From: a virus
Taxonomy: Duplodnaviria > Heunggongvirae > Uroviricota > Caudoviricetes
IMG/VR virus record: IMGVR_UViG_3300026367_000039
Location: 1 to 4,766 of that record
Direction: 5' to 3' (one strand)
DNA: 4,766 bases
Shown here: positions 1-4,766 of the stretch, one piece after another
Layout: every line of letters starts with the position of its first letter
How positions within the stretch are numbered: position 1 is the first letter of the stretch
The notes under the pieces: model-generated
What the model was told of the DNA's origin: nothing
What the model saw: only the letters and a program-made list of their open reading frames with translations
The model's database searches: none
Translations under genes and position numbers: made by a program

Positions 1-24
1 CAATTTGGTGCGATCATAAAGCCA

Positions 25-53
25 TGAAATTACTCAGAATTGCCTACGATAAT
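25..53 (+). promoter_or_regulatory. candidate promoter for the plus-strand gene pair (weak)
   Basis: Lower-GC leader with a GATAAT -10-like hexamer at 48-53 and a poor -35 (TGAAAT, 25-30) at 17-nt spacing. Speculative. Confidence 0.12.
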
Positions 54-113
54 CAGTGCGCTGGAGCGAATGACATCACACCCAAACGATGCAACTCACC
101 ACGGAGCCACCAC

Positions 114-515
114 ATGACCACGCACGCCATCCTGCCCAGCCGCAACGAGGACCACGGGTTCTTCGGCACCCTGACCGTCTGCCCCCAGCGCGACCGCCGT
201 AGCGCGGAGGTCTGGACGCTCGCATCGACCCTGATTGCCAAAGCCATCCACGCGAACAGCGAGGACGACATGATCGGGATCCGCGACTTCCTCGACAGCT
301 GCATGGGCCGTCAATTCGCCGATGATGTGGTCAGCAACCTGATGGGTTGCAGCCTCGAGCTCGAGACCGCCATCACCTCCGCGATCCGCCGCTGGCAGGA
401 CTGGCGCATCAGCCGCCAGACCCAACGCGACGAGGGCATCCCAGCAGGCCTGCCTTACTTGACCGGCTGGGTGCAGCACTTCGCTGTCGCCGCCGCGATG
501 GCCGAGAGCGAGTGA
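114..515 (+). CDS. hypothetical protein (133 aa from ATG 114; longest ORF begins at 24)
   Basis: Open frame with strong GC3 codon bias through to TGA at 513-515. ATG at 114 is preceded by GGAG (103-106) at 7-nt spacing, whereas the ATG at 24 lies in lower-GC sequence with no Shine-Dalgarno. No family recognised by eye. Confidence 0.5.
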   Translation: MTTHAILPSRNEDHGFFGTLTVCPQRDRRSAEVWTLASTLIAKAIHANSEDDMIGIRDFLDSCMGRQFADDVVSNLMGCSLELETAITSAIRRWQDWRISRQTQRDEGIPAGLPYLTGWVQHFAVAAAMAESE

Positions 516-551
516 TCATCCCCGACATCCCCATCACGACAGGAGGCACCA

Positions 552-1133
552 ATGCCCAAACTCACCGACACCCAGACCATCGTGCTCAGCCGCGCCGCAA
601 CGCGTCCGGGCAATCTTGCGATGCCGCTGCCAGATGGCCTGCACGGCGCCGCCGCCCAGAAGGCCGTGAGCGCGATGATCACGCGCGGCTGGCTGGAAGA
701 GGTCGAAGCCGACCTTCGGCGCGGCGAGCCGCTCTGGCGCGAGACTGGCGATGGTCACGGCACCACGCTGATCGCCACCGAAGCCGGGCTTGCCGCGATC
801 GGGATCGAGCCGGTGGTGGCGACCACGATGAGCAATCTGCGCAAGGCGAAGCTGGAACTGGCCCCGGAGTTGAAAGATGCGTCCGCAGCGCAGACTGATC
901 CTGCCACGCCCAAGCCCGTCGTCCTCCGCGCGGGCACCAAGCAGGCGCAGATCATCGCATTATTGCAGCGCCCCGAGGGCGCATCGATCGGTGAGATCGT
1001 CGCAGCGACCGGTTGGATGGCCCATAGCGCCCGTGGCCTGATCTCGGGCGGCTTGAAAAAGAAGCTGGGACTGCCGATCACTGCCGAGAAAGTCGATCAG
1101 CGCGGCACCGTGTACAAACTGGTTACGGCCTGA
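552..1133 (+). CDS. DUF3489-family protein (putative winged-helix-like DNA-binding protein typical of alphaproteobacterial mobile elements)
   Basis: ATG 552 preceded by a perfect AGGAGG (541-546) at 5-nt spacing. The C-terminal segment TKQAQIIALLQRPEGASIGEIVAATGWMAHSARGLISGGLKKKLGLPI matches my recollection of the DUF3489 signature (LL.R..GAT..EI..ATGW..HS.RG..SG...KK.GL). Strong GC3 bias. Confidence 0.8.
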   Translation: MPKLTDTQTIVLSRAATRPGNLAMPLPDGLHGAAAQKAVSAMITRGWLEEVEADLRRGEPLWRETGDGHGTTLIATEAGLAAIGIEPVVATTMSNLRKAKLELAPELKDASAAQTDPATPKPVVLRAGTKQAQIIALLQRPEGASIGEIVAATGWMAHSARGLISGGLKKKLGLPITAEKVDQRGTVYKLVTA

Positions 1134-1142
1134 TCCCAGCCA

Positions 1143-1355
1143 TTACCGCCAGCGCGCGAACAGTCTGCGCAGCGCGTAGCTGCGCAGCAGGGATATGCCG
1201 ACGAAAACTGCGCCCAGCGCAAGATTGTCACCAAGGCTCGGATGCAGACCGAACCACGGGAACACCACGATCTGCGTGGCGACGGCCAGCACATAGCCCA
1301 GCGCGACATTGCTCGCGGCCTCGATCAGAGACATGCGGCGCGACTGGGCAGTCAT
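1143..1355 (-). CDS. small (70 aa) predicted two-helix membrane protein, translationally coupled to the upstream methyltransferase
   Basis: Start ATG (1355..1353) overlaps the TGA stop of the upstream gene (1354..1352) as ATGA. A strong AGGAGG (reverse complement of 1364-1369) sits 8 nt upstream. Two hydrophobic stretches (ALGYVLAVATQIVVFPWFGL and LALGAVFVGISLL) and a basic C-terminus (RRLFARWR). High GC3. Confidence 0.55.
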   Translation of the reverse strand: MTAQSRRMSLIEAASNVALGYVLAVATQIVVFPWFGLHPSLGDNLALGAVFVGISLLRSYALRRLFARWR

Positions 1356-2725
1356 GCGCGTTTCCTCCTGCGACGCGCCGGGCTCTTGGCCTCAGTTGGT
1401 TCCGCGACACGGTTGGCTGTCCGTCCCGTCGCCAGTTCCCAGCGCCGCACGGCGACGTCGCAGTAAGCGGGGTCCAGTTCCATCGCAAAACACCTCCGCC
1501 CAGCACGTTCGGCGGCCACCAGCTGGGTGCCAGAGCCGCAGAACGGCTCGTAGATCAGGTCGCCCGGATCGGTGAACGCCGTCAGCACTGCTTCAACCAG
1601 CGCCACCGGAAACACTGCGGGATGCGATCCGGCCGCGCCCAGCCCGCCCTTGTGACGCATGATGCGGAACACGCTGTCTGGGATGCGATGACTCTGGATC
1701 GCATTGCCGAAGCCCGTCTTGCGATGGACCGCGCCATCCGCCCCGCGCAAACCCCCACCGCCGAGGATCTCGCCCGCGTGCTTGCTCTCGACCGTCTTGT
1801 GCGGTTTGCGGGGCGCGCGGTTGAAGTGGAAAATGAACTCGTGCGACGGGGCCAGTCGGCCGTTCCAATCGCCCGGCAGGCCGGGCCCCTGATCCCAGAC
1901 ATACCAGCCAAACCGTCGCCAGCCAGATGCGCGCATCCATTCCACCCATCCTTCCCAATAGGGCTGCCATTCGCTGTCGCGATGCACGAGGCCAAGGTTG
2001 ACCAGCAGCTGGGCATCGGCGCAGACCGGTGCGGCAGCGAACACGCCCTGCACCAGCGCATCCCAATCGCCGACCTTTTCCTTGGCCGCGCCGTAGTCGC
2101 GTTGCTGGGCGTAGGGCGGCGAGGTGAACATCAGCGTCGCCGCCTCATTCTGCATCAGCTTGGCGACGGCGGCGGGATCGGTCGCATCGCCACAGCAGAG
2201 CCGGTGCTTGCCCAGCGCCCAGATGTCGCCCGGACGCGTGATAGGTTCAGCGGGCGGTTCGGGGATGGCGTCGGCCGCATCGTCGGAAATCACCGGGCGG
2301 TCGTCGGCGTCTGCCAACAGCGCGTCCAGTTCATCCTCGGGGATCCCGATCAGCCCGAGGTCGAAATCCTCTGCCAGCAGCGCCTGCAATTCCTGCAACA
2401 GCAGCGCTTCGTCCCAGCCGCCCAGCTCGGTTAACTTATTGTCAGCGATGCGATAAGCCCGGCGCTGCGCCTCGGTCAGATGGCCAAGAATGATGACGGG
2501 GGCCTCGGTCAGCCCAAGGTGTGCAGCTGCCAGGACGCGACCGTGGCCTGCGATCAACTCGCCATCAGCCGCGACCAGCACCGGCACGGTCCAACCGAAC
2601 TCGGCCATGCTGGCGGCGATCTTCGCGACCTGATTTGCATCGTGGGTCTTGGCGTTGCGGGCGTAAGGCTTCAGACGGGCAAGGGGCCAGTGCTCGATCC
2701 GGCCCGGCAGGATGGGTGCGTTCAT
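1352..2725 (-). CDS. ParB-like N-terminal domain fused to a beta-class DNA methyltransferase, SPPY variant (possibly N4-cytosine); 457 aa
   Basis: N-terminus MNAPILPGRIEHWPLARLKPYARNAK...DGELIAGHGRVLAAA carries the ParB/Srx-fold G-H-x-R motif. Motif IV is TSPPY, followed by HPAVFP and then the AdoMet motif I EPFCGSGTQ, i.e. beta-class order IV before I. Start placed at ATG 2725 (not the longest-ORF ATG at 2860) because the paralog alignment begins there and it forms an ATGA overlap with the upstream gene's stop. Confidence 0.85.
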   Translation of the reverse strand: MNAPILPGRIEHWPLARLKPYARNAKTHDANQVAKIAASMAEFGWTVPVLVAADGELIAGHGRVLAAAHLGLTEAPVIILGHLTEAQRRAYRIADNKLTELGGWDEALLLQELQALLAEDFDLGLIGIPEDELDALLADADDRPVISDDAADAIPEPPAEPITRPGDIWALGKHRLCCGDATDPAAVAKLMQNEAATLMFTSPPYAQQRDYGAAKEKVGDWDALVQGVFAAAPVCADAQLLVNLGLVHRDSEWQPYWEGWVEWMRASGWRRFGWYVWDQGPGLPGDWNGRLAPSHEFIFHFNRAPRKPHKTVESKHAGEILGGGGLRGADGAVHRKTGFGNAIQSHRIPDSVFRIMRHKGGLGAAGSHPAVFPVALVEAVLTAFTDPGDLIYEPFCGSGTQLVAAERAGRRCFAMELDPAYCDVAVRRWELATGRTANRVAEPTEAKSPARRRRKRA

Positions 2726-3981
2726 GCCGCCAGCCTCTTCGCCTTCAGGTCGGCAAAAGTCTCGCCAGTCTCGACCAGCGCGGCATTGGCGCCGGTGAAC
2801 TGCTGCCAGCGCTCGATGGCGACATCGACGTAAGCCGGGTTCAATTCGATGCCGAAGCACACGCGCCCGGTGGTTTCCGCCGCGATCAGCGTTGTGCCGG
2901 ACCCCATGAAAGGTTCAAACACCGCCTGACCGGGGCTGGAGTTGTTCAGGATCGGCCGGCGCATGCATTCGACCGGCTTTTGCGTGCCGTGCACGGTGGC
3001 AGCGTCCTGATCCTTGCCGGAGATGTGCCACAGCGTGGTCTGTTTCCGGTCCCCGGCCCAGTGGCCCTTGCCGGTCTTCTTCACCGCGTACCAGCAGGGT
3101 TCATGCTGCCAGTGATAGTCGCCCCGGCTGAGAACCAGCCGGTCCTTTGCCCAGATGATCTGCGAGCGCACGTTGAAGCCTGCCGCCACCAGGCTTTCCG
3201 CGACGGTCGCCGCGTGCAGCGCGCCATGCCAGACGTAAGCCACGTCGCCTGGGAACAGCGCCCAAGCCTCGCGCCAATCCGCGCGGTCATCGTTCAGCAC
3301 CTTGCCTATGCGCTTGGTTTTGGCGGCCCCCGCCTGGTTGCGCCAGGATGGGTCATATTCCACGCCATAGGGCGGGTCCGTCACCATCAGCAGAGGGCGA
3401 ATATCGCCCAGCAATCGCCCGACCACATCCGCAGACGTGCTGTCGCCGCAGATCAGCCGGTGCGATCCCAGCTGCCAAAGGTCGCCCACAACCGACACCG
3501 GCGTGACCGGCGGTTCGGGAATGTCATCCTCTCCGTCGGCAGCGCCACCTTCCAACTGGTCCGGGTCGCGCAGCAATGCATCCAGATCCTCGTCGGTGAT
3601 GCCCAGCAGCGACAGGTCGAAATCGTCGGCGAGCAGTCCCGCGATCTCATCGCGCAGCATCGCCTCGTCCCACTCGCCCAGCTCGGTCAATTTGTTGTCC
3701 GCGATCCGGTAGGCGCGGCGCTCTGCCTCGTCGAGATGGCTGAGCCGGATCACCGGCACATCCTTCAGCCCCAGCATGGCGGCCGCCAGCACACGGCCAT
3801 GCCCCGCGATCAGCTCGCCATCGTCGGCCACCATGCAGGGCACTGTCCAGCCGAACTTTGCCATGCTTGCTGCGATCTTGGCAACCTGGTCGGTGCCGTG
3901 GATCTTGGCGTTGCGGGCATAGGGGCGCAGCCGGTCAATCGGCCACGTCTCGATCTGGCTCGGTGCAAAGACCAGGTCCAT
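2722..3981 (-). CDS. ParB-like N-terminal domain fused to a beta-class N6-adenine DNA methyltransferase (CcrM/HinfI-like motifs); 419 aa
   Basis: N-terminus MDLVFAPSQIETWPIDRLRPYARNAK...DGELIAGHGRVLAAA (ParB-like). Motif IV VTDPPYG, then HGTQKP and FEPFMGSGTT, matching the CcrM-type DPPY / TQKP / FxGxGTT pattern in beta-class order. Strong GC3 bias; TGA stop at 2724..2722. Confidence 0.9.
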   Translation of the reverse strand: MDLVFAPSQIETWPIDRLRPYARNAKIHGTDQVAKIAASMAKFGWTVPCMVADDGELIAGHGRVLAAAMLGLKDVPVIRLSHLDEAERRAYRIADNKLTELGEWDEAMLRDEIAGLLADDFDLSLLGITDEDLDALLRDPDQLEGGAADGEDDIPEPPVTPVSVVGDLWQLGSHRLICGDSTSADVVGRLLGDIRPLLMVTDPPYGVEYDPSWRNQAGAAKTKRIGKVLNDDRADWREAWALFPGDVAYVWHGALHAATVAESLVAAGFNVRSQIIWAKDRLVLSRGDYHWQHEPCWYAVKKTGKGHWAGDRKQTTLWHISGKDQDAATVHGTQKPVECMRRPILNNSSPGQAVFEPFMGSGTTLIAAETTGRVCFGIELNPAYVDVAIERWQQFTGANAALVETGETFADLKAKRLAA

Positions 3982-4105
3982 GGGCGGTTCTCATTTGGGC
4001 AGAGCGGGCATGCCAACGGGCGCGGGCAATATGGCCAGCGACAGGATCGGGATCCGCGATGTGGGGGAAAACGAAAGCGCCCGAGAGGGGTGTCATCCGG
4101 GCGCA

Positions 4106-4133
4106 ATTCTTCGATGATTAAGAGGTACGTCAA
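4106..4133 (-). promoter_or_regulatory. candidate sigma70-like promoter for the methyltransferase operon (weak)
   Basis: On the minus strand, TTGACG (reverse complement of 4128-4133), a 16-nt spacer, then AAGAAT (reverse complement of 4106-4111), about 120 nt upstream of ATG 3981. The -10 match is only 4/6, so this is a by-eye guess. Confidence 0.15.
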
Positions 4134-4220
4134 GGGGGCTAGAAATGTCAACCCATTTTATGACGTGGAATCAACGCGTTCTGCGGGTTCGGGGTTTGCG
4201 GGGAAAAGCCGGTGTCGCGA

Positions 4221-4270
4221 GTGGCTTTCCGGGGTGGCTTTCTGGCCAGCGTGGCTACCAAAAAGTGGCT
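4221..4270. repeat. array of four direct GTGGCT(T) repeats (iteron-like or operator-like)
   Basis: GTGGCT at 4221, 4234, 4251 and 4265 (GTGGCTTTCC, GTGGCTTTCT, GTGGCTACCA, GTGGCTTGCC), spaced 13, 17 and 14 bp. About 0.01 occurrences of one oriented hexamer are expected by chance in 50 bp. Confidence 0.6.
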
Positions 4271-4274
4271 TGCC

Positions 4275-4295
4275 TGGATTCCACCGAGGAATCCA
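4275..4295. repeat. perfect 8-bp inverted repeat TGGATTCC-N5-GGAATCCA (candidate dimeric protein-binding site)
   Basis: TGGATTCC (4275-4282) and GGAATCCA (4288-4295) are exact reverse complements around the spacer ACCGA. Each arm contains a GANTC site. It lies immediately after the GTGGCT array. Confidence 0.6.
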
Positions 4296-4351
4296 CTTAG
4301 CCAGAAGGGTGAGACCCTAAGCATTTGATAATGAGTCAAAATTCAGGGTCG

Positions 4352-4397
4352 AGCCACTGGCTTGGCTTCGAAGTGGATTCCCCGGTGAAAAAGCCAC
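4352..4397. repeat. two opposite-orientation copies of the GTGGCT motif flanking TGGCTT repeats and a third TGGATTCC
   Basis: AGCCAC (reverse complement of GTGGCT) at 4352-4357 and 4392-4397; TGGCTT at 4358-4363 and 4363-4368; TGGATTCC again at 4374-4381. Confidence 0.5.
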
Positions 4398-4421
4398 GCG
4401 CTAGCGAAATGCCGCGCTAAG

Positions 4422-4468
4422 CCCCCCCGTATACGGATAGGGCCGGGGAGGAACCATGCTGGGGGGGG
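4422..4468. other. C7 homopolymer, 10-bp perfect palindrome CCGTATACGG, and G8 homopolymer
   Basis: C-tract 4422-4428, palindrome 4427-4436, G-tract 4461-4468. The C and G tracts are complementary and could pair, or could act as slipped-strand tracts. Confidence 0.5.
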
Positions 4469-4486
4469 TCGTGTCGGTTCCGGCCC
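4440..4486. other. GC-rich imperfect hairpin (about 11 bp of stem, 20-nt loop)
   Basis: GGGCCG (4440-4445) pairs with CGGCCC (4481-4486) and GAACC (4451-4455) pairs with GGTTC (4476-4480). No downstream T-tract, so it is not a typical intrinsic terminator. Confidence 0.35.
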
Positions 4487-4535
4487 ATTGCTGCCTTTCG
4501 CCCACCCTCGGTTATGCTGCACTGCGGTCCGCCAT

Positions 4536-4613
4536 TGCGGACTTTCGCTGCAACTGCGAAATATGATGTATAGCGAATTCACAGAGTGCGGACAAAGTTA
4601 GCATTCGCTGCAA
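4536..4613. repeat. two-copy direct repeat module TGCGGAC ... TTCGCTGCAA
   Basis: TGCGGAC at 4536-4542 and 4587-4593; TTCGCTGCAA at 4544-4553 and 4604-4613. The first copy is embedded in the small inverted repeat TTCGC-N7-GCGAA (4544-4560). Confidence 0.5.
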
Positions 4614-4766
4614 GTGCCCCATTGGCTGCTTCGTTGGCGCGAGGGTTCAGTTCTCTGTTACTGTCAAAATCCAGTCTGTAATTTGATCAAGCGAGTGTTT
4701 GGCAAATGCTTTTCGTCCCATCCCCAAATAGATATATTGCAGGTACCAAGGCCATTGAGATGTGAG

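Follow-up and report, generated by a model that had tools for sequence, protein, structure and literature searches.

A tight convergent gene junction in the ParB-Tls region of a temperate Rhodobacterales phage is probably an inherited, compact layout

As PMC6536676 and PMC4738411 describe it, the ParB-Tls locus (Iyer et al. 2013) carries ParB-methyltransferase fusions 5' of terminase genes, 36 of them in Paracoccus prophages, and gathers DNA-modification and other variable genes. The stretch of DNA studied here (4,766 nucleotides of a Caudoviricetes virus, IMG/VR record IMGVR_UViG_3300026367_000039; hereafter the window) resembles this locus in having ParB-methyltransferase fusions 5' of terminase genes, and differs from it in an inverted DUF6900/p133/DUF3489 cassette and a DUF7220 gene, both of which go unmentioned in the passages of these two articles that describe the locus. 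The cassette and the methyltransferase operon meet head-on, a layout for which two precedents are relevant. In Rickettsia, an alphaproteobacterium, convergent gene pairs without a terminator give rise to antisense RNA by read-through (PMC3027695), and a stem-loop has been reported to be required to position head-on RNA polymerase collisions between convergent genes (bioRxiv 10.1101/2022.10.23.513370).

Judged by its gene content and that of its relatives, the window is part of a temperate Rhodobacterales phage with a lambda-type head and terminase module, and lies in a ParB-Tls locus. Four relatives served as references, a 20-kb contig that is 96% identical (L001) and three genomes (L004, L005 and L007), and they share the order integrase, O-like initiator, one or more methyltransferases, DUF7220, plus-strand cassette, TerS, TerL (GpA), portal, S49 protease, HDPD and capsid E, with polysaccharide genes replacing everything past TerS in L005. 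In L004 and L007 the integrase, replication, packaging and head genes are contiguous with the region. The mobile-element context proposed in the first-pass annotation was supported: the element is a prophage, and its genes encode an integrase, an O-like initiator, TerS/TerL, a portal protein, an S49 protease, a decoration protein and a major capsid protein. As expected of a ParB-Tls locus, both methyltransferases of the window (MT1 and MT2) carry an N-terminal ParB-like region; TerL lies outside the window, and TerS/TerL are found 0.45-3 kb past DUF3489 in relatives (L001 and 76 of 76 IMG/VR contigs). Among loci that had been picked via their DUF3489 match, TerS/TerL were on the minus strand to the left of DUF3489 in all 76 testable IMG/VR contigs, and the methyltransferase/DUF7220 genes were on the minus strand to its right in the 42 of 42 with enough flank; synteny in GTDB genomes matches this pattern. 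The small plus-strand cassette is inverted with respect to both neighbours and sits between the TerS gene and the minus-strand operon.

The distribution of DUF3489 turned out to be wider than the earlier view of a family largely confined to alphaproteobacterial plasmids, ICEs and prophage-like regions. At least 546 IMG/VR viral contigs carry the subfamily, as do 103 of 72,556 plasmids (97 of these being Ralstonia megaplasmids), and it occurs also in Betaproteobacteria and in Acidithiobacillus phage AcaML1. The suggested genome-context survey of homologues found terminase genes adjoining in every relative with enough flank. In the two plasmids inspected (Roseicitreum pRA03 and one Ralstonia megaplasmid) DUF3489 faces twin methyltransferases, and pRA03 additionally holds terminase genes; none of the surveyed loci showed conjugation genes. 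Cargo of a plasmid or ICE was rejected as the context of the cassette, since its relatives are neither mainly on plasmids nor beside conjugation genes.

At the junction, the ORF list and the sequence place the convergent stop codons at 1131-1133 (TGA, plus strand) and 1145-1143 (TAA, minus strand), leaving a 9-bp spacer at 1134-1142, exactly as first described. The accompanying statement that no hairpin or T-tract lies between the stops was right in that no canonical intrinsic or bidirectional terminator (a GC-rich hairpin and T-tract, preceded by an A-tract in the bidirectional case) was found between the convergent genes, and a consensus terminator scan found none in the 9-bp gap or adjoining it. 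It had considered the inter-stop DNA only and missed a strong palindromic hairpin with a perfect 9-bp stem and a 5-nt loop (1165-1187, CTGCGCAGC-GCGTA-GCTGCGCAG), which begins 31 nt beyond the plus-strand stop, lies within the 3' coding region of DUF7220, would form in both transcripts and has neither T-tract nor A-tract. The fold of 1085-1200 was no more stable than shuffles on either strand (z -0.19 and +0.41), and in our own scan a plus-strand hairpin plus T-tract within 150 nt of the junction was found in 0 of 22 tight-junction relatives. A search of the whole window against Rfam with E up to 1 gave 0 matches, and the whole window contains no tRNA or tmRNA.

Comparison with relatives showed that the junction varies in width. 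L001 and L004-L007 have the identical 9-bp spacing, as do 9 of the roughly 68 GTDB loci that could be measured and 18 of 72 IMG/VR loci; among named hosts, Aliiroseovarius sp. S1123 (JALKBE010000004) and Oceaniglobus ichthyenteri (QAGK01000004) have the 9-bp junction and Paracoccus yeei CCUG 46822 a wide one. Gaps of 6-21 bp account for 17 of the GTDB and 36 of the IMG/VR loci, that is, roughly a quarter to half of the relatives. The remaining junctions are 53-2457 bp wide, with 133-2457 bp of additional DNA in about half or more of the relatives; they contain either small ORFs, in one or the other orientation, or a 165-bp non-coding insert that is conserved, for which the L074 copy gave only sub-threshold Rfam matches (SorY, 27.9 bits where the gathering score is 111). 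One class of insert carries a canonical plus-strand terminator, and the junctions of 16 and 21 bp look like deletion remnants of a small plus-strand ORF. The commonest single state is 9/10 bp, a prevalence that could reflect selection instead of shared ancestry. Universal conservation of the tight spacing is ruled out by the GTDB and IMG/VR surveys, and because many relatives hold inserts at the junction, some with a canonical plus-strand terminator, tight spacing is not required. The tight tail-to-tail layout is probably ordinary, inherited and dispensable, and no special regulatory device.

The minus-strand operon consists of MT1 (2722..3981) and MT2 (1352..2725), each a ParB_N plus N6/N4 DNA methyltransferase protein according to Pfam and phrog matches, and of DUF7220 as its last gene (1143..1355, 70 aa; Pfam PF23858, E 4e-32, 110.8 bits against a cutoff of 28; phrog_4276), which has two hydrophobic segments and a basic C-terminus and is a small membrane protein. 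The three genes are joined by ATGA start/stop overlaps. The ParB-like N-termini of MT1 and MT2 match Pfam ParB_N weakly and phrog_620/15396 with E 1e-46 to 2e-50, and the N-terminal 300 nt of MT1 are a repeat (D1) of the MT2 N-terminus, 70% identical. Folding, alignment and a motif scan delimited a putative control unit of the operon at 4065..4151 (minus strand), TTGACA-N12-TTGACG-N23-hairpin (GCGCCCGG..CGGGCGC, 4104-4077)-TTTCGTTTTCCC, in which a promoter-like box pair, with a promoter-like match at 4133-4106, precedes a hairpin plus T-tract at a fixed distance. This architecture recurs with identical spacings on the minus strand of 49 of 84 sources and on the plus strand of none. Further upstream, a conserved non-coding block (4200..4470, minus strand) contains eight iteron cores A[GT]CCAC and a C-run/G-run element; its nucleotide conservation is 66-89% over about 70 loci, no gene is called in it, it has no match in Rfam, and its homologues stand directly 5' of the TerS-like Gp23 of AcaML1. 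The tail of the window (4470-4766) is without conservation among relatives; all it contains is the 3' end of an unrelated ORF on the minus strand.

On the plus strand, a promoter/leader-like module (30..113; ..TTGCCTACGATAAT..GAGCGAAT..AAACGATGCAACTCA..GGAG..ATG) precedes the p133 gene. Its core motif is strand-specific (83 matches on the plus strand vs 2 on the minus strand in 81 related loci) and appears beside TerS at the cassette start and again directly 5' of p133; in L001 an exact 14-mer of the leader is repeated at 8266 and 9534, and the leader of the window includes a near-palindrome at about 83-96. A sigma-70-like match lies at 24-53, and inspection by eye of the TerS-cassette intergenic region and of the leader module gave no convincing assignment of sigma-70 -35/-10 boxes, so we term these promoters promoter-like only. 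The first gene, p133 (114..515, 133 aa, GGAG 8 nt upstream), had been put forward for a profile search, which returned no Pfam family but did return phrog_8020, of unknown function. It has 695 homologues, nearly all of 133 aa, and is represented by 343 clusters at 50% identity; its AF2 model is all-alpha with a pLDDT of 94; a profile search of the PDB gave nothing significant, the best Foldseek match to the PDB had E 0.6, and matches in BFVD are uncharacterised phage proteins only. The second gene encodes the DUF3489 protein (552..1133, 193 aa; Pfam PF11994 at residues 126-189, E 8e-24, 83.9 bits against a gathering cutoff of 29.5; phrog_10315). Its AF2 model is of medium confidence (pLDDT 63 for the whole protein and 83-88 for the C-terminal domain) and consists of two winged-helix-like domains (about 6-64 and 129-190) with a disordered 40-residue linker. 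Foldseek gave domain-level matches to MepR/MarR/Fur/Z-alpha winged helices; the N-terminus scored below threshold against Pfam MarR_2 (16.2 bits, cutoff 27), a profile search of PDB sequences found nothing significant, and the literature on DUF3489 and DUF7220 yielded one passing mention. The cassette proteins DUF6900, p133 and DUF3489 co-occur, and some gene calls fuse p133 with DUF6900 (in both orders), with a partial DUF3489 domain or with a Dam-like fragment. Judged solely from the medium-confidence model and fold similarity, the most likely role of the DUF3489 protein is to bind DNA in the service of the packaging/modification region, together with p133 and DUF6900.

Our comparative analysis suggests that this locus is, as we think probable, a 3'-to-3' junction of two units in a phage ParB-Tls region whose 9-bp gap was inherited, its spacing not being a selected device. 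The minus-strand unit has its own conserved promoter-like and terminator-like control and encodes two translationally coupled ParB-methyltransferase fusions and DUF7220. On the other side, p133 and DUF3489 form the far end of an inverted cassette with transcription directed away from the TerS gene, and a second copy of the promoter/leader-like module of the cassette stands directly before p133. The gap itself may represent the compact inherited state of a junction that is otherwise an insertion/deletion hotspot. Each transcript would run some way into the opposing gene, and its end could be set by Rho, by a meeting of polymerases or by trimming from the 3' side as far as the GC-rich hairpin at 1165-1187. 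With the genes so placed, antisense or collision coupling of the two units is possible.

An alternative that we regard as unlikely gives this hairpin a role of its own, as a bidirectional terminator without T-tract or as a collision-positioner: the cassette transcript would then end about 55 nt beyond the stop codon of DUF3489, and oncoming polymerases would pause. In its favour, the hairpin is perfect, GC-rich, able to form in both transcripts and kept in many relatives, in L014, L020 and L021 the downstream codons add a minus-strand T-run to the hairpin, and a stem-loop is reported to position head-on collisions elsewhere, as cited above. In many relatives the hairpin is also more stable (-16 to -20.5 kcal/mol) than resamplings with synonymous codons (-9.3 +/- 3.5 kcal/mol), although shared ancestry confounds this excess. 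A rare AGR arginine codon is widely retained at the site; because of these two features, some nucleotide-level constraint there is possible. However, the stem is made of the self-complementary CTGCGCAG twice, which results from encoding a conserved LRS..LRR peptide with the preferred codons for Leu and Arg, and it lacks A- or T-tracts. Sequence changes simply lose pairs: the covariation test was negative (84.7% paired, 212 of 500 shuffles as high), and compensatory change was limited to one pair with a two-sided change in 2 cells, with a covariation score no better than shuffles. The hairpin is kept equally where the junction is wide or has its own terminator, a 9-bp hairpin is expected by chance about 0.2 times per window of this composition by our own estimate, and the sense strand is translated there, so that ribosomes would normally block folding. 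A selected RNA structure was rejected because covariation is absent, and the hairpin looks like a by-product of coding.

Three further readings concern the cassette. In one, which we also hold to be improbable, late transcription starts at 4151-4065 and the polymerase reads through the methyltransferases and DUF7220 and then crosses the cassette antisense on its way to TerS/TerL, while late expression is gated either by the opposing transcription of the cassette or by the DUF3489 protein. The polymerase must then reach TerS/TerL, and therefore absence of a minus-strand terminator at the junction is required; the gap indeed has no canonical one, and both flanking units invariably face the cassette head-on. 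The control unit, with its conserved box pair and hairpin plus T-tract at fixed spacing, resembles lambda PR'-tR', the gene immediately 5' of it in L004 encodes a 129-aa protein matching phrog_1373 'transcriptional regulator' and weakly HTH_3, and in AcaML1 the TerS-like Gp23 heads the methyltransferase operon with TerL beyond the inverted cassette. Yet with TTGACG-16 nt-AAGAAT as promoter the predicted start lies within the 5' arm of the hairpin, which may therefore instead terminate upstream transcription, and no Q-like protein was identified, the 129-aa protein having no Q-family match. In addition, the highly conserved TerS-cassette intergenic region may contain a separate TerS promoter, weak terminator-like sites in 114 kb of cassette DNA number 24 on the minus vs 3 on the plus strand (our own scan), and junction inserts of up to 2.5 kb are tolerated. 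We give still less credence to an extension of this idea in which DUF6900, p133 and DUF3489 would form a new three-protein DNA-binding module of ParB-terminase loci and its head-on placement a late-transcription gate; here the late start would adjoin the iteron region, whose G-run/iteron part (4380-4470) is the candidate cos, and cassette expression or DUF3489 binding would decide passage. Similarly remote is the proposal that the cassette is a prophage-expressed accessory 'moron' (defence, exclusion or host modulation) insulated by orientation only, the junction having no role. Its orientation opposite to both flanking phage operons, its own promoter-like modules, its variable content (0.45-3 kb from TerS to DUF3489) and the build-up of cargo at its distal end are what such an element would show, but DUF3489 stands beside terminase genes in essentially every surveyed relative (loci picked by DUF3489 match), and the fusion-linked DUF6900/p133/DUF3489 set is conserved from Rhodobacterales to AcaML1, which is typical of core functions and not of morons.

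With the inherited compact junction as the preferred reading, the tight spacing is a routine trait of a compact phage genome that needs no special explanation. The junction nevertheless serves as an entry to a widespread prophage family, with homologues in the thousands and members in at least 546 viral contigs and in many genomes of Rhodobacterales, whose packaging/DNA-methylation region holds a conserved uncharacterised cassette with a fold absent from the PDB (p133) and a tandem winged-helix protein. The region also supplies candidate cis elements, namely the iterons, the promoter/terminator unit and the repeated leader module. Should the cassette prove to control late transcription or the methylation coupled to packaging, it would be a new component of the ParB-terminase systems that have been proposed to modify phage DNA during packaging.

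Regarding other known systems, the locus shares with bidirectional and RNA polymerase-collision terminators a convergent pair and a symmetric stem-loop near the gene ends; unlike in those, the stem-loop lies inside coding sequence without flanking A/T tracts. The motif architecture of the control unit resembles the lambda PR'-tR' plan of a regulator gene, then a promoter-like element, a hairpin plus T-tract within about 25 nt and a long operon, and departs from it in that no Q homologue was found, iterons lie upstream and the predicted start may fall in the hairpin. Both DUF3489 domains align with MarR/Fur winged helices over 62-69 residues (rmsd 2.4-3.6 A), whereas the protein, unlike dimeric MarR regulators, is a tandem with a 40-residue disordered linker and a MarR_2 score below threshold. 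AcaML1 (JX507079, Gp23-Gp34) was compared gene by gene. Its convergent junction is terminator-less too, with Gp27 and Gp26 overlapping by 25 bp; in contrast to the window, its cassette has DUF3489 first and not last, and its TerS-like Gp23 heads the methyltransferase operon and does not stand ahead of TerL. The position of this TerS-like gene 5' and of TerL 3' of the inverted cassette hints at a long late transcript that might need to traverse the cassette; the head-on arrangement would then be functionally relevant. As in our locus, AcaML1 has two ParB-methyltransferases and a DUF7220 homologue on one strand and, head-on to them, a cassette with homologues of DUF6900, DUF3489 (Gp32) and p133 (Gp28), followed by TerL and portal, the proteins being 34-57% identical to their counterparts (p133/Gp28 40%, DUF3489/Gp32 35%, DUF7220/Gp26 57%, MT2/Gp24 55% and MT1/Gp25 44%).

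At the junction, two plus-strand genes converge head-on with a three-gene minus-strand operon. The ORF list places on the plus strand a 133-aa product, p133 (114..515), and a 193-aa protein (552..1133) with a Pfam DUF3489 domain at residues 126-189 (E 8e-24); the opposing operon encodes a 70-aa protein matching the Pfam family DUF7220 (1143..1355) and two proteins in which a ParB-like N-terminus is fused to an N6/N4 DNA methyltransferase, MT2 (1352..2725) and MT1 (2722..3981), all three genes being connected by ATGA start/stop overlaps read directly in the sequence. The plus-strand pair stops at TGA (1131-1133) and the operon at TAA (1145-1143), leaving a 9-bp spacer (1134-1142). A consensus scan found no terminator in this spacer, folding of 1085-1200 gave on either strand a stability not above that of shuffled sequence, and a plus-strand hairpin followed by a T-tract was present within 150 nt of the junction in none of 22 tight-junction relatives. 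The first-pass annotation, which had reported stops 9 bp apart with no terminator between them, was therefore correct in its observation of a tight convergent junction. Within the operon, the N-termini of MT1 and MT2 form a 70%-identical 300-nt repeat and the catalytic parts differ (1352-3981). DUF7220 (1143-1355) packs two hydrophobic segments and a strongly basic C-terminus into its 70 aa, a layout resembling that of holins or pinholins.

The same annotation saw neither hairpin nor T-tract between the stops, which holds for the spacer but overlooks a perfect hairpin of 9-bp stem and 5-nt loop (CTGCGCAGC-GCGTA-GCTGCGCAG, 1165-1187) that begins 31 nt past the plus-strand stop, inside the DUF7220 coding region, with a T-tract on neither strand. 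The stem consists of two copies of the self-complementary octamer CTGCGCAG, one coding for L-R-S and the other for L-R-R in the conserved C-terminus of DUF7220 (SLLRSYALRRLF). Its stability is -16 to -20.5 kcal/mol in many relatives, against -9.3 ± 3.5 kcal/mol in synonymous-codon resamplings, an excess confounded by the relatedness of the sequences. A rare AGR codon specifies the second arginine of the LRR motif in about 36 of 42 loci, and also in phage AcaML1. The formal pair count revealed no covariation (84.7% of cells paired, matched in 212 of 500 shuffles), and sequence changes at the hairpin mostly break pairs. As covariation is lacking and wide-junction relatives also retain the structure, we read it as mainly a by-product of coding, one that may pause polymerase or protect 3' ends.

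The 9-bp spacing recurs in L001 (a 20-kb metagenome contig), in the related loci L004-L007, in 9 GTDB species and in 18 IMG/VR contigs, and a few further relatives have gaps of 8-10 bp. The gap measures 21 bp or less, however, at only 17 of ~68 measurable loci from GTDB and 36 of 72 from IMG/VR. The wider states comprise one of 53 bp in which DUF7220 is absent, one of 133-173 bp holding a conserved non-coding insert that ends in a canonical plus-strand terminator with a covarying stem (AGGACCAGC-TTYG-GCTGGTCCT-TTTTT), one of 171-216 bp with an additional small plus-strand ORF, one of 290-293 bp with a small minus-strand ORF, and one of 0.4-2.5 kb with cargo; the 16- and 21-bp states resemble deletion remnants of the small plus-strand ORF. 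From this variety we infer that the convergence point is an insertion/deletion hotspot, the 9-bp gap being one of its states, compact and inherited. The 133-173-bp plus-strand insert, found in the related loci L074 (8586-8749), L099, L110, L127, L140, L145 and L165 and in shorter form in L152, has its terminator abutting the stop codon of DUF7220; it may represent a small RNA or a terminator module, and an Rfam search returned sub-threshold hits only.

The gene neighbourhood shows the window to be a fragment of a temperate phage. On L001, which matches the window at 96% identity over 1-2702 and encodes the exact DUF3489 protein, a six-gene plus-strand block (DUF6900, three small ORFs, p133 and DUF3489) ends in the plus-strand pair and points away from a minus-strand packaging and head module of small terminase (TerS, phrog_57), GpA-type large terminase (TerL), portal, S49 protease, decoration protein and capsid E. 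The same layout was found in three isolate genomes, of which those of Aliiroseovarius and Oceaniglobus also encode, beyond the methyltransferase, an O-like replication initiator, an excisionase-like HTH protein and a tyrosine integrase. L001 differs from the window in an additional 167-aa gene between both methyltransferases (12165-12668). The window tail (4470-4766) has lower GC and no conservation in relatives, and its sole gene content is the terminal ~39 codons of a minus-strand ORF starting outside the window; at this position relatives carry either a small regulator gene or cargo genes for toxin-antitoxin, restriction-modification or helicase functions.

This head-on synteny is conserved. 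In a tblastn survey of 80 GTDB and 80 IMG/VR loci with window and L001 proteins, TerS/TerL lay on the minus strand to the left of DUF3489 in all 76 testable viral contigs, and a methyltransferase or DUF7220 on the minus strand to its right in 42 of 42. The DUF3489 protein has 4781 homologues in the database, the closest (~80% identical) in Roseovarius, Aliiroseovarius, Oceaniglobus, Marivita and Hyphomonas. Relatives were found on at least 546 IMG/VR contigs but on only 103 of 72,556 plasmids, 97 of them Ralstonia megaplasmids; in both inspected plasmid records DUF3489 faces twin methyltransferases, and the Roseicitreum plasmid has terminase genes too. In Acidithiobacillus phage AcaML1, homologues of MT2 (55%), MT1 (44%), DUF7220 (57%), p133 (Gp28, 40%), DUF3489 (Gp32, 35%) and DUF6900 stand in the same head-on configuration, between methyltransferases and TerL, so the arrangement is old; Betaproteobacteria carry Gp32 relatives. 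Taken together, these surveys bear out the mobile-element context proposed in the first-pass annotation, the element being a phage rather than a plasmid or ICE; the family extends beyond the Alphaproteobacteria to which the annotation had largely confined it. In AcaML1 (L003, JX507079; 5434-5913 and 11119-11652), Gp33, annotated as 'gpNu1', appears to be a spurious call, with a DUF6900 homologue under it on the opposite strand; it is Gp23, encoded upstream of the methyltransferases, that resembles the TerS of the window's phage family.

Searches placed p133 in a family (695 close homologues; 343 clusters at 50% identity) with the conserved motifs N..WGF.GT, FLDSR.GRHFAD and GIP.GLPYLTG, which matched none in Pfam and, among PHROGs, just one labelled 'unknown'. 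AlphaFold models it with confidence as all-alpha (pLDDT 94, pTM 0.88); the model lacks a PDB fold match (best E 0.6), and its BFVD matches are to uncharacterised phage proteins only. Some p133 relatives are fused to DUF6900 (in both orders), to a partial DUF3489 domain or to a Dam-like methyltransferase fragment, although such fusions in metagenome gene calls may be artefacts. These fusions, and co-occurrence from Rhodobacterales to AcaML1, suggest that DUF6900, p133 and DUF3489 act together. DUF3489 is the constant cassette member, always transcribed divergently from TerS (448 to 3035 bp between starts), and its model shows two winged-helix-like domains, separated by a disordered linker, that resemble MepR/MarR, Fur and Z-alpha domains in domain-level fold comparison.

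Separate conserved motif sets precede each unit. Ahead of p133, a leader- or promoter-like module (30-113; TTGCCTACGATAAT...GAGCGAAT...AAACGATGCAACTCA...GGAG...ATG) has a variant adjoining TerS, ahead of the first cassette gene (L001 8200-8300; p133 copy at 9480-9565), and its core AAACGATGCAACTCA, with the near-palindromic variant ACGGGTGCATCGC, gave 83 plus-strand versus 2 minus-strand matches in 81 loci; such a strand-specific module directly ahead of p133 makes it probable that the p133-DUF3489 pair has its own promoter or operator. Upstream of MT1, ~480 bp with no called gene and no Rfam match (3982-4470) are 66-89% identical in ~70 loci; this block has a C-run/G-run element, and the iteron core A[GT]CCAC appears in it eight times, in both orientations. 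In AcaML1, the TerS-like Gp23 is immediately preceded by homologous blocks and three GTTTCCAC repeats, so our leading guess is a cos/pac or packaging-operon control region, an origin being also a candidate. In L004, the adjacent upstream gene matches a PHROG annotated as transcriptional regulator. The block includes on the minus strand (4151-4065) a unit TTGACA-N12-TTGACG-N23-hairpin (GCGCCCGG..CGGGCGC)-TTTCGTTTTCCC T-tract. This unit recurs with its spacings unchanged in 49 of 84 sources, on that strand only, and resembles a promoter with a terminator close behind, or a terminator overlapping a promoter.

We propose that each transcript would run into the opposing gene, with Rho, encounters between polymerases or trimming at the hairpin setting its end, and that the spacing itself would not be under selection. 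The first-pass interpretation of the junction is right in part. The main rival holds that the minus-strand unit starts the late/packaging operon and must read antisense through the cassette to the terminase genes, the cassette then acting as a gate. This accords with how genes are ordered in AcaML1 and with the promoter-terminator unit, but the likely start site falls within the unit's hairpin, a Q-like protein was not identified, and the conserved TerS-proximal intergenic region may have its own promoter.

Mutual read-through, as we propose, has precedents: convergent pairs without terminators are reported to yield antisense RNA in Rickettsia (PMC3027695), and head-on collisions positioned by a stem-loop are reported in E. 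coli (bioRxiv 10.1101/2022.10.23.513370). More interesting than the junction are its surroundings: the uncharacterised but conserved cassette, the fold of p133 and the non-coding control region, in which the 4151-4065 unit resembles, on one of its two readings, lambda PR'-tR', where a promoter closely precedes a terminator. The region from the ParB-like gene to the large terminase is known as the 'ParB-Tls locus', with a proposed role in phage DNA modification during packaging, and 36 Paracoccus prophage genes are reported to be ParB-methyltransferase fusions upstream of terminase genes (PMC6536676, PMC4738411). The junction is an ordinary feature of the ParB-terminase locus of a lambda-head-type temperate phage, a kind of locus already known.

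Follow-up and report, generated by a model that had tools for sequence, protein, structure and literature searches.

A tandem of DPPY and SPPY ParB-domain methyltransferase genes in a phage of Paracoccaceae, with two predicted DNA modifications

The operon and its surroundings

The window analyzed here is the whole stretch of 4,766 nucleotides of the Caudoviricetes record IMGVR_UViG_3300026367_000039 from IMG/VR. It belongs to a temperate, lambda-like phage of Paracoccaceae, and all its proteins (5/5) match PHROG families. On the minus strand it carries an operon of three genes in the order A, B, DUF7220 (Table 1), the first two encoding fusions of a ParB-fold domain with a beta-class methyltransferase. 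The extent originally proposed for this pair, 1352-3981, proved to be exact. The best start of B is the ATG at 2725, as a longer 502-aa ORF starting from the GTG at 2860 would overlap A.

The genes adjacent to the pair (DUF7220, DUF3489 and phrog_8020) are kept in approximately 240 related loci, and in most of these, as well as in the Acidithiobacillus phage AcaML1, the DUF7220 gene comes after the last methyltransferase gene. The related loci run on into the genes for GpA terminase, portal, S49 protease, decoration protein and capsid E. The terminase genes lie outside the window, and it is by synteny with loci L001, L003, L165-L168 and AcaML1 that the pair probably sits upstream of terminase genes, in the DNA-modification locus known as "ParB-Tls" (a term of Iyer et al. 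2013, as quoted in PMC6536676).

No restriction endonuclease partner was observed in the window or in the seen flanks of the ~240 related loci. Thus, A and B, both of which match the Type II methyltransferase model PDLC03229, are orphan methyltransferases. Being also translationally coupled, they bear out the prediction of a single operon and fit an anti-restriction role. The element is a prophage rather than a plasmid leading region.

The region upstream of A is conserved as well. Its hairpin block has an alifold z-score of -6.4, and the cluster of AGCCAC motifs occupies similar positions in the loci where A precedes B, being absent from the loci with the opposite order.

Table 1. Features of the modification operon and of its upstream region (coordinates in the window)
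Feature	Coordinates	Strand	Details
Gene A	2722..3981	minus	ParB-fold::beta-class methyltransferase, 419 aa, TDPPY; locus core gene; ORF, Pfam PF01555, phrog_498 (E 2.5e-154), AF2 and Foldseek
ParB/Srx-fold N-domain of A	3562..3957	minus	residues ~9-140; box II AGHGR; phrog_620 (E 1.7e-49); Foldseek to Noc, KorB, ParB
Motif IV DPPY of A	3367..3378	minus	residues 202-205 (TDPPY 201-205)
Motif I FMGSG of A	2896..2910	minus	residues 358-362; AdoMet binding
Overlap ATGA, stop of A and start of B	2722..2725	minus	4 bp; junction gcggcATGAac; translational coupling
Gene B	1352..2725	minus	ParB-fold::beta-class methyltransferase, 457 aa, TSPPY; accessory cassette; ORF, Pfam PF01555, phrog_498 (E 7.8e-118), AF2 (pLDDT 74) and Foldseek
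ParB/Srx-fold N-domain of B	2306..2698	minus	residues ~10-140; box II AGHGR; phrog_620 (E 2e-50); Foldseek to ParB-CDP 6sdk (E 2e-6)
Motif IV SPPY of B	2111..2122	minus	residues 202-205 (TSPPY 201-205)
HPAVFP motif of B	1607..1624	minus	residues 368-373; invariant in 48 homologs
Motif I FCGSG of B	1529..1543	minus	residues 395-399
Overlap ATGA, stop of B and start of the DUF7220 gene	1352..1355	minus	AGGAGG 8 nt upstream
DUF7220 gene	1143..1355	minus	third in the operon; 70 aa, small hydrophobic protein; Pfam PF23858 (E 4e-32); phrog_4276
Conserved non-coding region	3982..4470	minus	blastn to 56-73 related loci; conservation ends near 4470
Terminator-like hairpin of the operon leader	4068..4104	minus	GC-rich hairpin 4104-4077, then T-tract 4076-4068; each pair kept in at least 50 of 52 unique sequences
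Candidate sigma-70-like promoter	4106..4133	minus	TTGACG-16-AAGAAT; most conserved stretch of the upstream region (0.78-0.90)
Six AGCCAC motifs	4221..4397		four direct (4221-4270), two inverted (at 4352 and 4392); 8 in the window vs 3.0 expected

Two methyltransferases and their target bases

The products of A and B are 42% identical overall (BLASTP, E 1e-85). The similarity is highest at the N-terminus, where the predicted value of about 70% (96/137) agrees well with the 69.3% (97/140) that we observed over the N-terminal 140 aa. In both proteins the Pfam ParB domain PF02195 is below the threshold (17-18 bits, cut-off 26.3), and it is precomputed on most homologs of the pair; PHROG 620, matched by both, is described as 'ParB-like partition protein'. 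The AF2 models match the N-domains of ParB-CDP/CTP, Noc and KorB in Foldseek with E from 1e-5 to 1e-6, and Spo0J is matched with E 2e-5. The residues A59, G60, H61, G62 and R63 of A are invariant in 40 homologs. GHGR aligns to GERR of the Spo0J box II (canonical GERRxR), only the last arginine, the invariant R63, being kept. A canonical ParB of a ParABS system, with its HTH DNA-binding domain, C-terminal dimerization domain and neighboring parA, was rejected, as the ParB-fold domain runs straight into the methyltransferase and the score for TIGR00180 is 19-23 bits (cut-off 58); no parA gene was observed in the window or in the related loci.

The methyltransferase domains of A (77.3 bits, E 2e-21) and B (71.9 bits, E 1e-19) both exceed the cut-off of the Pfam N6_N4_Mtase profile (PF01555, 26.7 bits). 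The order of motifs is that of the beta class, with motif IV N-terminal, the variable region in the middle and motif I C-terminal. Structure comparison confirmed an intact AdoMet-binding fold of this class in both proteins, both models matching CcrM, TTHA0409, M.BceJIV, HpyAVI, MboIIA, RsrI, PvuII and N4CMT with Foldseek probability 1.00 (E 1e-5 to 1e-6 for A, 1e-9 to 1e-11 for B).

All motifs by which the two genes had been distinguished were located: TDPPY and TQKP (residues 333-336) in A, TSPPY and HPAVFP in B. The segments between motif IV and the next conserved motif, initially estimated at about 135 and 170 aa, in fact comprise ~127 aa in A and ~162 aa in B, so that the difference of ~35 aa was right. 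As predicted, these variable regions differ in sequence, being essentially unalignable (0-20% identity per 30 columns). The AF2 models have low confidence in these regions, with pLDDT partly below 50, and are uninformative on DNA recognition. Motifs of the target-recognition region of B are invariant across 48 homologs with 48-94% identity, which suggests a single conserved specificity; a protein of Paracoccus yeei is a homolog of B with 85% identity. The description of A as "CcrM-like" did not survive beyond a generic beta-class resemblance, as the NCBIfam CcrM equivalog NF050803 (cut-off 830) gives 49 bits for A and 42.7 bits for B. GANTC-specific phage enzymes described in the literature are of the NPPY type and unrelated (PMC5537653).

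The PROSITE signature N6_MTASE includes [DN]-P-P-[FYW], and the signature N4_MTASE is [LIVMF]-T-S-P-P-[FY]. The former is fitted by M-V-T-D-P-P-Y of A, with 6mA as the predicted product, and the latter by F-T-S-P-P-Y of B (residues 200-205). This split in motif IV is not noise: all of the 150 surveyed A-type genes have DPPY, and TSPPY occurs in 164/164 B-type genes and in 131/132 full-length representatives of the B family (434 clusters at 50% identity), persisting down to ~40% identity. The solved-structure sequence relatives that best match A are the N6-adenine enzymes M.BceJIV, DpnA/M1.HpyAVI, CcrM and MboIIA; among those of B are TTHA0409, a TSPPY protein, and two N4-cytosine enzymes, M.PvuII and rotifer N4CMT. 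Thus, judged by sequence, A most likely produces N6-methyladenine, and B most likely N4-methylcytosine at another sequence than A.

The assignment of 6mA versus 4mC follows from the motif IV rule only. The rule is an established convention for S/DPPY (PMC6712171, PMC10406627) and a heuristic one, as the references cited in PMC7544214 report polyphyly of the N4-cytosine enzymes and cross-reactivity between N6 and N4 enzymes. If both proteins were N6-adenine methyltransferases with different specificities, the serine in motif IV of B would be simply a family trait. We consider this unlikely. In its favor, adenine and cytosine enzymes rank about equally in Foldseek for both models, with CcrM, M.BceJIV and M1.HpyAVI also among the top fold matches of B, the best NCBIfam matches of B are adenine-specific models (all far below the cut-off), and the published annotation stays at m4C/m6A. 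However, the characterized beta-class enzymes with SPPY/F that are cited in PMC6712171 and PMC10406627 are N4-cytosine enzymes, PvuII and N4CMT rank ahead of CcrM among the PDB sequence matches of B, and the fixation of SPPY in the B family supports, without proving, N4-cytosine specificity. No close relative of B with a characterized activity emerged from the literature. An orphan m4C enzyme in a phage has a precedent (PMC4936722).

Distribution of the pair and history of its modules

Each of the two genes has matches in more than 597 IMG/VR contigs. The DPPY gene is followed by the SPPY gene in all informative close relatives (76/76); the reversed order, B then A, was observed in AcaML1 and 72 other loci. 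Among loci selected by A, 30/81 also have B and 51/81 have A alone, homologs of A with 76-97% identity occurring both with B and without it; B is absent even from near-identical phages whose A is 96-97% identical. Among loci selected by B, an A-type gene is present in 149 of ~151 informative ones (149 tandems), and an isolated B with room on both sides was seen in one locus. Thus, B is an accessory cassette almost always adjoining an A-type gene, while A is often solitary.

The two modules of these proteins have different histories. Among the ParB modules, those of A and B from one phage lineage cluster together (100/100 bootstraps), whereas the methyltransferase modules group by type, and each type is conserved between alpha- and beta/gamma-proteobacterial phages. 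The pair is therefore not a simple tandem duplication. Calling A and B full-length paralogs, as in the original prediction, is misleading: the ParB modules are indeed similar within the genome, but the methyltransferase modules, with 31% identity, represent two distinct types of old origin.

If A and B formed a hetero-oligomer with B dependent on A, they would be joined via the lineage-matched ParB modules or via the beta-class dimer interface, and would write two marks or modify the two strands of an asymmetric site. The near-constant presence of an A-type neighbor, the translational coupling and the common lineage of the ParB modules are all in line with this, as are the facts that beta-class methyltransferases work as dimers (PMC7544214) and that nucleotide binding makes ParB N-domains dimerize (PMC12704722). 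On the other hand, recombination could equally explain the similarity of the ParB modules, and B-type methyltransferase domains also occur without ParB, in proteins of ~280 aa. Moreover, the A-type genes paired with B have methyltransferase modules of at least two quite different sorts (identity to that of A from the window 38-44% or 64-70%), which argues against a co-evolved catalytic heterodimer, and we regard such a complex as rather improbable.

Methylation might also serve the phage life cycle (marking for packaging or replication, or timing of expression) and not evasion of restriction. The fixed position beside packaging genes would agree with that, as would the retention of A in every relative seen, which is expected of a core function; a part in the phage cycle has been proposed for phage methyltransferases that mimic CcrM of the host (PMC5537653). 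Still, B comes and goes between near-identical phages, which is the accessory pattern of an arms race, and the methylation-dependent step is conjectural, so this possibility seems quite doubtful to us.

A more speculative suggestion, to which we give little credence, is that B is an obligate companion of the DPPY ParB-methyltransferase. The ParB modules would be co-adapted to one phage-specific partner, whether this is the other ParB module, the packaging machinery or a DNA site of the phage, and A and B would load together, perhaps in a nucleotide-dependent manner, writing a dual 6mA and 4mC mark during packaging. If so, the ParB module would be a phage-specific 'adaptor', and the methyltransferase module an exchangeable 'warhead'.

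Finally, a recent tandem duplication, after which the catalytic motif and the variable region diverged, is highly improbable: it would account for the 69% identity of the N-terminal 140 aa and for a 300-nt direct DNA repeat (70% identity, spacing 1256 nt), but the excess similarity is restricted to residues ~16-120 (sliding windows), the methyltransferase modules are closer to their counterparts in phages of Acidithiobacillus, Ralstonia and other beta/gamma-proteobacteria (B-B 58%, A-A 42%) than to each other (~31%), these phages have the reversed gene order, and the domain-wise phylogeny contradicts it.

Proposed role and comparison with known systems

We favor, with a probability of about 0.7, a phage modification operon with an anti-restriction role, in which A is the core 6mA-type enzyme and B an optional one of the 4mC type. 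Each enzyme carries its own ParB/Srx-fold N-domain in place of a separate ParB-like protein; the role of this module may be loading onto DNA or onto the packaging machinery, possibly in a nucleotide-dependent manner. A is the core enzyme of the phage lineage, and B an add-on with a different, highly conserved target-recognition region, so that the two presumably act at different target motifs. Since the element is a prophage, protection would be imprinted on the progeny, both enzymes methylating phage DNA once it has been replicated, either prior to packaging or in the course of it. The DNA injected at the next infection would thereby resist more host restriction systems. Being very abundant, the pair is a cheap target for methylome mapping. 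It also gives a handle on the function of the ParB fold in such fusions, as the ParB module goes with the phage and the methyltransferase module with the type, and B comes with an A-type neighbor while A is often alone.

ParB-fused orphan methyltransferases beside phage terminase genes are a described class, and the pair itself has already been annotated in Paracoccus prophages and in GenBank phage records. Fusions of the ParB-CTPase fold with N6_N4 methyltransferases are enriched in phages and prophages (PMC12704722, PNAS 2025), and these fusions, together with the ParB-Tls locus, share with the window the domain architecture, the enrichment in prophages and the adjacency to the terminase large subunit gene. 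That paper and Iyer et al. 2013 are general surveys, which report neither specificity nor nucleotide binding for the subfamily of A and B, and box II in the window is GHGR, not GERRxR.

The solved beta-class enzymes CcrM, M.BceJIV, M1.HpyAVI, M.MboIIA and M.RsrI (6mA), M.PvuII and rotifer N4CMT (4mC), and TTHA0409 share the fold, the motif order and the DPPY or SPPY/F active site with A and B. However, they are only 15-24% identical to them, lack the ParB domain and have unrelated variable regions. M.EcoGIX and M.BceJIII from plasmid leading regions (PMC7736820), likened here by description, are also beta-class DPPY orphans of mobile elements with an anti-restriction rationale. Unlike the packaging-proximal phage operon of the window, they reside on plasmids, modify single strands and are expressed upon entry.

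The closest described pairs are those of Paracoccus prophages (vB_PsaS_PD17 pd17_p43/p42, PD24, PD29, PD47 and PD49; Decewicz et al. 2019, PMC6536676), from the same host family and likened by annotation, order and lengths. [quoted passage not shown] The supplement annotates them by 'DPPY and FGG motifs' and 'SPPY and FGG motifs' and lists both as 'm4C/m6A'. In total, 36 ParB-methyltransferases of Paracoccus prophages, all upstream of terminase genes, were reported there, and ParB was proposed to direct modification during packaging (PMC6536676). The paper leaves aside the pairing of the genes, the accessory character of B and the mosaic history of the modules.

In AcaML1, Gp24 and Gp25 are named 'DNA modification methylases'. 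Gp24 is of the B type, with TSPPY, HPAVFP and the same variable region as B, its methyltransferase domain being 58% identical, and Gp25 is of the A type (TDPPY). As in the window, there is a 4-bp overlap, and a DUF7220 homolog comes after the pair, then an opposite-strand block with a DUF3489 homolog. The terminase and portal genes of AcaML1 come next. In contrast to the window, B precedes A, and the two ParB modules of AcaML1 are 69% alike, versus 47-58% to those of the window.

Architecture of the paired proteins and their operon

End to end, A and B are 42% identical (E 1e-85) and share 97 of the 140 N-terminal residues, in line with the original prediction of tandem ParB::methyltransferase paralogs with an approximately 70% identical N-terminal module. 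Residues 201-205 of both proteins form motif IV, which reads TDPPY in A and TSPPY in B; further downstream A carries TQKP and B carries HPAVFP, while FxGSG is common to both. The stretch from motif IV to TQKP or HPAVFP cannot be aligned, and its lengths in A and B are about 35 aa apart, hence the variable regions differ in both respects that had been claimed, length and sequence; they are also poorly modelled in the AF2 models.

Both proteins score above the cut-off of the Pfam N6_N4_Mtase profile. The ParB domain is sub-threshold in Pfam and is supported by a PHROG 620 match (E about 1e-50), by an alignment with Spo0J and by Foldseek matches of both AF2 models to the N-domains of ParB-CDP/CTP, Noc and KorB. 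As the models match solved beta-class enzymes with probability 1.00 (Foldseek), the AdoMet folds of A and B are intact; their lack had been named as evidence against the prediction. Box II of the ParB module is an invariant AGHGR, aligned to GERR of Spo0J, and retains the arginine without which other ParB-fold proteins no longer bind nucleotide (PMC12704722). Thus, nucleotide binding by this module is possible.

The A/B and B/DUF7220 junctions each contain an ATGA overlap, the second being preceded by AGGAGG, and thus A, B and the DUF7220 gene form one translationally coupled operon (see the table). The start of B at ATG was retained, since homologs begin there, ruling out a 502-aa version from GTG 2860. 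A 599-aa ORF (2521..4320, plus strand) and other long ORFs overlapping A and B in other frames are unsupported and were taken to be high-GC artefacts. The tRNA and Rfam scans of the window gave no match, and an exact sequence look-up of protein B in the contig index returned no record. The C-terminus of B (1355-1384, minus strand) is a strongly basic tail, SPARRRRKRA, absent from A and from the Roseicitreum ortholog.

Features of the window and of related loci
Feature	Coordinates	Strand	Remarks
Gene A	3981..2722	-	419 aa
Gene B	2725..1352	-	457 aa, counted from ATG at 2725
DUF7220 gene	1355..1143	-	70 aa, small hydrophobic protein; third of three consecutive genes
phrog_8020 protein gene	24..515	+	converges on the minus-strand operon
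DUF3489/phrog_10315 protein gene	552..1133	+	converges on the minus-strand operon
ParB module of B	2306-2698	-	compared across related loci L001-L164
ParB module of A	3562-3957	-	compared across related loci L001-L164
Sigma-70-like match TTGACG-16-AAGAAT	4133-4106	-	promoter-like
GC-rich hairpin and T-tract	4104-4068	-	terminator-like; directly after the promoter-like match, in the operon leader
AGCCAC repeat cluster	4221-4397		six motifs: four direct, 13-17 bp apart, and two inverted
Toxin-antitoxin/HigB insertions	L003 6892-7535; L165 677-976 and 7915-8456		related loci

Upstream of A lie about 490 bp of non-coding DNA (3982-4470) conserved in 56-73 relatives. Pairing in the hairpin is kept in at least 50 of the 52 unique relatives' sequences, and the hairpin with its T-tract may be an attenuation or antitermination control point of the methyltransferase operon. 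The AGCCAC cluster lies, along with GGAATCCAC inverted repeats, in a conserved non-coding stretch of lower GC and may be an array of regulator binding sites or an origin-like element; its motifs reappear upstream of A, but only within the Rhodobacterales lineage. Taken together, the region looks like a regulated operon entry with a terminator or attenuator and putative regulator sites.

Base specificity

DPPY was observed in all A-type genes (n = 150) and SPPY in all B-type genes (n = 164), so the D/S difference in motif IV is fixed in these families. With the methyltransferase domain of B as query, an exhaustive HMMER search yielded 434 clusters at E <= 1e-30; among the best 150 representatives (to about 40% identity), 131 have SPPY and only one has DPPY, the remaining 18 being N-terminally truncated fragments without the motif. 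Some representatives of the B family are ParB-less proteins of about 280 aa. The PROSITE pattern N4_MTASE is matched by B, and N6_MTASE by A. Conventionally, S-P-P-Y/F is read as the signature of N4-cytosine enzymes and D/N-P-P-Y as that of N6-adenine enzymes (PMC6712171, PMC10406627). The solved sequence relatives of B are, best first, TTHA0409 (TSPPY), M.BceJIV, M.PvuII and N4CMT; those of A are M.BceJIV, DpnA/M1.HpyAVI, TTHA0409, CcrM and MboIIA.

The best-surviving alternative is that both enzymes are adenine-specific. N4 enzymes are polyphyletic and cross-reactivity is known, according to references given in PMC7544214, and in the literature we found neither a characterised SPPY ParB-methyltransferase, nor a characterised close relative, nor a statement on the specificity of TTHA0409. 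The fold was uninformative, as Foldseek against the PDB scored 6mA and 4mC enzymes similarly for both models. We estimate the chance that B makes 4mC at roughly two in three.

For A, a GANTC (CcrM-like) specificity was considered from its 53% identity to a gene of Aurantimonas phage AmM-1 and a remark in PMC6536676. It was rejected, as the phage enzymes with experimentally established GANTC specificity are of the NPPY/W/F type and unrelated to the family of A, and as A scores far under the CcrM equivalog cut-off. Judged by its sequence, A is no CcrM ortholog, and the CcrM-like label of the original prediction amounts to a general beta-class resemblance.

Distribution of the pair and its phage setting

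A search of IMG/VR with B retrieved at least 597 matching contigs, and A lies immediately upstream of B in all 76 contigs with room upstream (80 of the at least 597 were fetched, 83-94% identity). A profile led by Gp24 of Acidithiobacillus phage AcaML1 gave 374 further matches, the order B then A being found in 72 loci; deposited examples of this reversed order are AcaML1 (Gp24/Gp25) and Ralstonia phage YO164_3. Among the loci sampled through A (n = 81; 76-97% identity; within L165-L248) B is present in 30; in the other 51, A is followed directly by DUF7220 or DUF3489, even where A is 96-97% identical. Sampling through B gave 149 tandems with an A-type neighbour, 14 loci uninformative due to contig ends and a single B without such a neighbour. 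Gene B is an accessory cassette. These counts also bear on a second alternative, in which A and B form a complex and B depends on A: nearly every informative B has its A-type partner, and one B stands alone.

The surroundings of the pair are also conserved. The DUF7220 gene is coupled to the last methyltransferase gene and keeps this place in A-only loci; in AcaML1 a 59% identical homolog follows the pair (L002 9795-10031). The block of phrog_8020 and DUF3489 genes (24-1133, plus strand) lies between the methyltransferase operon and the terminase genes, and such an opposite-strand small-gene block is kept across phages from those of Paracoccaceae to AcaML1 (DUF3489 35% identical). In 12 loci with the window's gene order and six with the reversed one, an insertion of 350-550 bp separates the two methyltransferase genes; its product in the related locus L003 (1759-2262) is a 167-aa protein for which PHROG gave no match and Pfam no significant one.

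The window is part of a prophage. Each of its five proteins falls into a PHROG family; the pair recurs at 86% DNA identity on a Roseicitreum antarcticum plasmid beside terminase, protease, decoration and capsid genes; and a metagenomic contig with a 94% identical B runs on into GpA terminase, portal, S49 protease, HDPD and capsid E. On that plasmid (pRA03, 104 kb; L001 15011-25116) the phage region with the pair adjoins a type ISP restriction/modification enzyme, a DUF262 protein and another methyltransferase, and the element may be either a phage-plasmid or a plasmid-borne prophage. Related prophages have insertions around their terminase genes: PhD/PIN and CcdA/CcdB toxin-antitoxin pairs and a gene for a HigB toxin.

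No restriction enzyme adjoins the pair, be it in the window or in the flanks conserved among about 240 related loci, hence A and B are both orphan methyltransferases. We infer that the phage would express A, and B where present, off one operon, that replicated phage DNA would be marked by each enzyme at its own motif, either ahead of packaging or in the course of it, and that the injected DNA would then withstand more restriction systems. A third alternative assigns to the same orphan enzymes a function in the phage life cycle, not in anti-restriction.

Module histories and known relatives

Between the Rhodobacterales and AcaML1-like lineages, identity of the methyltransferase modules is 58% for B-B and 42% for A-A, as against 31% for A-B; thus, by identity, these modules group by type. 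Vice versa, the ParB modules of A and B are 71% identical within the Rhodobacterales lineage, compared with 48-52% when set against either type from elsewhere. When 60 ParB modules were placed in a neighbour-joining tree, all 100 bootstraps united those of A and B from the window's lineage, and none grouped the modules by type. The excess A-B similarity is restricted to residues about 16-120, and B partners at least two A subtypes. A recent whole-gene duplication, the only alternative contradicted by the data, is rejected by these opposite groupings and by the limited extent of the excess similarity.

Since the modules have different histories, the pair is no simple tandem duplication. Either the ParB module is homogenised by gene conversion, or methyltransferase modules are grafted onto a resident ParB module. 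The pattern is compatible with a ParB module adapted to something phage-specific; recombination alone could also explain it. The predicted specificities of the pair, a possible dependence of B on A and the ParB module tied to its lineage each offer a modest lead.

Fusions of the ParB-CTPase fold with N6_N4 methyltransferases are enriched in phages and prophages (2025 survey, PMC12704722). The Paracoccus prophages of Decewicz et al. 2019 (PMC6536676) show the same arrangement as the window: they contain 36 ParB-fused m6A/m4C methyltransferases, every one upstream of terminase genes, whose activity, according to the authors, lacks experimental confirmation. As relayed in that paper, their site is the "ParB-Tls locus" of Iyer et al. 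2013, and the ParB part is suggested to direct the modification apparatus during packaging. Prophages PD17, PD24, PD29, PD47 and PD49 have, as in the window, a DPPY ParB-methyltransferase, a 4-bp overlap and an SPPY ParB-methyltransferase, the likeness being one of annotation. Lysogens with the pair include P. yeei ATCC BAA-599 (PD47/PD49), P. sanguinis (PD17) and Roseicitreum antarcticum ZS2-28 (pRA03), and close homologs also occur in sequenced genomes of Paracoccus, Diaphorobacter sp. JS3050, Stutzerimonas balearica and Tepidimonas. The annotated GenBank files of Decewicz et al. carry the remarks "DPPY and FGG motifs" for one gene and "SPPY and FGG motifs" for the other, both of which appear as "m4C/m6A" in the summary table; the P. 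yeei accession of the B homolog is absent from the entries of that study. Thus, the observation behind the original prediction is confirmed and its interpretation partly supported, and what it found is a rediscovery, the gene pair being a further case of an already annotated, abundant arrangement.

Follow-up and report, generated by a model that had tools for sequence, protein, structure and literature searches.

The 70-aa protein encoded at the end of the three-gene chain described here belongs to the DUF7220 family and, on balance, is probably an independent membrane module of the phage, not a partner of the two DNA methyltransferases encoded upstream of it. The window (the whole 4,766-nt stretch of DNA that was analysed) represents a DNA-modification operon of a temperate Rhodobacteraceae phage with a lambda-like head module, and an operon of two DNA methylases with a terminal gene for a small membrane protein is ordinary for a prophage. 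The combination of methylases and a membrane protein, which had seemed odd when the DNA was read by itself, becomes an ordinary phage operon, and its setting is corrected from conjugation to a prophage.

Operon organization and expression signals

The genes for methylase A, methylase B and DUF7220 form one co-directional unit with stop/start overlaps. The features of the operon and its leader are as follows.

3981..2722, minus strand: methyltransferase A gene (419 aa)
2725..1352, minus strand: methyltransferase B gene (457 aa; the start is the ATG at 2725)
1355..1143, minus strand: DUF7220 gene (70 aa), the terminal gene of the chain
1364..1369, minus strand: AGGAGG Shine-Dalgarno sequence (CCTCCT on the plus strand), 8 nt before the DUF7220 ATG
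3982..4470, minus strand: conserved leader of ~490 nt upstream of the operon, without a clear ORF and with a sharp end near 4468-4470
4106..4133, minus strand: promoter-like site (TTGACG, 16 nt, AAGAAT), a consensus scan match only, ~125 nt upstream of the methylase A start
4068..4104, minus strand: terminator-like hairpin in the operon leader (4077-4104), followed by TTTCGTTTT at 4068-4076

The plus strand reads TCAT at 2722-2725 and again at 1352-1355, which is ATGA on the minus strand, and at both junctions the TGA of the upstream gene overlaps the ATG of the downstream gene, just as the sequence-only reading had described. The start of methylase B at 2725 is backed by relatives, whose alignments begin at residue 1 and in which the same 4-nt overlap was called. 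By itself, the chain of ATGA overlaps is not more than chance would produce: in the gene table of a related prophage (L280), 4-nt overlaps are the commonest type of same-strand junction (9 of 22), so two consecutive ATGA junctions are expected fairly often. Overlaps of 4 nt or 1 nt between DUF7220 and the preceding methylase were found in 73 of the 123 relatives that have a ParB-methylase upstream of it (4 nt in 59 loci, 1 nt in 14). In some relatives, unrelated ORFs of 167-169 aa are inserted within the chain, and these are also joined via 4-nt overlaps. Since the overlap between methylase and DUF7220 is kept even in relatives that lack a Shine-Dalgarno sequence, the pattern fits translational coupling across the chain, with which the earlier proposal of coupling is compatible.

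Within the end of the methylase B gene, the AGGAGG in front of DUF7220 corresponds to two arginine codons (AGG). Predicted anti-Shine-Dalgarno duplex energies are -10.3 kcal/mol for DUF7220, -6.0 for methylase B and -2.7 for methylase A, so the small gene does have the strongest ribosome-binding site within the chain, as had been claimed, but the DUF3489 gene on the other strand equals it (likewise -10.3) and the strength is not conserved. In relatives, the median duplex energy of DUF7220 is -3.6 kcal/mol after A-type and -5.9 after B-type methylases, and many have no Shine-Dalgarno sequence. Judging from these relatives, the strong AGGAGG is peculiar to the window and a few of its kin.

Nucleotide identity of the leader is 70-77% in most of the ~87 matching loci and reaches 89% in one of them (L001). 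The leader contains a cluster of GTGGCTT/GTGGATT heptamers at 4221-4397, with five copies of GTGGCTT against 0.59 expected (none of 200 shuffles reached five), and a 20-nt inverted repeat (4279-4298 / 4371-4390). The promoter-like block TTGAC(G/C)TA...ATCATCGAAGAAT is kept in 75 distinct related sequences. The stem of the terminator-like hairpin, which starts just 2 nt past the -10-like hexamer, has a predicted fold energy of -18.4 kcal/mol (z -1.3); in 34 relatives the hairpin retains 10 consensus pairs, three of them with compensatory double changes, and the T tract is conserved. Both the tRNA scan and the Rfam scan of the window were empty. The sharp drop in conservation at ~4470 was considered as a candidate prophage end and rejected: according to the gene tables, the leader is separated from the replication genes by a region of variable cargo.

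By their profile matches and translated motifs, both methylases are phage-type fusions of a ParB fold with an N6_N4 DNA methyltransferase. Methylase A carries a ParB-like N-terminal domain fused to an N6_N4 DNA methylase with DPPY as motif IV and FMGSGTT as motif I; methylase B has the same architecture, except that its motif IV reads SPPY. Motif I, F(M/C)GSGT, is present in both translations and is preceded by motif IV. The Pfam N6_N4_Mtase profile matches methylase A with 77.3 bits and methylase B with 71.9 bits (cut-off 26.7); Pfam ParB_N remains below threshold (14.8-15.9 bits, 14.8 for methylase A, versus a cut-off of 26.3), and TIGR00180 matches the N-terminal part weakly. The ParB-like PHROG families 620 and 15396 match residues 8-150 with E values of 1e-46 to 1e-50 (1.7e-49 for phrog_620 on methylase A). 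In addition, phrog_498 matches methylase A (E 2.5e-154) and methylase B (E 7.8e-118), and the PADLOC model MTase_II (PDLC03229) matches methylase A over its full length (E 6.8e-104). No restriction endonuclease gene was found beside the methylases, either in the window or in those close-relative loci whose gene tables with Pfam annotation were inspected; in all of these the operon contains only methylases, small ORFs without a Pfam match, and DUF7220. Because no restriction enzyme gene is present, methylases A and B are orphan methylases.

The phage setting is evident from a contig that encodes an identical 70-aa protein together with GpA terminase, Phage_portal_2, an S49 protease, HDPD and capsid E; the same phage-head layout surrounds the operon in related loci, including the related prophage L280. 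Homologues of DUF7220 occur in only 10 of 72,556 plasmid records, all larger than 165 kb and none typed as conjugative. The suggestion of a conjugative entry-exclusion factor is not supported, because the locus lies in a prophage, flanked by packaging and lambda-like head genes, and DUF7220 is almost absent from plasmids.

The DUF7220 family

The 70-aa protein matches the Pfam family PF23858 (DUF7220) with 110.8 bits against a cut-off of 28, its residues 4-69 aligning with profile positions 2-69 of 70, and phrog_4276 with an E value of 7.6e-21. Its homologues fall into 1,176 close and 3,639 broader protein clusters, the family comprising at least 3,600 clusters at 90% identity, and across these thousands of sequences length is conserved, typically at ~70-85 aa. 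Members were identified in 74 phage records from Xanthomonas, Ralstonia, Pseudomonas and other hosts, and they are found in T7-like, lambdoid and large phages whose hosts come from many phyla. Going by these matches, DUF7220 is a very large family confined to phages and prophages. It ranks among the more widespread small membrane proteins of phages infecting Gram-negative bacteria, and a role assigned to it in one tractable phage could extend to thousands of genes.

The ORF had been read as a true gene from the letters alone, and its substitution pattern is indeed that of a coding sequence: dN/dS is 0.17, pointing to purifying selection, and the codon-position entropies are 0.50/0.24/1.09, the third position varying 4.5 times as much as the second. 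The idea that the 70-aa ORF arose by chance or is a remnant in decay, its ATGA overlaps being meaningless, can be dismissed, since the commonness of 4-nt overlaps and a frameshifted copy in one relative (L153) weigh little against the Pfam score, the thousands of length-conserved homologues and this substitution pattern, which on these comparisons already refute it.

Searches for a known function returned little. The 112-sequence DUF7220 profile had no match among solved-structure sequences even at an E value of 10, a fold search with the DUF7220 model returned generic helical bundles only, no PADLOC defence family matched the 70-aa protein at E <= 0.01, and no paper containing 'DUF7220' was found in the literature. 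The sole NCBIfam match, ArnF (E 0.051, 14 bits against a cut-off of 99), is at chance level and was dismissed as compositional.

The prediction of a small protein with two hydrophobic helices was borne out both by hydropathy, which gives two hydrophobic segments at ~13-37 and 43-59 between basic termini, and by the AlphaFold model, in which helices span residues 4-34 and 41-69. DUF7220 is accordingly predicted to be a two-helix hairpin of the inner membrane with both termini inside (N-in/C-in). Columns over 112 sequences are invariant at Q4, E12, N16, P33, R58, Y60, R63 and R64, and the 70-aa protein carries the family pattern Q..S..E...N / P / N.L / S..R.Y..RR. Each helix has one conserved face (N16-G20-A24-Q28 and N44-G48-F51-S55-R58), and a conserved patch formed by Q4, S9, E12, R58, Y60, R63 and R64 would lie on the cytoplasmic side. 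The periplasmic loop is short and variable, the conserved surface being cytoplasmic by the predicted topology, and the cytoplasmic tails comprise only ~10 residues. Natural tandem fusions of two DUF7220 units exist (P0121-P0123), and the fused protein is modelled as a four-helix bundle (pLDDT 83.1, pTM 0.73, compared with 67.8 for the monomer model); because such fusions occur and model confidently as a bundle, they suggest that DUF7220 at least dimerises, as a four-helix bundle.

Gene neighbourhood and likely role of DUF7220

In the close relatives with enough upstream sequence, DUF7220 lies downstream of a ParB-methylase, identified by tblastn, in 123 of 132 cases, so that the co-occurrence of the small ORF with such methylases is conserved within this lineage, but it is rare outside it. 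Among 57 distant DUF7220 clusters a methylase was found upstream in only four, and 53 have none within 2.5 kb upstream. Taking the longest ORF that ends close to the start as the upstream neighbour is prone to spurious ORFs where the DNA is GC-rich, and the 10 upstream N6_N4 matches obtained in this way are a lower bound. Same-strand neighbours within 2.5 kb in the distant clusters include dGTP_diPhyd_N (16) and DNA_pol_A (10), as counted by simple ORF calling on ~75 cluster representatives out of thousands; others are exonucleases, YqaJ, DnaB, SSB, ligase, RNR, MazG, dCTP deaminase, dUTPase and SNF2. The gene immediately upstream of DUF7220 varies (diphosphohydrolase, exonuclease, RtcB, primase, small ORFs), and pairing with a ParB-methylase is absent from a T7-like Ralstonia phage, the Xanthomonas phage Mallos, a Mesorhizobium phage, in which DUF7220 follows RtcB, and lambdoid early-left operons. 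Conversely, 363 phage records, Wolbachia WO among them, contain homologues of the ParB-methylases, and Streptococcus, Gordonia and Porphyromonas dominate this set; most of these homologues come from hosts without any DUF7220 record, including all those from Gram-positive hosts. DUF7220 is also intact in two relatives (L003, L026) where methylase B is a mere fragment. From these comparisons, the pairing of DUF7220 with methylases is lineage-specific, and a membrane protein acting as an unexpected partner or third component of the methylases is not supported, most DUF7220 genes lying beside replication or nucleotide-metabolism genes without a methylase.

The reading we favour as most likely is that DUF7220 acts independently at the inner membrane of the host. 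Methylase A, methylase B and DUF7220 would be read from a single transcript, ribosomes that end one gene restarting on the next (termination-reinitiation), and the added AGGAGG would boost the last gene in this window. The basic N- and C-termini of DUF7220 would face the cytoplasm. The protein would be a self-contained inner-membrane factor and not a methylase subunit; many unrelated phages would make it together with early or middle DNA-metabolism genes, and it would merely happen to be the last gene of the methylase operon in this phage lineage. At the host inner membrane it may bind a conserved host membrane component, alter permeability or exclude incoming DNA, although the choice among these is a guess.

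Among the alternatives, the first, unlikely as it is, makes DUF7220 a superinfection-exclusion or immunity protein which, by analogy with T4 Imm or HK97 gp15, would be made early and would block the DNA entry of later phages at the inner membrane. Its small size, its two helices and its occurrence in operons of the early or middle class, in lytic as well as temperate phages and with no linkage to lysis genes, would suit this role. However, exclusion proteins are usually specific for a single phage and evolve fast, whereas DUF7220 has the same motifs in T7-like, lambdoid and large phages, whose hosts span many phyla. Moreover, the protein has a short, variable periplasmic loop with its conserved surface in the cytoplasm, it matches no PADLOC defence model, and here its gene is coupled to lytic-type methylase genes instead of being a separately expressed moron.

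Second, and also improbable, DUF7220 could be a membrane tether or regulator for enzymes of DNA modification or DNA metabolism, and would keep at the inner membrane, where phage DNA arrives or is copied, either the ParB-methylases or the enzyme whose gene precedes its own. DUF7220 directly follows a C-5 methylase in Vibrio phage 1.021.A and a DUF4942/MTS methylase in phiPSA1-type phages of Pseudomonas, and a C-5 methylase lies two genes upstream of it in a Pseudomonas prophage. The adjacency thus recurs with three unrelated methylase families, and the position of DUF7220 directly after methylases of two other families leaves room for a looser functional link to DNA modification. The tether would further agree with the close-lineage synteny and its 73 stop/start overlaps, with the clustering of invariant residues on the cytoplasmic side and with the location of the gene inside DNA-metabolism modules in all phage types. 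It is opposed by the 53 distant clusters without a nearby methylase, by the varying upstream gene, by the many phage ParB-methylases, including all those of Gram-positive hosts, that have no DUF7220, by the shortness of the cytoplasmic tails and by the persistence of the DUF7220 gene after decay of methylase B. Two observations sit less easily with the independence of DUF7220, namely the very strong methylase synteny within the lineage (123/132 loci) and the cytoplasmic orientation of its conserved surface, which would suit a cytoplasmic partner.

A third and quite speculative option is that DUF7220 is a new early phage membrane device, either a dimeric four-helix pore or an anchor at the inner membrane. 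The anchor would use its conserved cytoplasmic patch to bring enzymes of DNA modification or nucleotide metabolism, or else a universal host factor, to the place where phage DNA enters or is replicated. If this were true, the way in which DUF7220 recurs behind three unrelated methylase families would be the mark of a true functional connection between membrane location and the protection of phage DNA.

A holin, pinholin or antiholin acting in lysis timing, also raised by the sequence-only reading, is very improbable. DUF7220 resembles such proteins in its ~70 aa, two helices, predicted N-in/C-in topology and basic C-terminus; the gene lies downstream of a conserved leader with a promoter-like site and a terminator-like hairpin; and the names 'Holin' (one UniRef entry) and 'putative effector of murein hydrolase' (two JGI entries) occur in the family, but these are automatic annotations. 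The absence of an adjacent endolysin makes a holin role unlikely: neither the window nor the close relatives have a lysozyme, amidase or peptidase gene nearby, and in the 57 distant loci the same-strand ORFs downstream of DUF7220 gave only two Phage_lysozyme matches. Vibrio phage 1.021.A has a separate cassette of membrane protein, lysozyme and membrane protein, and in T7-like and lambdoid phages DUF7220 lies among replication and recombination genes. M1 and M8 could act as a dual start of the holin kind, but this is improbable, as residues 4-7 are conserved as protein and M8, the possible second start, is not conserved in the family.

Comparison with known systems

With PF23858 / PHROG 4276 the 70-aa protein shares a full-length match, length, two helices and the invariant residues, some members differing by N-terminal extensions or tandem fusions; this membership names the protein without explaining its function. 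Small inner-membrane proteins of other phages include the exclusion proteins T4 Imm and HK97 gp15, the S21 pinholin of phage 21 and the replication anchor p16.7 of phi29, some of which are expressed early beside DNA-metabolism genes. DUF7220 is similar to these in size and in its hairpin or single-pass membrane architecture. Unlike S21 it has no endolysin neighbour, unlike p16.7 it has no soluble DNA-binding domain, and it is conserved far more broadly than typical exclusion proteins.

Fusions of a ParB-CTPase fold with an N6_N4 methyltransferase are enriched in phages and prophages, and an anti-defence role has been suggested for them, according to a survey (PMC12704722); the methylases of the Wolbachia WO prophage are of the same ParB / N6_N4 fusion type (PMC3089641). 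The methylases of the window share this domain fusion and differ in being two paralogues (DPPY and SPPY) in tandem; in the passages covered here, the survey describes no linked membrane gene.

The closest known system is that of the Acidithiobacillus phage AcaML1 (JX507079), the host of which is an acidophilic gammaproteobacterium-like organism. Its Gp26 differs from the 70-aa protein in its GTG start and its length of 78 aa, and is annotated only as a hypothetical protein. As in the window, however, the genes for Gp24, Gp25 and Gp26 encode two ParB-type methylases followed by DUF7220, all with 4-nt overlaps, at identities of 59% for the small protein and 44-55% for the methylases. Likewise, the next genes form a convergent block with relatives of the DUF3489 gene and of the 163-aa ORF, beyond which lie the Nu1/GpA terminase and portal genes.

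The methylase operon and its leader

The operon consists of three genes on the minus strand, the last of which encodes a protein of family DUF7220 (Pfam PF23858; PHROG 4276):

3981..2722, minus strand: methylase A, 419 aa
2725..1352, minus strand: methylase B, 457 aa
1355..1143, minus strand: DUF7220 gene, 70 aa

On the coding strand, both junctions (2722-2725 and 1352-1355) read ATGA, with a stop/start overlap at each, so that the co-directional chain described in the sequence-only reading is borne out. Methylases A and B score above threshold for the N6_N4 DNA methylase family and carry a ParB-like N-terminal domain that is weak in Pfam but strong against phage ParB-like PHROG families; the ParB/N6_N4 methylase fusion is a described type of phages and prophages (PMC12704722). 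The two proteins are tandem paralogues, with approximately 60% identity in the ParB part and approximately 45% in the C-terminal methylase part. Motif IV is DPPY in protein A and SPPY in protein B, a distinction that is generally associated with a possible difference in target base; therefore, the bases that the two enzymes methylate may differ (N6-adenine versus N4-cytosine). Both are orphans, as no restriction enzyme was found near them. Relatives encode either A by itself or A together with B.

The 3' ends of the DUF7220 gene and of the convergent DUF3489 gene are 9 nt apart (window 1133-1143), with no hairpin between them. The sole terminator-like match near the operon end (1222-1208, minus strand) is probably fortuitous and lies within the coding sequence of DUF7220. 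A 163-aa ORF at 24-515 (plus strand) matches phrog_8020 and has no Pfam match; because its relatives are called as 133 aa, its true start is probably not the ATG at 24 but the one at 114, which is preceded by GGAG (-5.8 kcal/mol).

Upstream of methylase A lies a conserved leader with the following elements:

3982-4470: conserved leader, about 490 nt, without a convincing ORF
4279-4298 / 4371-4390: 20-nt inverted repeat
4133..4106, minus strand: promoter-like site, TTGACG, 16 nt, AAGAAT; conserved
4104..4077, minus strand: conserved hairpin, its stem starting 2 nt after the -10-like hexamer
4076..4068, minus strand: conserved T tract TTTCGTTTT, directly 3' of the hairpin

Leader identity is 70-77% in most of approximately 87 related loci, reaching 89% in locus L001, and conservation stops sharply near 4468-4470. 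Clustered heptamers (GTGGCTT/GTGGATT/GGAATCC; GTGGCTT is observed 5 times against 0.59 expected) and the inverted repeat could constitute an array of operator or activator sites. The hairpin has 10 stem pairs, 3 of which have undergone compensatory double changes among 34 relatives. It resembles a terminator that would shield the operon against upstream cargo genes, and it overlaps the operon's putative promoter; it probably stops read-through from that cargo rather than acting on transcripts from this promoter.

As the sequence-only reading held, the small gene has the strongest ribosome-binding site of the three: AGGAGG lies 8 nt 5' of its start, with predicted anti-Shine-Dalgarno pairing of -10.3 kcal/mol, against -6.0 for methylase B and -2.7 for methylase A. 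This strength is not kept in relatives, where the median is -3.6 kcal/mol after A-type methylases (those resembling methylase A). Such weak sites would be expected if translation of the small gene relies on ribosomes arriving directly from the end of the gene before it. The proposal of translational coupling survives in part: 73 of 123 methylase-bearing loci keep an overlap between methylase stop and DUF7220 start (4 nt in 59, 1 nt in 14), but 4-nt overlaps are in themselves nothing special, being present at 9 of 22 same-strand junctions in a related prophage. We infer that the three genes would be co-transcribed and their translation coupled.

The DUF7220 family and its protein

The small ORF is a genuine gene and belongs to a known yet uncharacterised family. 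It matches Pfam DUF7220 with 110.8 bits (cut-off 28) and also matches PHROG 4276; in a large protein collection, 1,176 clusters were retrieved with a single-sequence query and 3,639 with a profile made from distant members. A comparison of 106 distinct close relatives gives a dN/dS of 0.17, with third codon positions varying 4.5 times as much as second positions, so that the synonymous-site pattern is that of a coding gene under purifying selection. No paper mentioning the family was found in a literature search, neither sequence nor fold comparison with solved structures returned anything specific, and no known defence protein was matched.

Hydropathy and the structure model agree with the earlier description of a two-helix membrane protein, the helices being joined by a short, variable periplasmic loop. 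Arginines at the two ends point to a cytoplasmic location of the N- and C-terminus alike. Residues that are invariant or nearly so line one face of helix 1 (N16, G20, A24, Q28) and one face of helix 2 (N44, G48, F51, S55, R58); a third group (Q4, S9, E12, Y60, R63, R64) forms a cytoplasmic-side patch. Three natural proteins of 145-152 aa (P0121, P0122 and P0123; loci L275 and L276) are tandem fusions, and the fused two-unit form is modelled confidently as a four-helix bundle (pLDDT 83.1, pTM 0.73), against only 67.8 for the single unit. The existence of these fusions and the confident model suggest that single-unit members form at least a dimer.

Gene neighbourhoods and phage setting

The 160 related loci, drawn from collections of viral sequences and of genomes, include 132 with 1,400 nt or more upstream of DUF7220, and 123 of these carry a same-strand ParB-methylase there, so the co-occurrence sought in other genomes is found in this lineage. 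The immediate neighbour may be an A-type or a B-type methylase (the latter resembling methylase B). Most of the methylase-bearing loci that lack a stop/start overlap between methylase and DUF7220 have an extra ORF of approximately 165 aa between the two, itself joined by 4-nt overlaps. In some relatives, unrelated ORFs of 167-169 aa with no Pfam match separate the two methylases from each other, or methylase B from DUF7220; they include those of L001 (1759-2262; 4-nt overlap upstream, 2-nt gap downstream) and L008 (3067-3576; 4-nt overlap at both junctions).

DUF7220 loci were grouped into 81 clusters, and for the 57 outside the close lineage every same-strand ORF within 2.5 kb was compared with Pfam. 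There DUF7220 is surrounded by genes for replication and nucleotide metabolism, including family A DNA polymerase (10), exonucleases, YqaJ/RecT, DnaB, SSB, ligase, ribonucleotide reductase, MazG, dCTP deaminase, dUTPase, Thy1 and SNF2 helicases, with only four methylases. The commonest neighbour there (L172-L269) is the dATP/dGTP diphosphohydrolase N-terminal domain, PF18909, with 16 matches; in 8 of 74 representatives it lies immediately upstream of DUF7220. The DUF7220 gene lies between the exonuclease and portal genes in T7-like Ralstonia phages, after RtcB in a Mesorhizobium phage, and within the early-left recombination operon of lambdoid prophages.

These neighbours argue against a membrane partner or third component of the methylase module, as had been proposed. 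ParB-methylase homologues occur in 363 phage records, mainly from Streptococcus, Gordonia, Porphyromonas, Wolbachia and gut Firmicutes phages, groups that are absent from the DUF7220 phage records, and DUF7220 stays intact in relatives in which decay has left only a fragment of methylase B. DNA modification may nevertheless be more loosely linked to DUF7220: beyond the strong synteny in the 123 close loci, DUF7220 lies directly 3' of a C-5 cytosine methylase in Vibrio phage 1.021.A and of a DUF4942/MTS methylase in Pseudomonas phiPSA1-type phages, and a C-5 methylase is found two genes 5' of it in a Pseudomonas prophage. We conclude that the pairing probably reflects this lineage's location for the gene, at the end of DNA-metabolism genes, and not a dedicated complex. 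In L153 (Roseovarius amoyensis, 4954-5208), DUF7220 is frameshifted after residue 52 and adjoins a fragmented methylase B, which marks it as a decaying prophage copy.

The setting is a prophage and not the conjugative one considered earlier, with DUF7220 homologues in 74 phage records and only 10 of 72,556 plasmid records. An identical 70-aa protein is encoded on a metagenomic contig, where the operon is followed by the convergent block (DUF3489 ... DUF6900) and then by GpA-type terminase, lambda-type portal, S49 protease, head-decoration protein and E-type major capsid protein.

Gene order in longer relatives
1-3: integrase, small HTH genes, HTH_36 replication-type gene
4: variable cargo (toxin-antitoxin pairs, UmuDC-like genes, restriction-modification gene, IS91)
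5-7: conserved leader of about 490 nt, methylase(s), DUF7220
8-9: convergent block, packaging and head genes

The cargo differs among relatives at one spot past the leader, equivalent to window 4470-4766 (L277 6475-8262; L280 3180-6884; L281 559-3419; L003 5244-7343). The sets include Fic with a PhdYeFM/YoeB pair, DUF4411/Peptidase_M78 with UmuDC-like genes, an AAA_13 gene with an HsdM/Eco57I-type methylase, and IS91 with its integrase; the stretch that separates the replication genes from the methylase operon appears to be an accessory-gene hot spot. L277 (Oceaniglobus ichthyenteri QAGK01000004, 197513-217719) runs from integrase through replication-type genes, methylase and DUF7220 to the DUF3489 block, directly beyond which lie rhamnose and glycosyltransferase genes of the host. 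It lacks packaging and head genes and may be either satellite-like or the remnant of a prophage.

Possible roles of DUF7220

The protein would be inserted N-in/C-in and dimerise. As a guess at its job, we favour autonomous action on the host inner membrane in the early or middle phase: it might bind a conserved membrane component of the host, alter permeability or exclude incoming DNA. An exclusion role is possible, but neither the very broad conservation nor the cytoplasm-facing conserved surface suits it well. Tethering of DNA enzymes to the membrane is a minority option. The holin-like role suggested earlier is unlikely, since there is no endolysin neighbour and several DUF7220-carrying phages have a separate lysis cassette. 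The methylase fusion type, the DUF7220 family as a catalogue entry and the three-gene chain in a sequenced phage are already known; Acidithiobacillus phage AcaML1 has the same three-gene chain as the window.

Follow-up and report, generated by a model that had tools for sequence, protein, structure and literature searches.

ParB-methyltransferases have been described in Paracoccus prophages, where all of them (n = 36) lie upstream of the terminase and have been proposed to direct modification during packaging (PMC6536676; PMC4738411). The "ParB-Tls locus" of phages is credited to Iyer et al. 2013 in the citing text of Decewicz et al. 2019 (PMC6536676). Our study has shown that the two methyltransferase genes (A and B) of the window, a 4,766-nt stretch of DNA that was analysed as a whole, almost certainly belong to this Paracoccus-type ParB-Tls group. 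They have the same N-terminal ParB domain and PF01555 core, the same host group (Paracoccaceae/Rhodobacterales) and the same place upstream of the terminase. A ParB-methyltransferase fusion upstream of a terminase is an already described architecture, and the locus adds no new kind of system. Decewicz et al. 2019 did not analyse the N-terminal module (N-module) separately and described neither a tandem of A and B, nor a conflict between domain trees, nor module swaps (PMC6536676); Decewicz 2017 nowhere mentions ParB.

Two further systems are close to this locus. According to papers citing Xu et al. 2012 (PMC3592412, PMC3459991, PMC5512222), BCE_0392 of a Bacillus cereus ATCC 10987 prophage joins a ParB fold to an adenine methyltransferase, is encoded beside terminase S and has m6A activity in vivo. 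It differs from A and B in its Firmicute host and in the non-specific nicking that is reported for it. Acidithiobacillus phage AcaML1 (gp24/gp25) and Ralstonia phage YO164_3 possess, like the window, two overlapping ParB-methyltransferase genes, and here the pair is followed by a small gene, an opposite-strand block and TerS-TerL-portal. The core of AcaML1 gp24 is of the B type with an SPPY motif and is an orthologue of the B core at 59% identity, as is the Ralstonia phage core. In both phages, however, the B-type gene comes first, the second gene has a third type of core (DPPYNVNY) that is only 45% identical to A, and the N-modules belong to another clade (51-61% identical to those of the window).

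Genes A and B are homologous over their whole length and are arranged in tandem (Table 1). The stop of A and the start of B overlap as ATGA, and the same overlap recurs between the stop of B and the start of the DUF7220 gene, the third gene of the coupled chain. Among 80 related loci, B is intact behind A in 46 and the DUF7220 gene is present in 31. It is well supported that both A and B encode orphan DNA methyltransferases of the beta class, that they belong to a Rhodobacterales prophage and that they head a translationally coupled chain of A, B and DUF7220 a few kilobases ahead of the terminase genes. The first-pass annotation had located its observations at 2722-3981, which is correct for gene A and leaves out the second N-module, at about 2321-2725. 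The strings that it quoted (RLRPYARNAK, DGELIAGHGRVLAAA and RRAYRIADNKLTELG) are all present in A and have near-identical counterparts in B.

Table 1. Positions of features in the window and its upstream elements
Feature	Position	Strand	Remarks
Gene A, ParB-fold N-module + beta-class DNA methyltransferase, 419 aa	2722..3981	-	ORF; PF01555 E=2e-21; phrog_498 full length E=2.5e-154
Gene B, second ParB-fold + beta-class methyltransferase, 457 aa	1352..2725	-	ATG at 2725
DUF7220 gene, 70 aa	1143..1355	-	PF23858 E=4e-32
A N-module, residues 1-135, exchangeable cassette	3577..3981	-	ParB/Srx core + three-helix extension
A ParB/Srx core, residues 8-108	3658-3960	-	
A GHGR (G60-R63)	3793..3804	-	Position of ParB Box II / P-motif GxxR (GERR)
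A N24	3910..3912	-	Invariant; aligned with M. xanthus ParB Q52
A D95-N96	3694..3699	-	Aligned with E-N of ParB Box III (ENLQR)
A linker, about residues 136-165	3487..3576	-	Flexible, acidic, proline-rich; lowest model confidence
A methyltransferase core, residues 166-404	2770..3486	-	Motif IV DPPY at 3367-3378; FMGSGT near C-terminus
B N-module, residues 1-135	2321..2725	-	TIGR00180 E=5e-5
B GHGR	2537-2548	-	
B N24	2654-2656	-	
B D95-N96	2438-2443	-	
B methyltransferase core	1406..2230	-	SPPY at 2111-2122
Promoter-like hexamers upstream of A, conserved	4061..4147 (whole element)	-	TTGACA at 4147; TTGACG-16-AAGAAT at 4133-4106
GC hairpin + T-run	about 4104-4061		Directly after the hexamers
GGAAnCCA repeats, 5 exact matches	within 4222-4381		230-400 nt upstream of A

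The terminase lies outside the 4.8-kb window, and its context was taken from related loci. All five ORFs of the window match phage families. The gene order A-(B)-(DUF7220)-DUF3489-...-TerS-TerL was found in at least 54 of the 80 loci as well as in pRA03 and phage AcaML1; downstream, a TerS-like gene was present in 56 and TerL in 54 of the 80, and the pRA03 neighbourhood contains capsid, protease and terminase genes. The locus thus has the composition of a ParB-Tls locus, with a fused ParB domain and modification gene just upstream of the terminase in a (pro)phage. None of 50,697 phage records matched the window in megablast; the context was drawn from protein-level searches and from collections of plasmids and genomes. 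A link to the plasmid leading-region or single-strand methyltransferases (M.EcoGIX / M.BceJIII) was considered and rejected, as the context of the window is phage and not conjugative; the paper on these enzymes has ParB homologues only as separate neighbouring genes.

The C-terminal part of both A and B is an N6_N4 methyltransferase domain (PF01555, E about 1e-20). In A, DPPY (residues 202-205) precedes FMGSGT (motif I, 358-363), which is the beta-class order. The (D/S)PPY motif ahead of motif I, the SAM-MTase fold and the PF01555 match identify beta-class N6/N4 methyltransferases, and Foldseek with the full-length model of A returned methyltransferases only (M1.HpyAVI, M.BceJIV and CcrM, E about 1e-14). 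A DPPY motif IV points to N6-adenine as the target and SPPY to N4-cytosine. DPPY suggests that A is an N6-adenine methyltransferase, a prediction from its sequence, and by its SPPY B is possibly an N4-cytosine methyltransferase. The middle (target-recognition) region differs between the two cores. PADLOC reported MTase_II/orphan-MTase models only, with no defence-system partner, and no nuclease family matched A, B or the three neighbouring ORFs. The single-chain restriction-modification-like enzyme suggested earlier is therefore not indicated, with no endonuclease domain or partner gene found in A, B or these ORFs.

The N-module had also been described as the best-conserved part of both fusions and as nearly identical between them. 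Between the paralogues A and B, the first description is accurate: residues 8-108 are 76% identical (1-110, 73%), compared with 47% in the linker and about 41% in the methyltransferase region (166-400). "Nearly identical" overstates the likeness, as 24-27% of residues differ and synonymous sites are saturated (N-module dS about 1.3-1.4, as elsewhere; third-position identity 50%). These values led us to reject recent gene conversion as the source of the likeness in the window. With paralogue dS saturated, the likeness of the N-modules must be held at the protein level. Best conservation is confined to this paralogue comparison. Among orthologues of A (n = 81), identity is equal in the N-module and the methyltransferase (90.9% vs 91.6%), and 47 orthologues of B gave 87.7% vs 89.3%. 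In 121 diverse full-length relatives, the N-module is the less conserved part, with a mean pairwise identity of 30% vs 49% for the methyltransferase and 4/101 vs 41/235 columns at 90% or more. That the N-module is under selection of its own was nevertheless borne out. Among orthologues of A, dN/dS is 0.058 for the N-module and 0.070 for the core; among those of B, it is 0.051 and 0.108. The N-module is under strong purifying selection (dN/dS about 0.05-0.06).

According to the first-pass annotation, A and B are alike because of a tandem duplication: the cores were then free to diverge, and the N-module, as the most constrained part, was held almost unchanged. The tandem arrangement with full-length homology agrees with this, as do the 76% identity of the N-modules next to about 40% in the cores and, in B, an orthologue dN/dS that is about half as high in the N-module as in the core. 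However, neighbour-joining trees built separately for the N-module and the methyltransferase conflict at 200/200 bootstraps. In the methyltransferase tree, the B core falls in a clade with the B-type cores of AcaML1 and a Ralstonia phage (200/200) and the A core among other A-type cores (200/200), whereas in the N-module tree A, B and one relative stand together (200/200) and the B-type clade was recovered in 0/200. Between the three phage lineages, identity is 59-70% for the B-type cores but only 51-61% for the N-modules attached to them, below the 72-76% seen within a phage (in AcaML1, the gp24 and gp25 N-modules are 72% identical and the cores 34%). Further, the N-module and the core are equally constrained in A, and family-wide the N-module evolves faster than the core (mean N/MT identity ratio 0.65, vs 2.17 for the A/B pair).

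Exchange of N-modules can be seen directly in related loci. In L030, the A and B N-modules are 98% identical in protein, 91% in DNA and 77% at third positions, with cores at 40%, and in this locus recent gene conversion does apply. In L025 and L026, the B core is 93% identical to that of the window and the N-module is foreign (54-62%); the A and B N-modules resident there are only 54% identical. The step in identity occurs at about residue 136 in L030 and about residue 150 in L025, placing the breakpoints in the linker. It is well supported that the N-module is an independent evolutionary unit that recombines between cores at the linker. The conflicting trees and the visible swaps together argue that the A/B likeness arose by module exchange or homogenisation, followed by constraint, and not by simple retention; we regard duplication with retention as very improbable.

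The AF2 model of A has a pLDDT of 90.7, which drops to 68-77 in blocks 131-150 (the linker). The N-module has the alpha+beta fold of the ParB N-domain, and its profile matched 6SDK (E=1e-14) and 1VZ0 (E=5e-14) in the PDB. The proposed membership of the ParB/Srx superfamily is supported by both fold and profile matches. Single N-module sequences are below threshold in Pfam PF02195 (17-18 bits vs 26.3) and in TIGR00180. The predicted position of GHGR at the ParB GERR box was likewise correct: in a profile-to-PDB alignment, its four residues share their columns with the GERR of ParB from B. subtilis, T. thermophilus and M. xanthus (6SDK, 1VZ0, 7BNK). Across 36-109 relatives, G60 never varies and at least 90% keep R63; N96 reaches the same level in the family. 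M. xanthus Q52 is Ala in 7BNR (Q52A mutant, CTPgammaS-bound), whose sequence shows A at the N24 column. By alignment, the most invariant residues of the N-module (N24, R/K26, G60, R63 and D95-N96) line the ParB nucleotide/phosphate pocket, and the columns that are invariant or conserved to at least 90% pair N24 with M. xanthus Q52, GHGR with GERR and D95-N96 with the E-N of Box III. The N-module thus evolves on its own as an exchangeable cassette, and what it conserves is the nucleotide pocket, which makes the pocket, and not the surface, the target for mutation.

The best sequence-profile matches of the N-module are the ParB/Spo0J, Noc and KorB clamps. It shares their fold and has similar residues at their GxxR, Box I Arg/Lys and Box III acidic-Asn positions. 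Unlike these clamps, A and B have GHGR in place of GERR and Asn in place of Gln at M. xanthus Q52, and they lack a helix-turn-helix, a C-terminal dimerisation domain, a ParA-interaction peptide, a parS site and a ParA neighbour. Residues 106-137, where a helix-turn-helix would follow the N-domain, form three short helices that lead into the low-confidence linker and the methyltransferase, and profile searches of A and B gave no helix-turn-helix family match. The C-terminus is the PF01555 core in place of a dimerisation domain, and no ParA was found in the window or in the pRA03 and AcaML1 neighbourhoods. Any clamp would consequently need the methyltransferase domain to dimerise and bind DNA.

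Like ParB at parS, the N-module might recognise one particular DNA sequence, be it centromere-like or, for instance, in the repeats that precede A. A conserved GGAAnCCA array is present, with five exact matches where 0.87 are expected for the whole window. However, ParB recognises its sites by the helix-turn-helix domain that A and B lack, ParA is missing from the window and the neighbours examined, and the repeats, which lie upstream of a promoter-like element, look like regulator sites. Since neither a helix-turn-helix nor a C-terminal dimerisation domain is present, the centromere role is unsupported and we give it hardly any weight. The promoter-like element itself consists of hexamers and a GC hairpin with a T-run (-17.2 kcal/mol, z=-2.5) and proved conserved when 31 loci were aligned. 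Neither Rfam nor tRNA scans of the window returned anything.

Our best explanation, which we put forward tentatively, is that A and B are ParB-Tls methyltransferases in which an NTP-binding cassette engages the enzyme with phage DNA around packaging. The cassette would bind a nucleotide triphosphate, ATP or CTP, and would not recognise a specific DNA site of its own. Its part would be to bring the methyltransferase to phage DNA that is already replicated and double-stranded, or to keep it there, at the late stage of infection around packaging; to this end, the two N-modules of a methyltransferase dimer may associate with each other in an NTP-dependent way. Late expression of A and B is inferred from gene position only. 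As an outcome, progeny genomes would be efficiently methylated at two specificities before they meet the restriction systems of a new host, with adenine-N6 marks predicted for A (DPPY) and cytosine-N4 marks possibly made by B (SPPY). Candidate activities listed earlier for the module (NTP binding, DNA loading, nuclease) are the same as those considered in the superfamily literature.

Published work bears on this explanation in both directions. The window strings GHGRVLA and GWTVP correspond to Box II (GHQRTKA) and a loop (GFILP) of an ATP-binding ParB-fold/SAM-methyltransferase fusion (PMC12704722). The ATP-binding ParB-fold/Methyltransf_23 fusion of that paper has a GHxR Box II like that of A and B, but it is bacterial and its methyltransferase is of another family (PMC12704722). 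As that 2025 survey reports, R-to-A substitution in GxxR abolished binding in all binders tested, and NTP specificity is not predictable from sequence or AF3; N6_N4-methyltransferase fusions are among its candidates, and none is among the 11 NTP binders that it lists, which weighs against our explanation (PMC12704722). The 5mYOX-associated phage ParB is, like A and B, a ParB-fold serving a DNA-modifying enzyme in phages, and phage ParB activates the DNA-modifying dioxygenase specifically on dsDNA (PMC13229309). Unlike the N-module, this ParB is not fused to its enzyme and has a C-terminal dimerisation domain of its own, and it remains active and keeps its function with NTP-pocket residues mutated, a second point against (PMC13229309). 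A third is that ParB works as a site-loaded clamp by virtue of a helix-turn-helix and a C-terminal dimerisation domain, both of which are missing from the N-module.

A further objection comes from BCE_0392, for which the citing papers report non-specific nicking, with the same pocket as the proposed DNase site. Nicking is the main rival to the NTP-module explanation. The N-module would be a metal-dependent, sequence-non-specific nicking endonuclease, possibly NTP-regulated, and the fusion would nick and methylate phage or host DNA, for example in replication, concatemer processing or packaging. BCE_0392, whose likeness to A and B is one of architecture, would be the precedent by analogy. The closest sequence relatives of the N-module are the CTP-binding ParB/Noc group and not characterised nucleases, and there is no nuclease-specific diagnostic motif for the ParB-fold pocket. 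Reports of ParB-fold nucleases are also old and partly in vitro, and non-specific nicking fused to a DNA-protecting enzyme would call for extra regulation. We therefore consider nicking unlikely. Somewhat less probable still is that the N-module serves as an adaptor between proteins and that its pocket is vestigial; it would dock on a phage partner (the terminase, the portal or some further protein encoded in the locus) or allosterically activate the fused core on dsDNA with no nucleotide cycle. The invariant columns are exactly the pocket residues, which is hard to square with a vestigial site, and no partner has been identified. Moreover, L025 and L026 retain both A and B despite their dissimilar N-modules.

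Returning to the NTP-binding cassette, co-resident N-modules tend to stay alike (76% in the window, 72% in AcaML1 and 98% in L030). From this, we speculate that they pair via the ParB-type nucleotide-sandwich interface, so that A and B, joined in an NTP-gated heterodimeric ring, would ride on phage DNA as it is packaged and place two different marks in a single pass, with the N-module as a "matching tag"; we would call this a long shot. If true, the N-module would decide which methyltransferases team up, and swapping it would re-wire the teams. Natural variants of gene B (matched, mismatched and N-only) offer a ready-made comparison series.

Fusions of a ParB fold to a methyltransferase rank among the most frequent forms in which phages use the ParB-CTPase fold, with relatives of gene A at E<=1e-30 forming 6,710 clusters at 50% identity. 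The curated threshold of Pfam ParB_N misses the N-module clade of A and B, and surveys that depend on such thresholds consequently under-count these fusions.

Genes A and B form an adjacent minus-strand pair, each encoding a ParB-like N-terminal module (N-module, residues ~1-135), a linker and a C-terminal PF01555 N6_N4 methyltransferase domain, the core. All five window products matched phage protein families, with phrog_498 covering the full length of both A (E=2.5e-154) and B (E=7.8e-118). Motif IV precedes motif I in both cores, which is the beta-class order, and reads DPPY in A and SPPY in B. ATGA stop/start overlaps at 2722-2725 (A/B) and 1352-1355 (B/DUF7220) join the three minus-strand genes, so A, B and the DUF7220 gene are a translationally coupled chain. 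For B, the mechanical ORF list gives a longer 502-aa GTG ORF that extends back into A; the 457-aa ATG start was used. The 163-aa ORF and the DUF3489 gene, divergently oriented, separate the methyltransferase chain from the terminase genes.

Genes and upstream elements of the locus (window coordinates)
Feature	Position	Strand	Remarks
Gene A	3981-2722	minus	419 aa
Gene B	2725-1352	minus	457 aa, counted from the ATG overlapping A's stop
DUF7220 gene	1355-1143	minus	70 aa
163-aa ORF	24-515	plus	phrog_8020; function unknown
DUF3489 gene	552-1133	plus	phrog_10315, E=3e-59; function unknown
GC-rich block	4465-4395		conserved; upstream of A
GGAAnCCA(C) repeat array	~4385-4215		upstream of A
TTGACA hexamer	4147		promoter-like, conserved
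TTGACG-16-AAGAAT	4133-4106		promoter-like, conserved
GC hairpin + T-run	~4104-4061		directly after the hexamers; -17.2 kcal/mol, z=-2.5

A profile built from 36 diverse N-modules reached E=1e-14 with B. subtilis ParB-CDP (6SDK) and 5e-14 with Spo0J of T. thermophilus, and also matched M. xanthus ParB, Noc and C. crescentus ParB; further matches were to pNOB8 ParB-N (2e-6), sulfiredoxin (2.6e-4), then SbnI and KorB. At the level of sequence comparison this settles that the N-module is a ParB/Srx domain, as the first-pass annotation had proposed. Its placement of GHGR at the position of the ParB GERR box was likewise borne out, since HMM alignments put G60-H-G-R63 on the G-E-R-R of Box II (the GxxR P-motif). 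In the same alignments M. xanthus ParB has Q52 where the module has its invariant N24 (chain 7BNR, the Q52A mutant, shows Ala in this column), while R/K26 falls on the Arg after the Q52 column and D95-N96 on the E-N of Box III. Six columns (N24, G44, P48, G60, R63 and N96) are invariant or at least 90% conserved among 36-109 relatives; the nucleotide/phosphate pocket is therefore the most conserved feature of the module. Single window N-modules score only 17-18 bits against PF02195 (Pfam ParB_N; gathering threshold 26.3 bits) and E=5e-5 to 8e-4 against TIGR00180, in both cases below the curated cut-off. As a result, a precomputed PF02195/ParB annotation exists for only ~6 of the 120 nearest database relatives, and any count of ParB-fold fusions that relies on the curated Pfam cut-off will overlook this abundant clade.

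The N-module had been described as nearly identical in A and B and as the best-conserved part of both. The two proteins are 42% identical over their full length, 76% over residues 8-108 (73% over 1-110), 47% in the linker (111-165) and ~41% in the methyltransferase region (166-400), which has large indels in its middle. The N-module is by far the most alike region of the pair, but 76% is not near-identity. Synonymous sites are saturated throughout, N-module included (dS 1.3-1.4; third-position identity 0.50), which rules out recent gene conversion of these two N-modules; their likeness has therefore been held at the protein level. Best conservation holds between the paralogues only. We used 80 genomic loci from a species-representative genome collection (almost all Rhodobacterales; A orthologues 83-96% identical) and added the plasmid locus on Roseicitreum antarcticum pRA03 to the orthologue sets. 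Mean pairwise identity was 90.9% for the N-module versus 91.6% for the core among 81 A orthologues, and 87.7% versus 89.3% among 47 B orthologues. Orthologue dN/dS, in comparisons that all share the window sequence and are thus not independent, was 0.058 versus 0.070 in A and 0.051 versus 0.108 in B. Both parts are under strong purifying selection; in B the N-module is about twice as constrained as the core, and in A the two are on a par. In the wider family, represented by 121 full-length members of 50%-identity clusters (ranked by similarity to A, so that the longer core dominates), the N-module is less conserved than the core by mean pairwise identity (30% versus 49%), column entropy (2.45 versus 1.80 bits) and columns at least 90% conserved (4/101 versus 41/235). 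One relative has a core 82% identical to that of A and an N-module only 50% identical, and no representative reaches 70% identity to A in the N-module except B, whose core is 35-37% identical.

The first-pass annotation had explained the pair by duplication, after which the cores diverged while the head stayed frozen. Domain trees (neighbour-joining, 200 bootstraps, N-module and core separately) conflict on this point. The core tree recovered a B-type and an A-type clade in 200/200 replicates each and A+B together in 0/200, whereas the N-module tree recovered A+B with one relative, P0123, in 200/200, A+B in 151/200 and a B-type clade in 0/200. Two cultured phages, Acidithiobacillus phage AcaML1 (gp24/gp25) and Ralstonia phage YO164_3, share the tandem pair and its gene order: two ParB-methyltransferase genes that overlap, followed by a small gene, a block on the opposite strand and then TerS, TerL (terminase small and large subunits), portal and protease. 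In AcaML1 the opposite-strand block comprises six small genes and is the equivalent of the 163-aa ORF/DUF3489 block. The B-type cores of these phages (SPPYANQRN) are 59% identical to that of B and 70% to each other, while the N-modules attached to them reach just 51-61% identity with the N-module of B; the AcaML1 pair itself shows 72% identity between its N-modules and 34% between its cores. Exchange is directly visible in other loci. In L030 (Rhodobacter sp. SW2, 6001-8618) protein identity between the A and B N-modules is 98% and DNA identity 91% (77% at third positions); past residue ~135 identity falls to background, with cores at 40%. In L025 and L026 (7367-8779) the core of B shares 93% identity with that of window B, but its N-module matches A at 54%, window B at 62% and the AcaML1/Ralstonia type at 70%; the two parts meet at residue ~150. 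The N-module thus behaves as a cassette. Taken together, the conflicting trees and these swaps indicate that the core split is old, predating the window, AcaML1 and Ralstonia phage lineages, and that the likeness of co-resident N-modules is more recent, produced by exchange or conversion of the cassette at linker breakpoints and then maintained by purifying selection. These results contradict duplication with a frozen head: the original observation was real and its fold and motif assignments right, but its strength and evolutionary reading were overstated. Separate copies of the locus occur within single genomes, namely three in one MAG (AG16; L008, L013, L026) and two each in Rhodobacter sp. 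SW2 (L005, L030) and Roseovarius sp. MBR-78 (L033, L039), which fits polylysogeny by related prophages and ample opportunity for N-module exchange.

The locus is the phage 'ParB-Tls locus' arrangement, already described and named. Decewicz et al. reported that Paracoccus prophages encode 36 m6A/m4C methyltransferases with a ParB domain, every one of them upstream of terminase (PMC6536676), and a 2025 survey describes ParB-CTPase/N6_N4-methyltransferase fusions as strongly enriched in phages and prophages (PMC12704722). At the DNA level the window shares 86% identity with a prophage region of pRA03. There the pair has as neighbours genes for DUF3489, a TerS-like protein, the large terminase subunit, a protease, and decoration and capsid proteins. 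Downstream of A, DUF3489 is found in 67/80 loci, a TerS-like gene in 56/80 and TerL in 54/80. A is intact in all loci, including those with a decaying or missing B; B is facultative, being intact in 46 (nearly always starting at the ATGA overlap with A's stop), fragmentary in ~10 (2 only through contig ends) and absent in 17. Decaying or truncated B was seen in ~8 loci (L004, L019, L020, L035, L048, L050, L056, L061). In L019, L035 and L061 the remnant is a 150-238-aa ORF with the N-module only, which is either a pseudogene or encodes a ParB-like protein that naturally stands alone; phrog_620/15396, which match the N-module at E ~1e-50, offer a comparison for stand-alone ParB-like ORFs.

On the already recognised question of what the ParB head does for the methyltransferase, we tentatively favour, at somewhat under an even chance, a module that binds a nucleotide triphosphate and would thereby bring the methyltransferase onto replicated phage dsDNA, or keep it there, late in infection. 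Before packaging, progeny DNA would thus bear two marks, an adenine-N6 mark set by A and a possible cytosine-N4 mark set by B. An earlier proposal, cited by Decewicz et al., has ParB directing the modification apparatus to phage DNA at packaging (PMC6536676; PMC4738411). In supplementary Fig. S6 of PMC12704722, an ATP-binding ParB-fold/SAM methyltransferase fusion has GHQRTKA in Box II and a GFILP loop, where the window N-module has GHGRVLA and GWTVP. In that survey, R-to-A in GxxR abolished binding in every binder, and N6_N4-methyltransferase fusions were included in the nucleotide-binding screen, with none named among the 11 binders. A nickase has a direct precedent in a B. cereus prophage ParB-methyltransferase adjoining terminase S, for which citing papers describe non-specific DNA nicking and m6A (PMC3592412, PMC3459991, PMC5512222); we consider this role rather unlikely here. 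A phage ParB that activates a thymine dioxygenase, on dsDNA only and with cognate partner specificity, still works with its pocket residues mutated (PMC13229309), and an NTP-independent adaptor or activator is an unlikely reading of a module whose pocket is its most conserved feature. That the heads serve as a heterodimerisation tag is improbable, the mismatched A/B pairs of L025 and L026 opposing any strict need for matching heads. We give hardly any weight to a site-specific, centromere-like DNA binder; domain searches and the structure model revealed no HTH or C-terminal dimerisation domain in A or B, and no ParA was present in the window, pRA03 or AcaML1 neighbourhoods. Family searches and PADLOC found no restriction partner for A or B. 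After the prophage-like region, pRA03 (L001, 16501-21393 and neighbours) carries a type ISP restriction/modification enzyme, a DUF262 (GmrSD-like) protein and another methyltransferase; this cluster adjoins the conserved module and lies outside it.

Upstream of A, ~490 nt of non-coding DNA (3982-4470, minus-strand reading) are 68-78% conserved in most related loci, and similarity stops at the end of this region, marking a module boundary. GRAADCCA has six exact matches in the window, five of them within 4222-4381, against 0.87 expected window-wide. An Rfam scan of the region gave no match. The layout resembles that of a regulated late promoter followed by a terminator, analogous to lambda PR'-tR' with Q-type antitermination.

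Follow-up and report, generated by a model that had tools for sequence, protein, structure and literature searches.

Packaging sites of other phages

The cos site of phage lambda follows the order cosQ-cosN-cosB with sites bound by gpNu1, and the elements of its cosB are arranged as R3, the IHF site I1, R2 (which is placed opposite to R3 and R1) and R1 (PMC4669245). In phage N15, R3 is located at bp 48-59 from the end, with R3 of lambda being similarly placed (PMC4669245). Cohesive ends have also been defined experimentally for the RcC-cluster phages of Rhodobacter capsulatus (RcBaka, RcKemmy and RcOceanus), these being 11-nt 5′ overhangs (PMC8601537), and the repeats next to the mapped ends are regarded here as a putative cosB. 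Phages P2 and P4 have cos sites which are flanked by variable defence genes (PMC9122126).

The window, which is the whole 4,766-nt stretch of DNA that was analysed, possesses a repeat array that an earlier sequence-only reading had ascribed to iterons, a centromere-like partition site or a multi-site operator. With a probability of roughly 0.7, we consider positions 4221-4468 to be a cos site that belongs to a temperate, lambda-like siphophage or prophage of the Rhodobacterales with a GpA terminase, the repeats being most likely the recognition site of cos rather than a replication origin, a partition site or an operator.

Repeat array of the window

The hexamer GTGGCT is found on the plus strand at 4221, 4234, 4251, and 4265 and on the minus strand at 4352 and 4392, exactly where the sequence-only reading had reported four direct and two reverse copies, with just two further copies in the remaining 4.6 kb of the window. 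The related TGGCTT is present at 4222, 4235, 4266, 4358, and 4363 (plus strand) and at 4391 (minus strand). That the array is dense and non-random was also borne out, as six copies of GTGGCT in 186 bp were reached in none of 2000 dinucleotide-preserving shuffles of the window (maximum 4); with shuffling confined to the intergenic region (n = 2000) the maximum was three per 186 bp.

The unit and the extent of the array required revision. Comparison with more than 50 distinct related phage contigs gives a true repeat unit that is not the hexamer, but a 9-mer, STGG(A/C)TTCC, of which the A-variant copies had been missed: CTGGATTCC (4274-4282) and the inverted GGAATCCAC (4288-4296), which together form an 8-bp perfect palindromic pair, and GTGGATTCC (4373-4381). 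This brings the total to ~9-10 copies; a perfect IHF consensus separates two of the direct copies from the other ~5-6 direct copies and the single inverted one, and the functional unit reaches ~4468, past the end originally given for the array. The two reverse hexamers fared differently; relatives do not conserve the one at 4352, which is probably incidental, whereas the one at 4392 stands in part, with a clear inverted copy GGAATCCAG in some relatives (e.g., L087 and L119).

Between the two repeat clusters, GC content falls to 0.42. The IHF consensus WATCAANNNNTTR situated here is the single match in the window (0.02 expected), and TTTGATAATGAGTC within it is invariant in a 4-way alignment and highly conserved across the family. 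The features of the site and its surroundings are as follows, with occupancy given as the number of 58 aligned sequences of the window family in which a repeat position is occupied and distances counted from the predicted left end.

1352-2725: paralogue of the ParB-N/methyltransferase fusion, next after the gene at 2722..3981
2722..3981, minus strand: fusion of ParB-N and N6/N4 DNA methyltransferase, first gene of the predicted left arm
4104-4077, minus strand: conserved GC hairpin downstream of the promoter, then a T-rich tail (4076-4066), leading into the ParB-N/methyltransferase operon
4133-4106, minus strand: sigma-70-like promoter (TTGACG, 16-nt spacer, AAGAAT) preceding this operon
4165..4173, plus strand: conserved GTGGAATCA between array and promoter; GTGGA(A/T)TCA with GANTC in 58/58 aligned sequences
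4221..4230, plus strand: R-type repeat GTGGCTTTCC, distal direct, family consensus GTGGCTTCC; occupied in 41/58, ~200-209 nt from the end
4234..4243, plus strand: R-type repeat GTGGCTTTCT; occupied in 40/58
4251..4259, plus strand: R-type repeat GTGGCTACC; occupied in 50/58
4265..4274, plus strand: R-type repeat GTGGCTTGCC; occupied in 48/58
4274..4282, plus strand: R-type repeat CTGGATTCC; occupied in 54/58
4288..4296, minus strand: inverted R-type repeat GGAATCCAC; occupied in 49/58, 134-142 nt from the end
4318..4330, minus strand: IHF consensus TATCAAATGCTTA (WATCAANNNNTTR), placed in the AT-rich stretch that separates the two repeat clusters
4362..4370, plus strand: R-type repeat TTGGCTTCG (family consensus GTGGMTTCC); occupied in 57/58, 60-68 nt from the end
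4373..4381, plus strand: R-type repeat GTGGATTCC, putative R3-equivalent; occupied in 57/58, 49-57 nt from the end
4390..4397, minus strand: partial inverted copy AAAGCCAC
4399..4406: near-invariant palindrome CGCTAGCG, lying in the spacer between the repeats and the predicted cut site
4417..4430: predicted cosN (staggered nicks); minus strand reads CGGGGGGGCTTAG, and base 1 of RcBaka aligns to 4429
4431..4468: conserved block on the right-end side (…GGGAGGAACC…G-run), candidate cosQ-like termination element

A scan of the whole window against Rfam (E ≤ 1) gave no match. Both strands are predicted to fold stably (z about -5), which is explained by the inverted repeat copies, and a reading of the array as a single-stranded DNA promoter or a non-coding RNA was dropped on that account. 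In the case of the hairpin downstream of the promoter, covariation gives little information as the stem is nearly invariant.

Conservation in related loci

Queries for the methyltransferase or the capsid retrieved more than 600 IMG/VR stretches. The intergenic region, searched as DNA against the phage collection, gave no match, and neither did an exact lookup of the methyltransferase protein. In upwards of 50 distinct related loci the array keeps its position, orientation and sequence, with essentially one array per element; in loci of 14-21 kb, the 8-mer core TGGMTTCC has five to eight copies at the array as against zero to two elsewhere. Conservation of the noncoding block extends to window position ~4468 in 57 distinct relatives, nearly all of which diverge just beyond, and the part of the block that follows the proximal repeats is a strongly conserved stretch of ~70 bp which ends abruptly at this position. 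The contig ends of relatives are scattered from -33 to +101 nt around 4468 with no single-base pile-up of the kind that would directly support cos, and their sole cluster of shared ends lies exactly at the methyltransferase start codon, which looks like provirus trimming.

The element and its genes

The element belongs to the temperate siphophages and has a terminase of the lambda GpA type. Its packaging and head module consists of a TerL with GpA_ATPase/GpA_nuclease domains, Phage_portal_2, an S49 protease and gpD-like and gpE-like head proteins. PF05876 and PF20454 (GpA-type large terminase) are present in contig L003, which has the gene order of the window and encodes its exact DUF3489 protein. 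The candidate TerS matches phrog_57, “terminase small subunit” (E = 3e-29), with no Pfam or PDB sequence match to confirm a winged HTH of the Nu1 type. Genes for a tail tube, tape measure and tail proteins are present in relatives. The tail-less copy on pRA03 had suggested a capsid-forming satellite (cf-PICI-like), which was ruled out since relatives encode tail genes, and the pRA03 copy is thus truncated.

Genes for the integrase, an AlpA-like protein and an O-like initiator (PF13730, phrog_345) are found on the opposite side of the site. In relatives, the O-like initiator and the array are separated by 0-9 kb of variable cargo. As phage genes resume beyond this cargo, position 4468 is not a phage-host junction, and a prophage-host junction or att site there was also ruled out by the distance of the integrase gene, which is at least 4 kb away where it was located (L002, pRA03).

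Homology to the genome ends of RcBaka

A family profile of the conserved block was searched with nhmmer against the circularised 41.6-kb genome of RcBaka and gave one significant match (E = 3.7e-5, 19.3 bits), with the next best at E = 0.42 and a best score of 14.6 bits for the same profile in 300 shuffled genomes. This match runs from 41606 to 41643 and on from 1 to 32, and so lies across the genome ends. In the profile alignment, the end junction (41643|1) falls between window positions 4430 and 4429, and window 4431-4468 aligns to the right end of RcBaka (GGTTCTTCC…CTATG). The conserved block is in this way homologous to a site which spans experimentally defined cohesive ends. In pairwise BLAST, the RcBaka junction and the window did not give a significant alignment alone (E = 2.2), so this homology rests on the family profile. 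The record of RcKemmy begins in the same register as that of RcBaka, and the rotated RcOceanus record is contiguous across the end junction.

The gene order of RcBaka (left end/cos, ParB-like gene, reverse-strand small genes, terS, terL, gpW, and portal) matches that of the window family, while its right end carries early genes (nuclease and HTH proteins). The large terminase of the element is 60% identical to RcBaka TerL, its TerS is 34% identical to that of RcBaka (E = 1e-30), both belonging to phrog_57, and its ParB-N domain shares 43% identity with gp1 of RcBaka, the product of the first gene after the left end. In RcBaka, three direct GGTTTCCACTT repeats also occupy the stretch 46-82 nt from the left end, with the first at 46-56 and the second at 61-69, the latter matching the position of window 4362..4370. 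Their orientation is the same as that of GGAATCCACTT and CGAAGCCAA on the minus strand of the window, and their distances are nearly so. The CTAGCG of palindrome CGCTAGCG is likewise found in RcBaka.

Predicted organisation of the proposed cos site

The “top” strand of the phage would correspond to the minus strand of the window. The GTGGCT/TGGCTT/TGGATTCC repeats would form cosB, providing binding sites for an HTH-bearing small terminase subunit, TerS, and the predicted order from the cut site is two direct copies (~49-68 nt), an IHF bend (~100-112 nt), one opposite copy and approximately five direct copies. Measured from the predicted end, the direct copies are at 49-57 and 60-68 nt, the inverted copy at 134-142 nt and the remaining direct copies at 148-209 nt. 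TerS may assemble on this array with the assistance of IHF bending and so position the large subunit for staggered nicking at cosN (~4417-4430; minus strand CGGGGGGGCTT(AG)), which would yield 5′-protruding cohesive ends of ~11-13 nt. Packaging would run leftward, taking in the ParB-N/methyltransferase genes, then terS and terL and then the head genes, and 4431-4468, on the far side of the nick, may serve in termination like cosQ.

The layout of these predicted TerS sites, with a copy at the R3 position and one inverted copy, fits a lambda-type cos, as does the presence of an IHF site between proximal and distal R elements. Both terminase subunits are encoded by the element, the large one being of the GpA type, and the site is homologous to the mapped cohesive-end junction of a related phage, RcBaka. 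A lambda-type cos would be expected immediately upstream of the small terminase gene, which is not the case here; in L003, terS is ~5.5 kb from the site, past the methyltransferase genes and a reverse-strand cluster. In RcBaka, terS is at 2215 with the genome end at base 1, and cos is likewise not directly upstream of it. Also counting against a cos site are the copy number, which is far above the three of lambda or of RcBaka, and the IHF consensus, which is kept in most relatives but degenerate in some. The five distal direct copies could be used by another protein or by the adjacent promoter. The ParB-N protein is co-conserved with the repeats to the same degree as TerS, and either could be the protein that binds them.

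If this site is cos, it provides a specific packaging-site location for a large uncharacterised prophage family of the Rhodobacterales (Paracoccaceae) and accounts for a conspicuous array that annotation would otherwise label an origin or parS. A defined cos fragment could also be usable as a cosmid-type or transduction tool in the host bacteria.

Alternative roles of the array

The repeats may instead be a regulatory array for the promoter of the (late) ParB-N/methyltransferase operon, acting through a phage regulator, possibly a winged-helix protein of the DUF3489 type, with looping by IHF. Such a regulatory array, which might share its DNA with cos and yet not be what the terminase recognises, appears unlikely. 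The sigma-70-like promoter is 90 bp from the nearest direct repeat, and most relatives conserve promoter, hairpin and array as a set, with GTGGA(A/T)TCA and its invariant GANTC lying between array and promoter. In L112 and L105, where IS elements split the array, two repeat copies remain beside the promoter, and in L086 a DUF3489 gene adjoins the array. However, the order of promoter cassette and array varies; the cassette is upstream of block and array in L091, a second copy of it is found beyond the cos block in L002 and L091 (an arrangement that the flanks of L043, L076, and L108 resemble by eye), and 1.7-6 kb of cargo intervenes between array and promoter in L097 and L086. The array is in addition ~90-270 bp upstream of the -35 element and not over the promoter, which makes the multi-site operator of the sequence-only reading less likely. 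Conservation is highest (57/58) in the two copies that are most distant from the promoter and closest to the predicted cut site, and the motif was not found at other promoters of the element. In RcBaka, the equivalent repeats are at the physical left end, yet the left arm has no DUF3489 gene, which argues against the DUF3489 protein as the binder that had been suggested.

It is less probable still that the repeats are sites for the ParB-N/methyltransferase proteins, either as a centromere-like or loading site or as methylation targets marking the DNA end. The ParB-N gene is the first after the site in both the window family and the RcC phages, GANTC is ~30-fold enriched in the array (32 per kb, compared with 1.0 per kb elsewhere in relatives), and the RcBaka repeat GTTTCCAC has what we take to be a loose resemblance to the parS half-site TGTTTCAC. 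Against this, the ParB-like part of these proteins aligns only to the N-terminal domain of Spo0J and is followed by an acidic linker and then the methyltransferase domain, with no recognisable HTH, and the loci examined showed no ParA gene, in an element which has an integrase; the centromere-like partition site proposed earlier is disfavoured on these grounds. The C-variant repeats (TGGCTTCC) are also without GANTC, and the methyltransferases are no nearer to CcrM than to other beta-class enzymes, their PDB sequence matches being uninformative on GANTC recognition.

That the repeats are iterons of a replication origin, as had been put forward, or arm-type sites of an att site is very improbable, for although the centre, which is AT-rich and contains the IHF consensus, has direct and inverted repeats around it and the site is downstream of the replication module beside a sharp homology boundary, the gene of the O-like initiator holds four dyad-symmetric (palindromic) iterons of its own, as in lambda (GTGTCCGGAnnTCCGGACAC; L002 10327-10511), which are unlike the array repeats and rule out the array as origin, while the integrase gene is distant, as described, and no tRNA was found in the window.

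DNA methylation and cargo genes

GANTC, a CcrM-type motif that is otherwise depleted in the phage, is present in most of the A-variant repeats (TGGATTCC) and in the conserved sites that flank them. The genes that come first behind the proposed cos encode two DNA methyltransferases fused to ParB-N. From this enrichment and the adjoining methyltransferase genes, function of the proposed cos site could depend on methylation of its array. We regard it as speculative, and on balance doubtful, that the cosB array doubles as a methylation sensor on which binding of terminase or cleavage of cos, and perhaps the adjacent promoter, depend. If so, packaging would be linked through a methylation-sensing array with replication or with the cell cycle of the host, as Dam gates P1 pac, and this would be a lambda-type cos under epigenetic control with the ParB-N/methyltransferase proteins as packaging accessories.

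Defence-gene hotspots flank the proposed cos. The cargo found there in the window family includes restriction-modification and Abi-type genes, helicases and other candidate defence genes, and such cos-adjacent hotspots in marine alphaproteobacterial phages, parallel to those of P2/P4, are places in which defence systems may be mined.

Comparison with known packaging sites

Like lambda, the element has a GpA-type terminase, and the predicted site has short repeats on the left-end side of the nick, with the putative R3-equivalent (4373-4381) at ~49-57 nt from the end, an IHF consensus between proximal and distal copies, one copy in opposite orientation (4288..4296, analogous to R2) and a conserved element across the nick; 5′ cohesive ends would be expected from the RcC relatives. 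Unlike lambda, which has three copies, the window has ~9-10, with a differing repeat sequence, a unit of 9 bp and GANTC sites within the repeats. In lambda, cos is directly upstream of terS, whereas two ParB-N/methyltransferase genes and a reverse-strand cluster intervene in the window family, and no sequence similarity was detected between lambda Nu1 and the window TerS.

The pac site of phage P1 consists of hexamer repeats with Dam sites which flank an IHF site, and methylation controls its cleavage. Like P1 pac, the window has two clusters of short repeats flanking an IHF site, many of the repeats contain an adenine-methylation motif (GANTC in this case) and phage methyltransferase genes are nearby. 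The two differ in that P1 uses PacA/PacB and headful packaging as opposed to a lambda GpA cos terminase, and not every window repeat has the methylation motif. With P2 and P4, the window family shares highly variable cargo directly beside cos, between replication and packaging genes. These are of another lineage, the window family being Rhodobacterales phages with lambda-like heads and RcGTA-like tails, and its cargo is set apart from that of P2/P4 by occurring on both sides of the cos block.

The RcC phages resemble the window in having repeats that end in TCCACTT, with the same orientation and a similar distance from the end, along with a homologous cut-site block, TerS, TerL and ParB-N protein and the same gene order on both sides. 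Unlike the window, they have just three direct repeats (GGTTTCCACTT, spacing 13) and, as judged by eye, no IHF-type centre, inverted copy or distal array, and their ParB-like gene is unfused, whereas ParB-N of the window is fused to a methyltransferase. Given these fewer repeat features, the RcC phages may be considered to possess a putative “simple” cosB as against the “complex” cosB predicted for the window, and if so the window family and the RcC phages form a natural “complex versus simple cosB” pair for the evolution of small-terminase specificity.

Repeat array and conserved block

The array of GTGGCT/TGGCTT-type repeats upstream of the ParB-N/methyltransferase genes is a real, conserved and functional-looking feature. 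Rather than an origin, centromere or operator, it is best explained as the site (cos) from which a lambda-like prophage packages its DNA (probability roughly 0.7). The sequence-only reading had reported GTGGCT at 4221, 4234, 4251 and 4265 on the plus strand and at 4352 and 4392 on the minus strand, at a density beyond chance, and both points were confirmed. Just two further GTGGCT copies occur in the window, with additional TGGCTT copies at 4358 and 4363. None of 2000 window shuffles that preserved dinucleotide content reached six copies in 186 bp (maximum four), and 2000 such shuffles of the intergenic region gave at most three. The copy at 4352 is not conserved in relatives. Alignment with 57 distinct relatives shows the true repeat unit to be the 9-mer STGG(A/C)TTCC, with conserved positions.

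Features of the window
In the window, plus strand: phrog_8020 gene
552-1133, plus strand: DUF3489 gene
1143-1355, minus strand: DUF7220 gene
1352-2725 and 2722-3981, minus strand: two tandem paralogous ParB-N/N6_N4-methyltransferase genes
3982-4766: non-coding region
4066-4133, minus strand: promoter cassette, with conserved GC hairpin (4104-4077) followed by a T-rich tail
4133-4106, minus strand: sigma-70-like promoter (TTGACG, 16-nt spacer, AAGAAT)
4168, 4277, 4289, 4333 and 4376: GANTC sites
~4221, 4234, 4251, 4265 and 4274, plus strand: direct repeat copies (family alignment)
4288-4296, minus strand: inverted repeat copy (family alignment)
4318-4330, minus strand: IHF consensus
4362-4370 and 4373-4381, plus strand: direct repeat copies, each in 57 of 58 sequences
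4390-4397, minus strand: inverted repeat copy, partly conserved (family alignment)

The 8-mer core TGGMTTCC occurs five to eight times at the array and zero to two times in the remainder of each 14-21-kb locus, and the array is a single-copy cis site. Between the repeat clusters lies an AT-rich centre that is highly conserved across the family, its core TTTGATAATGAGTC being invariant in a four-way alignment, and it holds the sole window match to the IHF consensus WATCAANNNNTTR, with 0.02 expected. Past the repeats there is a strongly conserved block, CCCCGGTGAAA..CGCTAGCGAAATGCCGCGCT..C7-G-YATACG..GGGAGGAACC..G-run, which stops at ~4468, after which the sequence differs in almost every relative. 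In the remainder, 4469-4766, GC content falls to ~40-50% and all six frames have stop codons; a few relatives share part of it, L038 to 4560 and L029 and L065 to 4500, and the window stops within it. On the other side, a 32-nt G-rich insertion (…GGTTCGGGGTTTGCGGGGAAAAGCCGGTGTCGC…, 4187-4218) separates a conserved GTGGAATCAAC site from the first repeat; it is complete only in the JGI contig L003, several other relatives having shorter, different insertions there.

Five of the six copies of the CcrM-type motif GANTC in the window fall within 4168-4376, and that at 4168 is kept in all 58 aligned sequences. Across the 57 relatives the array has a median of 32 GANTC sites per kb, and the remainder of each locus has 1.0. 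Since phage methyltransferase genes adjoin this GANTC-rich array, methylation is a putative influence on packaging or on the promoter.

Gene content and relatives

The upstream region aligns with L003, with the Paracoccaceae replicons pRA03 of Roseicitreum antarcticum and p_IV of Paracoccus aminovorans, and with more than 100 IMG/VR viral contigs. L003 encodes a DUF3489 protein matching that of the window exactly, beyond which is a lambda-type head module comprising a TerS candidate, a PhD/PIN pair, a GpA_ATPase/GpA_nuclease TerL, a gpW-sized ORF, Phage_portal_2, an S49 protease and gpD-like and gpE-like proteins. In this closest relative the PhD/YefM antitoxin and PIN-domain toxin genes sit between terS and terL (6892-7535). 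Tail tube, tape-measure and tail genes come further along in relatives. Away from the head genes, the array is followed first by 0-9 kb of variable cargo and then by a phrog_9306 gene, a lambda-O-like initiator (HTH_36, phrog_345), a VRR-NUC nuclease, an AlpA/excisionase-like HTH protein and a P4-type integrase. With lambda-type head, tail, O-like initiator and integrase genes present, the element is a temperate siphophage, and the array lies at the seam between its early/replication genes and its packaging genes. The pRA03 copy (L126, NZ_CP061501.1 53902-83542) seems to be a defective prophage that has been truncated; the portal region is in fragments, tail genes are absent, and its last genes (capsid, DUF6441) are followed by plasmid backbone (resolvase, repABC).

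Both flanks of the cos block are cargo hotspots, with IS elements among the cargo. The hypervariable cargo past 4468 is rich in defence-type genes, including type ISP and type I R-M systems, an LlaJI-type enzyme and a C5 methylase, along with an AIPR Abi protein, DUF262, UvrD-type/DEAD helicases and AAA_13/AAA_23 ATPases. Cargo is found in pRA03 (L126 4728-14833) and in loci L048, L059, L068, L075, L086, L093, L097, L098, L101 and L118. A second insertion point, between array and promoter, carries umuDC-like genes (L097) or a 1671-aa helicase (L086).

Comparison with RcC-cluster phages

By TerL, the nearest cultured phages are those of the Rhodobacter capsulatus RcC cluster (60% identity). Their ends were mapped as 11-nt 5′ overhangs, from sequencing reads that stop at particular bases (PMC8601537). 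In the linear record of RcBaka (MW677509), the first gene after base 1 encodes a ParB-like nuclease-domain protein (164-811), followed by four small opposite-strand genes and then terS, terL, gpW-like and portal genes; early genes (nuclease, HTH proteins, methylase) occupy the right end. The genes around the array of the window have this order. RcBaka gp1 has 43% identity (E=2e-27) to the ParB-N domain of the window methyltransferase, and RcBaka TerS has 34% identity (E=1e-30) to the L003 TerS candidate, both of the latter matching phrog_57 'terminase small subunit'. In RcBaka and RcKemmy the gene at first position is a ParB-N gene lacking a methyltransferase domain, and the tblastn matches also include several unrelated phages, e.g. 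AmM-1 and Vibrio phages, that have ParB-methyltransferase genes at their genome ends.

An nhmmer profile built from the 58-sequence alignment of window 4360-4468 was searched against the circularised RcBaka genome and gave a single significant match (E=3.7e-5, 19.3 bits; next best E=0.42), which joins 41606-41643 to 1-32 and so straddles the physical ends. The best score in 300 dinucleotide-shuffled genomes was 14.6 bits. As pairwise BLAST of the RcBaka junction against the window was not significant, homology of the block to the RcBaka cos rests on the profile. The profile alignment pairs RcBaka base 1 with minus-strand window position 4429, and the RcBaka overhang CGGGGCGGAAG with CGGGGGGGCTT(AG) of the window. 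RcKemmy starts in the same register. The RcOceanus record (L209/L210, MW677520.1) starts at the ParB-like start codon, with the cos junction internal and contiguous near its right end, and has apparently been rotated with respect to the physical ends.

Proposed mechanism and alternative functions

In the proposed model, TerS dimers would gather on the repeats, aided by bending of the DNA by IHF, and position the GpA-type TerL to nick cosN at ~4417-4430, leaving 5′ overhangs of ~11-13 nt. Packaging would initiate from the ParB-N/methyltransferase end of the genome, and the conserved stretch 4431-4468, aligned to the RcBaka right end, may act in termination as a cosQ-like element. The main doubt is whether all copies serve TerS; the five distal ones may instead belong to the neighbouring promoter or to a different protein. 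Co-conserved with the site, the ParB-N protein may itself be a binder, and a packaging-related role for its domain is conceivable.

The sequence-only reading had proposed a multi-site operator, iterons or a centromere-like site. Against an operator, the promoter lies 90 bp from the nearest repeat and the order of cassette and array varies, L091 having cassette, block, array and then methyltransferase, and L097 and L086 having cargo between array and promoter. The cassette itself resembles a promoter-proximal terminator, e.g. that of an antitermination-controlled late promoter; its hairpin stem is almost invariant, making covariation uninformative. In several relatives it has a second copy on the far side of the cos block (L002 ~9020-9110, L091 ~1830-1925). 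Transposase genes interrupt the distal array in L112 (IS3-family, rve; 2858-3787) and L105 (IS110-family; 3015-4088), where two repeat copies remain beside the promoter; these prophages are probably packaging-defective.

Iterons are disfavoured because the O-like gene holds repeats of its own, in the related locus L002 (9798-10814, minus strand) four dyad-symmetric copies of GTGTCCGGAnnTCCGGACAC at 10327-10511, the arrangement of the lambda ori and likely the element's true origin of replication. In sequence the STGGMTTCC array is unrelated to these copies, and variable cargo lies between it and the initiator. A centromere fits poorly with ParB-like parts that align to the Spo0J N-terminal domain only and are fused to methyltransferases, with no HTH detected in these proteins and no ParA gene seen. 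Against binding of the array by the DUF3489 protein, also suggested earlier, no DUF3489 relative is present in the RcBaka left arm.

Comparison with known cos sites

Cos sites are of a kind already well known, and the array as a proposed packaging site can be set against several of them. The RcBaka left end (…CTAGCGTGGCACGTTTTTTTTGGGTTTCCACTTAAAGTTTCCACTTTGGGTTTCCACTTT…) has three direct repeats 46-82 nt in, with a spacing of 13, and the minus strand of the window (…CGCTAGCGCGTGGCTTTTTCACCGGGGAATCCACTTCGAAGCCAAGCC…) has copies in the same orientation 49-57 and 60-68 nt from the predicted end. R3 of N15 is at bp 48-59, and lambda R3 is similar in position (PMC4669245). Lambda cosB has the order R3, IHF site I1, R2 in opposite orientation and R1, and is bound by the winged-HTH small subunit (PMC4669245). 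Counting from the predicted end, the window has the IHF consensus at 100-112 nt, an opposite-orientation copy at 134-142 nt and direct copies at 148-209 nt; with the IHF, inverted and distal direct elements so placed, this anatomy is that of a 'complex' cosB whose set of R elements is expanded; the RcC phages have a 'simple' cosB. The cargo hotspots find their parallel in P2 and P4, in which hotspots also adjoin the cos sites (PMC9122126).

Follow-up and report, generated by a model that had tools for sequence, protein, structure and literature searches.

The window (the whole stretch of DNA analysed here, 4766 bp) carries two paralogous methyltransferase genes (MT1 and MT2), a DUF7220 gene and, on the opposite strand, a DUF3489 gene, while the segment upstream of MT1 is crowded with short repeats, GANTC sites and consensus-like regulatory elements (Table 1). 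The DUF7220 and DUF3489 genes meet tail to tail, with 9 bp between their stop codons. At the far end of the window, the upstream cargo gene has a lower G+C content (~0.50), runs in the same direction as the methyltransferase genes and shows no homology to relatives. The open reading frames located at 4145-4300 (forward strand), 4148-4339 and 4343-4582 (both reverse strand) had no Pfam match and were not counted as genes, because relatives show indels there (including a 32-nt gap). An Rfam search of positions 3900-4766 (E up to 10) returned only a chance miRNA match (17.5 bits, versus a gathering score of 105).

Table 1. Coordinates of genes, repeats, GANTC sites and putative regulatory elements in the window.
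Feature	Position	Strand	Description
DUF3489 gene	552..1133	+	PF11994; predicted winged-helix protein
DUF7220 gene	1143..1355	-	last gene of the methyltransferase operon; PF23858, 4e-32
MT2	1352..2725	-	457 aa; MT1 paralogue, SPPY; ATG overlaps the MT1 stop (ATGA)
MT1	2722..3981	-	419 aa; ParB-like N-terminal domain and beta-class DNA methyltransferase, DPPY
Terminator-like element	4068..4104	-	G+C-rich hairpin (4077-4104), then TTTCGTTTT (4068-4076)
Promoter-like TTGACG-16 nt-AAGAAT	4106..4133	-	sole sigma-70-like match in 3900-4766
TTGACA, -35-like	4146..4151	-	preceded by an A/T-rich stretch; consensus match only
GTGGMTTCC repeat array	4164..4397		reads GGAAKCCAC along the methyltransferase genes
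GANTC site 1	4168..4172		GAATC; promoter-proximal
Perfect palindrome	4275..4295		8-bp arms, TGGATTCC-ACCGA-GGAATCCA (N5 spacer); two head-to-head repeat copies, both with GANTC
GANTC site 2	4277..4281		GATTC; left arm of palindrome
GANTC site 3	4289..4293		GAATC; right arm of palindrome
IHF consensus match	4318..4330	-	WATCAANNNNTTR (here TATCAAATGCTTA); mid-array
GANTC site 4	4333..4337		GAGTC; outside repeats, IHF consensus 2 bp away
GANTC site 5	4376..4380		GATTC; within repeat copy GTGGATTCC
Distal module	4398..4468		highly conserved; GCGCTAGCGAAATGCCGCGC ... C-run / GGGGAGGAACCAT / G-run
Upstream cargo gene, 3' end	4647..4766	-	39-codon open frame, stop 4647-4649, leaves the window

The relatives have MT1 and MT2 at 3-5 kb upstream of the genes for the small and large (gpA-type) terminase subunits, portal, S49 protease and capsid, which is the position described for ParB-Tls loci (in a phage genome, upstream of terminase genes); the window itself stops short of the terminase. 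Homology to relatives ends at the outer edge of the distal module (~4468), an edge shared by dozens of loci and past which the DNA is unrelated between them. In an annotated Roseicitreum relative the DNA beyond 4468 consists of cargo, after which the prophage's own early and replication genes follow, and the replication genes (with an HTH_36 initiator-like protein) are kilobases off, beyond the variable cargo. The idea that the edge marks a prophage end or attachment site was rejected, as the integrase is ~15 kb away and no tRNA gene was found.

The two enzymes share 42% identity overall, the similarity being concentrated mostly in the N-terminal ~190 residues. Both matched PF01555 (MT1: 2.2e-21, residues 198-389 of 419; MT2: 9.7e-20), phrog_498 (2.5e-154 and 7.8e-118, respectively) and the ParB-like phrog_620 (MT1: 1.7e-49, residues 8-150; MT2: 2.1e-50). 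They therefore combine an N-terminal ParB/Srx-like domain with an N6/N4 DNA methyltransferase, the architecture by which ParB-methyltransferase fusions are recognised. Matches to Spo0J and TIGR00180 were weak, the N-terminal domain covers only the nucleotide-binding part of ParB, and the domain searches of MT1 and MT2 detected no helix-turn-helix parS-binding domain. ParB-Tls loci and ParB-methyltransferase fusions of phages were described by Iyer et al. 2013 (as cited in PMC6536676), and 36 ParB-methyltransferase genes have been catalogued in Paracoccus prophages (PMC6536676).

An earlier note, made from the sequence of the window, had considered the methyltransferase downstream of the GANTC sites to be CcrM-like on account of its DPPY, TQKP and FxGSGTT motifs. 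These proved to be generic motifs of beta-class (PF01555) methyltransferases: the motif order (D/SPPY before FxGxG) and the PF01555 domain are common to the CcrM / M.HinfI family and to both MT1 and MT2, whereas on the CcrM equivalog model NF050803 (cut-off 830) the two enzymes reached only 49.0 (MT1) and 42.7 bits (MT2), at model positions 178-260 only. Their alignment to the CcrM structure 6pbd was likewise confined to 67-69 residues of the AdoMet-binding segment (MT1: 67 residues, E 1.7e-8), and the similarity to CcrM was limited overall to about 67-79 residues. In CcrM the methyltransferase core is followed by a non-specific DNA-binding domain at the C-terminus; MT1 ends ~30 residues past its PF01555 match, shows no match to that domain, and has a ParB-like domain at its N-terminus instead. 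The enzyme is therefore not specifically CcrM-like.

The five clustered GANTC sites, on the other hand, were all confirmed in the window sequence, and so was their excess over the roughly one expected (5 seen versus 0.77 predicted from composition in the 213 bp of 4168-4380). With a lone site at 1690 they account for all 6 GANTC of the window, versus 19.2 in dinucleotide shuffles of its entire length; positions 1-3981 hold 1, versus 12.7 predicted from composition. None of 15 other XYNY'X' patterns was concentrated likewise in 4140-4400. The placement of two sites in inverted-repeat arms also held, in two arrangements: sites 2 and 3 occupy the arms of the palindrome, and sites 3 and 5 belong to a 20-nt inverted repeat (4279-4298 / 4371-4390).

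The cluster coincides with the GTGGMTTCC array, in which copies with at most one mismatch start at 4167(-), 4221, 4234, 4251, 4265, 4274, 4276(-), 4288(-) and 4373 (9 in the array versus 2 in the remaining 4.5 kb of the window), accompanied by weaker copies at 4362 and 4389(-). Among relatives, ~5.7 copies per locus were counted in the -500..0 interval and ~0 elsewhere within +-10 kb, and the control region totals about 10 copies of the 9-bp unit per locus. The degenerate position is almost always C (315 copies) or A (275), with G or T in 6. An A creates GATTC, whose A is the adenine methylated by CcrM, while the C version holds no GANTC; since the C version is equally common, we regard the primary feature as a repeat array, predicted to be protein-binding, rather than as a GANTC array. 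Palindromes of the 4275-4295 type were present in 37 of 80 regions, and in a collection-wide IMG/VR palindrome scan arrays around the palindrome occurred only beside MT1 homologues.

As to the predicted binder, the consensus sequences of DnaA, CtrA, sigma-54 and alphaproteobacterial LexA had no match in the 80 regions, and no ORF family within +-10 kb tracked the array by co-occurrence (best p = 0.02-0.05, uncorrected). The DUF3489 protein is a structural candidate: its AlphaFold2 model (mean pLDDT 61, with residues 131-190 at 75-87) retrieved the winged helices of ArsR, MarR, MecI and ScpB in Foldseek with probabilities of 0.97-1.0 and an rmsd of 2.5-3.5 A over ~65 residues, at weak E-values (0.03-0.2).

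The GANTC cluster is a conserved trait of this family of loci. The 79 distinct homologous upstream regions (from Rhodobacterales prophages) hold on average 6.2 GANTC per ~540 bp (range 2-11), and the background over all fetched related loci, flanks included, is 1.3 per kb; the related loci, all of them Rhodobacterales elements, are depleted 3-fold in GANTC. Strains represented in this set include Antarctobacter heliothermus DSM 11445, Loktanella fryxellensis DSM 16213, Rhodobacter sp. SW2 and Paracoccus species. Across 2.43 Mb of related loci, at least 5 GANTC within 213 bp were encountered as 75 clusters in this region and 2 outside the BLAST-defined region, both of the latter likewise just upstream of an MT1 homologue. 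The possibility raised in the earlier note, that GANTC density here might be no higher than in comparable intergenic regions, is thereby removed. Overall, more than 100 prophage loci of Rhodobacterales keep a cluster of 5-7 sites, and its link to the ParB-methyltransferase operon is exclusive.

Individual sites are also maintained, the counts over the 80 compared regions being those of related sequences and not of independent events. About 90% of regions have GANTC at the proximal site, ~80% and 50% have it in the two arms of the palindrome, and ~70% of the 80 aligned regions have it at the place of site 4, while the three repeat copies closest to the promoter are nearly always of the C version. 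The counterpart of site 1 lies 21 bp upstream of TTGACA, a distance fixed in 68 of 77 regions, and its G, A, T and C are each ~90% conserved, the N ~60% and the CCAC flank 50-70%. Just over half of all sites (275/495) fall within GTGGMTTCC repeats; the remaining 220, outside the canonical repeats, reach 5.3 per kb and are thus 4-fold enriched over the background. We discarded the notion that the cluster is a general trait of ParB-methyltransferase genes, as the enzyme of phage AmM-1 (53% identical) has no GANTC cluster upstream. The array is lacking in 13 related loci that keep the enzymes. In a stable group of related prophages unrelated DNA stands in its place; loci with this replacement retain one or two GANTC next to TTGACA, and some array-less variants have a GACTC inside the CTTGAC hexamer.

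Between the array and MT1, the promoter-like elements are widely shared: TTGACA was found in 77/80 regions (~90% identity per base), AAGAAT in 67/80 and CTTGAC in 64/80. The predicted start site of the TTGACG-16 nt-AAGAAT element would be inside the 5' arm of the hairpin that follows, which lies between the promoter-like hexamers and the start of MT1. This hairpin is present in the minimum-energy and centroid folds alike, and all 35 sequences compared retain an 11-pair consensus stem followed by TTTCGTTTT or similar; covariation is nearly absent, as the bases themselves are conserved. With its G+C-rich stem and immediate T-run it is a putative intrinsic terminator, missed by a simple terminator scan because its loop exceeds the limit of the scan. 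In some loci the ATG comes only ~30 nt past the T-run, and the promoter therefore has to be upstream of the hairpin or over it. A ~50-nt small RNA that would run from the TTGACA promoter to the hairpin and pair with a target was considered as well and rejected, since in 166 loci nothing complementary to its conserved 5' part occurs outside the site itself.

The IHF consensus match sits in an 87-88 bp gap that separates two groups of repeats and whose size is kept in 67/80 regions. The strict consensus recurs at the same aligned place in 33/80 regions, compared with 0.2% of shuffled sequences, and by its agreement with WATCAANNNNTTR it qualifies as a putative binding site.

We tentatively read this region as a protein-binding control element of the methyltransferase operon, the occupancy of which is probably sensitive to methylation by the host CcrM. 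The position of the cluster in the control region of a methyltransferase operon makes control through GANTC methylation a reasonable hypothesis, and the locus shares one feature with methylation-sensitive operators and epigenetic-switch regions, namely two or more sites of an orphan methylase in repeated, regulator-type DNA upstream of a promoter (here a consensus match). The earlier note had suggested that the operon could be governed by its own or the host's methylation; the part that stands is a cluster in the operon's control region that is conserved and above chance, while its link to the phage's own enzyme is weakened, this enzyme being no CcrM. The methylase acting on these sites is likely the host CcrM, because the relatives are all Rhodobacterales elements with a 3-fold depletion of GANTC; alphaproteobacteria generally carry CcrM (PMC5537653).

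A mechanism consistent with these features can be outlined as follows. A ~320-bp control region (about 4146-4468) would front the three-gene operon (MT1, MT2, DUF7220) of a lambda-like temperate phage family widespread in Rhodobacterales. A sequence-specific DNA-binding protein, which might come from the host or from the phage (the winged-helix DUF3489 protein, for instance), would build a multi-site complex on the array with the help of IHF-induced bending, and this complex would determine how active the methyltransferase promoter is, so that the operon is silent in lysogens and permitted in lytic growth. Silencing in the lysogen would keep a potentially harmful DNA-modification operon off; M.EcoGII, a beta-class enzyme encoded by a prophage, is documented to be silent in lysogens and to do harm once expressed; it lacks a ParB domain and serves only as an example of this situation (PMC5778455). 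The sole degenerate repeat position takes A or C, the two bases that expose an amino group in the major groove. Given that the adenine of the A version is the CcrM target, about half of the binding sites may change their affinity, in whichever direction, with GANTC methylation, and the C versions would not. Occupancy, and through it expression of the operon, would then depend on the state of the DNA, a fully methylated resident prophage as opposed to newly replicated or injected DNA that is hemimethylated or unmethylated.

The nearest rival retains the array as a real protein-binding control region and takes its binder to be indifferent to N6-methylation, so that GANTC would arise as a by-product of the A/C tolerance of the repeat. 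That the A form of the repeat by itself supplies more than half of the GANTC sites, the C form being slightly commoner, agrees with this view, as do the exchange of A and C forms at several copies between close relatives (expected if GANTC is neutral) and the nearly invariable C form of the three promoter-proximal copies. It accounts poorly, however, for the enrichment of GANTC outside the canonical repeats, for the proximal site, where the GANTC letters surpass the remainder of the 'repeat' in conservation and N is the variable position, and for the array-less variants, which retain a proximal GANTC. A passive six-site cluster is also less expected where GANTC is avoided 3-fold elsewhere in the loci, and we hold this explanation to be possible but on the unlikely side. 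We are considerably more doubtful that MT1 or MT2 itself methylates GANTC and controls its operon through its own upstream sites. MT1 is an adenine-type (DPPY) enzyme of the beta class, to which CcrM and M.HinfI belong, the cluster is linked exclusively to its operon, and alphaproteobacterial phages often encode GANTC-specific methyltransferases; those tested so far are nevertheless of an unrelated NPPY family (PMC5537653), both enzymes fall far below the CcrM model cut-off and align to CcrM over the AdoMet-binding segment only, the AmM-1 homologue does without upstream GANTC, and the specificity of the Paracoccus ParB-methyltransferases is reported as untested (PMC6536676).

Three further readings assign the array a role in other processes. 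It might be a parS-like platform that recruits or nucleates the ParB-domain methyltransferases, with methylation of the A copies gating the loading. The strong ParB-like domain on both enzymes, the uniqueness of the array within +-10 kb and its constant neighbourhood to the methyltransferase genes speak in favour, and its repeats around an IHF site recall the layout of P1 parS. Set against this are the match to the nucleotide-binding part of ParB alone, with the parS-binding helix-turn-helix undetected, the 13 loci that keep the enzymes without the array, and the abutment of the array on promoter elements, a better fit to transcription control; we judge the platform improbable. ParB-like partners of phage DNA-modification enzymes have now been proven functional, with no cis site known (PMC13229309), and it is an equally long shot that the array is the first cis-acting site of such ParB-linked systems, serving as a parS-like platform for the ParB-domain methyltransferases or for a winged-helix adaptor (DUF3489) and gated by CcrM at its A copies. 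Were the platform to exist, the phage would sense from its own DNA the state of both methylation and replication and so time the switching on or loading of its modification enzymes, and lysogens could possess a heritable on/off epigenetic switch.

The earlier note had also entertained an origin region, and a phage replication origin that, like oriC or P1 oriR, combines iterons with methylation sites and an IHF site would indeed resemble the layout of some ten direct repeats, an IHF consensus and clustered methylation sites seen here; the repeat core ATCCAC resembles part of a DnaA box. Yet of the components of an iteron origin (DnaA boxes, an A/T-rich unwinding element, an adjoining initiator gene, indispensability) the repeats alone are present: the DnaA-box consensus occurs in 0/80 regions, the least G+C-rich 40-mer still has 37.5% G+C, the HTH_36 initiator-like gene is kilobases away across variable cargo, and the array is replaced in a stable group of prophages. 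An origin is thus disfavoured and very unlikely. Disfavoured too, and the least probable of all in our estimate, is a packaging site like P1 pac, at which methylation sites embedded in repeats, together with IHF, would govern terminase cleavage. Short repeats with methylation sites do flank the IHF match on both sides, as in P1 pac, and the ParB-methyltransferase genes belong to a block upstream of the terminase genes; A site of the P1 pac type, however, would be expected within or beside the small-terminase gene of a phage that packages by the headful, whereas here the large terminase belongs to the lambda gpA type (a cos user), the small-terminase gene is 3.5-4.5 kb off with opposite-strand genes in between and has a separate conserved A/T-rich region directly upstream, and relatives without the array exist. 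A virion DNA end (cos or pac) was rejected for this place, since the contig ends in the 1 kb upstream of MT1 are spread from 4101 to beyond 4540 without piling up, and assembly breaks in diverse DNA account for them better.

If the control region proposed here is methylation-sensitive, temperate phages of alphaproteobacteria would be sensing how far their own replication has gone through the cell-cycle methylase of the host, and a handle would be gained on the control of the very widespread, functionally obscure phage ParB-methyltransferase fusions. The natural A/C alternation offers a ready-made control, because the same binding site comes with and without a methylatable adenine.

Compared with known systems, the locus shares with ParB-Tls loci and PHROG 498 members the gene architecture and the place upstream of terminase genes. 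Descriptions of ParB-Tls concern the proteins, and in the literature searched here neither an upstream repeat array nor a GANTC cluster was described. In P1 pac, P1 parS and lambda cosB short repeats flank an IHF site, and the P1 pac repeats carry methylation sites. The likeness is that short repeats stand to either side of an IHF bend (here a consensus match); the locus differs in that its terminase is of the cos type, and in that the array is not beside the terminase genes, is dispensable in relatives and abuts promoter elements.

Methylation-controlled switches are represented by pap with Lrp/PapI and by agn43 with OxyR, and in alphaproteobacteria CcrM gives rise to a replication-linked hemimethylated state. 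To our knowledge, the examples known for CcrM and GANTC are single sites in cell-cycle promoters, and the CcrM-controlled promoters of Caulobacter described so far contain one or two GANTC near the core promoter, as opposed to the 200-300 bp repeat array found here. What these systems (among the CcrM-sensitive Caulobacter promoters, those of ccrM, ctrA P1, ftsZ and mipZ; PMC3708114) have in common with our reading is that methylation sites overlap regulator sites or promoter elements, with occupancy and methylation excluding or favouring each other.

The likeness to Mu mom consists of a cluster of host orphan-methylase sites in DNA that binds a protein (here by prediction) and precedes the promoter of a phage modification operon which has to be kept off in the lysogen, and may extend to a post-initiation layer, for which the putative leader hairpin would stand where Mu has Com-dependent translation. 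In the mom control region the Dam sites lie in the OxyR-binding region upstream of the phage DNA-modification gene. The two differ in methylase and scale: Mu mom has GATC (Dam), three sites in one operator and Mom, whereas the present locus, known from sequence alone, has GANTC (CcrM), ~10 repeats with an IHF consensus, and ParB-methyltransferase fusions. Clusters of orphan-methylase sites in regulator-binding DNA are the classic signature of methylation-dependent control in bacteria with Dam, as exemplified by Mu mom, pap, agn43 and P1 pac.

Six GANTC sites were found in the window, against 19.2 in dinucleotide-preserving shuffles; the coding part (1-3981) holds one where base composition predicts 12.7, and positions 4168-4380 hold five against 0.77 expected. 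The recomputed positions and excess bear out the earlier note, which had described a five-site cluster with two sites in inverted-repeat arms. A perfect palindrome (TGGATTCC-N5-GGAATCCA, 4275-4295) contains the sites at 4277 and 4289 in its arms, a 20-nt inverted repeat holds those at 4289 and 4376, and none of 15 other XYNY'X' patterns checked was likewise concentrated in 4140-4400.

Relatives numbered more than 550 in the genome collection and more than 550 in the viral collection (160 loci were fetched), and the window was 86% identical to its matches among plasmid and chromid records of Rhodobacterales. The 79 distinct homologous regions carried on average 6.2 GANTC (range 2-11), compared with 1.3 per kb over all loci, and among 250-bp bins spanning ±10 kb only the two upstream of MT1 (the first of two ParB-domain methyltransferase genes) stood out, with 4.4 and 1.8 sites per locus versus 0.0-0.55 elsewhere. 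Clusters of at least five GANTC in 213 bp (2.43 Mb scanned) occurred 75 times in the upstream region and twice outside, both likewise directly upstream of an MT1 homologue. A palindrome search across the entire viral collection gave 69 new loci: 25 had at least five copies of the repeat described below, of which 24 had an MT1 homologue 0.2-1.1 kb away (one stops at a contig edge), and the remaining 44 were lone palindromes on unrelated contigs, about the number expected by chance (rough estimate). Hence, the array is exclusive to the methyltransferase operon.

Most of the sites lie within a repeat that reads GTGGMTTCC on the plus strand and GGAAKCCAC in the direction of the methyltransferase genes. 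With up to one mismatch allowed, nine copies fall in 4164-4381 and two in the other 4.5 kb of the window; in relatives, core copies amount to ~5.7 per locus upstream of MT1 and are essentially absent elsewhere within ±10 kb. The degenerate position M is C in 315 copies, A in 275, and G or T in 6. Only A and C present an exocyclic amino group in the major groove, and a protein contact to this group would explain the pattern. When M is A the repeat reads GATTC, with M as the very adenine methylated in GANTC, whereas the C form lacks the motif. Canonical M=A repeats account for 275 of 495 GANTC sites (80 regions); the other 220 are in degenerate copies or outside repeats (5.3 per kb, i.e. four times background), and ~108 of them show no repeat similarity past GANTC itself.

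Genes and control-region features (control region listed in the sense of MT1 transcription, from distal (4468) to proximal, on the basis of aligned homologous regions)
Feature	Position	Strand	Remarks
PHROG-8020 gene	114-515	plus	converges on methyltransferase genes
DUF3489 gene	552-1133	plus	converges on methyltransferase genes
DUF7220 gene	1143-1355	minus	
MT2	1352-2725	minus	457 aa; ATG overlaps MT1 stop
MT1	2722-3981	minus	419 aa
GANTC sites	1690, 4168, 4277, 4289, 4333, 4376		motif scan, whole window
Distal module	4468-4398		~70 bp, very conserved (about 90% or more); C-run and G-run
Two repeat copies			proximal to distal module
Non-repeat GANTC			after the two repeat copies; about 70% of regions
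IHF consensus TATCAAAKGCTTR	4330-4318		strict consensus at same aligned place in 33/80 regions vs 0.2% of shuffles
Degenerate repeat copy			between IHF consensus and palindrome
Head-to-head palindrome			arms with GANTC in about 80% and about 50% of regions
Several direct copies			spacing 9, 11, 14 or 15 bp; three almost always C form
Proximal GANTC			21 bp upstream of TTGACA in 68/77 regions
TTGACA			77/80 regions; A/T-rich stretch before it
TTGACG-N16-AAGAAT			consensus match; sole sigma-70-like match in region
11-bp G+C-rich hairpin + TTTCGTTTT	4104-4068		kept in 35/35 sequences
Spacer			~85 nt, hairpin/T-run to MT1 ATG

The distal module (C-run, ATGGTTCCTCCCCGGCCC, GTATRCGGGGGGGC and AGCGCGGCATTTCGCTAGCG) marks the edge of homology and in some loci (L023, L064, L135) lies 1-2 kb from MT1, apart from the remaining array; its TGGTTCCTCCCCGG resembles the first repeat in inverted, degenerate form. 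The IHF consensus falls in an 87-88 bp gap separating the repeat groups. The proximal GANTC has about 90% conservation at each of its fixed letters (G, A, T, C), with N and the adjoining 'repeat' letters variable. Compared with the Roseicitreum and Paracoccus relatives and the 80-sequence consensus, the window has ~32 additional bases (4176-4219) between this site and the next repeat copy, which places the site further from the remaining array. Since the ATG is found just ~30 nt past the T-run in three loci, the MT1 promoter must lie upstream of, or overlap, the hairpin. A start site set by the AAGAAT hexamer would lie within the hairpin's 5' arm; RNA begun there could evade termination, with read-through from the cargo genes being stopped. 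The strongly conserved CTTGATCATCGAAGAATTGCGCCCGG (4068-4133, minus) leads into this terminator-like hairpin ~85 nt ahead of the MT1 start, and the two together could be an attenuator, an insulator against cargo read-through or a short leader RNA (a search of 166 loci for the complement of the conserved stretch found no target).

The intergenic region is about 70% identical to relatives as far as ~4468, beyond which sequences are unrelated; this edge is common to dozens of loci. The DNA past it has a lower G+C and consists of hypervariable cargo, with type ISP and type I restriction components, DUF262, UvrD-like helicase-nuclease and twin-arginine-signal genes; it is an insertion hotspot that separates the replication genes from the methyltransferase operon. 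In the window-specific DNA from the cargo gene to this edge, two short direct repeats occur (4485-4617), CCATTGCKGMCTTTCGC (4485, 4532) and TTCGCTGCAASTGC (4544, 4604). About 30 of the 160 fetched loci are metagenomic or draft contigs ending at scattered points within or at the edge of 3960-4540 (450-bp region), probably assembly breaks from strain diversity and multiple prophage copies. Among 44 distinct loci that align only partly with the window, several have other DNA in place of the array, either a divergent gene whose product has a twin-arginine signal peptide (L008, L028, L030, L097) or a host-like dehydrogenase gene (L064, L075, L083). These loci keep the promoter and hairpin block together with one or two GANTC (e.g. 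TTGAATCCCATTGATTCCGC, ~20 bp upstream of TTGACA; in other variants GACTC lies within a CTTGAC hexamer), which indicates that the array is dispensable for the prophage and that the promoter-adjacent GANTC is retained.

In Roseicitreum, the integrase, early and replication genes are followed by restriction/defence-type cargo, the GANTC region, MT1, MT2 and one small gene, then by six small opposite-strand genes (the DUF3489 gene last), and finally by small terminase, gpA-type large terminase, portal, S49 protease, decoration protein and capsid protein genes. The same 'ParB-Tls' arrangement has been catalogued for 36 Paracoccus prophage genes (PMC6536676). One Rhodobacteraceae genome (JAHRYM010000001.1, 2.29-2.43 Mb; L010, L015, L028) carries three prophage-module copies in ~140 kb, and several others (Rhodobacter sp. 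SW2, Antarctobacter heliothermus, Roseovarius sp. MBR-78) carry two. In one contig (L236) a PIN / PhdYeFM toxin-antitoxin pair has been inserted (6892-7535), separating the small from the large terminase gene; this contig also encodes a DUF3489 protein identical to that of the window.

In both MT1 and MT2 an N-terminal ParB-like domain (phrog_620, E about 1e-49) precedes a PF01555 methyltransferase; the two are 42% identical overall, with the similarity mostly in the N-terminal ~190 residues. These translationally overlapping tandem paralogues differ in catalytic motif (DPPY in MT1, SPPY in MT2), the DPPY one being of the adenine type and the SPPY one nearest to N4-cytosine enzymes. The variable base of the repeat is A or C, the same two bases that enzymes of these types methylate, a match that may be coincidence.

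A unique, multi-copy and oriented array with a central IHF consensus, directly abutted promoter elements of a single operon, dispensability and a fixed proximal methylation site together are best fitted by a transcription-control nucleoprotein complex. GANTC is three-fold depleted in the loci, as would fit a host that carries CcrM. CcrM is active only late in the cell cycle, leaving replicated DNA hemimethylated for a time; consequently full methylation would prevail in a prophage and under-methylation in phage DNA that replicates rapidly, and a binder contacting the M amino group would have about half of its sites responding to the difference. Tight control of the operon would have a reason, as M.EcoGII, a prophage beta-class methyltransferase, is silent in the lysogen and harmful if expressed (PMC5778455). 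We tentatively favour an operon control array whose binding responds to CcrM methylation, its role as a protein-binding control array being more secure than its methylation sensitivity.

As for the binder, none of the gene families within ±10 kb follows the presence of the array. The DUF3489 protein (homologues: >4700 at E up to 1e-5) has a predicted C-terminal winged helix (AlphaFold2 pLDDT 75-87 in the domain) with Foldseek matches to ArsR, MarR, MecI and ScpB winged helices (probability 0.97-1.0, rmsd 2.5-3.5 Å over ~65 residues, E only 0.03-0.2), and its N-terminal half may contain a second domain of this kind. It is also present in 11 of 13 array-less loci, and by its predicted fold is no more than a candidate for the repeat binder.

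That the array is functional and indifferent to methylation, with its GANTC sites a by-product, seems to us somewhat less likely than a methylation-responsive array. Autoregulation through a GANTC-specific phage enzyme is improbable: the earlier note had called the enzyme CcrM-like, but with the NCBIfam CcrM equivalog model (cut-off 830) MT1 reaches 49 bits and MT2 43 bits, only 67 residues of MT1 align with CcrM (6pbd, E 1.7e-8), and the two are not CcrM. The best solved relatives of MT1 are other beta-class enzymes, those nearest MT2 are a Thermus enzyme and N4-cytosine enzymes, the characterised phage GANTC methyltransferases form an unrelated NPPY family (PMC5537653), and the region upstream of the ParB-methyltransferase of Aurantimonas phage AmM-1 (53% identical) lacks GANTC. 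We give similarly little credence to a parS-like loading platform for the ParB-domain enzymes, topical as it is since recent work showed phage DNA-modification enzymes to be activated by ParB-like partners, for which a cis site is not yet known (PMC13229309).

A replication origin is very improbable, as neither DnaA boxes nor a strongly A/T-rich element were found, the initiator gene is distant and the array is dispensable. A packaging site is the least probable, given a cos-type gpA terminase, a distance of 3.5-4.5 kb to the small-terminase gene, contig ends that do not pile up at one point, and a separate conserved A/T-rich region directly upstream of that gene. The latter (L004-L163; ~130 bp upstream, ~+4.4 kb from the MT1 start) has a hairpin GTTGCATCGTTTTCTTGCAAC and the highly conserved CCAGAATCGCTC, with another GANTC, and is likely the site of cos and of divergent promoters.

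ParB-methyltransferase genes have already been described (PMC6536676). An upstream repeat array or GANTC cluster for them was not described in the literature searched. In the mom system of phage Mu, the DNA ahead of the modification gene is bound by a regulator and contains sites of a host orphan methylase (Dam); a control array responding to CcrM would follow the same principle with GANTC in place of Dam sites, and what is unusual here is the ten-copy array and the natural alternation of A and C at the methylated base.

Follow-up and report, generated by a model that had tools for sequence, protein, structure and literature searches.

The DNA analysed here, a stretch of 4,766 nt referred to below as the window, is part of a prophage-like element. 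Two small genes lie on its + strand, one assigned to a PHROG of unknown function and the other encoding a DUF3489 protein, whereas the − strand carries a DUF7220 gene and two tandem genes for fusions of a ParB-N domain with an N6/N4 DNA methyltransferase. The fusion gene at 2722..3981 (Pfam N6_N4_Mtase; PHROG ParB-like and methyltransferase) would be the first gene after the cos site that we propose below, and it is overlapped by its paralogue at 1352-2728. From 3982 to about 4468 (~490 nt) there is no credible gene, and the inverted repeat that is the subject of this work, at 4275..4295, lies inside this non-coding region. A second perfect short inverted repeat, GCGCAGCGCGTAGCTGCGC at 1165-1187, is located between the convergent DUF3489 and DUF7220 genes and is probably a bidirectional terminator.

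With the first methyltransferase as the query, we found 160 related loci in genome and viral collections, almost all of them from Rhodobacterales, and two annotated plasmid copies were retrieved through the non-coding DNA. The non-coding region is recognizably conserved in 126 loci. In the annotated relative, an integrase, regulators, a VRR-NUC-type nuclease, an HTH_36 replication-protein-like gene, a methylase and variable cargo (DUF262, a type ISP restriction enzyme and an exonuclease) are followed by the non-coding region, two ParB-methyltransferases, small genes on the opposite strand (including DUF3489), the small and large terminase genes TerS and TerL, and lambda-like head genes. TerS was detected in 134 and TerL in 129 of 162 family loci, about 4.7 kb downstream and hence outside the 4.8-kb window. 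The annotated relative has a lambda gpA-type TerL (GpA_ATPase, 2.6e-102; GpA_nuclease, 6.5e-91), and TerS matches phrog_57; a search of PDB sequences with TerS gave no meaningful match.

Several genomes harbor two or three members of the prophage family, among them JAHRYM010000001.1 (L009, L014 and L027), NZ_JBEPPX010000011.1 (L034 and L040), Rhodobacter sp. SW2 (L006 and L031) and IMGVR_UViG_3300002756_000060 (L110 and L133). Some of the co-resident members are 40-120 kb apart on one contig, and in one case the distance is 15 kb, which suggests tandem or clustered lysogeny.

The inverted repeat and the octamer array

The earlier note described the element at 4275-4295 as a perfect inverted repeat with an additional copy of its arm, and this description is accurate. 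The arm TGGATTCC occupies 4275-4282, its reverse complement GGAATCCA follows at 4288-4295 after a spacer of 5 nt, and a third exact copy of TGGATTCC is present at 4374-4381. Taken alone, however, an 8-bp inverted repeat is at the level of chance: 1.26 pairs of perfect 8-bp arms separated by 3-10 nt are expected per window of equal composition, and 64% of the simulated windows contained at least one. Similarly, TGGATTCC with at most one mismatch occurs 6 times in the whole window against 4.4 expected, which is again the chance level. What does exceed chance is the local cluster of a related motif together with the conservation of the inverted pair. The motif TGGMTTNC is found 7 times in the window compared to 1.3 expected, a count reached in none of 200 shuffles, and 6 matches fall within 4160-4400, whereas the maximum per 240 nt across 1000 simulations was 3.

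These matches belong to an array of about ten TGG[A/C]TTCC octamers (in the broader form, TGG[A/C]TT[C/T/G]C) that extends over 4166-4381, with nearly all copies in direct and one in inverted orientation. The direct copies on the + strand include S1 (4222-4229) and S2 (4235-4242), both TGGCTTTC, S3 (4252-4259, TGGCTACC), S4 (4266-4273, TGGCTTGC) and S5, the left arm of the reported repeat; the right arm, S6, is the single inverted copy. The reported palindrome is thus due to the position of the inverted S6 beside the direct S5. The two cos-proximal sites, S8 (4363-4370, TGGCTTCG) and S9 (4374-4381, the third copy of the earlier note), are also on the + strand and are 11 bp apart. At the opposite end of the array, the outlying motif-like site S0 (4166..4173, + strand) reads TGGAATCA in the window and mostly TGGATTCA in the homologues, with the conserved columns GA.TCAA.

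Among the homologues, the array has the consensus TGGCTTCC or TGGATTCC with a spacing of 9-16 bp. The fourth base of the motif varies between A and C, both among genomes and among sites, whereas TTCC is invariant, and the best conserved part of the array, GGTGGMTTCC-N3-TGGMTTCCCCGGTGA, corresponds to the S8/S9 region. In 50 kb of the annotated relative on plasmid pRA03, where the array has spacings of 9, 14, 15 and 14, 7 of the 14 exact motif matches are confined to a single 160-nt stretch; the uniqueness of this cluster points to a single cis-acting site and not to an operator scattered along the prophage.

The only AT-rich patch of the array, where the AT content peaks at 63%, coincides with a candidate IHF consensus, WATCAANNNNTTR at 4318..4330 (− strand, TATCAAATGCTTA), that is situated between the inverted S6 and the S8/S9 pair. 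An exact IHF consensus at a fixed offset, 45 nt to the left of S8, is present in 37 of the 89 anchored homologues compared to none of 104 shuffled sequences; in the remaining homologues there is only an AT-rich patch, without the strict consensus.

Conservation and insertions in related prophages

The earlier note regarded a lack of conservation in homologous loci as evidence against its repeat. When the homologous loci were compared, 100 of 104 distinct regions had an inverted TGGMTT...AAKCCA pair in this position, so that the repeat is clearly kept. Its usual form in the homologues is TGGMTTC-N7-GAATCCA; overall, the pair spans either 20-23 bp (94 of the 100 homologues that have it) or 29-30 bp. 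Furthermore, more than 100 related prophages of the Rhodobacterales share the octamer array, the patch with the IHF consensus or its AT-rich counterpart, and the adjacent conserved block 4399-4468.

The conserved non-coding region consists of three parts: block 1, the octamer array and block 2. Block 1 (4067..4132, − strand) lies upstream of the first ParB-methyltransferase gene and outside the repeat array. In this block, sigma-70-like hexamers, TTGACG-16-AAGAAT at about 4132-4105, abut a GC-rich hairpin at 4076-4103 that is followed by a T-run; the hairpin is terminator-like (−19.8 kcal/mol, z = −2.0). A paralogous block 1 module is also found across cos in some genomes (in the flanks of L002, L113, L010, L102 and L020), and the module could be a terminator or an antitermination target for late transcription. 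Block 2 (4399-4468) is nearly invariant and is composed of (T)CGCTAGCG(A), GCGCT..G, C7, G[C/T]ATAC, GGCCGGGGAGGAACC and a G-run. The first of these elements, at 4399..4406 between the predicted cosN and the first repeat, is a near-invariant palindrome, CGCTAGCG in the window and mostly TCGCTAGCGA in the homologues. Past the G-run, at about 4466-4468, the genomes abruptly cease to resemble each other, as seen in more than 100 loci.

In 11 homologues, insertions of 0.7-2.2 kb, consisting of genes or IS elements, separate block 1 from the array. Because the insertions fall between these two parts, the array always stays attached to block 2; S0, which adjoins the promoter-proximal conserved block, stays with block 1 where insertions split the region. 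The linkage of the array to the cos block favors a cos function over promoter control.

These observations bear on the interpretation advanced in the earlier note, namely, that the palindrome is the footprint of a dimeric helix-turn-helix protein. In the form of an operator, this would be the site of a dimeric regulator that controls the ParB-methyltransferase/late operon to the left. The conservation of the inverted pair in 100 of 104 homologues agrees with such a role, as does the location of the palindrome upstream both of the operon and of the sigma-70-like promoter match, and the two classes of spacer differ by about one helical turn, which is compatible with a protein bound to one face of the DNA. 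However, about 150 bp separate the palindrome from the promoter-like hexamers downstream of it, and eight or more further copies of the half-site in direct orientation surround it; the insertions part the array from the promoter block while leaving it with the cos block; and no second cluster of the motif is present at other promoters in the 50 kb of the related prophage. The repeat accordingly has the appearance of neither an isolated nor a promoter-linked operator, and we consider the operator hypothesis unlikely. What stands of the footprint claim is that the sequence is genuine and conserved and most likely binds a protein; what does not is the stand-alone palindrome, given that it is embedded in an array of about ten copies of the motif.

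A second insertion hotspot maps to the equivalent of ~4180-4215 (L007, L029, L027, L062, L082, L022, L074/L063, L134, L030, L149 and L142). The cargo at this hotspot includes a gene for a ~208-aa protein on the opposite strand in several loci, SDR-like and deaminase-like genes, a umuD/umuC-like pair and IS elements. Genome-specific cargo on the − strand is also found just past the G-run (4469-4766 in the window and the flanks of ~100 loci), where it comprises type I, ISP and III restriction-modification genes, DUF262, a UvrD-like helicase and an exonuclease; the shared early genes (VRR-NUC, HTH_36 and the C5 methylase) come beyond it. This region looks like a defence/moron hotspot beside cos. 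In the window, the corresponding AT-richer stretch contains the apparent 3' end of a − strand gene that ends near 4650. Direct repeats are present in this flank at 4483-4620, with CCATTGC(T/G)G(C/A)CTTTCGC at 4485 and 4532 and TTCGCTGCAA(C/G)TGC at 4544 and 4604; similar GGCC.ATTGCTGCCTTTCG strings occur in the flank of L101 and, in a looser form, in those of L061 and L097. The flank also shows weak blastn matches to Sulfitobacter and Thalassobaculum plasmids.

We also considered an attachment site (att) and dropped this reading: a tRNA scan found none, the homology ends at the junction with variable cargo, and the integrase is ~16 kb away in the annotated relative.

Structure or protein-binding site

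An inverted repeat can also be read as a functional hairpin, a cruciform or a structured RNA, with single-strand promoters and regulatory RNAs as examples. The region 4140-4420 folds better than shuffled sequences on both strands (z = −4.3 and −3.9), and there is a second, long-range inverted repeat between S6 and S9 that spans the IHF site (4279-4298 and 4371-4390; 20 nt, 90% complementary). The favorable energy on both strands, however, follows automatically from the presence of one inverted copy of a repeated motif, S6, that pairs with S9. The comparison of homologues also speaks against selection for pairing: the variable A/C base of one arm and its partner in the other are complementary in 58 cases and non-complementary in 42, that is, they vary independently, and in an alignment of 84 sequences the 8-bp helix shows zero compensatory changes, with the variable pair formed in 37 of the 84. 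The long S6/S9 helix is paired at 62.7%, and covariation is limited to 2 of its 20 pairs, both in flanking columns that follow the two main clades. A scan of the whole window against Rfam at E <= 1 returned nothing. Because the arms vary independently, their conservation is that of copies of the motif, as is typical of a site bound by a protein, and we deem a structural role extremely improbable.

The loop between the arms nevertheless can be found in either orientation in some homologues, a feature that is seen at hairpin-forming sites and would fit a structural reading. In one subgroup (L032, L093, L121 and L059), the central inverted pair, the equivalent of 4272-4298 in the window, has a 17-nt spacer (GGTGGATTCTTGACAAAAATAGTAAAATCCACC), and L047, L016 and L039 carry the same 33-mer as an exact reverse complement (with one mismatch) between unchanged flanks. 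The change amounts to a small inversion of the loop that the arms enclose.

The origin hypothesis

In the earlier note, the GTGGAT contained in the arms was taken for the core of a DnaA-box-like sequence and thus for a hint of an origin-like region. GTGGAT does occur on the appropriate strands, and it shares 6 bases with the complement of the DnaA box, TTATCCACA. In addition, the succession of repeats, an AT-rich patch with an IHF consensus and more repeats resembles the layout of an iteron origin, in which the iterons would flank an IHF-bent unwinding element, possibly with DnaA-box-like cores. The resemblance does not extend to the sequence of the box, however: no TTATCCACA-like box is present in the array even when 2 mismatches are allowed. 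In the whole window, there are 3 such matches compared to 5.3 expected, none of them in the repeats, and the sole DnaA-box-like match nearby is TTAGCCAGA at 4297-4305. Moreover, the A of GTGGAT alternates freely with C in the homologues, and the invariant TTCC lies outside the consensus and fits no DnaA box.

A separate, lambda-O-like candidate origin is found elsewhere in the family. Within the HTH_36 replication-protein-like gene of the pRA03 prophage (L163, 10525-10700), at least three palindromic 15-mers, CTCCGGAWWCCGGAG, are spaced by 57-71 nt and resemble the lambda ori iterons within gene O; in other family members, these iterons are represented at the protein level by repeated PCPETG motifs. 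Considering this candidate and the fact that the array directly adjoins sequence homologous to physical cos ends (see below), it is very improbable that the array is a replication origin, and the DnaA-box idea of the earlier note is left without support.

Homology to the genome ends of RcC phages

The blastn search of the non-coding region against 50,697 phage records produced no match, and the connection to cultured phages was reached via TerL, followed by direct alignment. The closest cultured relatives by TerL are the Rhodobacter capsulatus phages of the RcC cluster, which have defined genome ends with 11-base 5' overhangs (PMC8601537). That paper gives the type of end only, without cos subsites, and the literature yielded no description of cos subsites for these phages. 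The records of RcDormio, RcBaka and RcKemmy share the same start base, and in the rotated record of RcOceanus the junction is uninterrupted.

We joined the ends of RcDormio and aligned them locally with the − strand of the window. The joined ends match 4399-4468 in a 115-nt local alignment with a score of 55, compared to 24.9 +/- 3.1 for shuffled sequences (maximum 34), and the tool alignment A2 agrees. In RcDormio, the aligned sequence is ...GGTTCTTCCGGACCCCTACGCTATGCG up to the physical end of the genome and GGGGGCGGAAGCGCG..TCCCTAGCG..TTTTTTTTGGGTTTCCACTT beyond it; the partner in the window is ...GGTTCCTCCCCGGCCCTATCCGTATACG followed by GGGGGGCTTAGCGCG..TCGCTAGCG..TTTTTCACCGGGGAATCCACTT. 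CTAGCG is found in the RcC phages at the place that matches the palindrome 4399..4406.

The homology to the RcDormio end junction places the predicted cosN at 4417..4438, where the − strand reads ATCCGTATAC GGGGGGG CTTAG. Base 1 of RcDormio aligns with 4427, so that an 11-nt cohesive end would occupy 4417-4427 or, if the GenBank records place the overhang at the right end, 4428-4438. Owing to the G-run and the short (~115 nt), G/C-rich homology to the RcC phages, the nick positions, which we infer by homology, carry a margin of a few bases, or of 11 under the other overhang convention. The adjoining segment 4439..4468 (− strand), with the invariant CCGGGGAGGAACC and a terminal G-run, aligns with the last ~45 nt of RcDormio and RcOceanus (GGTTCTTCCGGACCCCTACGCTATGCG) and would be the right-end segment of the virion DNA, a candidate cosQ-like or termination element.

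The repeats, too, have a counterpart at the ends of the RcC phages. RcDormio has three GTTTCCACTT repeats (counterpart of the octamers, GTTTCCAC) starting 35 nt past the overhang, and these occupy the position of the first repeat in the window, S9, where the window has GGAATCCACTT 36 nt from the aligned position and predicted overhang. Furthermore, the two ends of the linear RcDormio genome coincide exactly with the syntenic position. The right end is preceded by nuclease, HTH_36, methylase and HTH genes; from the left end, 163 nt lead to a ParB-like gene, three genes on the opposite strand, TerS and TerL. The genes of opposite orientation that separate the ParB gene from TerS show no homology between the window and RcDormio and correspond in position only.

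The termini of the IMG/VR contigs do not pile up at one base but scatter over the equivalents of 4435, 4443, 4456, 4476 and other positions in the window, and are better explained by assembly breaks at the junction of conserved and variable sequence. One contig (L107/L204, IMGVR_UViG_3300035034_002657) ends with ...CCCCCCCGTATACG, 7 nt past the C-run and inside the predicted cosN; given that other nearby ends scatter, this is probably a coincidence. The RcA-cluster phage RcRhea, tried as a further comparator, is organized differently, its TerS being 98 nt from the end, and proved uninformative.

A probable cos site

Taken together, the repeat family and its conservation, the homology between the neighboring block and phage ends defined by experiment, and the synteny suggest, with a probability that we put at roughly 0.68, that 3982-4468 contains the cos packaging site of a temperate, lambda-like phage that has integrated into a Rhodobacterales genome, with the array serving as a cosB-like region for the binding of TerS. 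The reported inverted repeat would then be two of the about ten motif copies that mark a likely cos site, that is, an ordinary phage element rather than an origin or an operator. The family loci appear to encode a terminase of the lambda type, a gpA-type TerL along with the TerS that accompanies the site, and the array seems to be placed as a cosB would be, starting 36 nt from the predicted overhang on the side of the terminase genes, as in RcDormio.

The most likely binder of the repeat is TerS, with its N-terminal helix-turn-helix. The sequence of this domain is highly conserved within the prophage family (MSEREYSAHSGLSRGAIQKARK...) and differs in RcDormio (ISLREYARRRGVSHTAVGKAIK...), in parallel with the repeat itself, which is GGAAKCCAC in the prophage family and GGTTTCCAC in the RcC phages.

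These elements can be arranged in a tentative model. On the − strand, in the direction of late transcription, the right-end segment (4468-4439) would be followed by cosN (~4438-4417) and the cosB-like region, the latter made up of two GGAAKCCA repeats (S9 and S8), the AT-rich IHF site, the inverted S6, and five to six direct repeats (S5-S1 and S0). By analogy with lambda, the helix-turn-helix N-terminus of TerS would bind the octamers, and IHF would bend the DNA such that S6 meets S8/S9, which have the opposite orientation. The bound complex might then anchor the gpA-type large terminase, which would introduce staggered nicks ~36 bp away, and packaging would proceed towards the ParB-methyltransferase, TerS, TerL and head genes.

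The octamers might instead be bound by the adjacent ParB-N-domain proteins, as loading or recognition sites. In both the prophage family and the RcC phages, the first gene after cos encodes a ParB-N domain (that of the window fusion is 43% identical to that of RcDormio gene 1), and ParB proteins are known to have centromere-like arrays that include an IHF site, P1 parS being an example. However, only the ParB-N and methylase domains were detected in the fusions, with no recognizable ParB helix-turn-helix or centromere-binding domain, and the repeats differ between the prophage family and the RcC phages just as the helix-turn-helix of TerS does. Moreover, it is established for lambda-like phages that a TerS with an N-terminal helix-turn-helix recognizes the cos-proximal repeats (PMC4669245). 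We find ParB-N proteins distinctly unlikely to take the place of TerS as the readers of the array.

Because the array is much longer than the known cosB regions, part of it could nevertheless serve another protein or another purpose in addition to the TerS-dependent function that we favor. A rather remote version of this idea is that the long array, beyond anchoring the terminase, is a loading platform for the two ParB-N/methyltransferase fusions. ParB-like proteins of phages very commonly adjoin terminase genes. If such a platform exists, the onset of genome packaging would be linked to methylation, by which the phage protects itself from restriction, or cleavage at cos would be aided by the ParB-like domain; either would be a new role for the ParB-like proteins of phages.

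The probable cos site itself reveals no new kind of biological mechanism. Its value is that it would locate the likely packaging site of a very widespread, so far undescribed Rhodobacterales prophage family, with hundreds of loci in genome and viral collections and often several per genome. It also would put the variable cargo into place, with restriction-modification, DUF262 and helicase-like genes immediately past the cos block and morons in the interval that separates cos from the first late gene. Knowledge of the site could help in drawing maps of the prophage and virion genomes and in predicting which host or cargo DNA is transducible. In addition, the helix-turn-helix of TerS and the octamer code (GGAAKCCAC here and GGTTTCCAC in the RcC phages) could provide a simple system for the study of packaging specificity.

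Comparison with known cos sites

In lambda, where cos is made up of cosQ, cosN and cosB, cosB has the order R3, IHF site I1, oppositely oriented R2, and R1, and the IHF-induced bend lets a TerS dimer contact R3 and R2 (PMC4669245). There is no sequence similarity between the lambda site and that of the window, and the dimensions differ as well: lambda has three 16-bp R sites over 120 bp, whereas the window contains 9-10 octamers (8-10 bp) over ~220 bp. Unlike in lambda, the TerS gene of the prophage family is not adjacent to cos but is found ~4.7 kb downstream, past the two ParB-methyltransferases and the opposite-strand block. The architecture, in contrast, is much alike. In both cases, a gpA-type large terminase goes with a GC-rich nick region (the predicted cosN in the window) that is followed by repeated sites of the small-terminase type; the candidate IHF consensus of the window, which part of the homologues have in exact form, would correspond to I1 in lying between the cos-proximal site and an oppositely oriented site, with further direct sites beyond; S8/S9 of the window occupy the position of R3; and the predicted direction of packaging is towards the terminase and head genes.

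The RcC phages differ from the window in that they have only three direct GTTTCCACTT repeats in place of the array, in the absence of an inverted copy or an obvious IHF patch from the 160 nt before gene 1, and in a ParB-like protein that lacks the methyltransferase domain. Their terminases are related to those of the prophage family, TerL of the pRA03 relative being 62% identical to its closest cultured counterparts and TerS 31% identical to that of RcDormio. At the ends themselves, homology can be recognized over ~115 nt (TAT.CG GGGGG..AGCGCG...CTAGCG), the distance from the end to the first repeat, ...TCCACTT, is equal, and the order of the flanking genes is the same.

Follow-up and report, generated by a model that had tools for sequence, protein, structure and literature searches.

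C7 and G8 tracts in Rhodobacterales prophages probably delimit the core of a lambda-type cos packaging site

What are two complementary homopolymer tracts doing, 32 nt apart, in the non-coding DNA of a phage? The tracts lie in a 4,766-nt stretch of DNA from a tailed phage in IMG/VR (record IMGVR_UViG_3300026367_000039, class Caudoviricetes), and this whole stretch is called the window here. The C7 tract (CCCCCCC) is at 4422-4428 and the G8 tract (GGGGGGGG) at 4461-4468, with the interval 4429-4460 between them, and a perfect 10-bp palindrome, CCGTATACGG, at 4427-4436 shares the last two C's of the C7 tract. A first-pass annotation had placed all three features correctly and had offered two ideas for them, namely that the tracts slip and vary in length or that they pair as a large stem-loop, in either case to modulate the expression of an operon or to serve single-strand initiation. 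The reading favored here is a different one. With a probability of about 85%, the 47-nt segment that holds both tracts is the core (cosQ-cosN) of a lambda-type cos site, belonging to a temperate phage integrated in a Rhodobacterales genome. In its favor are the conservation of the site, its synteny, the family of the terminase, and homology that runs colinear with physically mapped phage ends.

Base composition alone does not make the tracts surprising. They are the only C or G homopolymers of at least 7 nt in the window. The sequence CCCCCCC is matched three times on the two strands, compared to 1.5 ± 1.6 times in dinucleotide shuffles, and 43 of 200 shuffles contained at least three matches. 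That the tracts are not there by chance follows from their conservation across homologous loci. A search pattern anchored outside both tracts found 120 stretches in species-representative genomes and 57 in IMG/VR viral contigs that carry the conserved block of about 105 nt. True homologues among these stretches number 141, nearly all of them from Rhodobacterales. The pattern itself fixes 22 nt of the block, positions that are invariant by construction, and the survey was therefore repeated with loci found through the methyltransferase protein alone. This pattern-independent survey yielded 54 blocks, including 39 that the pattern would have missed.

The two tracts behave differently among these relatives. 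The C tract is C7 in 130 of the 141 homologous loci. Nearly all of them also have a G tract at the corresponding position, of length G5 (30 loci), G6 (77), G7 (19), G8 (4), G9 (4), and G14 (1), and its full range in the pattern-defined set is G2-G14; in the 54 pattern-independent loci, it reads on the minus strand as C3-C10, mostly C5-C8. Its length is independent of that of the C tract. Pairs of loci with the same flanks on both sides differ by 1-3 nt in the G tract, for example G6 and G7 (L088 and L124; also L017 and L028) or G6 and G9 (L072 and L111). Slippage evidently occurs at the G tract, since its length differs between loci with the same flanks, and the variation as a whole fits replication slippage. 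No near-identical relative was found in which to look for tract heterogeneity within a lineage, the best non-coding match being 77% identical. The proposed length variation thus stands for the G tract and fails for C7, which is almost invariant and hence constrained rather than a contingency tract.

Conservation also separates the parts of the block that matter from those that do not. In the 54 pattern-independent loci, at least 95% conservation is seen for GGTTCCTCCC, GTAT, CGGGGGGGC, AGCGC, GCTAGCG, and TCACCGGGGAA, and around the palindrome only GTAT(G/A)CGG is conserved. The palindrome itself is perfect in just 3 of about 134 homologues, most of which read CCGCATACGT; it is a lineage-specific feature. 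As for the large stem-loop, the minimum-energy folds do include a C7:G8 stem, on both strands and for both RNA and single-stranded DNA (ssDNA). When compared to dinucleotide shuffles, the z-scores are +1.54 and +0.85 for RNA (101 nt) and -0.32 and +0.99 for ssDNA (59 nt), so that neither molecule on either strand shows any excess stability. Scans with Rfam and for tRNA and tmRNA (ARAGORN) gave no relevant match.

The position of the tracts is no better suited to a regulatory role. Both are intergenic, outside any open reading frame (ORF) and outside any promoter spacer. The G8 tract is 178 nt from the nearest stop codon, and the tracts lie about 290-330 nt or more from the sole promoter-like site (4106-4133) and 441-487 nt from the start of the methyltransferase gene. 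Modulation of an operon from sites in neither an ORF nor a promoter spacer, with the nearest promoter-like site about 330 nt off, finds no support here. A reading of the tracts as slippage-prone contingency tracts, or as a stem-loop tuning operon expression, single-strand initiation, or an ssDNA promoter, can point to the G2-G14 range, which varies even between identical flanks; to the C7:G8 stem within the minimum-energy folds; and to the ParB-methyltransferase genes nearby, since such genes are also found in plasmid leading regions. However, the folds are not more stable than those of shuffles, the palindrome is not conserved, and C7 stays invariant while the G tract varies, without length compensation. 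The tracts are also outside ORFs and promoter spacers, and the setting is a prophage rather than a conjugative element. We consider this reading extremely unlikely, and the tracts do not hold up as a regulatory or structural novelty.

The window is DNA of a lambda-like prophage of Rhodobacterales, and every protein encoded in it matches a PHROG family. On the plus strand there are an ORF of the phage family phrog_8020 (114-515) and a DUF3489 protein gene (552-1133). The minus strand carries a DUF7220 protein gene (1143-1355) and two paralogous genes for ParB-domain/N6_N4 methyltransferases (1352-2725 and 2722-3981). The protein of the latter joins an N6/N4 DNA methyltransferase to an N-terminal ParB-like domain, and its gene is the first after the putative cos. 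A non-coding interval follows from 3982 to about 4646. It holds, on the minus strand, a promoter-like site (TTGACG, 16 nt, AAGAAT; 4133-4106) upstream of the methyltransferase genes and a hairpin (GCGCCCG...CGGGCGC; 4104-4077) followed by a T-rich run (to 4061), which are context and not part of cosN. Beyond the G tract begins a variable cargo (4469-4766, minus strand), the presumed right end of the virion chromosome, with 178 nt of non-coding DNA followed by a minus-strand ORF that is cut by the window edge, only its 3' end being present (stop codon at 4647-4649).

The relatives show what lies outside the window. About 190 related loci are arranged alike, and marker proteins mapped on the loci show this arrangement in about 100 of them; read along the minus strand, it is integrase, O-like replication gene, variable defense cargo, poly-C tract, the block of about 105 nt, repeats with an integration host factor (IHF) consensus, ParB-methyltransferases, the small terminase gene terS, a gpA-type large terminase gene terL, and lambda-like head genes. 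A blastn search against plasmids found 3982-4468 of the window about 70% conserved in Roseicitreum pRA03 and in a Paracoccus aminovorans replicon, the similarity ending at the G tract. In pRA03, the block is part of a prophage-like element, whose order is integrase, WYL/HTH/nuclease genes, a replication-type HTH gene, defense genes, and the block, and then two ParB-methyltransferases, small genes, terS, terL, an S49 protease, a head decoration protein, and the major capsid protein. In about 45 loci, terS and terL are found 5-8 kb left of the block, and in most loci cos is about 5.5 kb from terS. The window ends before terS and terL; for this copy, both are expected from synteny (the phrog_8020 ORF, DUF3489, DUF7220, and the methyltransferases).

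The terminase of the homologous loci is of the lambda family. TerL matches the Pfam families GpA_ATPase (2.6e-102) and GpA_nuclease (6.5e-91). TerS matches phrog_57, terminase small subunit (3.7e-27), and no Pfam family, including Phage_Nu1. The ParB-methyltransferases and the DUF3489 protein had also suggested the leading region of an integrative and conjugative element (ICE) or plasmid, with an oriT or an Frpo-like ssDNA promoter, a candidate that was rejected on the Roseicitreum context with its terminase and capsid genes. Because the setting is a prophage and not a conjugative leading region, there is no basis for a role in single-strand initiation or as an ssDNA promoter, and the fold is not unusually stable in any case.

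By TerL, the closest cultured phages are the RcC cluster of Rhodobacter capsulatus (62% identical), which includes RcBaka, RcOceanus, RcDormio, RcKemmy, and others (Rapala et al. 2021). The ends of these phages have been mapped experimentally and are defined, with 11-base 5' overhangs (Rapala et al. 2021, PMC8601537), and theirs is the closest known cos region. TerL alone led to this cluster; blastn of the region against the cultured-phage collection gave no match, so the family is a separate lineage, represented by prophages alone. The RcBaka record starts at the genome end with a ParB-like nuclease-domain gene (gene 1), four small reverse-strand genes, terS, and terL, so that the synteny after the genome end (ParB gene, small genes, terS, terL) is the same as in the prophage family studied here. 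The distance of about 5.5 kb between cos and terS is likewise as in RcBaka and unlike lambda.

When the two ends of RcBaka are joined, the sequence reads ...GACCCCCCGGTCTTAGGTTCTTCCGGACCCCTACGCTATG|CGGGGCGGAAGCGCGTTAAGTCCCTAGCGTGGC...GTTTCCACTT, with the last element present three times, and the minus strand of the window reads ...GACCCCCCCCAGCATGGTTCCTCCCCGGCCCTATCCGTATA|CGGGGGGGCTTAGCGCGGCATTTCGCTAGCGCGTGGC...GGAATCCACTT, colinear with RcBaka across the join. Read further past the join, RcBaka gives GACCCCCCGGTCTTAGGTTCTTCCGGACCCCTACGCTATG|CGGGGCGGAAGCGCGTTAAGTCCCTAGCGTGGCACGTTTTTTTTGGGTTTCCACTT and the window GACCCCCCCCAGCATGGTTCCTCCCCGGCCCTATCCGTATA|CGGGGGGGCTTAGCGCGGCATTTCGCTAGCGCGTGGCTTTTTCACCGGGGAATCCACTT. 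RcOceanus, whose record is rotated, has the same sequence contiguous. A profile HMM of the block matches the RcOceanus cos (E 7e-4) and the RcBaka join (E 0.07), exactly across the join, with E-values computed at a deliberately large database size (50 Mb). This colinearity maps the left end of RcBaka between positions 4430 and 4429 of the window. The first bases of the RcBaka record, CGGGGCGGAAG, align with 4417-4429, which on the minus strand is the predicted cosN cohesive-end segment CGGGGGGGCTTAG. Since the RcBaka end falls there, the cohesive end probably opens with the C7 tract, which reads as G7 on the minus (packaging) strand, and terminase is predicted to make its first nick on that strand between 4430 and 4429.

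We infer the nick positions and the overhang length from the alignment, and we hold the exact nick and an overhang of 11-13 nt with moderate confidence. The overhang length is uncertain because the conserved flanks are 13 nt apart here, compared to 11 nt in RcBaka; in RcOceanus the spacing is 13 nt. The nick is placed by homology with RcBaka, a phage with a TerL only 62% identical and with diverged non-coding DNA. Within the predicted cohesive end, CGGGGGGGC is at least 95% conserved in the 54 loci, and C7, read as G7, opens the segment. Positions 9-12 of the predicted overhang vary (CGCAG, CTGAG, CTTAG), and the G run is constant.

The rest of the block falls into place around this point. On the minus strand, no conserved element lies farther out than the poly-C tract (the G8 tract of the plus strand, 4461-4468), which is about 40 nt upstream of the predicted nick and varies in length between relatives. 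The decamer GGTTCCTCCC (4446-4455, minus strand) comes next, at least 95% conserved in the 54 methyltransferase-found loci, and its first 7 nt form a cosQ-like GGTTCCT (4449-4455), at -26 to -20 from the predicted nick. The poly-C tract lies just beyond this element and would be the outer edge of cos. The palindrome straddles the predicted nick. Directly inside the cohesive end is the conserved segment CGCGGCATTTCGCTAGCG (4399-4416, minus strand), which contains a palindrome of its own, CGCTAGCG.

The RcC phages share this order of elements: poly-C, GGTTC(C/T)T, GTAT(G/A), nick, a CGGGG... overhang, CGCG...CCTAGCG, and TCCACTT-type repeats. In detail, RcBaka and RcOceanus have C6 at the place of the outer poly-C tract, and RcBaka has GGTTCTT for GGTTCCT and CGCGTTAAGTCCCTAGCG for CGCGGCATTTCGCTAGCG. 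At the place of the repeat array, RcBaka has three direct GTTTCCACTT repeats, compared to about 10 repeats in both orientations and an IHF consensus here. Also unlike the RcC phages, the family studied here has a ParB domain that is fused to a methyltransferase and duplicated, and its defense cargo adjoins the poly-C tract.

One might expect the nicking site to show twofold symmetry. By inspection, the flanks of the predicted 11-13-nt overhang, CCGTATA and CGCGGCA, are not symmetric. The symmetry of the C7 and G8 tracts is centered about 16 nt upstream of the predicted nick and for that reason is unfit as the cosN symmetry. The ends of IMG/VR contigs cluster within about 60 nt of cos and not at the predicted nick; they probably reflect breaks in assembly where the variable DNA begins.

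After the block, on the minus strand, comes an array of cosB-like repeats (4165-4398), about 10 copies of TGG(A/C)TTCC or GTGGCTT in both orientations, which are probable binding sites of the small terminase subunit as judged from their sequence and place. An IHF consensus, TATCAAATGCTTA (WATCAANNNNTTR), stands within the array (4318-4330, minus strand). It is the sole match in the window, where 0.02 would be expected, and at least one match occurred in only 4 of 200 shuffles. The sequence TTGATAATGAGTCA around it is invariant in alignment A1. The class of repeat differs between loci, being TGGMTTCC in most, TGGATTTGGC in L058 and L109, and GTGCGAACC in L025, and it covaries with the N-terminal helix-turn-helix of TerS, the block staying constant.

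These repeats could also be operator sites, and with the promoter-like site and the hairpin with its T-run (4077-4133), the whole of 3982-4468 could be read as nothing but a transcriptional control region for the methyltransferase operon, with the tracts as its distal edge. The block does, however, occur without methyltransferase genes, for example directly upstream of terS in L025 and L058 (in L025 together with the repeats), and it is homologous to a physical genome end of the RcC phages. Control of transcription alone is thus a very unlikely account of the region. A regulatory role for the promoter-proximal part (4077-4133) is compatible with a cos site and does not explain the block.

An array of short repeats next to a bending site can mean a replication origin as well. 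Here, about 10 repeats in both orientations surround a lower-GC segment with the IHF consensus, and the region is downstream of the O-like initiator gene, so that the repeats might be iterons around an IHF-bent unwinding region. The HTH protein of the relatives is indeed a lambda O-like initiator, yet it has a separate array of five iterons, 23-25 nt apart, inside its own gene, as in the lambda ori, where the iterons lie inside the O gene. In addition, the O-like gene and the array are kept apart by 0.1-9 kb of variable cargo. The repeat class follows TerS, in L025 the repeats are next to terS, and in RcBaka the mapped genome end adjoins the equivalent repeats. An origin made of the repeats and the block is therefore given hardly any probability.

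A cos site with these parts invites comparison with lambda. In lambda-like cos sites, cosQ is a highly conserved element of 7 bp (Feiss et al., PMC4669245), and cosB has the TerS sites R3, R2, and R1, with an IHF site (I1) between R3 and R2. Among lambda, 21, and N15, cosB differs with packaging specificity and the nicking region is constant, and the right half of lambda-type cohesive ends is variable (PMC4669245). The family here shares with lambda the terminase family (gpA ATPase and nuclease), the logical order of subsites relative to the direction of packaging, a G-rich 5' half of the predicted cohesive end, an IHF consensus among probable TerS-site repeats, and a constant nicking region combined with variable specificity repeats. 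The lambda cosQ, GGGTCCT (48473-48479), aligns with GGTTCCT here, 20-30 bp upstream of the nick, and lambda CGCGGGTTTTCGCTA resembles CGCGGCATTTCGCTA, both 19 nt after the nick (CGCGG..TTTCGCTA). Unlike lambda, the family has more repeats, a poly-C tract outside the cosQ-like element, about 5.5 kb of other genes between cos and terS, and a TerS without a Pfam Phage_Nu1 match. The best local alignment to lambda spans the nick (cosQ-cosN) in 48 of 60 family members, with z of about 1.9, and nhmmer found no match between the block and the lambda cos. For these two reasons, the likeness to the lambda cos is kept as a resemblance and not taken as demonstrated homology. The likeness is a hint that gpA-type terminases keep a common cosQ/cosN layout well outside the enteric lambdoids.

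How might such a site work? The minus strand would be the direction of packaging and of the terminase genes. Along it, the order would be the defense cargo (virion right end), poly-C, GGTTCCTCCC, about 13 nt, the nick, CGGGGGGGCTTAG, CGCGGCATTTCGCTAGCG, the cosB-like TGGMTTCC array with the IHF site, the promoter, and the ParB-methyltransferases, followed in relatives by terS, terL, and head genes. By analogy with lambda and the RcC phages, TerS would bind the repeats, helped by an IHF-induced bend, and so bring the nuclease of the gpA-type TerL to the G7 run, where it would cut the two strands at staggered positions. The result would be a 5' overhang of 11-13 nt beginning at 4429 on the minus strand, and packaging would then go leftward. 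At the next cos, GGTTCCT, perhaps with the poly-C tract, may support the terminating cut. Both the protein binding and any role of the poly-C tract are steps that we infer. In this scheme, the G tract would be the last base-specific element of cos, with a hotspot for the exchange of defense cassettes beyond it. The homopolymer pair thus becomes a precise and testable annotation: it would mark cos and the genome ends in a family of lambda-like prophages that is uncultured and widespread in Rhodobacterales (Paracoccus, Rhodobacter, Gemmobacter, Roseovarius, and others).

The outer side of the G tract is where all homology stops. The blastn matches of 87 loci end at window positions 4456-4474, except for one at 4499 (L019). 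More than 30 unrelated sequences adjoin the tract within a few nucleotides, and the neighboring cargo genes are co-oriented, with stop codons often 0-5 nt from the tract. Such a razor-sharp boundary with so many abutting sequences, and with stop codons of co-oriented genes so close, could be the mark of a site-specific recombination junction, either a core of the attP/attL type or an integron-like insertion point. But there is no adjacent recombinase gene, and the integrase is 6-12 kb off, with more phage genes in between, so the prophage does not end at the tract. No second copy of the block, inverted or direct, flanks the cargo, which on its other side simply stops at the stop codon of a conserved gene, where neither tract nor block recurs. 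A recombination junction at the G tract is quite improbable on these grounds. A prophage attL or attR, as a separate candidate, was rejected because phage genes and not host DNA lie beyond the tract and the integrase is not adjacent.

With the tract read as the edge of a cos site, homology ends there because a hotspot of defense cassettes lies beyond it. In the relatives, the cargo is 0.1-9 kb long and includes genes for AIPR/MzaE, type I HsdR and HsdM, GmrSD, OLD/AriAB-like (Gabija-like) ATPases, UvrD/GajB-like helicases, a DEDDh exonuclease, and others. Its far boundary is the stop codon of a conserved 230-aa phage gene (phrog_9306) next to the O-like gene, and these two phage genes are followed outward by VRR-NUC, an AlpA-like gene, and int. 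Defense hotspots next to cos have been shown for P2-like phages and P4 satellites (Rousset et al. 2022, PMC9122126), and here, too, a hypervariable antiphage block directly adjoins the cos of a temperate phage. The differences are that this is another phage lineage with another terminase, that the hosts are alphaproteobacterial, and that a homopolymer tract marks the boundary with a precision of a few nucleotides. The cos-adjacent defense hotspot known from P2 and P4 in E. coli would thus also exist in an unrelated alphaproteobacterial phage lineage, and the conserved cos block is a convenient anchor for mining defense systems. As for the tract itself, it might be a preferred junction for joining defense cassettes, through microhomology- or slippage-mediated joining or the repair of terminase-cut ends, or else a length-variable tuner of the terminase stop or cut at the downstream cos; we offer this as a speculation that is itself unlikely. 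A second copy of the promoter/hairpin module is found beyond the G tract in L002, L114, L025, L081, and other loci.

The two homopolymer tracts of the cos block, C7 (4422-4428) and G8 (4461-4468) in the window, are altered in three related loci in which the rest of the block is conserved. The most extreme G tract is the G14 of L113, the C tract is broken up in L096 (CCCCCCCACCCCG), and GTACGCCC stands in its place in L068. These variants may represent defective cos sites or tolerated variation. A difference in a G run is also seen between the cohesive ends of two cultured Rhodobacter capsulatus phages, RcOceanus and RcBaka, which are near-identical members of the RcC phages and for both of which an 11-base overhang has been reported. 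The segment reads CGGGGGGCGGAAG in RcOceanus (L190, about 170 nt from the right end of the record), compared to CGGGGCGGAAG at positions 1-11 of the RcBaka record (L185), and either slippage of the run or differing overhang boundaries could account for this. Many metagenomic viral contigs also terminate close to the cos block, at distances of up to about 60 nt, but not at the predicted nick, as judged from the first 100 nt of each contig considered (L193, L199, L214, L215, L217, L238, L239, and L255). These ends are probably assembly breaks at the start of the strain-variable cargo.

In most family members, the first genes after cos encode ParB-domain DNA methyltransferases. The window carries two of these in tandem on the minus strand (1352-3981), overlapping by 4 nt (ATGA, 2722-2725), and parts of the two paralogues cross-match at 73-78% DNA identity. 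The pair is missing or replaced in some relatives (L025 and L058). Directly upstream of the methyltransferase genes, on the same strand, lies a promoter-like site (TTGACG-16-AAGAAT), with a GC hairpin and then a T-rich run immediately after it (4061-4133). In layout, this module resembles a constitutive promoter coupled to an early terminator, the kind of arrangement seen in late operons controlled by antitermination; the terminator scan made no call at this hairpin and T-rich run. A second copy of the module is found across cos in L002 (4440-4530), L114, L025, L081, L042, L091, L100, and L116.

On the cargo side, non-coding DNA at 4485-4624 contains short direct repeats, with the sequences CCATTGCnGnCTTTCGC and TTCGCTGCAAsTGC, at 4485-4501/4532-4548 and 4544-4557/4604-4617. 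Matches of 75-90% to this DNA occur in unrelated replicons: a Sulfitobacter plasmid, where the match adjoins an IS3 transposase, a Thalassobaculum plasmid, where it is close to mobQ, L122, and Roseicitreum pRA03 (L125 38552-38589). The repeat-bearing stretch may be a small element, either mobile or regulatory in nature. The pRA03 element in L125 (pRA03 45001-95000) carries terminase and head genes, and its annotation has no tail genes downstream of the capsid gene and DUF6441, which are followed by a recombinase and repABC. Truncation of a prophage may explain this gene content, or the element may be satellite-like and capsid-only.

The phage origin is probably an intragenic array of five iterons (TCCGGACACGG, spaced 23-25 nt apart) in the related locus L002 (5755-5934). 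The array lies within a replication initiator gene resembling lambda O, an arrangement like that of the lambda origin.

Follow-up and report, generated by a model that had tools for sequence, protein, structure and literature searches.

A repeated motif near the right end of a 4,766-nt stretch of viral DNA, here called the window, is probably an array of recombinase sites whose crossover point, predicted between positions 4587 and 4588, opens a gene cassette belonging to an integron-like exchange system. The motif forms part of a composite junction module, termed J, that bounds self-contained mobile gene cassettes in the plasmids and chromosomes of marine Rhodobacterales. J-type junctions are also positionally locked to the gene of a small tyrosine recombinase. 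This positional association suggests that the recombinase acts on J.

Gene content of the window and its plasmid relatives

The window contains a phage-plasmid-like segment, a long non-coding stretch and the end of a further gene. Outside the motif itself, its features are as follows:

24-515, plus strand: open reading frame
552-1133, plus strand: DUF3489 gene
1143-1355, minus strand: DUF7220 gene
1352-2725 and 2722-3981, minus strand: two tandem, overlapping N6_N4 (N6/N4) DNA methyltransferase genes with ParB-like N-terminal regions
3982-4646: non-coding stretch
4445-4486: imperfect hairpin, an inverted repeat with arms GGGGAGGAACC and GGTTCCGGCCC, straddling the homology break with the pRA03-type relatives
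4647-4766, minus strand: 3ʹ end of a cargo gene, 39 codons plus the stop codon at 4647-4649; the frame leaves the window at its right end

Positions 1425-4468 are about 86% identical to the Roseicitreum plasmid pRA03 and to a plasmid of P. aminovorans, p_IV, and the methyltransferase genes likewise share about 86% DNA identity with both. Common to the window, pRA03 (L001) and p_IV (L135) are the methyltransferase genes and a field of GTGGCT and TGGATTCC repeats; in pRA03, the counterpart of the window segment adjoins phage terminase genes. In the window, the GTGGCT(T)/TGGATTCC field occupies positions 4164-4400 and includes a 20-nt dyad at 4279-4298 and 4371-4390. It has the look of the genuine iteron array, or a site of the partition type, belonging to a phage-plasmid-like element.

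Alignment with pRA03 and the P. aminovorans plasmid stops at about position 4466, at a poly-G tract, and divergence beyond this point is complete. The poly-G tract (4461-4468), where pRA03-type homology ends, forms an imperfect dyad with a poly-C tract at 4422-4428. At the same spot, pRA03 reads GGGGGGCTC, which contains the hexamer GGGCTC. The 3ʹ arm of the hairpin at 4445-4486 is CGGCCC (4481-4486), the block with which conservation in the J module opens. J joins the pRA03-like segment directly at this hybrid hairpin, and the window contains no recombinase gene. Its right end is a junction between a phage-plasmid-like (pRA03-like) segment and an imported cassette. The cargo gene possibly encodes an alpha/beta hydrolase, as its C-terminus gives weak matches to the C-termini of such enzymes (E=2e-3 to 1, tblastn).

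The initial annotation had suggested that the motif might serve as an operator for the divergent direction or as an accessory site of an origin, a reading to which the long non-coding region beside the iteron-like GTGGCT/TGGATTCC field lends some appeal. This reading does not survive the search of related loci that the annotation had itself proposed. Both pRA03 and p_IV keep the repeat field and the adjacent genes, yet they have zero matches to models of J, of the cassette left end (LE) or of the cassette right end (RE); the motif is therefore not part of the neighboring replicon. It is kept instead in many unrelated contexts, at the edges of mobile cassettes and in the flank of a tyrosine recombinase gene. 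Furthermore, no gene start lies nearby, and the motif sits 15 nt past the 3ʹ end of the minus-strand gene whose stop codon is at 4647-4649. A role as operator or origin accessory site is thus barely credible.

A composite module of three directly repeated units

The elements that the initial annotation listed between 4516 and 4613 are all in place. TTCGCTGCAA occurs at 4544-4553 and 4604-4613 (2 copies versus 0.01 expected from 200 dinucleotide-preserving shuffles), and TGCGGAC-N0-12-TTCGCTGCAA occurs at 4536-4553 and 4587-4613 (2 versus 0.00 expected). With the TGCGGAC copies 51 nt apart and the TTCGCTGCAA copies 60 nt apart, the bipartite motif is duplicated at 51-60 bp as described, and it is distinct from the GTGGCT array. 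While both copies are real, the homologous module is larger than 4516-4613; it spans 4481-4632 and consists of three units. A repeat search of the window independently found two families, D6 (4544/4604, 14 nt, 93%) and D3 (CCATTGCKGMCTTTCGC at 4485 and 4532, 88%), so that the head-to-tail units number three rather than two. The third copy lies upstream and reads CCATTGCTGCCTTTCGC at 4485, compared with CCATTGCGGACTTTCGC at 4532. In the following list and below, a caret marks a break point:

4481-4536, plus strand: unit U1, CGGCCC-ATTGCTGCC-TTTCGCC...ATGCTGCACTGCGGTCCGCCATT, supported by the J model and a column-by-column alignment
4537-4587, plus strand: unit U2, GCGGAC-T-TTCGCTGC-AAC-TGCGAA, then about 14 variable nt and an Aʹ-type end, GAATTCACAGAGT; the first copy of the initial annotation
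4587^4588: predicted crossover point and cassette boundary, T^GCGGAC, placed by the breaks in other loci
4588-4632, plus strand: unit U3, the cassette left end (LE), GCGGACAAAG-TTAGCA-TTCGCTGC-AAG-TGCCCC-ATTGGCTGCTTC; the second copy of the initial annotation

J is accordingly a composite module of about 150 nt made up of three head-to-tail units of about 45-50 nt each. Every unit contains four blocks: a core hexamer, a TTCGCNGC box separated from the hexamer by a spacer, TGCRCC and AANGKCNGCTNT. The hexamer is GCGGAC or, in a sister unit type, GGGCTC, and the two differ at three of six positions.

To avoid circularity, the J model was built from 24 recombinase-less loci of 24 genomes, with the window left out. 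It matches window positions 4481-4632 over their full length (E=3.3e-34, 109 bits, model positions 3-154), with the window J aligned in register with the 24 loci from end to end, and it finds no matches in shuffled sequence. The LE model scores U3 of the window at 42.3 bits (E=3.6e-11). Conservation extends to positions left free in the U3 search pattern, namely +9 (G), +31 to +34 (CCAA) and +36 to +44 (G.C.GCTTT), so that +31 to +44 read CCAATG.C.GCTTT. The 12 nt that precede GCGGAC lie outside the pattern and carry a conserved box of their own, AANGKCNGCWNT. U2 of the window belongs to a subtype ending in GAAYTCACA that also occurs after several recombinase genes (L148, L168, L172, L194). 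Of 121 distinct left flanks that were classified, 12 have the GAAYTCACANNNT end directly before GCGGAC. The GCAAGTGCCCC stretch of the window is not conserved across the motif family.

Directly repeated protein-binding sites, as the initial annotation also supposed, are the most plausible reading of this arrangement, judged from sequence. The dyad TTCGC-N7-GCGAA, described there as an inverted repeat, is indeed present at 4544-4560 but is not a selected feature: among 25 homologous modules, 69.6% of cells show the pairing, a level reached by 154 of 500 shuffles, and there is no covariation. The consensus displays no clear inverted binding arms around a 6-8 bp spacer, its sole dyad being GKCNGC-TNT-GCGGAC.

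Nor does the module resemble a structured RNA. The window module folds no better than shuffled sequence (DNA z=-0.17, RNA z=-0.46), and the consensus fold of the 25 modules has five pairs with neither compensatory change nor covariation. The window has no Rfam match at E<=1 and no tRNA or tmRNA gene that could serve as an attachment site, and a terminator scan returned no sites. A structured RNA or a tRNA-type attachment site was rejected on these grounds.

Distribution of the motif family

BLAST with window positions 4469-4766 picked up short stretches of similarity in 65 plasmid records from Rhodobacterales, and the contexts are unrelated. The U3 pattern, GCGGACAAA-N7-TTCGCTGC-N3-TGC, recurs in at least 120 stretches of a one-genome-per-species collection. 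Among the matches listed, nearly all are from Rhodobacterales, many lie on megabase contigs and only three genomes have two loci. REP and intergenic mosaic repeats are short palindromic units with many copies in each genome; the J units are not palindromic. J-type modules are found in 43 of the 120 genome loci examined, in some cases as co-oriented arrays (five copies in L012 and three in L099), and one locus, L119, contains four units spaced 0.65-1.4 kb apart. On a Sulfitobacter plasmid (L002, 4840-4900), an IS3-family element lies beside J and is followed by a tandem duplication of about 29 nt, GTTGGACCCATAAGCGCTGACGTCAGACA.

J modules as boundaries of mobile gene cassettes

Each cassette starts with U3 (GCGGACAAAG...), and its other end is formed by a degenerate pair of U1 and U2 that borders on either GGGCTC or the next GCGGAC. 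One such cassette, which encodes an ArsR regulator and a CDF metal-efflux protein, is 1426 bp long and 98-100% identical in seven loci of seven species (L004, L014, L046, L074, L079, L086 and L097); Ponticaulis (L077) has an eighth copy, which is cut short by the contig end and is not included in the seven-locus count. The hosts of this cassette are Paracoccus, Celeribacter, Aliiruegeria, Salipiger and Pelagibaca and, outside the Rhodobacterales, Parvibaculum and Ponticaulis. As L014 and L074 have common flanks, the seven loci represent six flanking contexts. In all six, identity begins at T^GCGGAC and stops at GGGCTC^, and neither a target-site duplication nor inverted ends are found at the six junction pairs.

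Small plasmids display the same boundaries from the side of the backbone. In two RepA/MobQ plasmids with one backbone, the motif lies exactly at the switch from backbone to differing cargo. The RepA/MobQ plasmids of L008, L005 and L134 hold different cargo in one slot, as do the RepL plasmids pLA6_12 (the "hitchhiker"), pTHAF27_d and pDSM107133_k. Backbone similarity in pLA6_12 ends on the last base of GAGCCC (1661) and returns on GTCCGC (4283). In all, six small plasmids have backbone/cassette breaks at GCGGAC on one side and at GGGCTC^ on the other, and no empty backbone site was found among eight plasmids related to the two small backbones. Adjoining the cassette slot of the RepA/MobQ plasmids is a gene for a 145-aa HTH_17 protein (an excisionase-type helix-turn-helix) with a coiled-coil tail (L008, 1179-1616, minus strand). 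This protein was rejected as a required factor, being absent from the RepL plasmids.

The consensus of 46 right ends is GACATTCGNGC-N5-GCAGCAT-N10-GGGCTC, followed by a unit of about 40 nt, N9-TTCGCYGC-N-GAACGKCNGCTTT. Left and right ends are separated by 0.5-5.8 kb (median 1.4 kb). At 91 of the 128 LE sites, an open reading frame on the opposite strand ends no more than 200 nt from the left end; the median distance is 44 nt. Cassette cargo consists of varied accessory genes, including LysR, ArsR, AraC, DJ-1, DUF418, phytochrome, SDR and CDF genes, and no transposase was found within it.

The precision of these boundaries bears on whether J might be a lineage-specific intergenic mosaic repeat, such as a bidirectional terminator or a regulatory element, with exchange occurring by homologous recombination between copies, for example after conjugation or delivery by gene-transfer agents. 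The units are indeed repeated and mosaic, and J lies between convergent 3ʹ ends and opens with a hairpin arm. However, the boundaries are base-exact in independent contexts whose flanks have only short degenerate boxes in common, and such boxes fall far below the length of perfect identity needed for RecA-dependent recombination. The lack of conserved secondary structure (consensus fold of -1.67 kcal/mol) and the empty terminator scan also speak against this explanation, which is highly unlikely.

A small tyrosine recombinase gene flanked by J

Clustering of the open reading frames in the 120 genome loci revealed no dominant neighbor gene. A tyrosine recombinase of about 210 aa is encoded within 4 kb in 7 of the 120 loci, and in these seven the gene is flanked by J-type junctions. 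The idea that a recombinase is encoded beside most sites was rejected. Within 4 kb, the other 113 loci lack a recombinase gene, as does the window. The protein consists of the Phage_integrase catalytic domain alone (PF00589, residues 44-195, E=6e-16). It scores far below all curated thresholds for Xer proteins, integron integrases and invertases, reaching 22.9 bits with the NCBIfam integron-integrase model (cut-off 265) and 20.9 bits (E=2e-4) with the tyrosine-type DNA invertase model (cut-off 222). Its best family matches are weak and of Xer type, and its closest solved relative is XerA (E=1e-3).

A metagenome scan with the recombinase protein alone yielded at least 531 relatives, of which the best 80 loci, with at least 90% identity, were analyzed. 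Upstream of the gene, GGGCTC lies 103-106 nt from the ATG in 56 of 72 metagenome loci. Conservation of at least 80% starts exactly at this hexamer; further to the left, nothing beyond the right-end consensus of the family remains. In about 15 pairs, the recombinase modules are near-identical, the upstream DNA is unrelated and the break falls at or a few bases inside the hexamer (^GGGCTC, GGG^CTC or GGGC^TC). Two loci, L174 and L175, have a common recombinase platform and diverge at GGCAATG^(T/C)GGAC. Downstream of the gene, a hairpin (GGGCCGTC...GACGGCCC) is followed by U1-U2^U3, with J starting at the 3ʹ arm of the hairpin. A model of the 330 nt downstream of the recombinase gene matches window positions 4481-4631 (E=2.5e-18), beginning at the 3ʹ arm CGGCCC.

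In 46 of the 68 recombinase loci, the independent J model gives a match at a constant distance of 20-24 nt past the stop codon, and 81 of 88 positioned J matches, which lie on both sides of the recombinase gene, are co-oriented with it. An independent right-end model matches 26 of 46 recombinase loci at GGGCTC. In the loci examined for more distant homologues (about 48-68% identity), the motif is in no consistent place, and it was not found after the recombinase homologues of Sinorhizobium, Burkholderia, Kozakia, Shewanella, Vibrio and R. capsulatus. On an E. coli IncFIB plasmid (L217, 3492-4140), a 58%-identical small integrase gene is followed by a hairpin and AGCGGACATT. The P. inhibens plasmid pP30_b (L216), which encodes the recombinase WP_102888787, has inverted recombinase copies at 2905-3537 (minus strand) and 9001-9633 (plus strand) around a 5.5-kb acyl-CoA synthetase/Lrp segment; this pair could be an invertible or composite unit.

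A J module that lacks a recombinase gene is often preceded, about 75 nt upstream, by a right end and GGGCTC (L012, L058, L060 and L069). In many cases, such modules resemble the recombinase module after a deletion. It is conceivable that the recombinase module (GGGCTC, the integrase gene and U1-U2) is the primary mobile entity, a tyrosine-recombinase insertion element of which the J modules are ends or miniature derivatives and the cassettes trapped DNA. The data allow equally for the module as the primary mobile unit: modules with at least 90% amino acid identity occur in many unrelated contexts with sharp edges at GGGCTC, recombinase-less J modules retain the right end and GGGCTC as if the gene had been deleted, and J in the window begins precisely at the place expected for the 3ʹ arm of the hairpin that follows the gene. 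The ArsR-CDF cassette, however, moves with its own U3 and right end and has differing neighboring GGGCTC units, so that segments running from GCGGAC to GGGCTC are mobile independently. Small plasmids, moreover, hold their backbone constant while the cargo varies. This explanation, which differs from a site array bounding exchangeable cassettes mainly in the naming of the element, is unlikely.

Another candidate machinery is that of the host. XerC and XerD, the recombinases of dimer resolution, might use these sites. The cassettes would then correspond, in Rhodobacterales, to the pdif modules of Acinetobacter, and the small recombinase would be an unrelated passenger. The small cassette-bearing plasmids have no recombinase gene, as is true of the pdif-module plasmids of Acinetobacter, and the best family matches of the recombinase are of the Xer type, albeit weak. 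On the other hand, pdif sites are 28-bp XerC-6-XerD dyads in inverted or alternating orientation. No 11-6-11 dyad of the general dif layout is visible in the J consensus; its blocks are direct repeats over about 150 nt, and the J sites that flank a cassette are in direct orientation. The fixed-distance link to a dedicated recombinase gene would also have to be a coincidence. Use of J by XerC/XerD is therefore distinctly unlikely.

Proposed mechanism of cassette exchange

The preferred reading remains that J is an array of sites for the small recombinase. The catalytic-domain-only enzyme of about 210 aa would bind repeats of the GCGGAC(A)TTCGC type, of which each J has three, and strand exchange would take place at or in the hexamer. 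The scatter of break points among ^GGGCTC, GGG^CTC and GGGC^TC fits a crossover region that covers the hexamer. With the recombinase gene embedded in J arrays, GGGCTC lying 104 nt upstream and J 22 nt downstream, cassettes could thereby be swapped between plasmids and chromosomes. Because the six small plasmids examined encode no recombinase, the enzyme would have to act in trans.

A speculative refinement is that exchange involves two like-with-like crossovers, as in recombinase-mediated cassette exchange. Each cassette lies between a GCGGAC site and a GGGCTC site, and these unlike hexamers, together with the lack of empty backbones among the eight related plasmids, favor paired crossovers over single insertion and excision. 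Paired exchange would, in turn, explain why backbones are always found occupied. In the window, J would mark the join between a cassette with the minus-strand gene and the pRA03-like phage-plasmid segment.

Novelty and significance

Interchangeable "integration cassettes" of pLA6_12-like roseobacter plasmids have been described (Petersen et al. 2019, PMC6789725), and the main text of that report mentions no flanking sites, integrases, transposition, palindromes or insertion site. Interchangeable cassettes also appear in a study of the Red Sea plasmidome (PMC10434023), in which the passages on cassettes give neither flanking sites nor a mechanism. The phenomenon is the same as that described here, as the cassettes of pLA6_12, pTHAF27_d and pDSM107133_k are bounded by J motifs. 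No description of the J system turned up in literature searches made by sequence or by topic. Relative to the published cassette reports, the junction module and its link to a recombinase are new.

More tentatively, marine Rhodobacterales may possess an undescribed form of exchange analogous to that of integrons, in which a recombinase of about 210 aa acts on double-stranded, repeat-built sites of about 150 bp and each cassette, bracketed by the heterospecific cores GCGGAC and GGGCTC, is swapped by paired like-with-like crossovers; this fuller proposal is possible rather than probable. Alphaproteobacteria are reported in published surveys to lack integrons. Small roseobacter plasmids such as pLA6_12 are known for identical backbones with interchangeable resistance cassettes across oceans. 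If the proposal holds, natural recombinase-mediated cassette exchange would be the missing mechanism behind these globally distributed "hitchhiker" plasmids, and J together with the candidate recombinase offers a concrete, testable mechanism for exchange of the pLA6_12 type. With the signature GCGGACAAAG-N6-TTCGCTGC at one end and GGGCTC-N9-TTCGCYGC at the other, cassettes could be located in genomic and metagenomic sequence. If confirmed, the pairing of a short recombinase with sites that are long, defined by sequence and possibly heterospecific might also become a genetic tool.

Comparison with known systems

Several familiar elements were considered and rejected. A DDE transposon, insertion sequence or MITE does not fit, as the two ends (GCGGACAAAG... 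versus ...GGGCTC) differ and are direct, no duplication is present and there is no transposase. For a Tn7-like or Tn3-like end (TGTG..CGGACAAA, GGGG...), the bases preceding GCGGAC are unconserved, GGGG occurs in the window only and the ends are direct repeats. A MOBQ origin of transfer, in which an inverted repeat precedes a TAAGTGCGCCCT-like nick region beside the relaxase gene, was dismissed because mobA and mobC enclose the true oriT of the plasmids, ACAAACGCGCAGCGTTTGT-ATAAGTGGGCAC, which bears no relation to J. Neither the spacing nor the -12 element fits a resolvase res site or a minus-strand sigma-54 promoter. The integron attC site was rejected as well, since J has no hairpin, the GTTRRRY core is not conserved and the N6 following AAAG is variable. 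The ACAAAGTTAG stretch in the window resembles attI1; this resemblance was set aside, as it is peculiar to the window and L003 and its N6 stretch is variable.

Among tyrosine recombinase systems, the FimB/FimE-type invertases are similar in that the recombinase is of comparable size (about 200 aa), lacks an N-terminal core-binding domain and gives a weak match to the invertase model. However, the invertase score is far below threshold, and the J sites are co-oriented around exchangeable cassettes rather than forming a single invertible switch. Like the pdif modules of Acinetobacter, J cassettes are discrete cargo between short conserved sites that is swapped among small plasmids without a recombinase. 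Unlike pdif sites, J sites extend over a long stretch, run in one direction and go together with a dedicated recombinase gene. The members of an array all share one orientation, as do the two ends of a cassette, with none of the inversion seen in pdif pairs.

The closest parallel is with integrons, from which the system nonetheless differs in several ways. The J-linked recombinase, at about 210 aa and with a catalytic domain only, is far below the integron-integrase cut-off and is thus unlike IntI. Whereas attC is an imperfect palindrome that recombines as a folded single strand, J is a direct-repeat array of about 150 nt without a hairpin, and its sequence is conserved across genera. J cassettes are 0.5-6 kb in length, flank the recombinase gene on both sides, bear different hexamers at their two ends and often comprise a regulator and a divergent effector, so that they likely carry their own promoters. 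The system fails the defining features of an IntI integrase and a folded attC, yet it is integron-like in its working. As in integrons, arrays of recombination sites with a common orientation surround a tyrosine recombinase gene, a J site stands at the 3ʹ end of each cassette gene and one cassette is found in many contexts. Most J site clusters have no recombinase gene nearby, as in integron CALINs, and in both systems the cargo consists of accessory and resistance functions.
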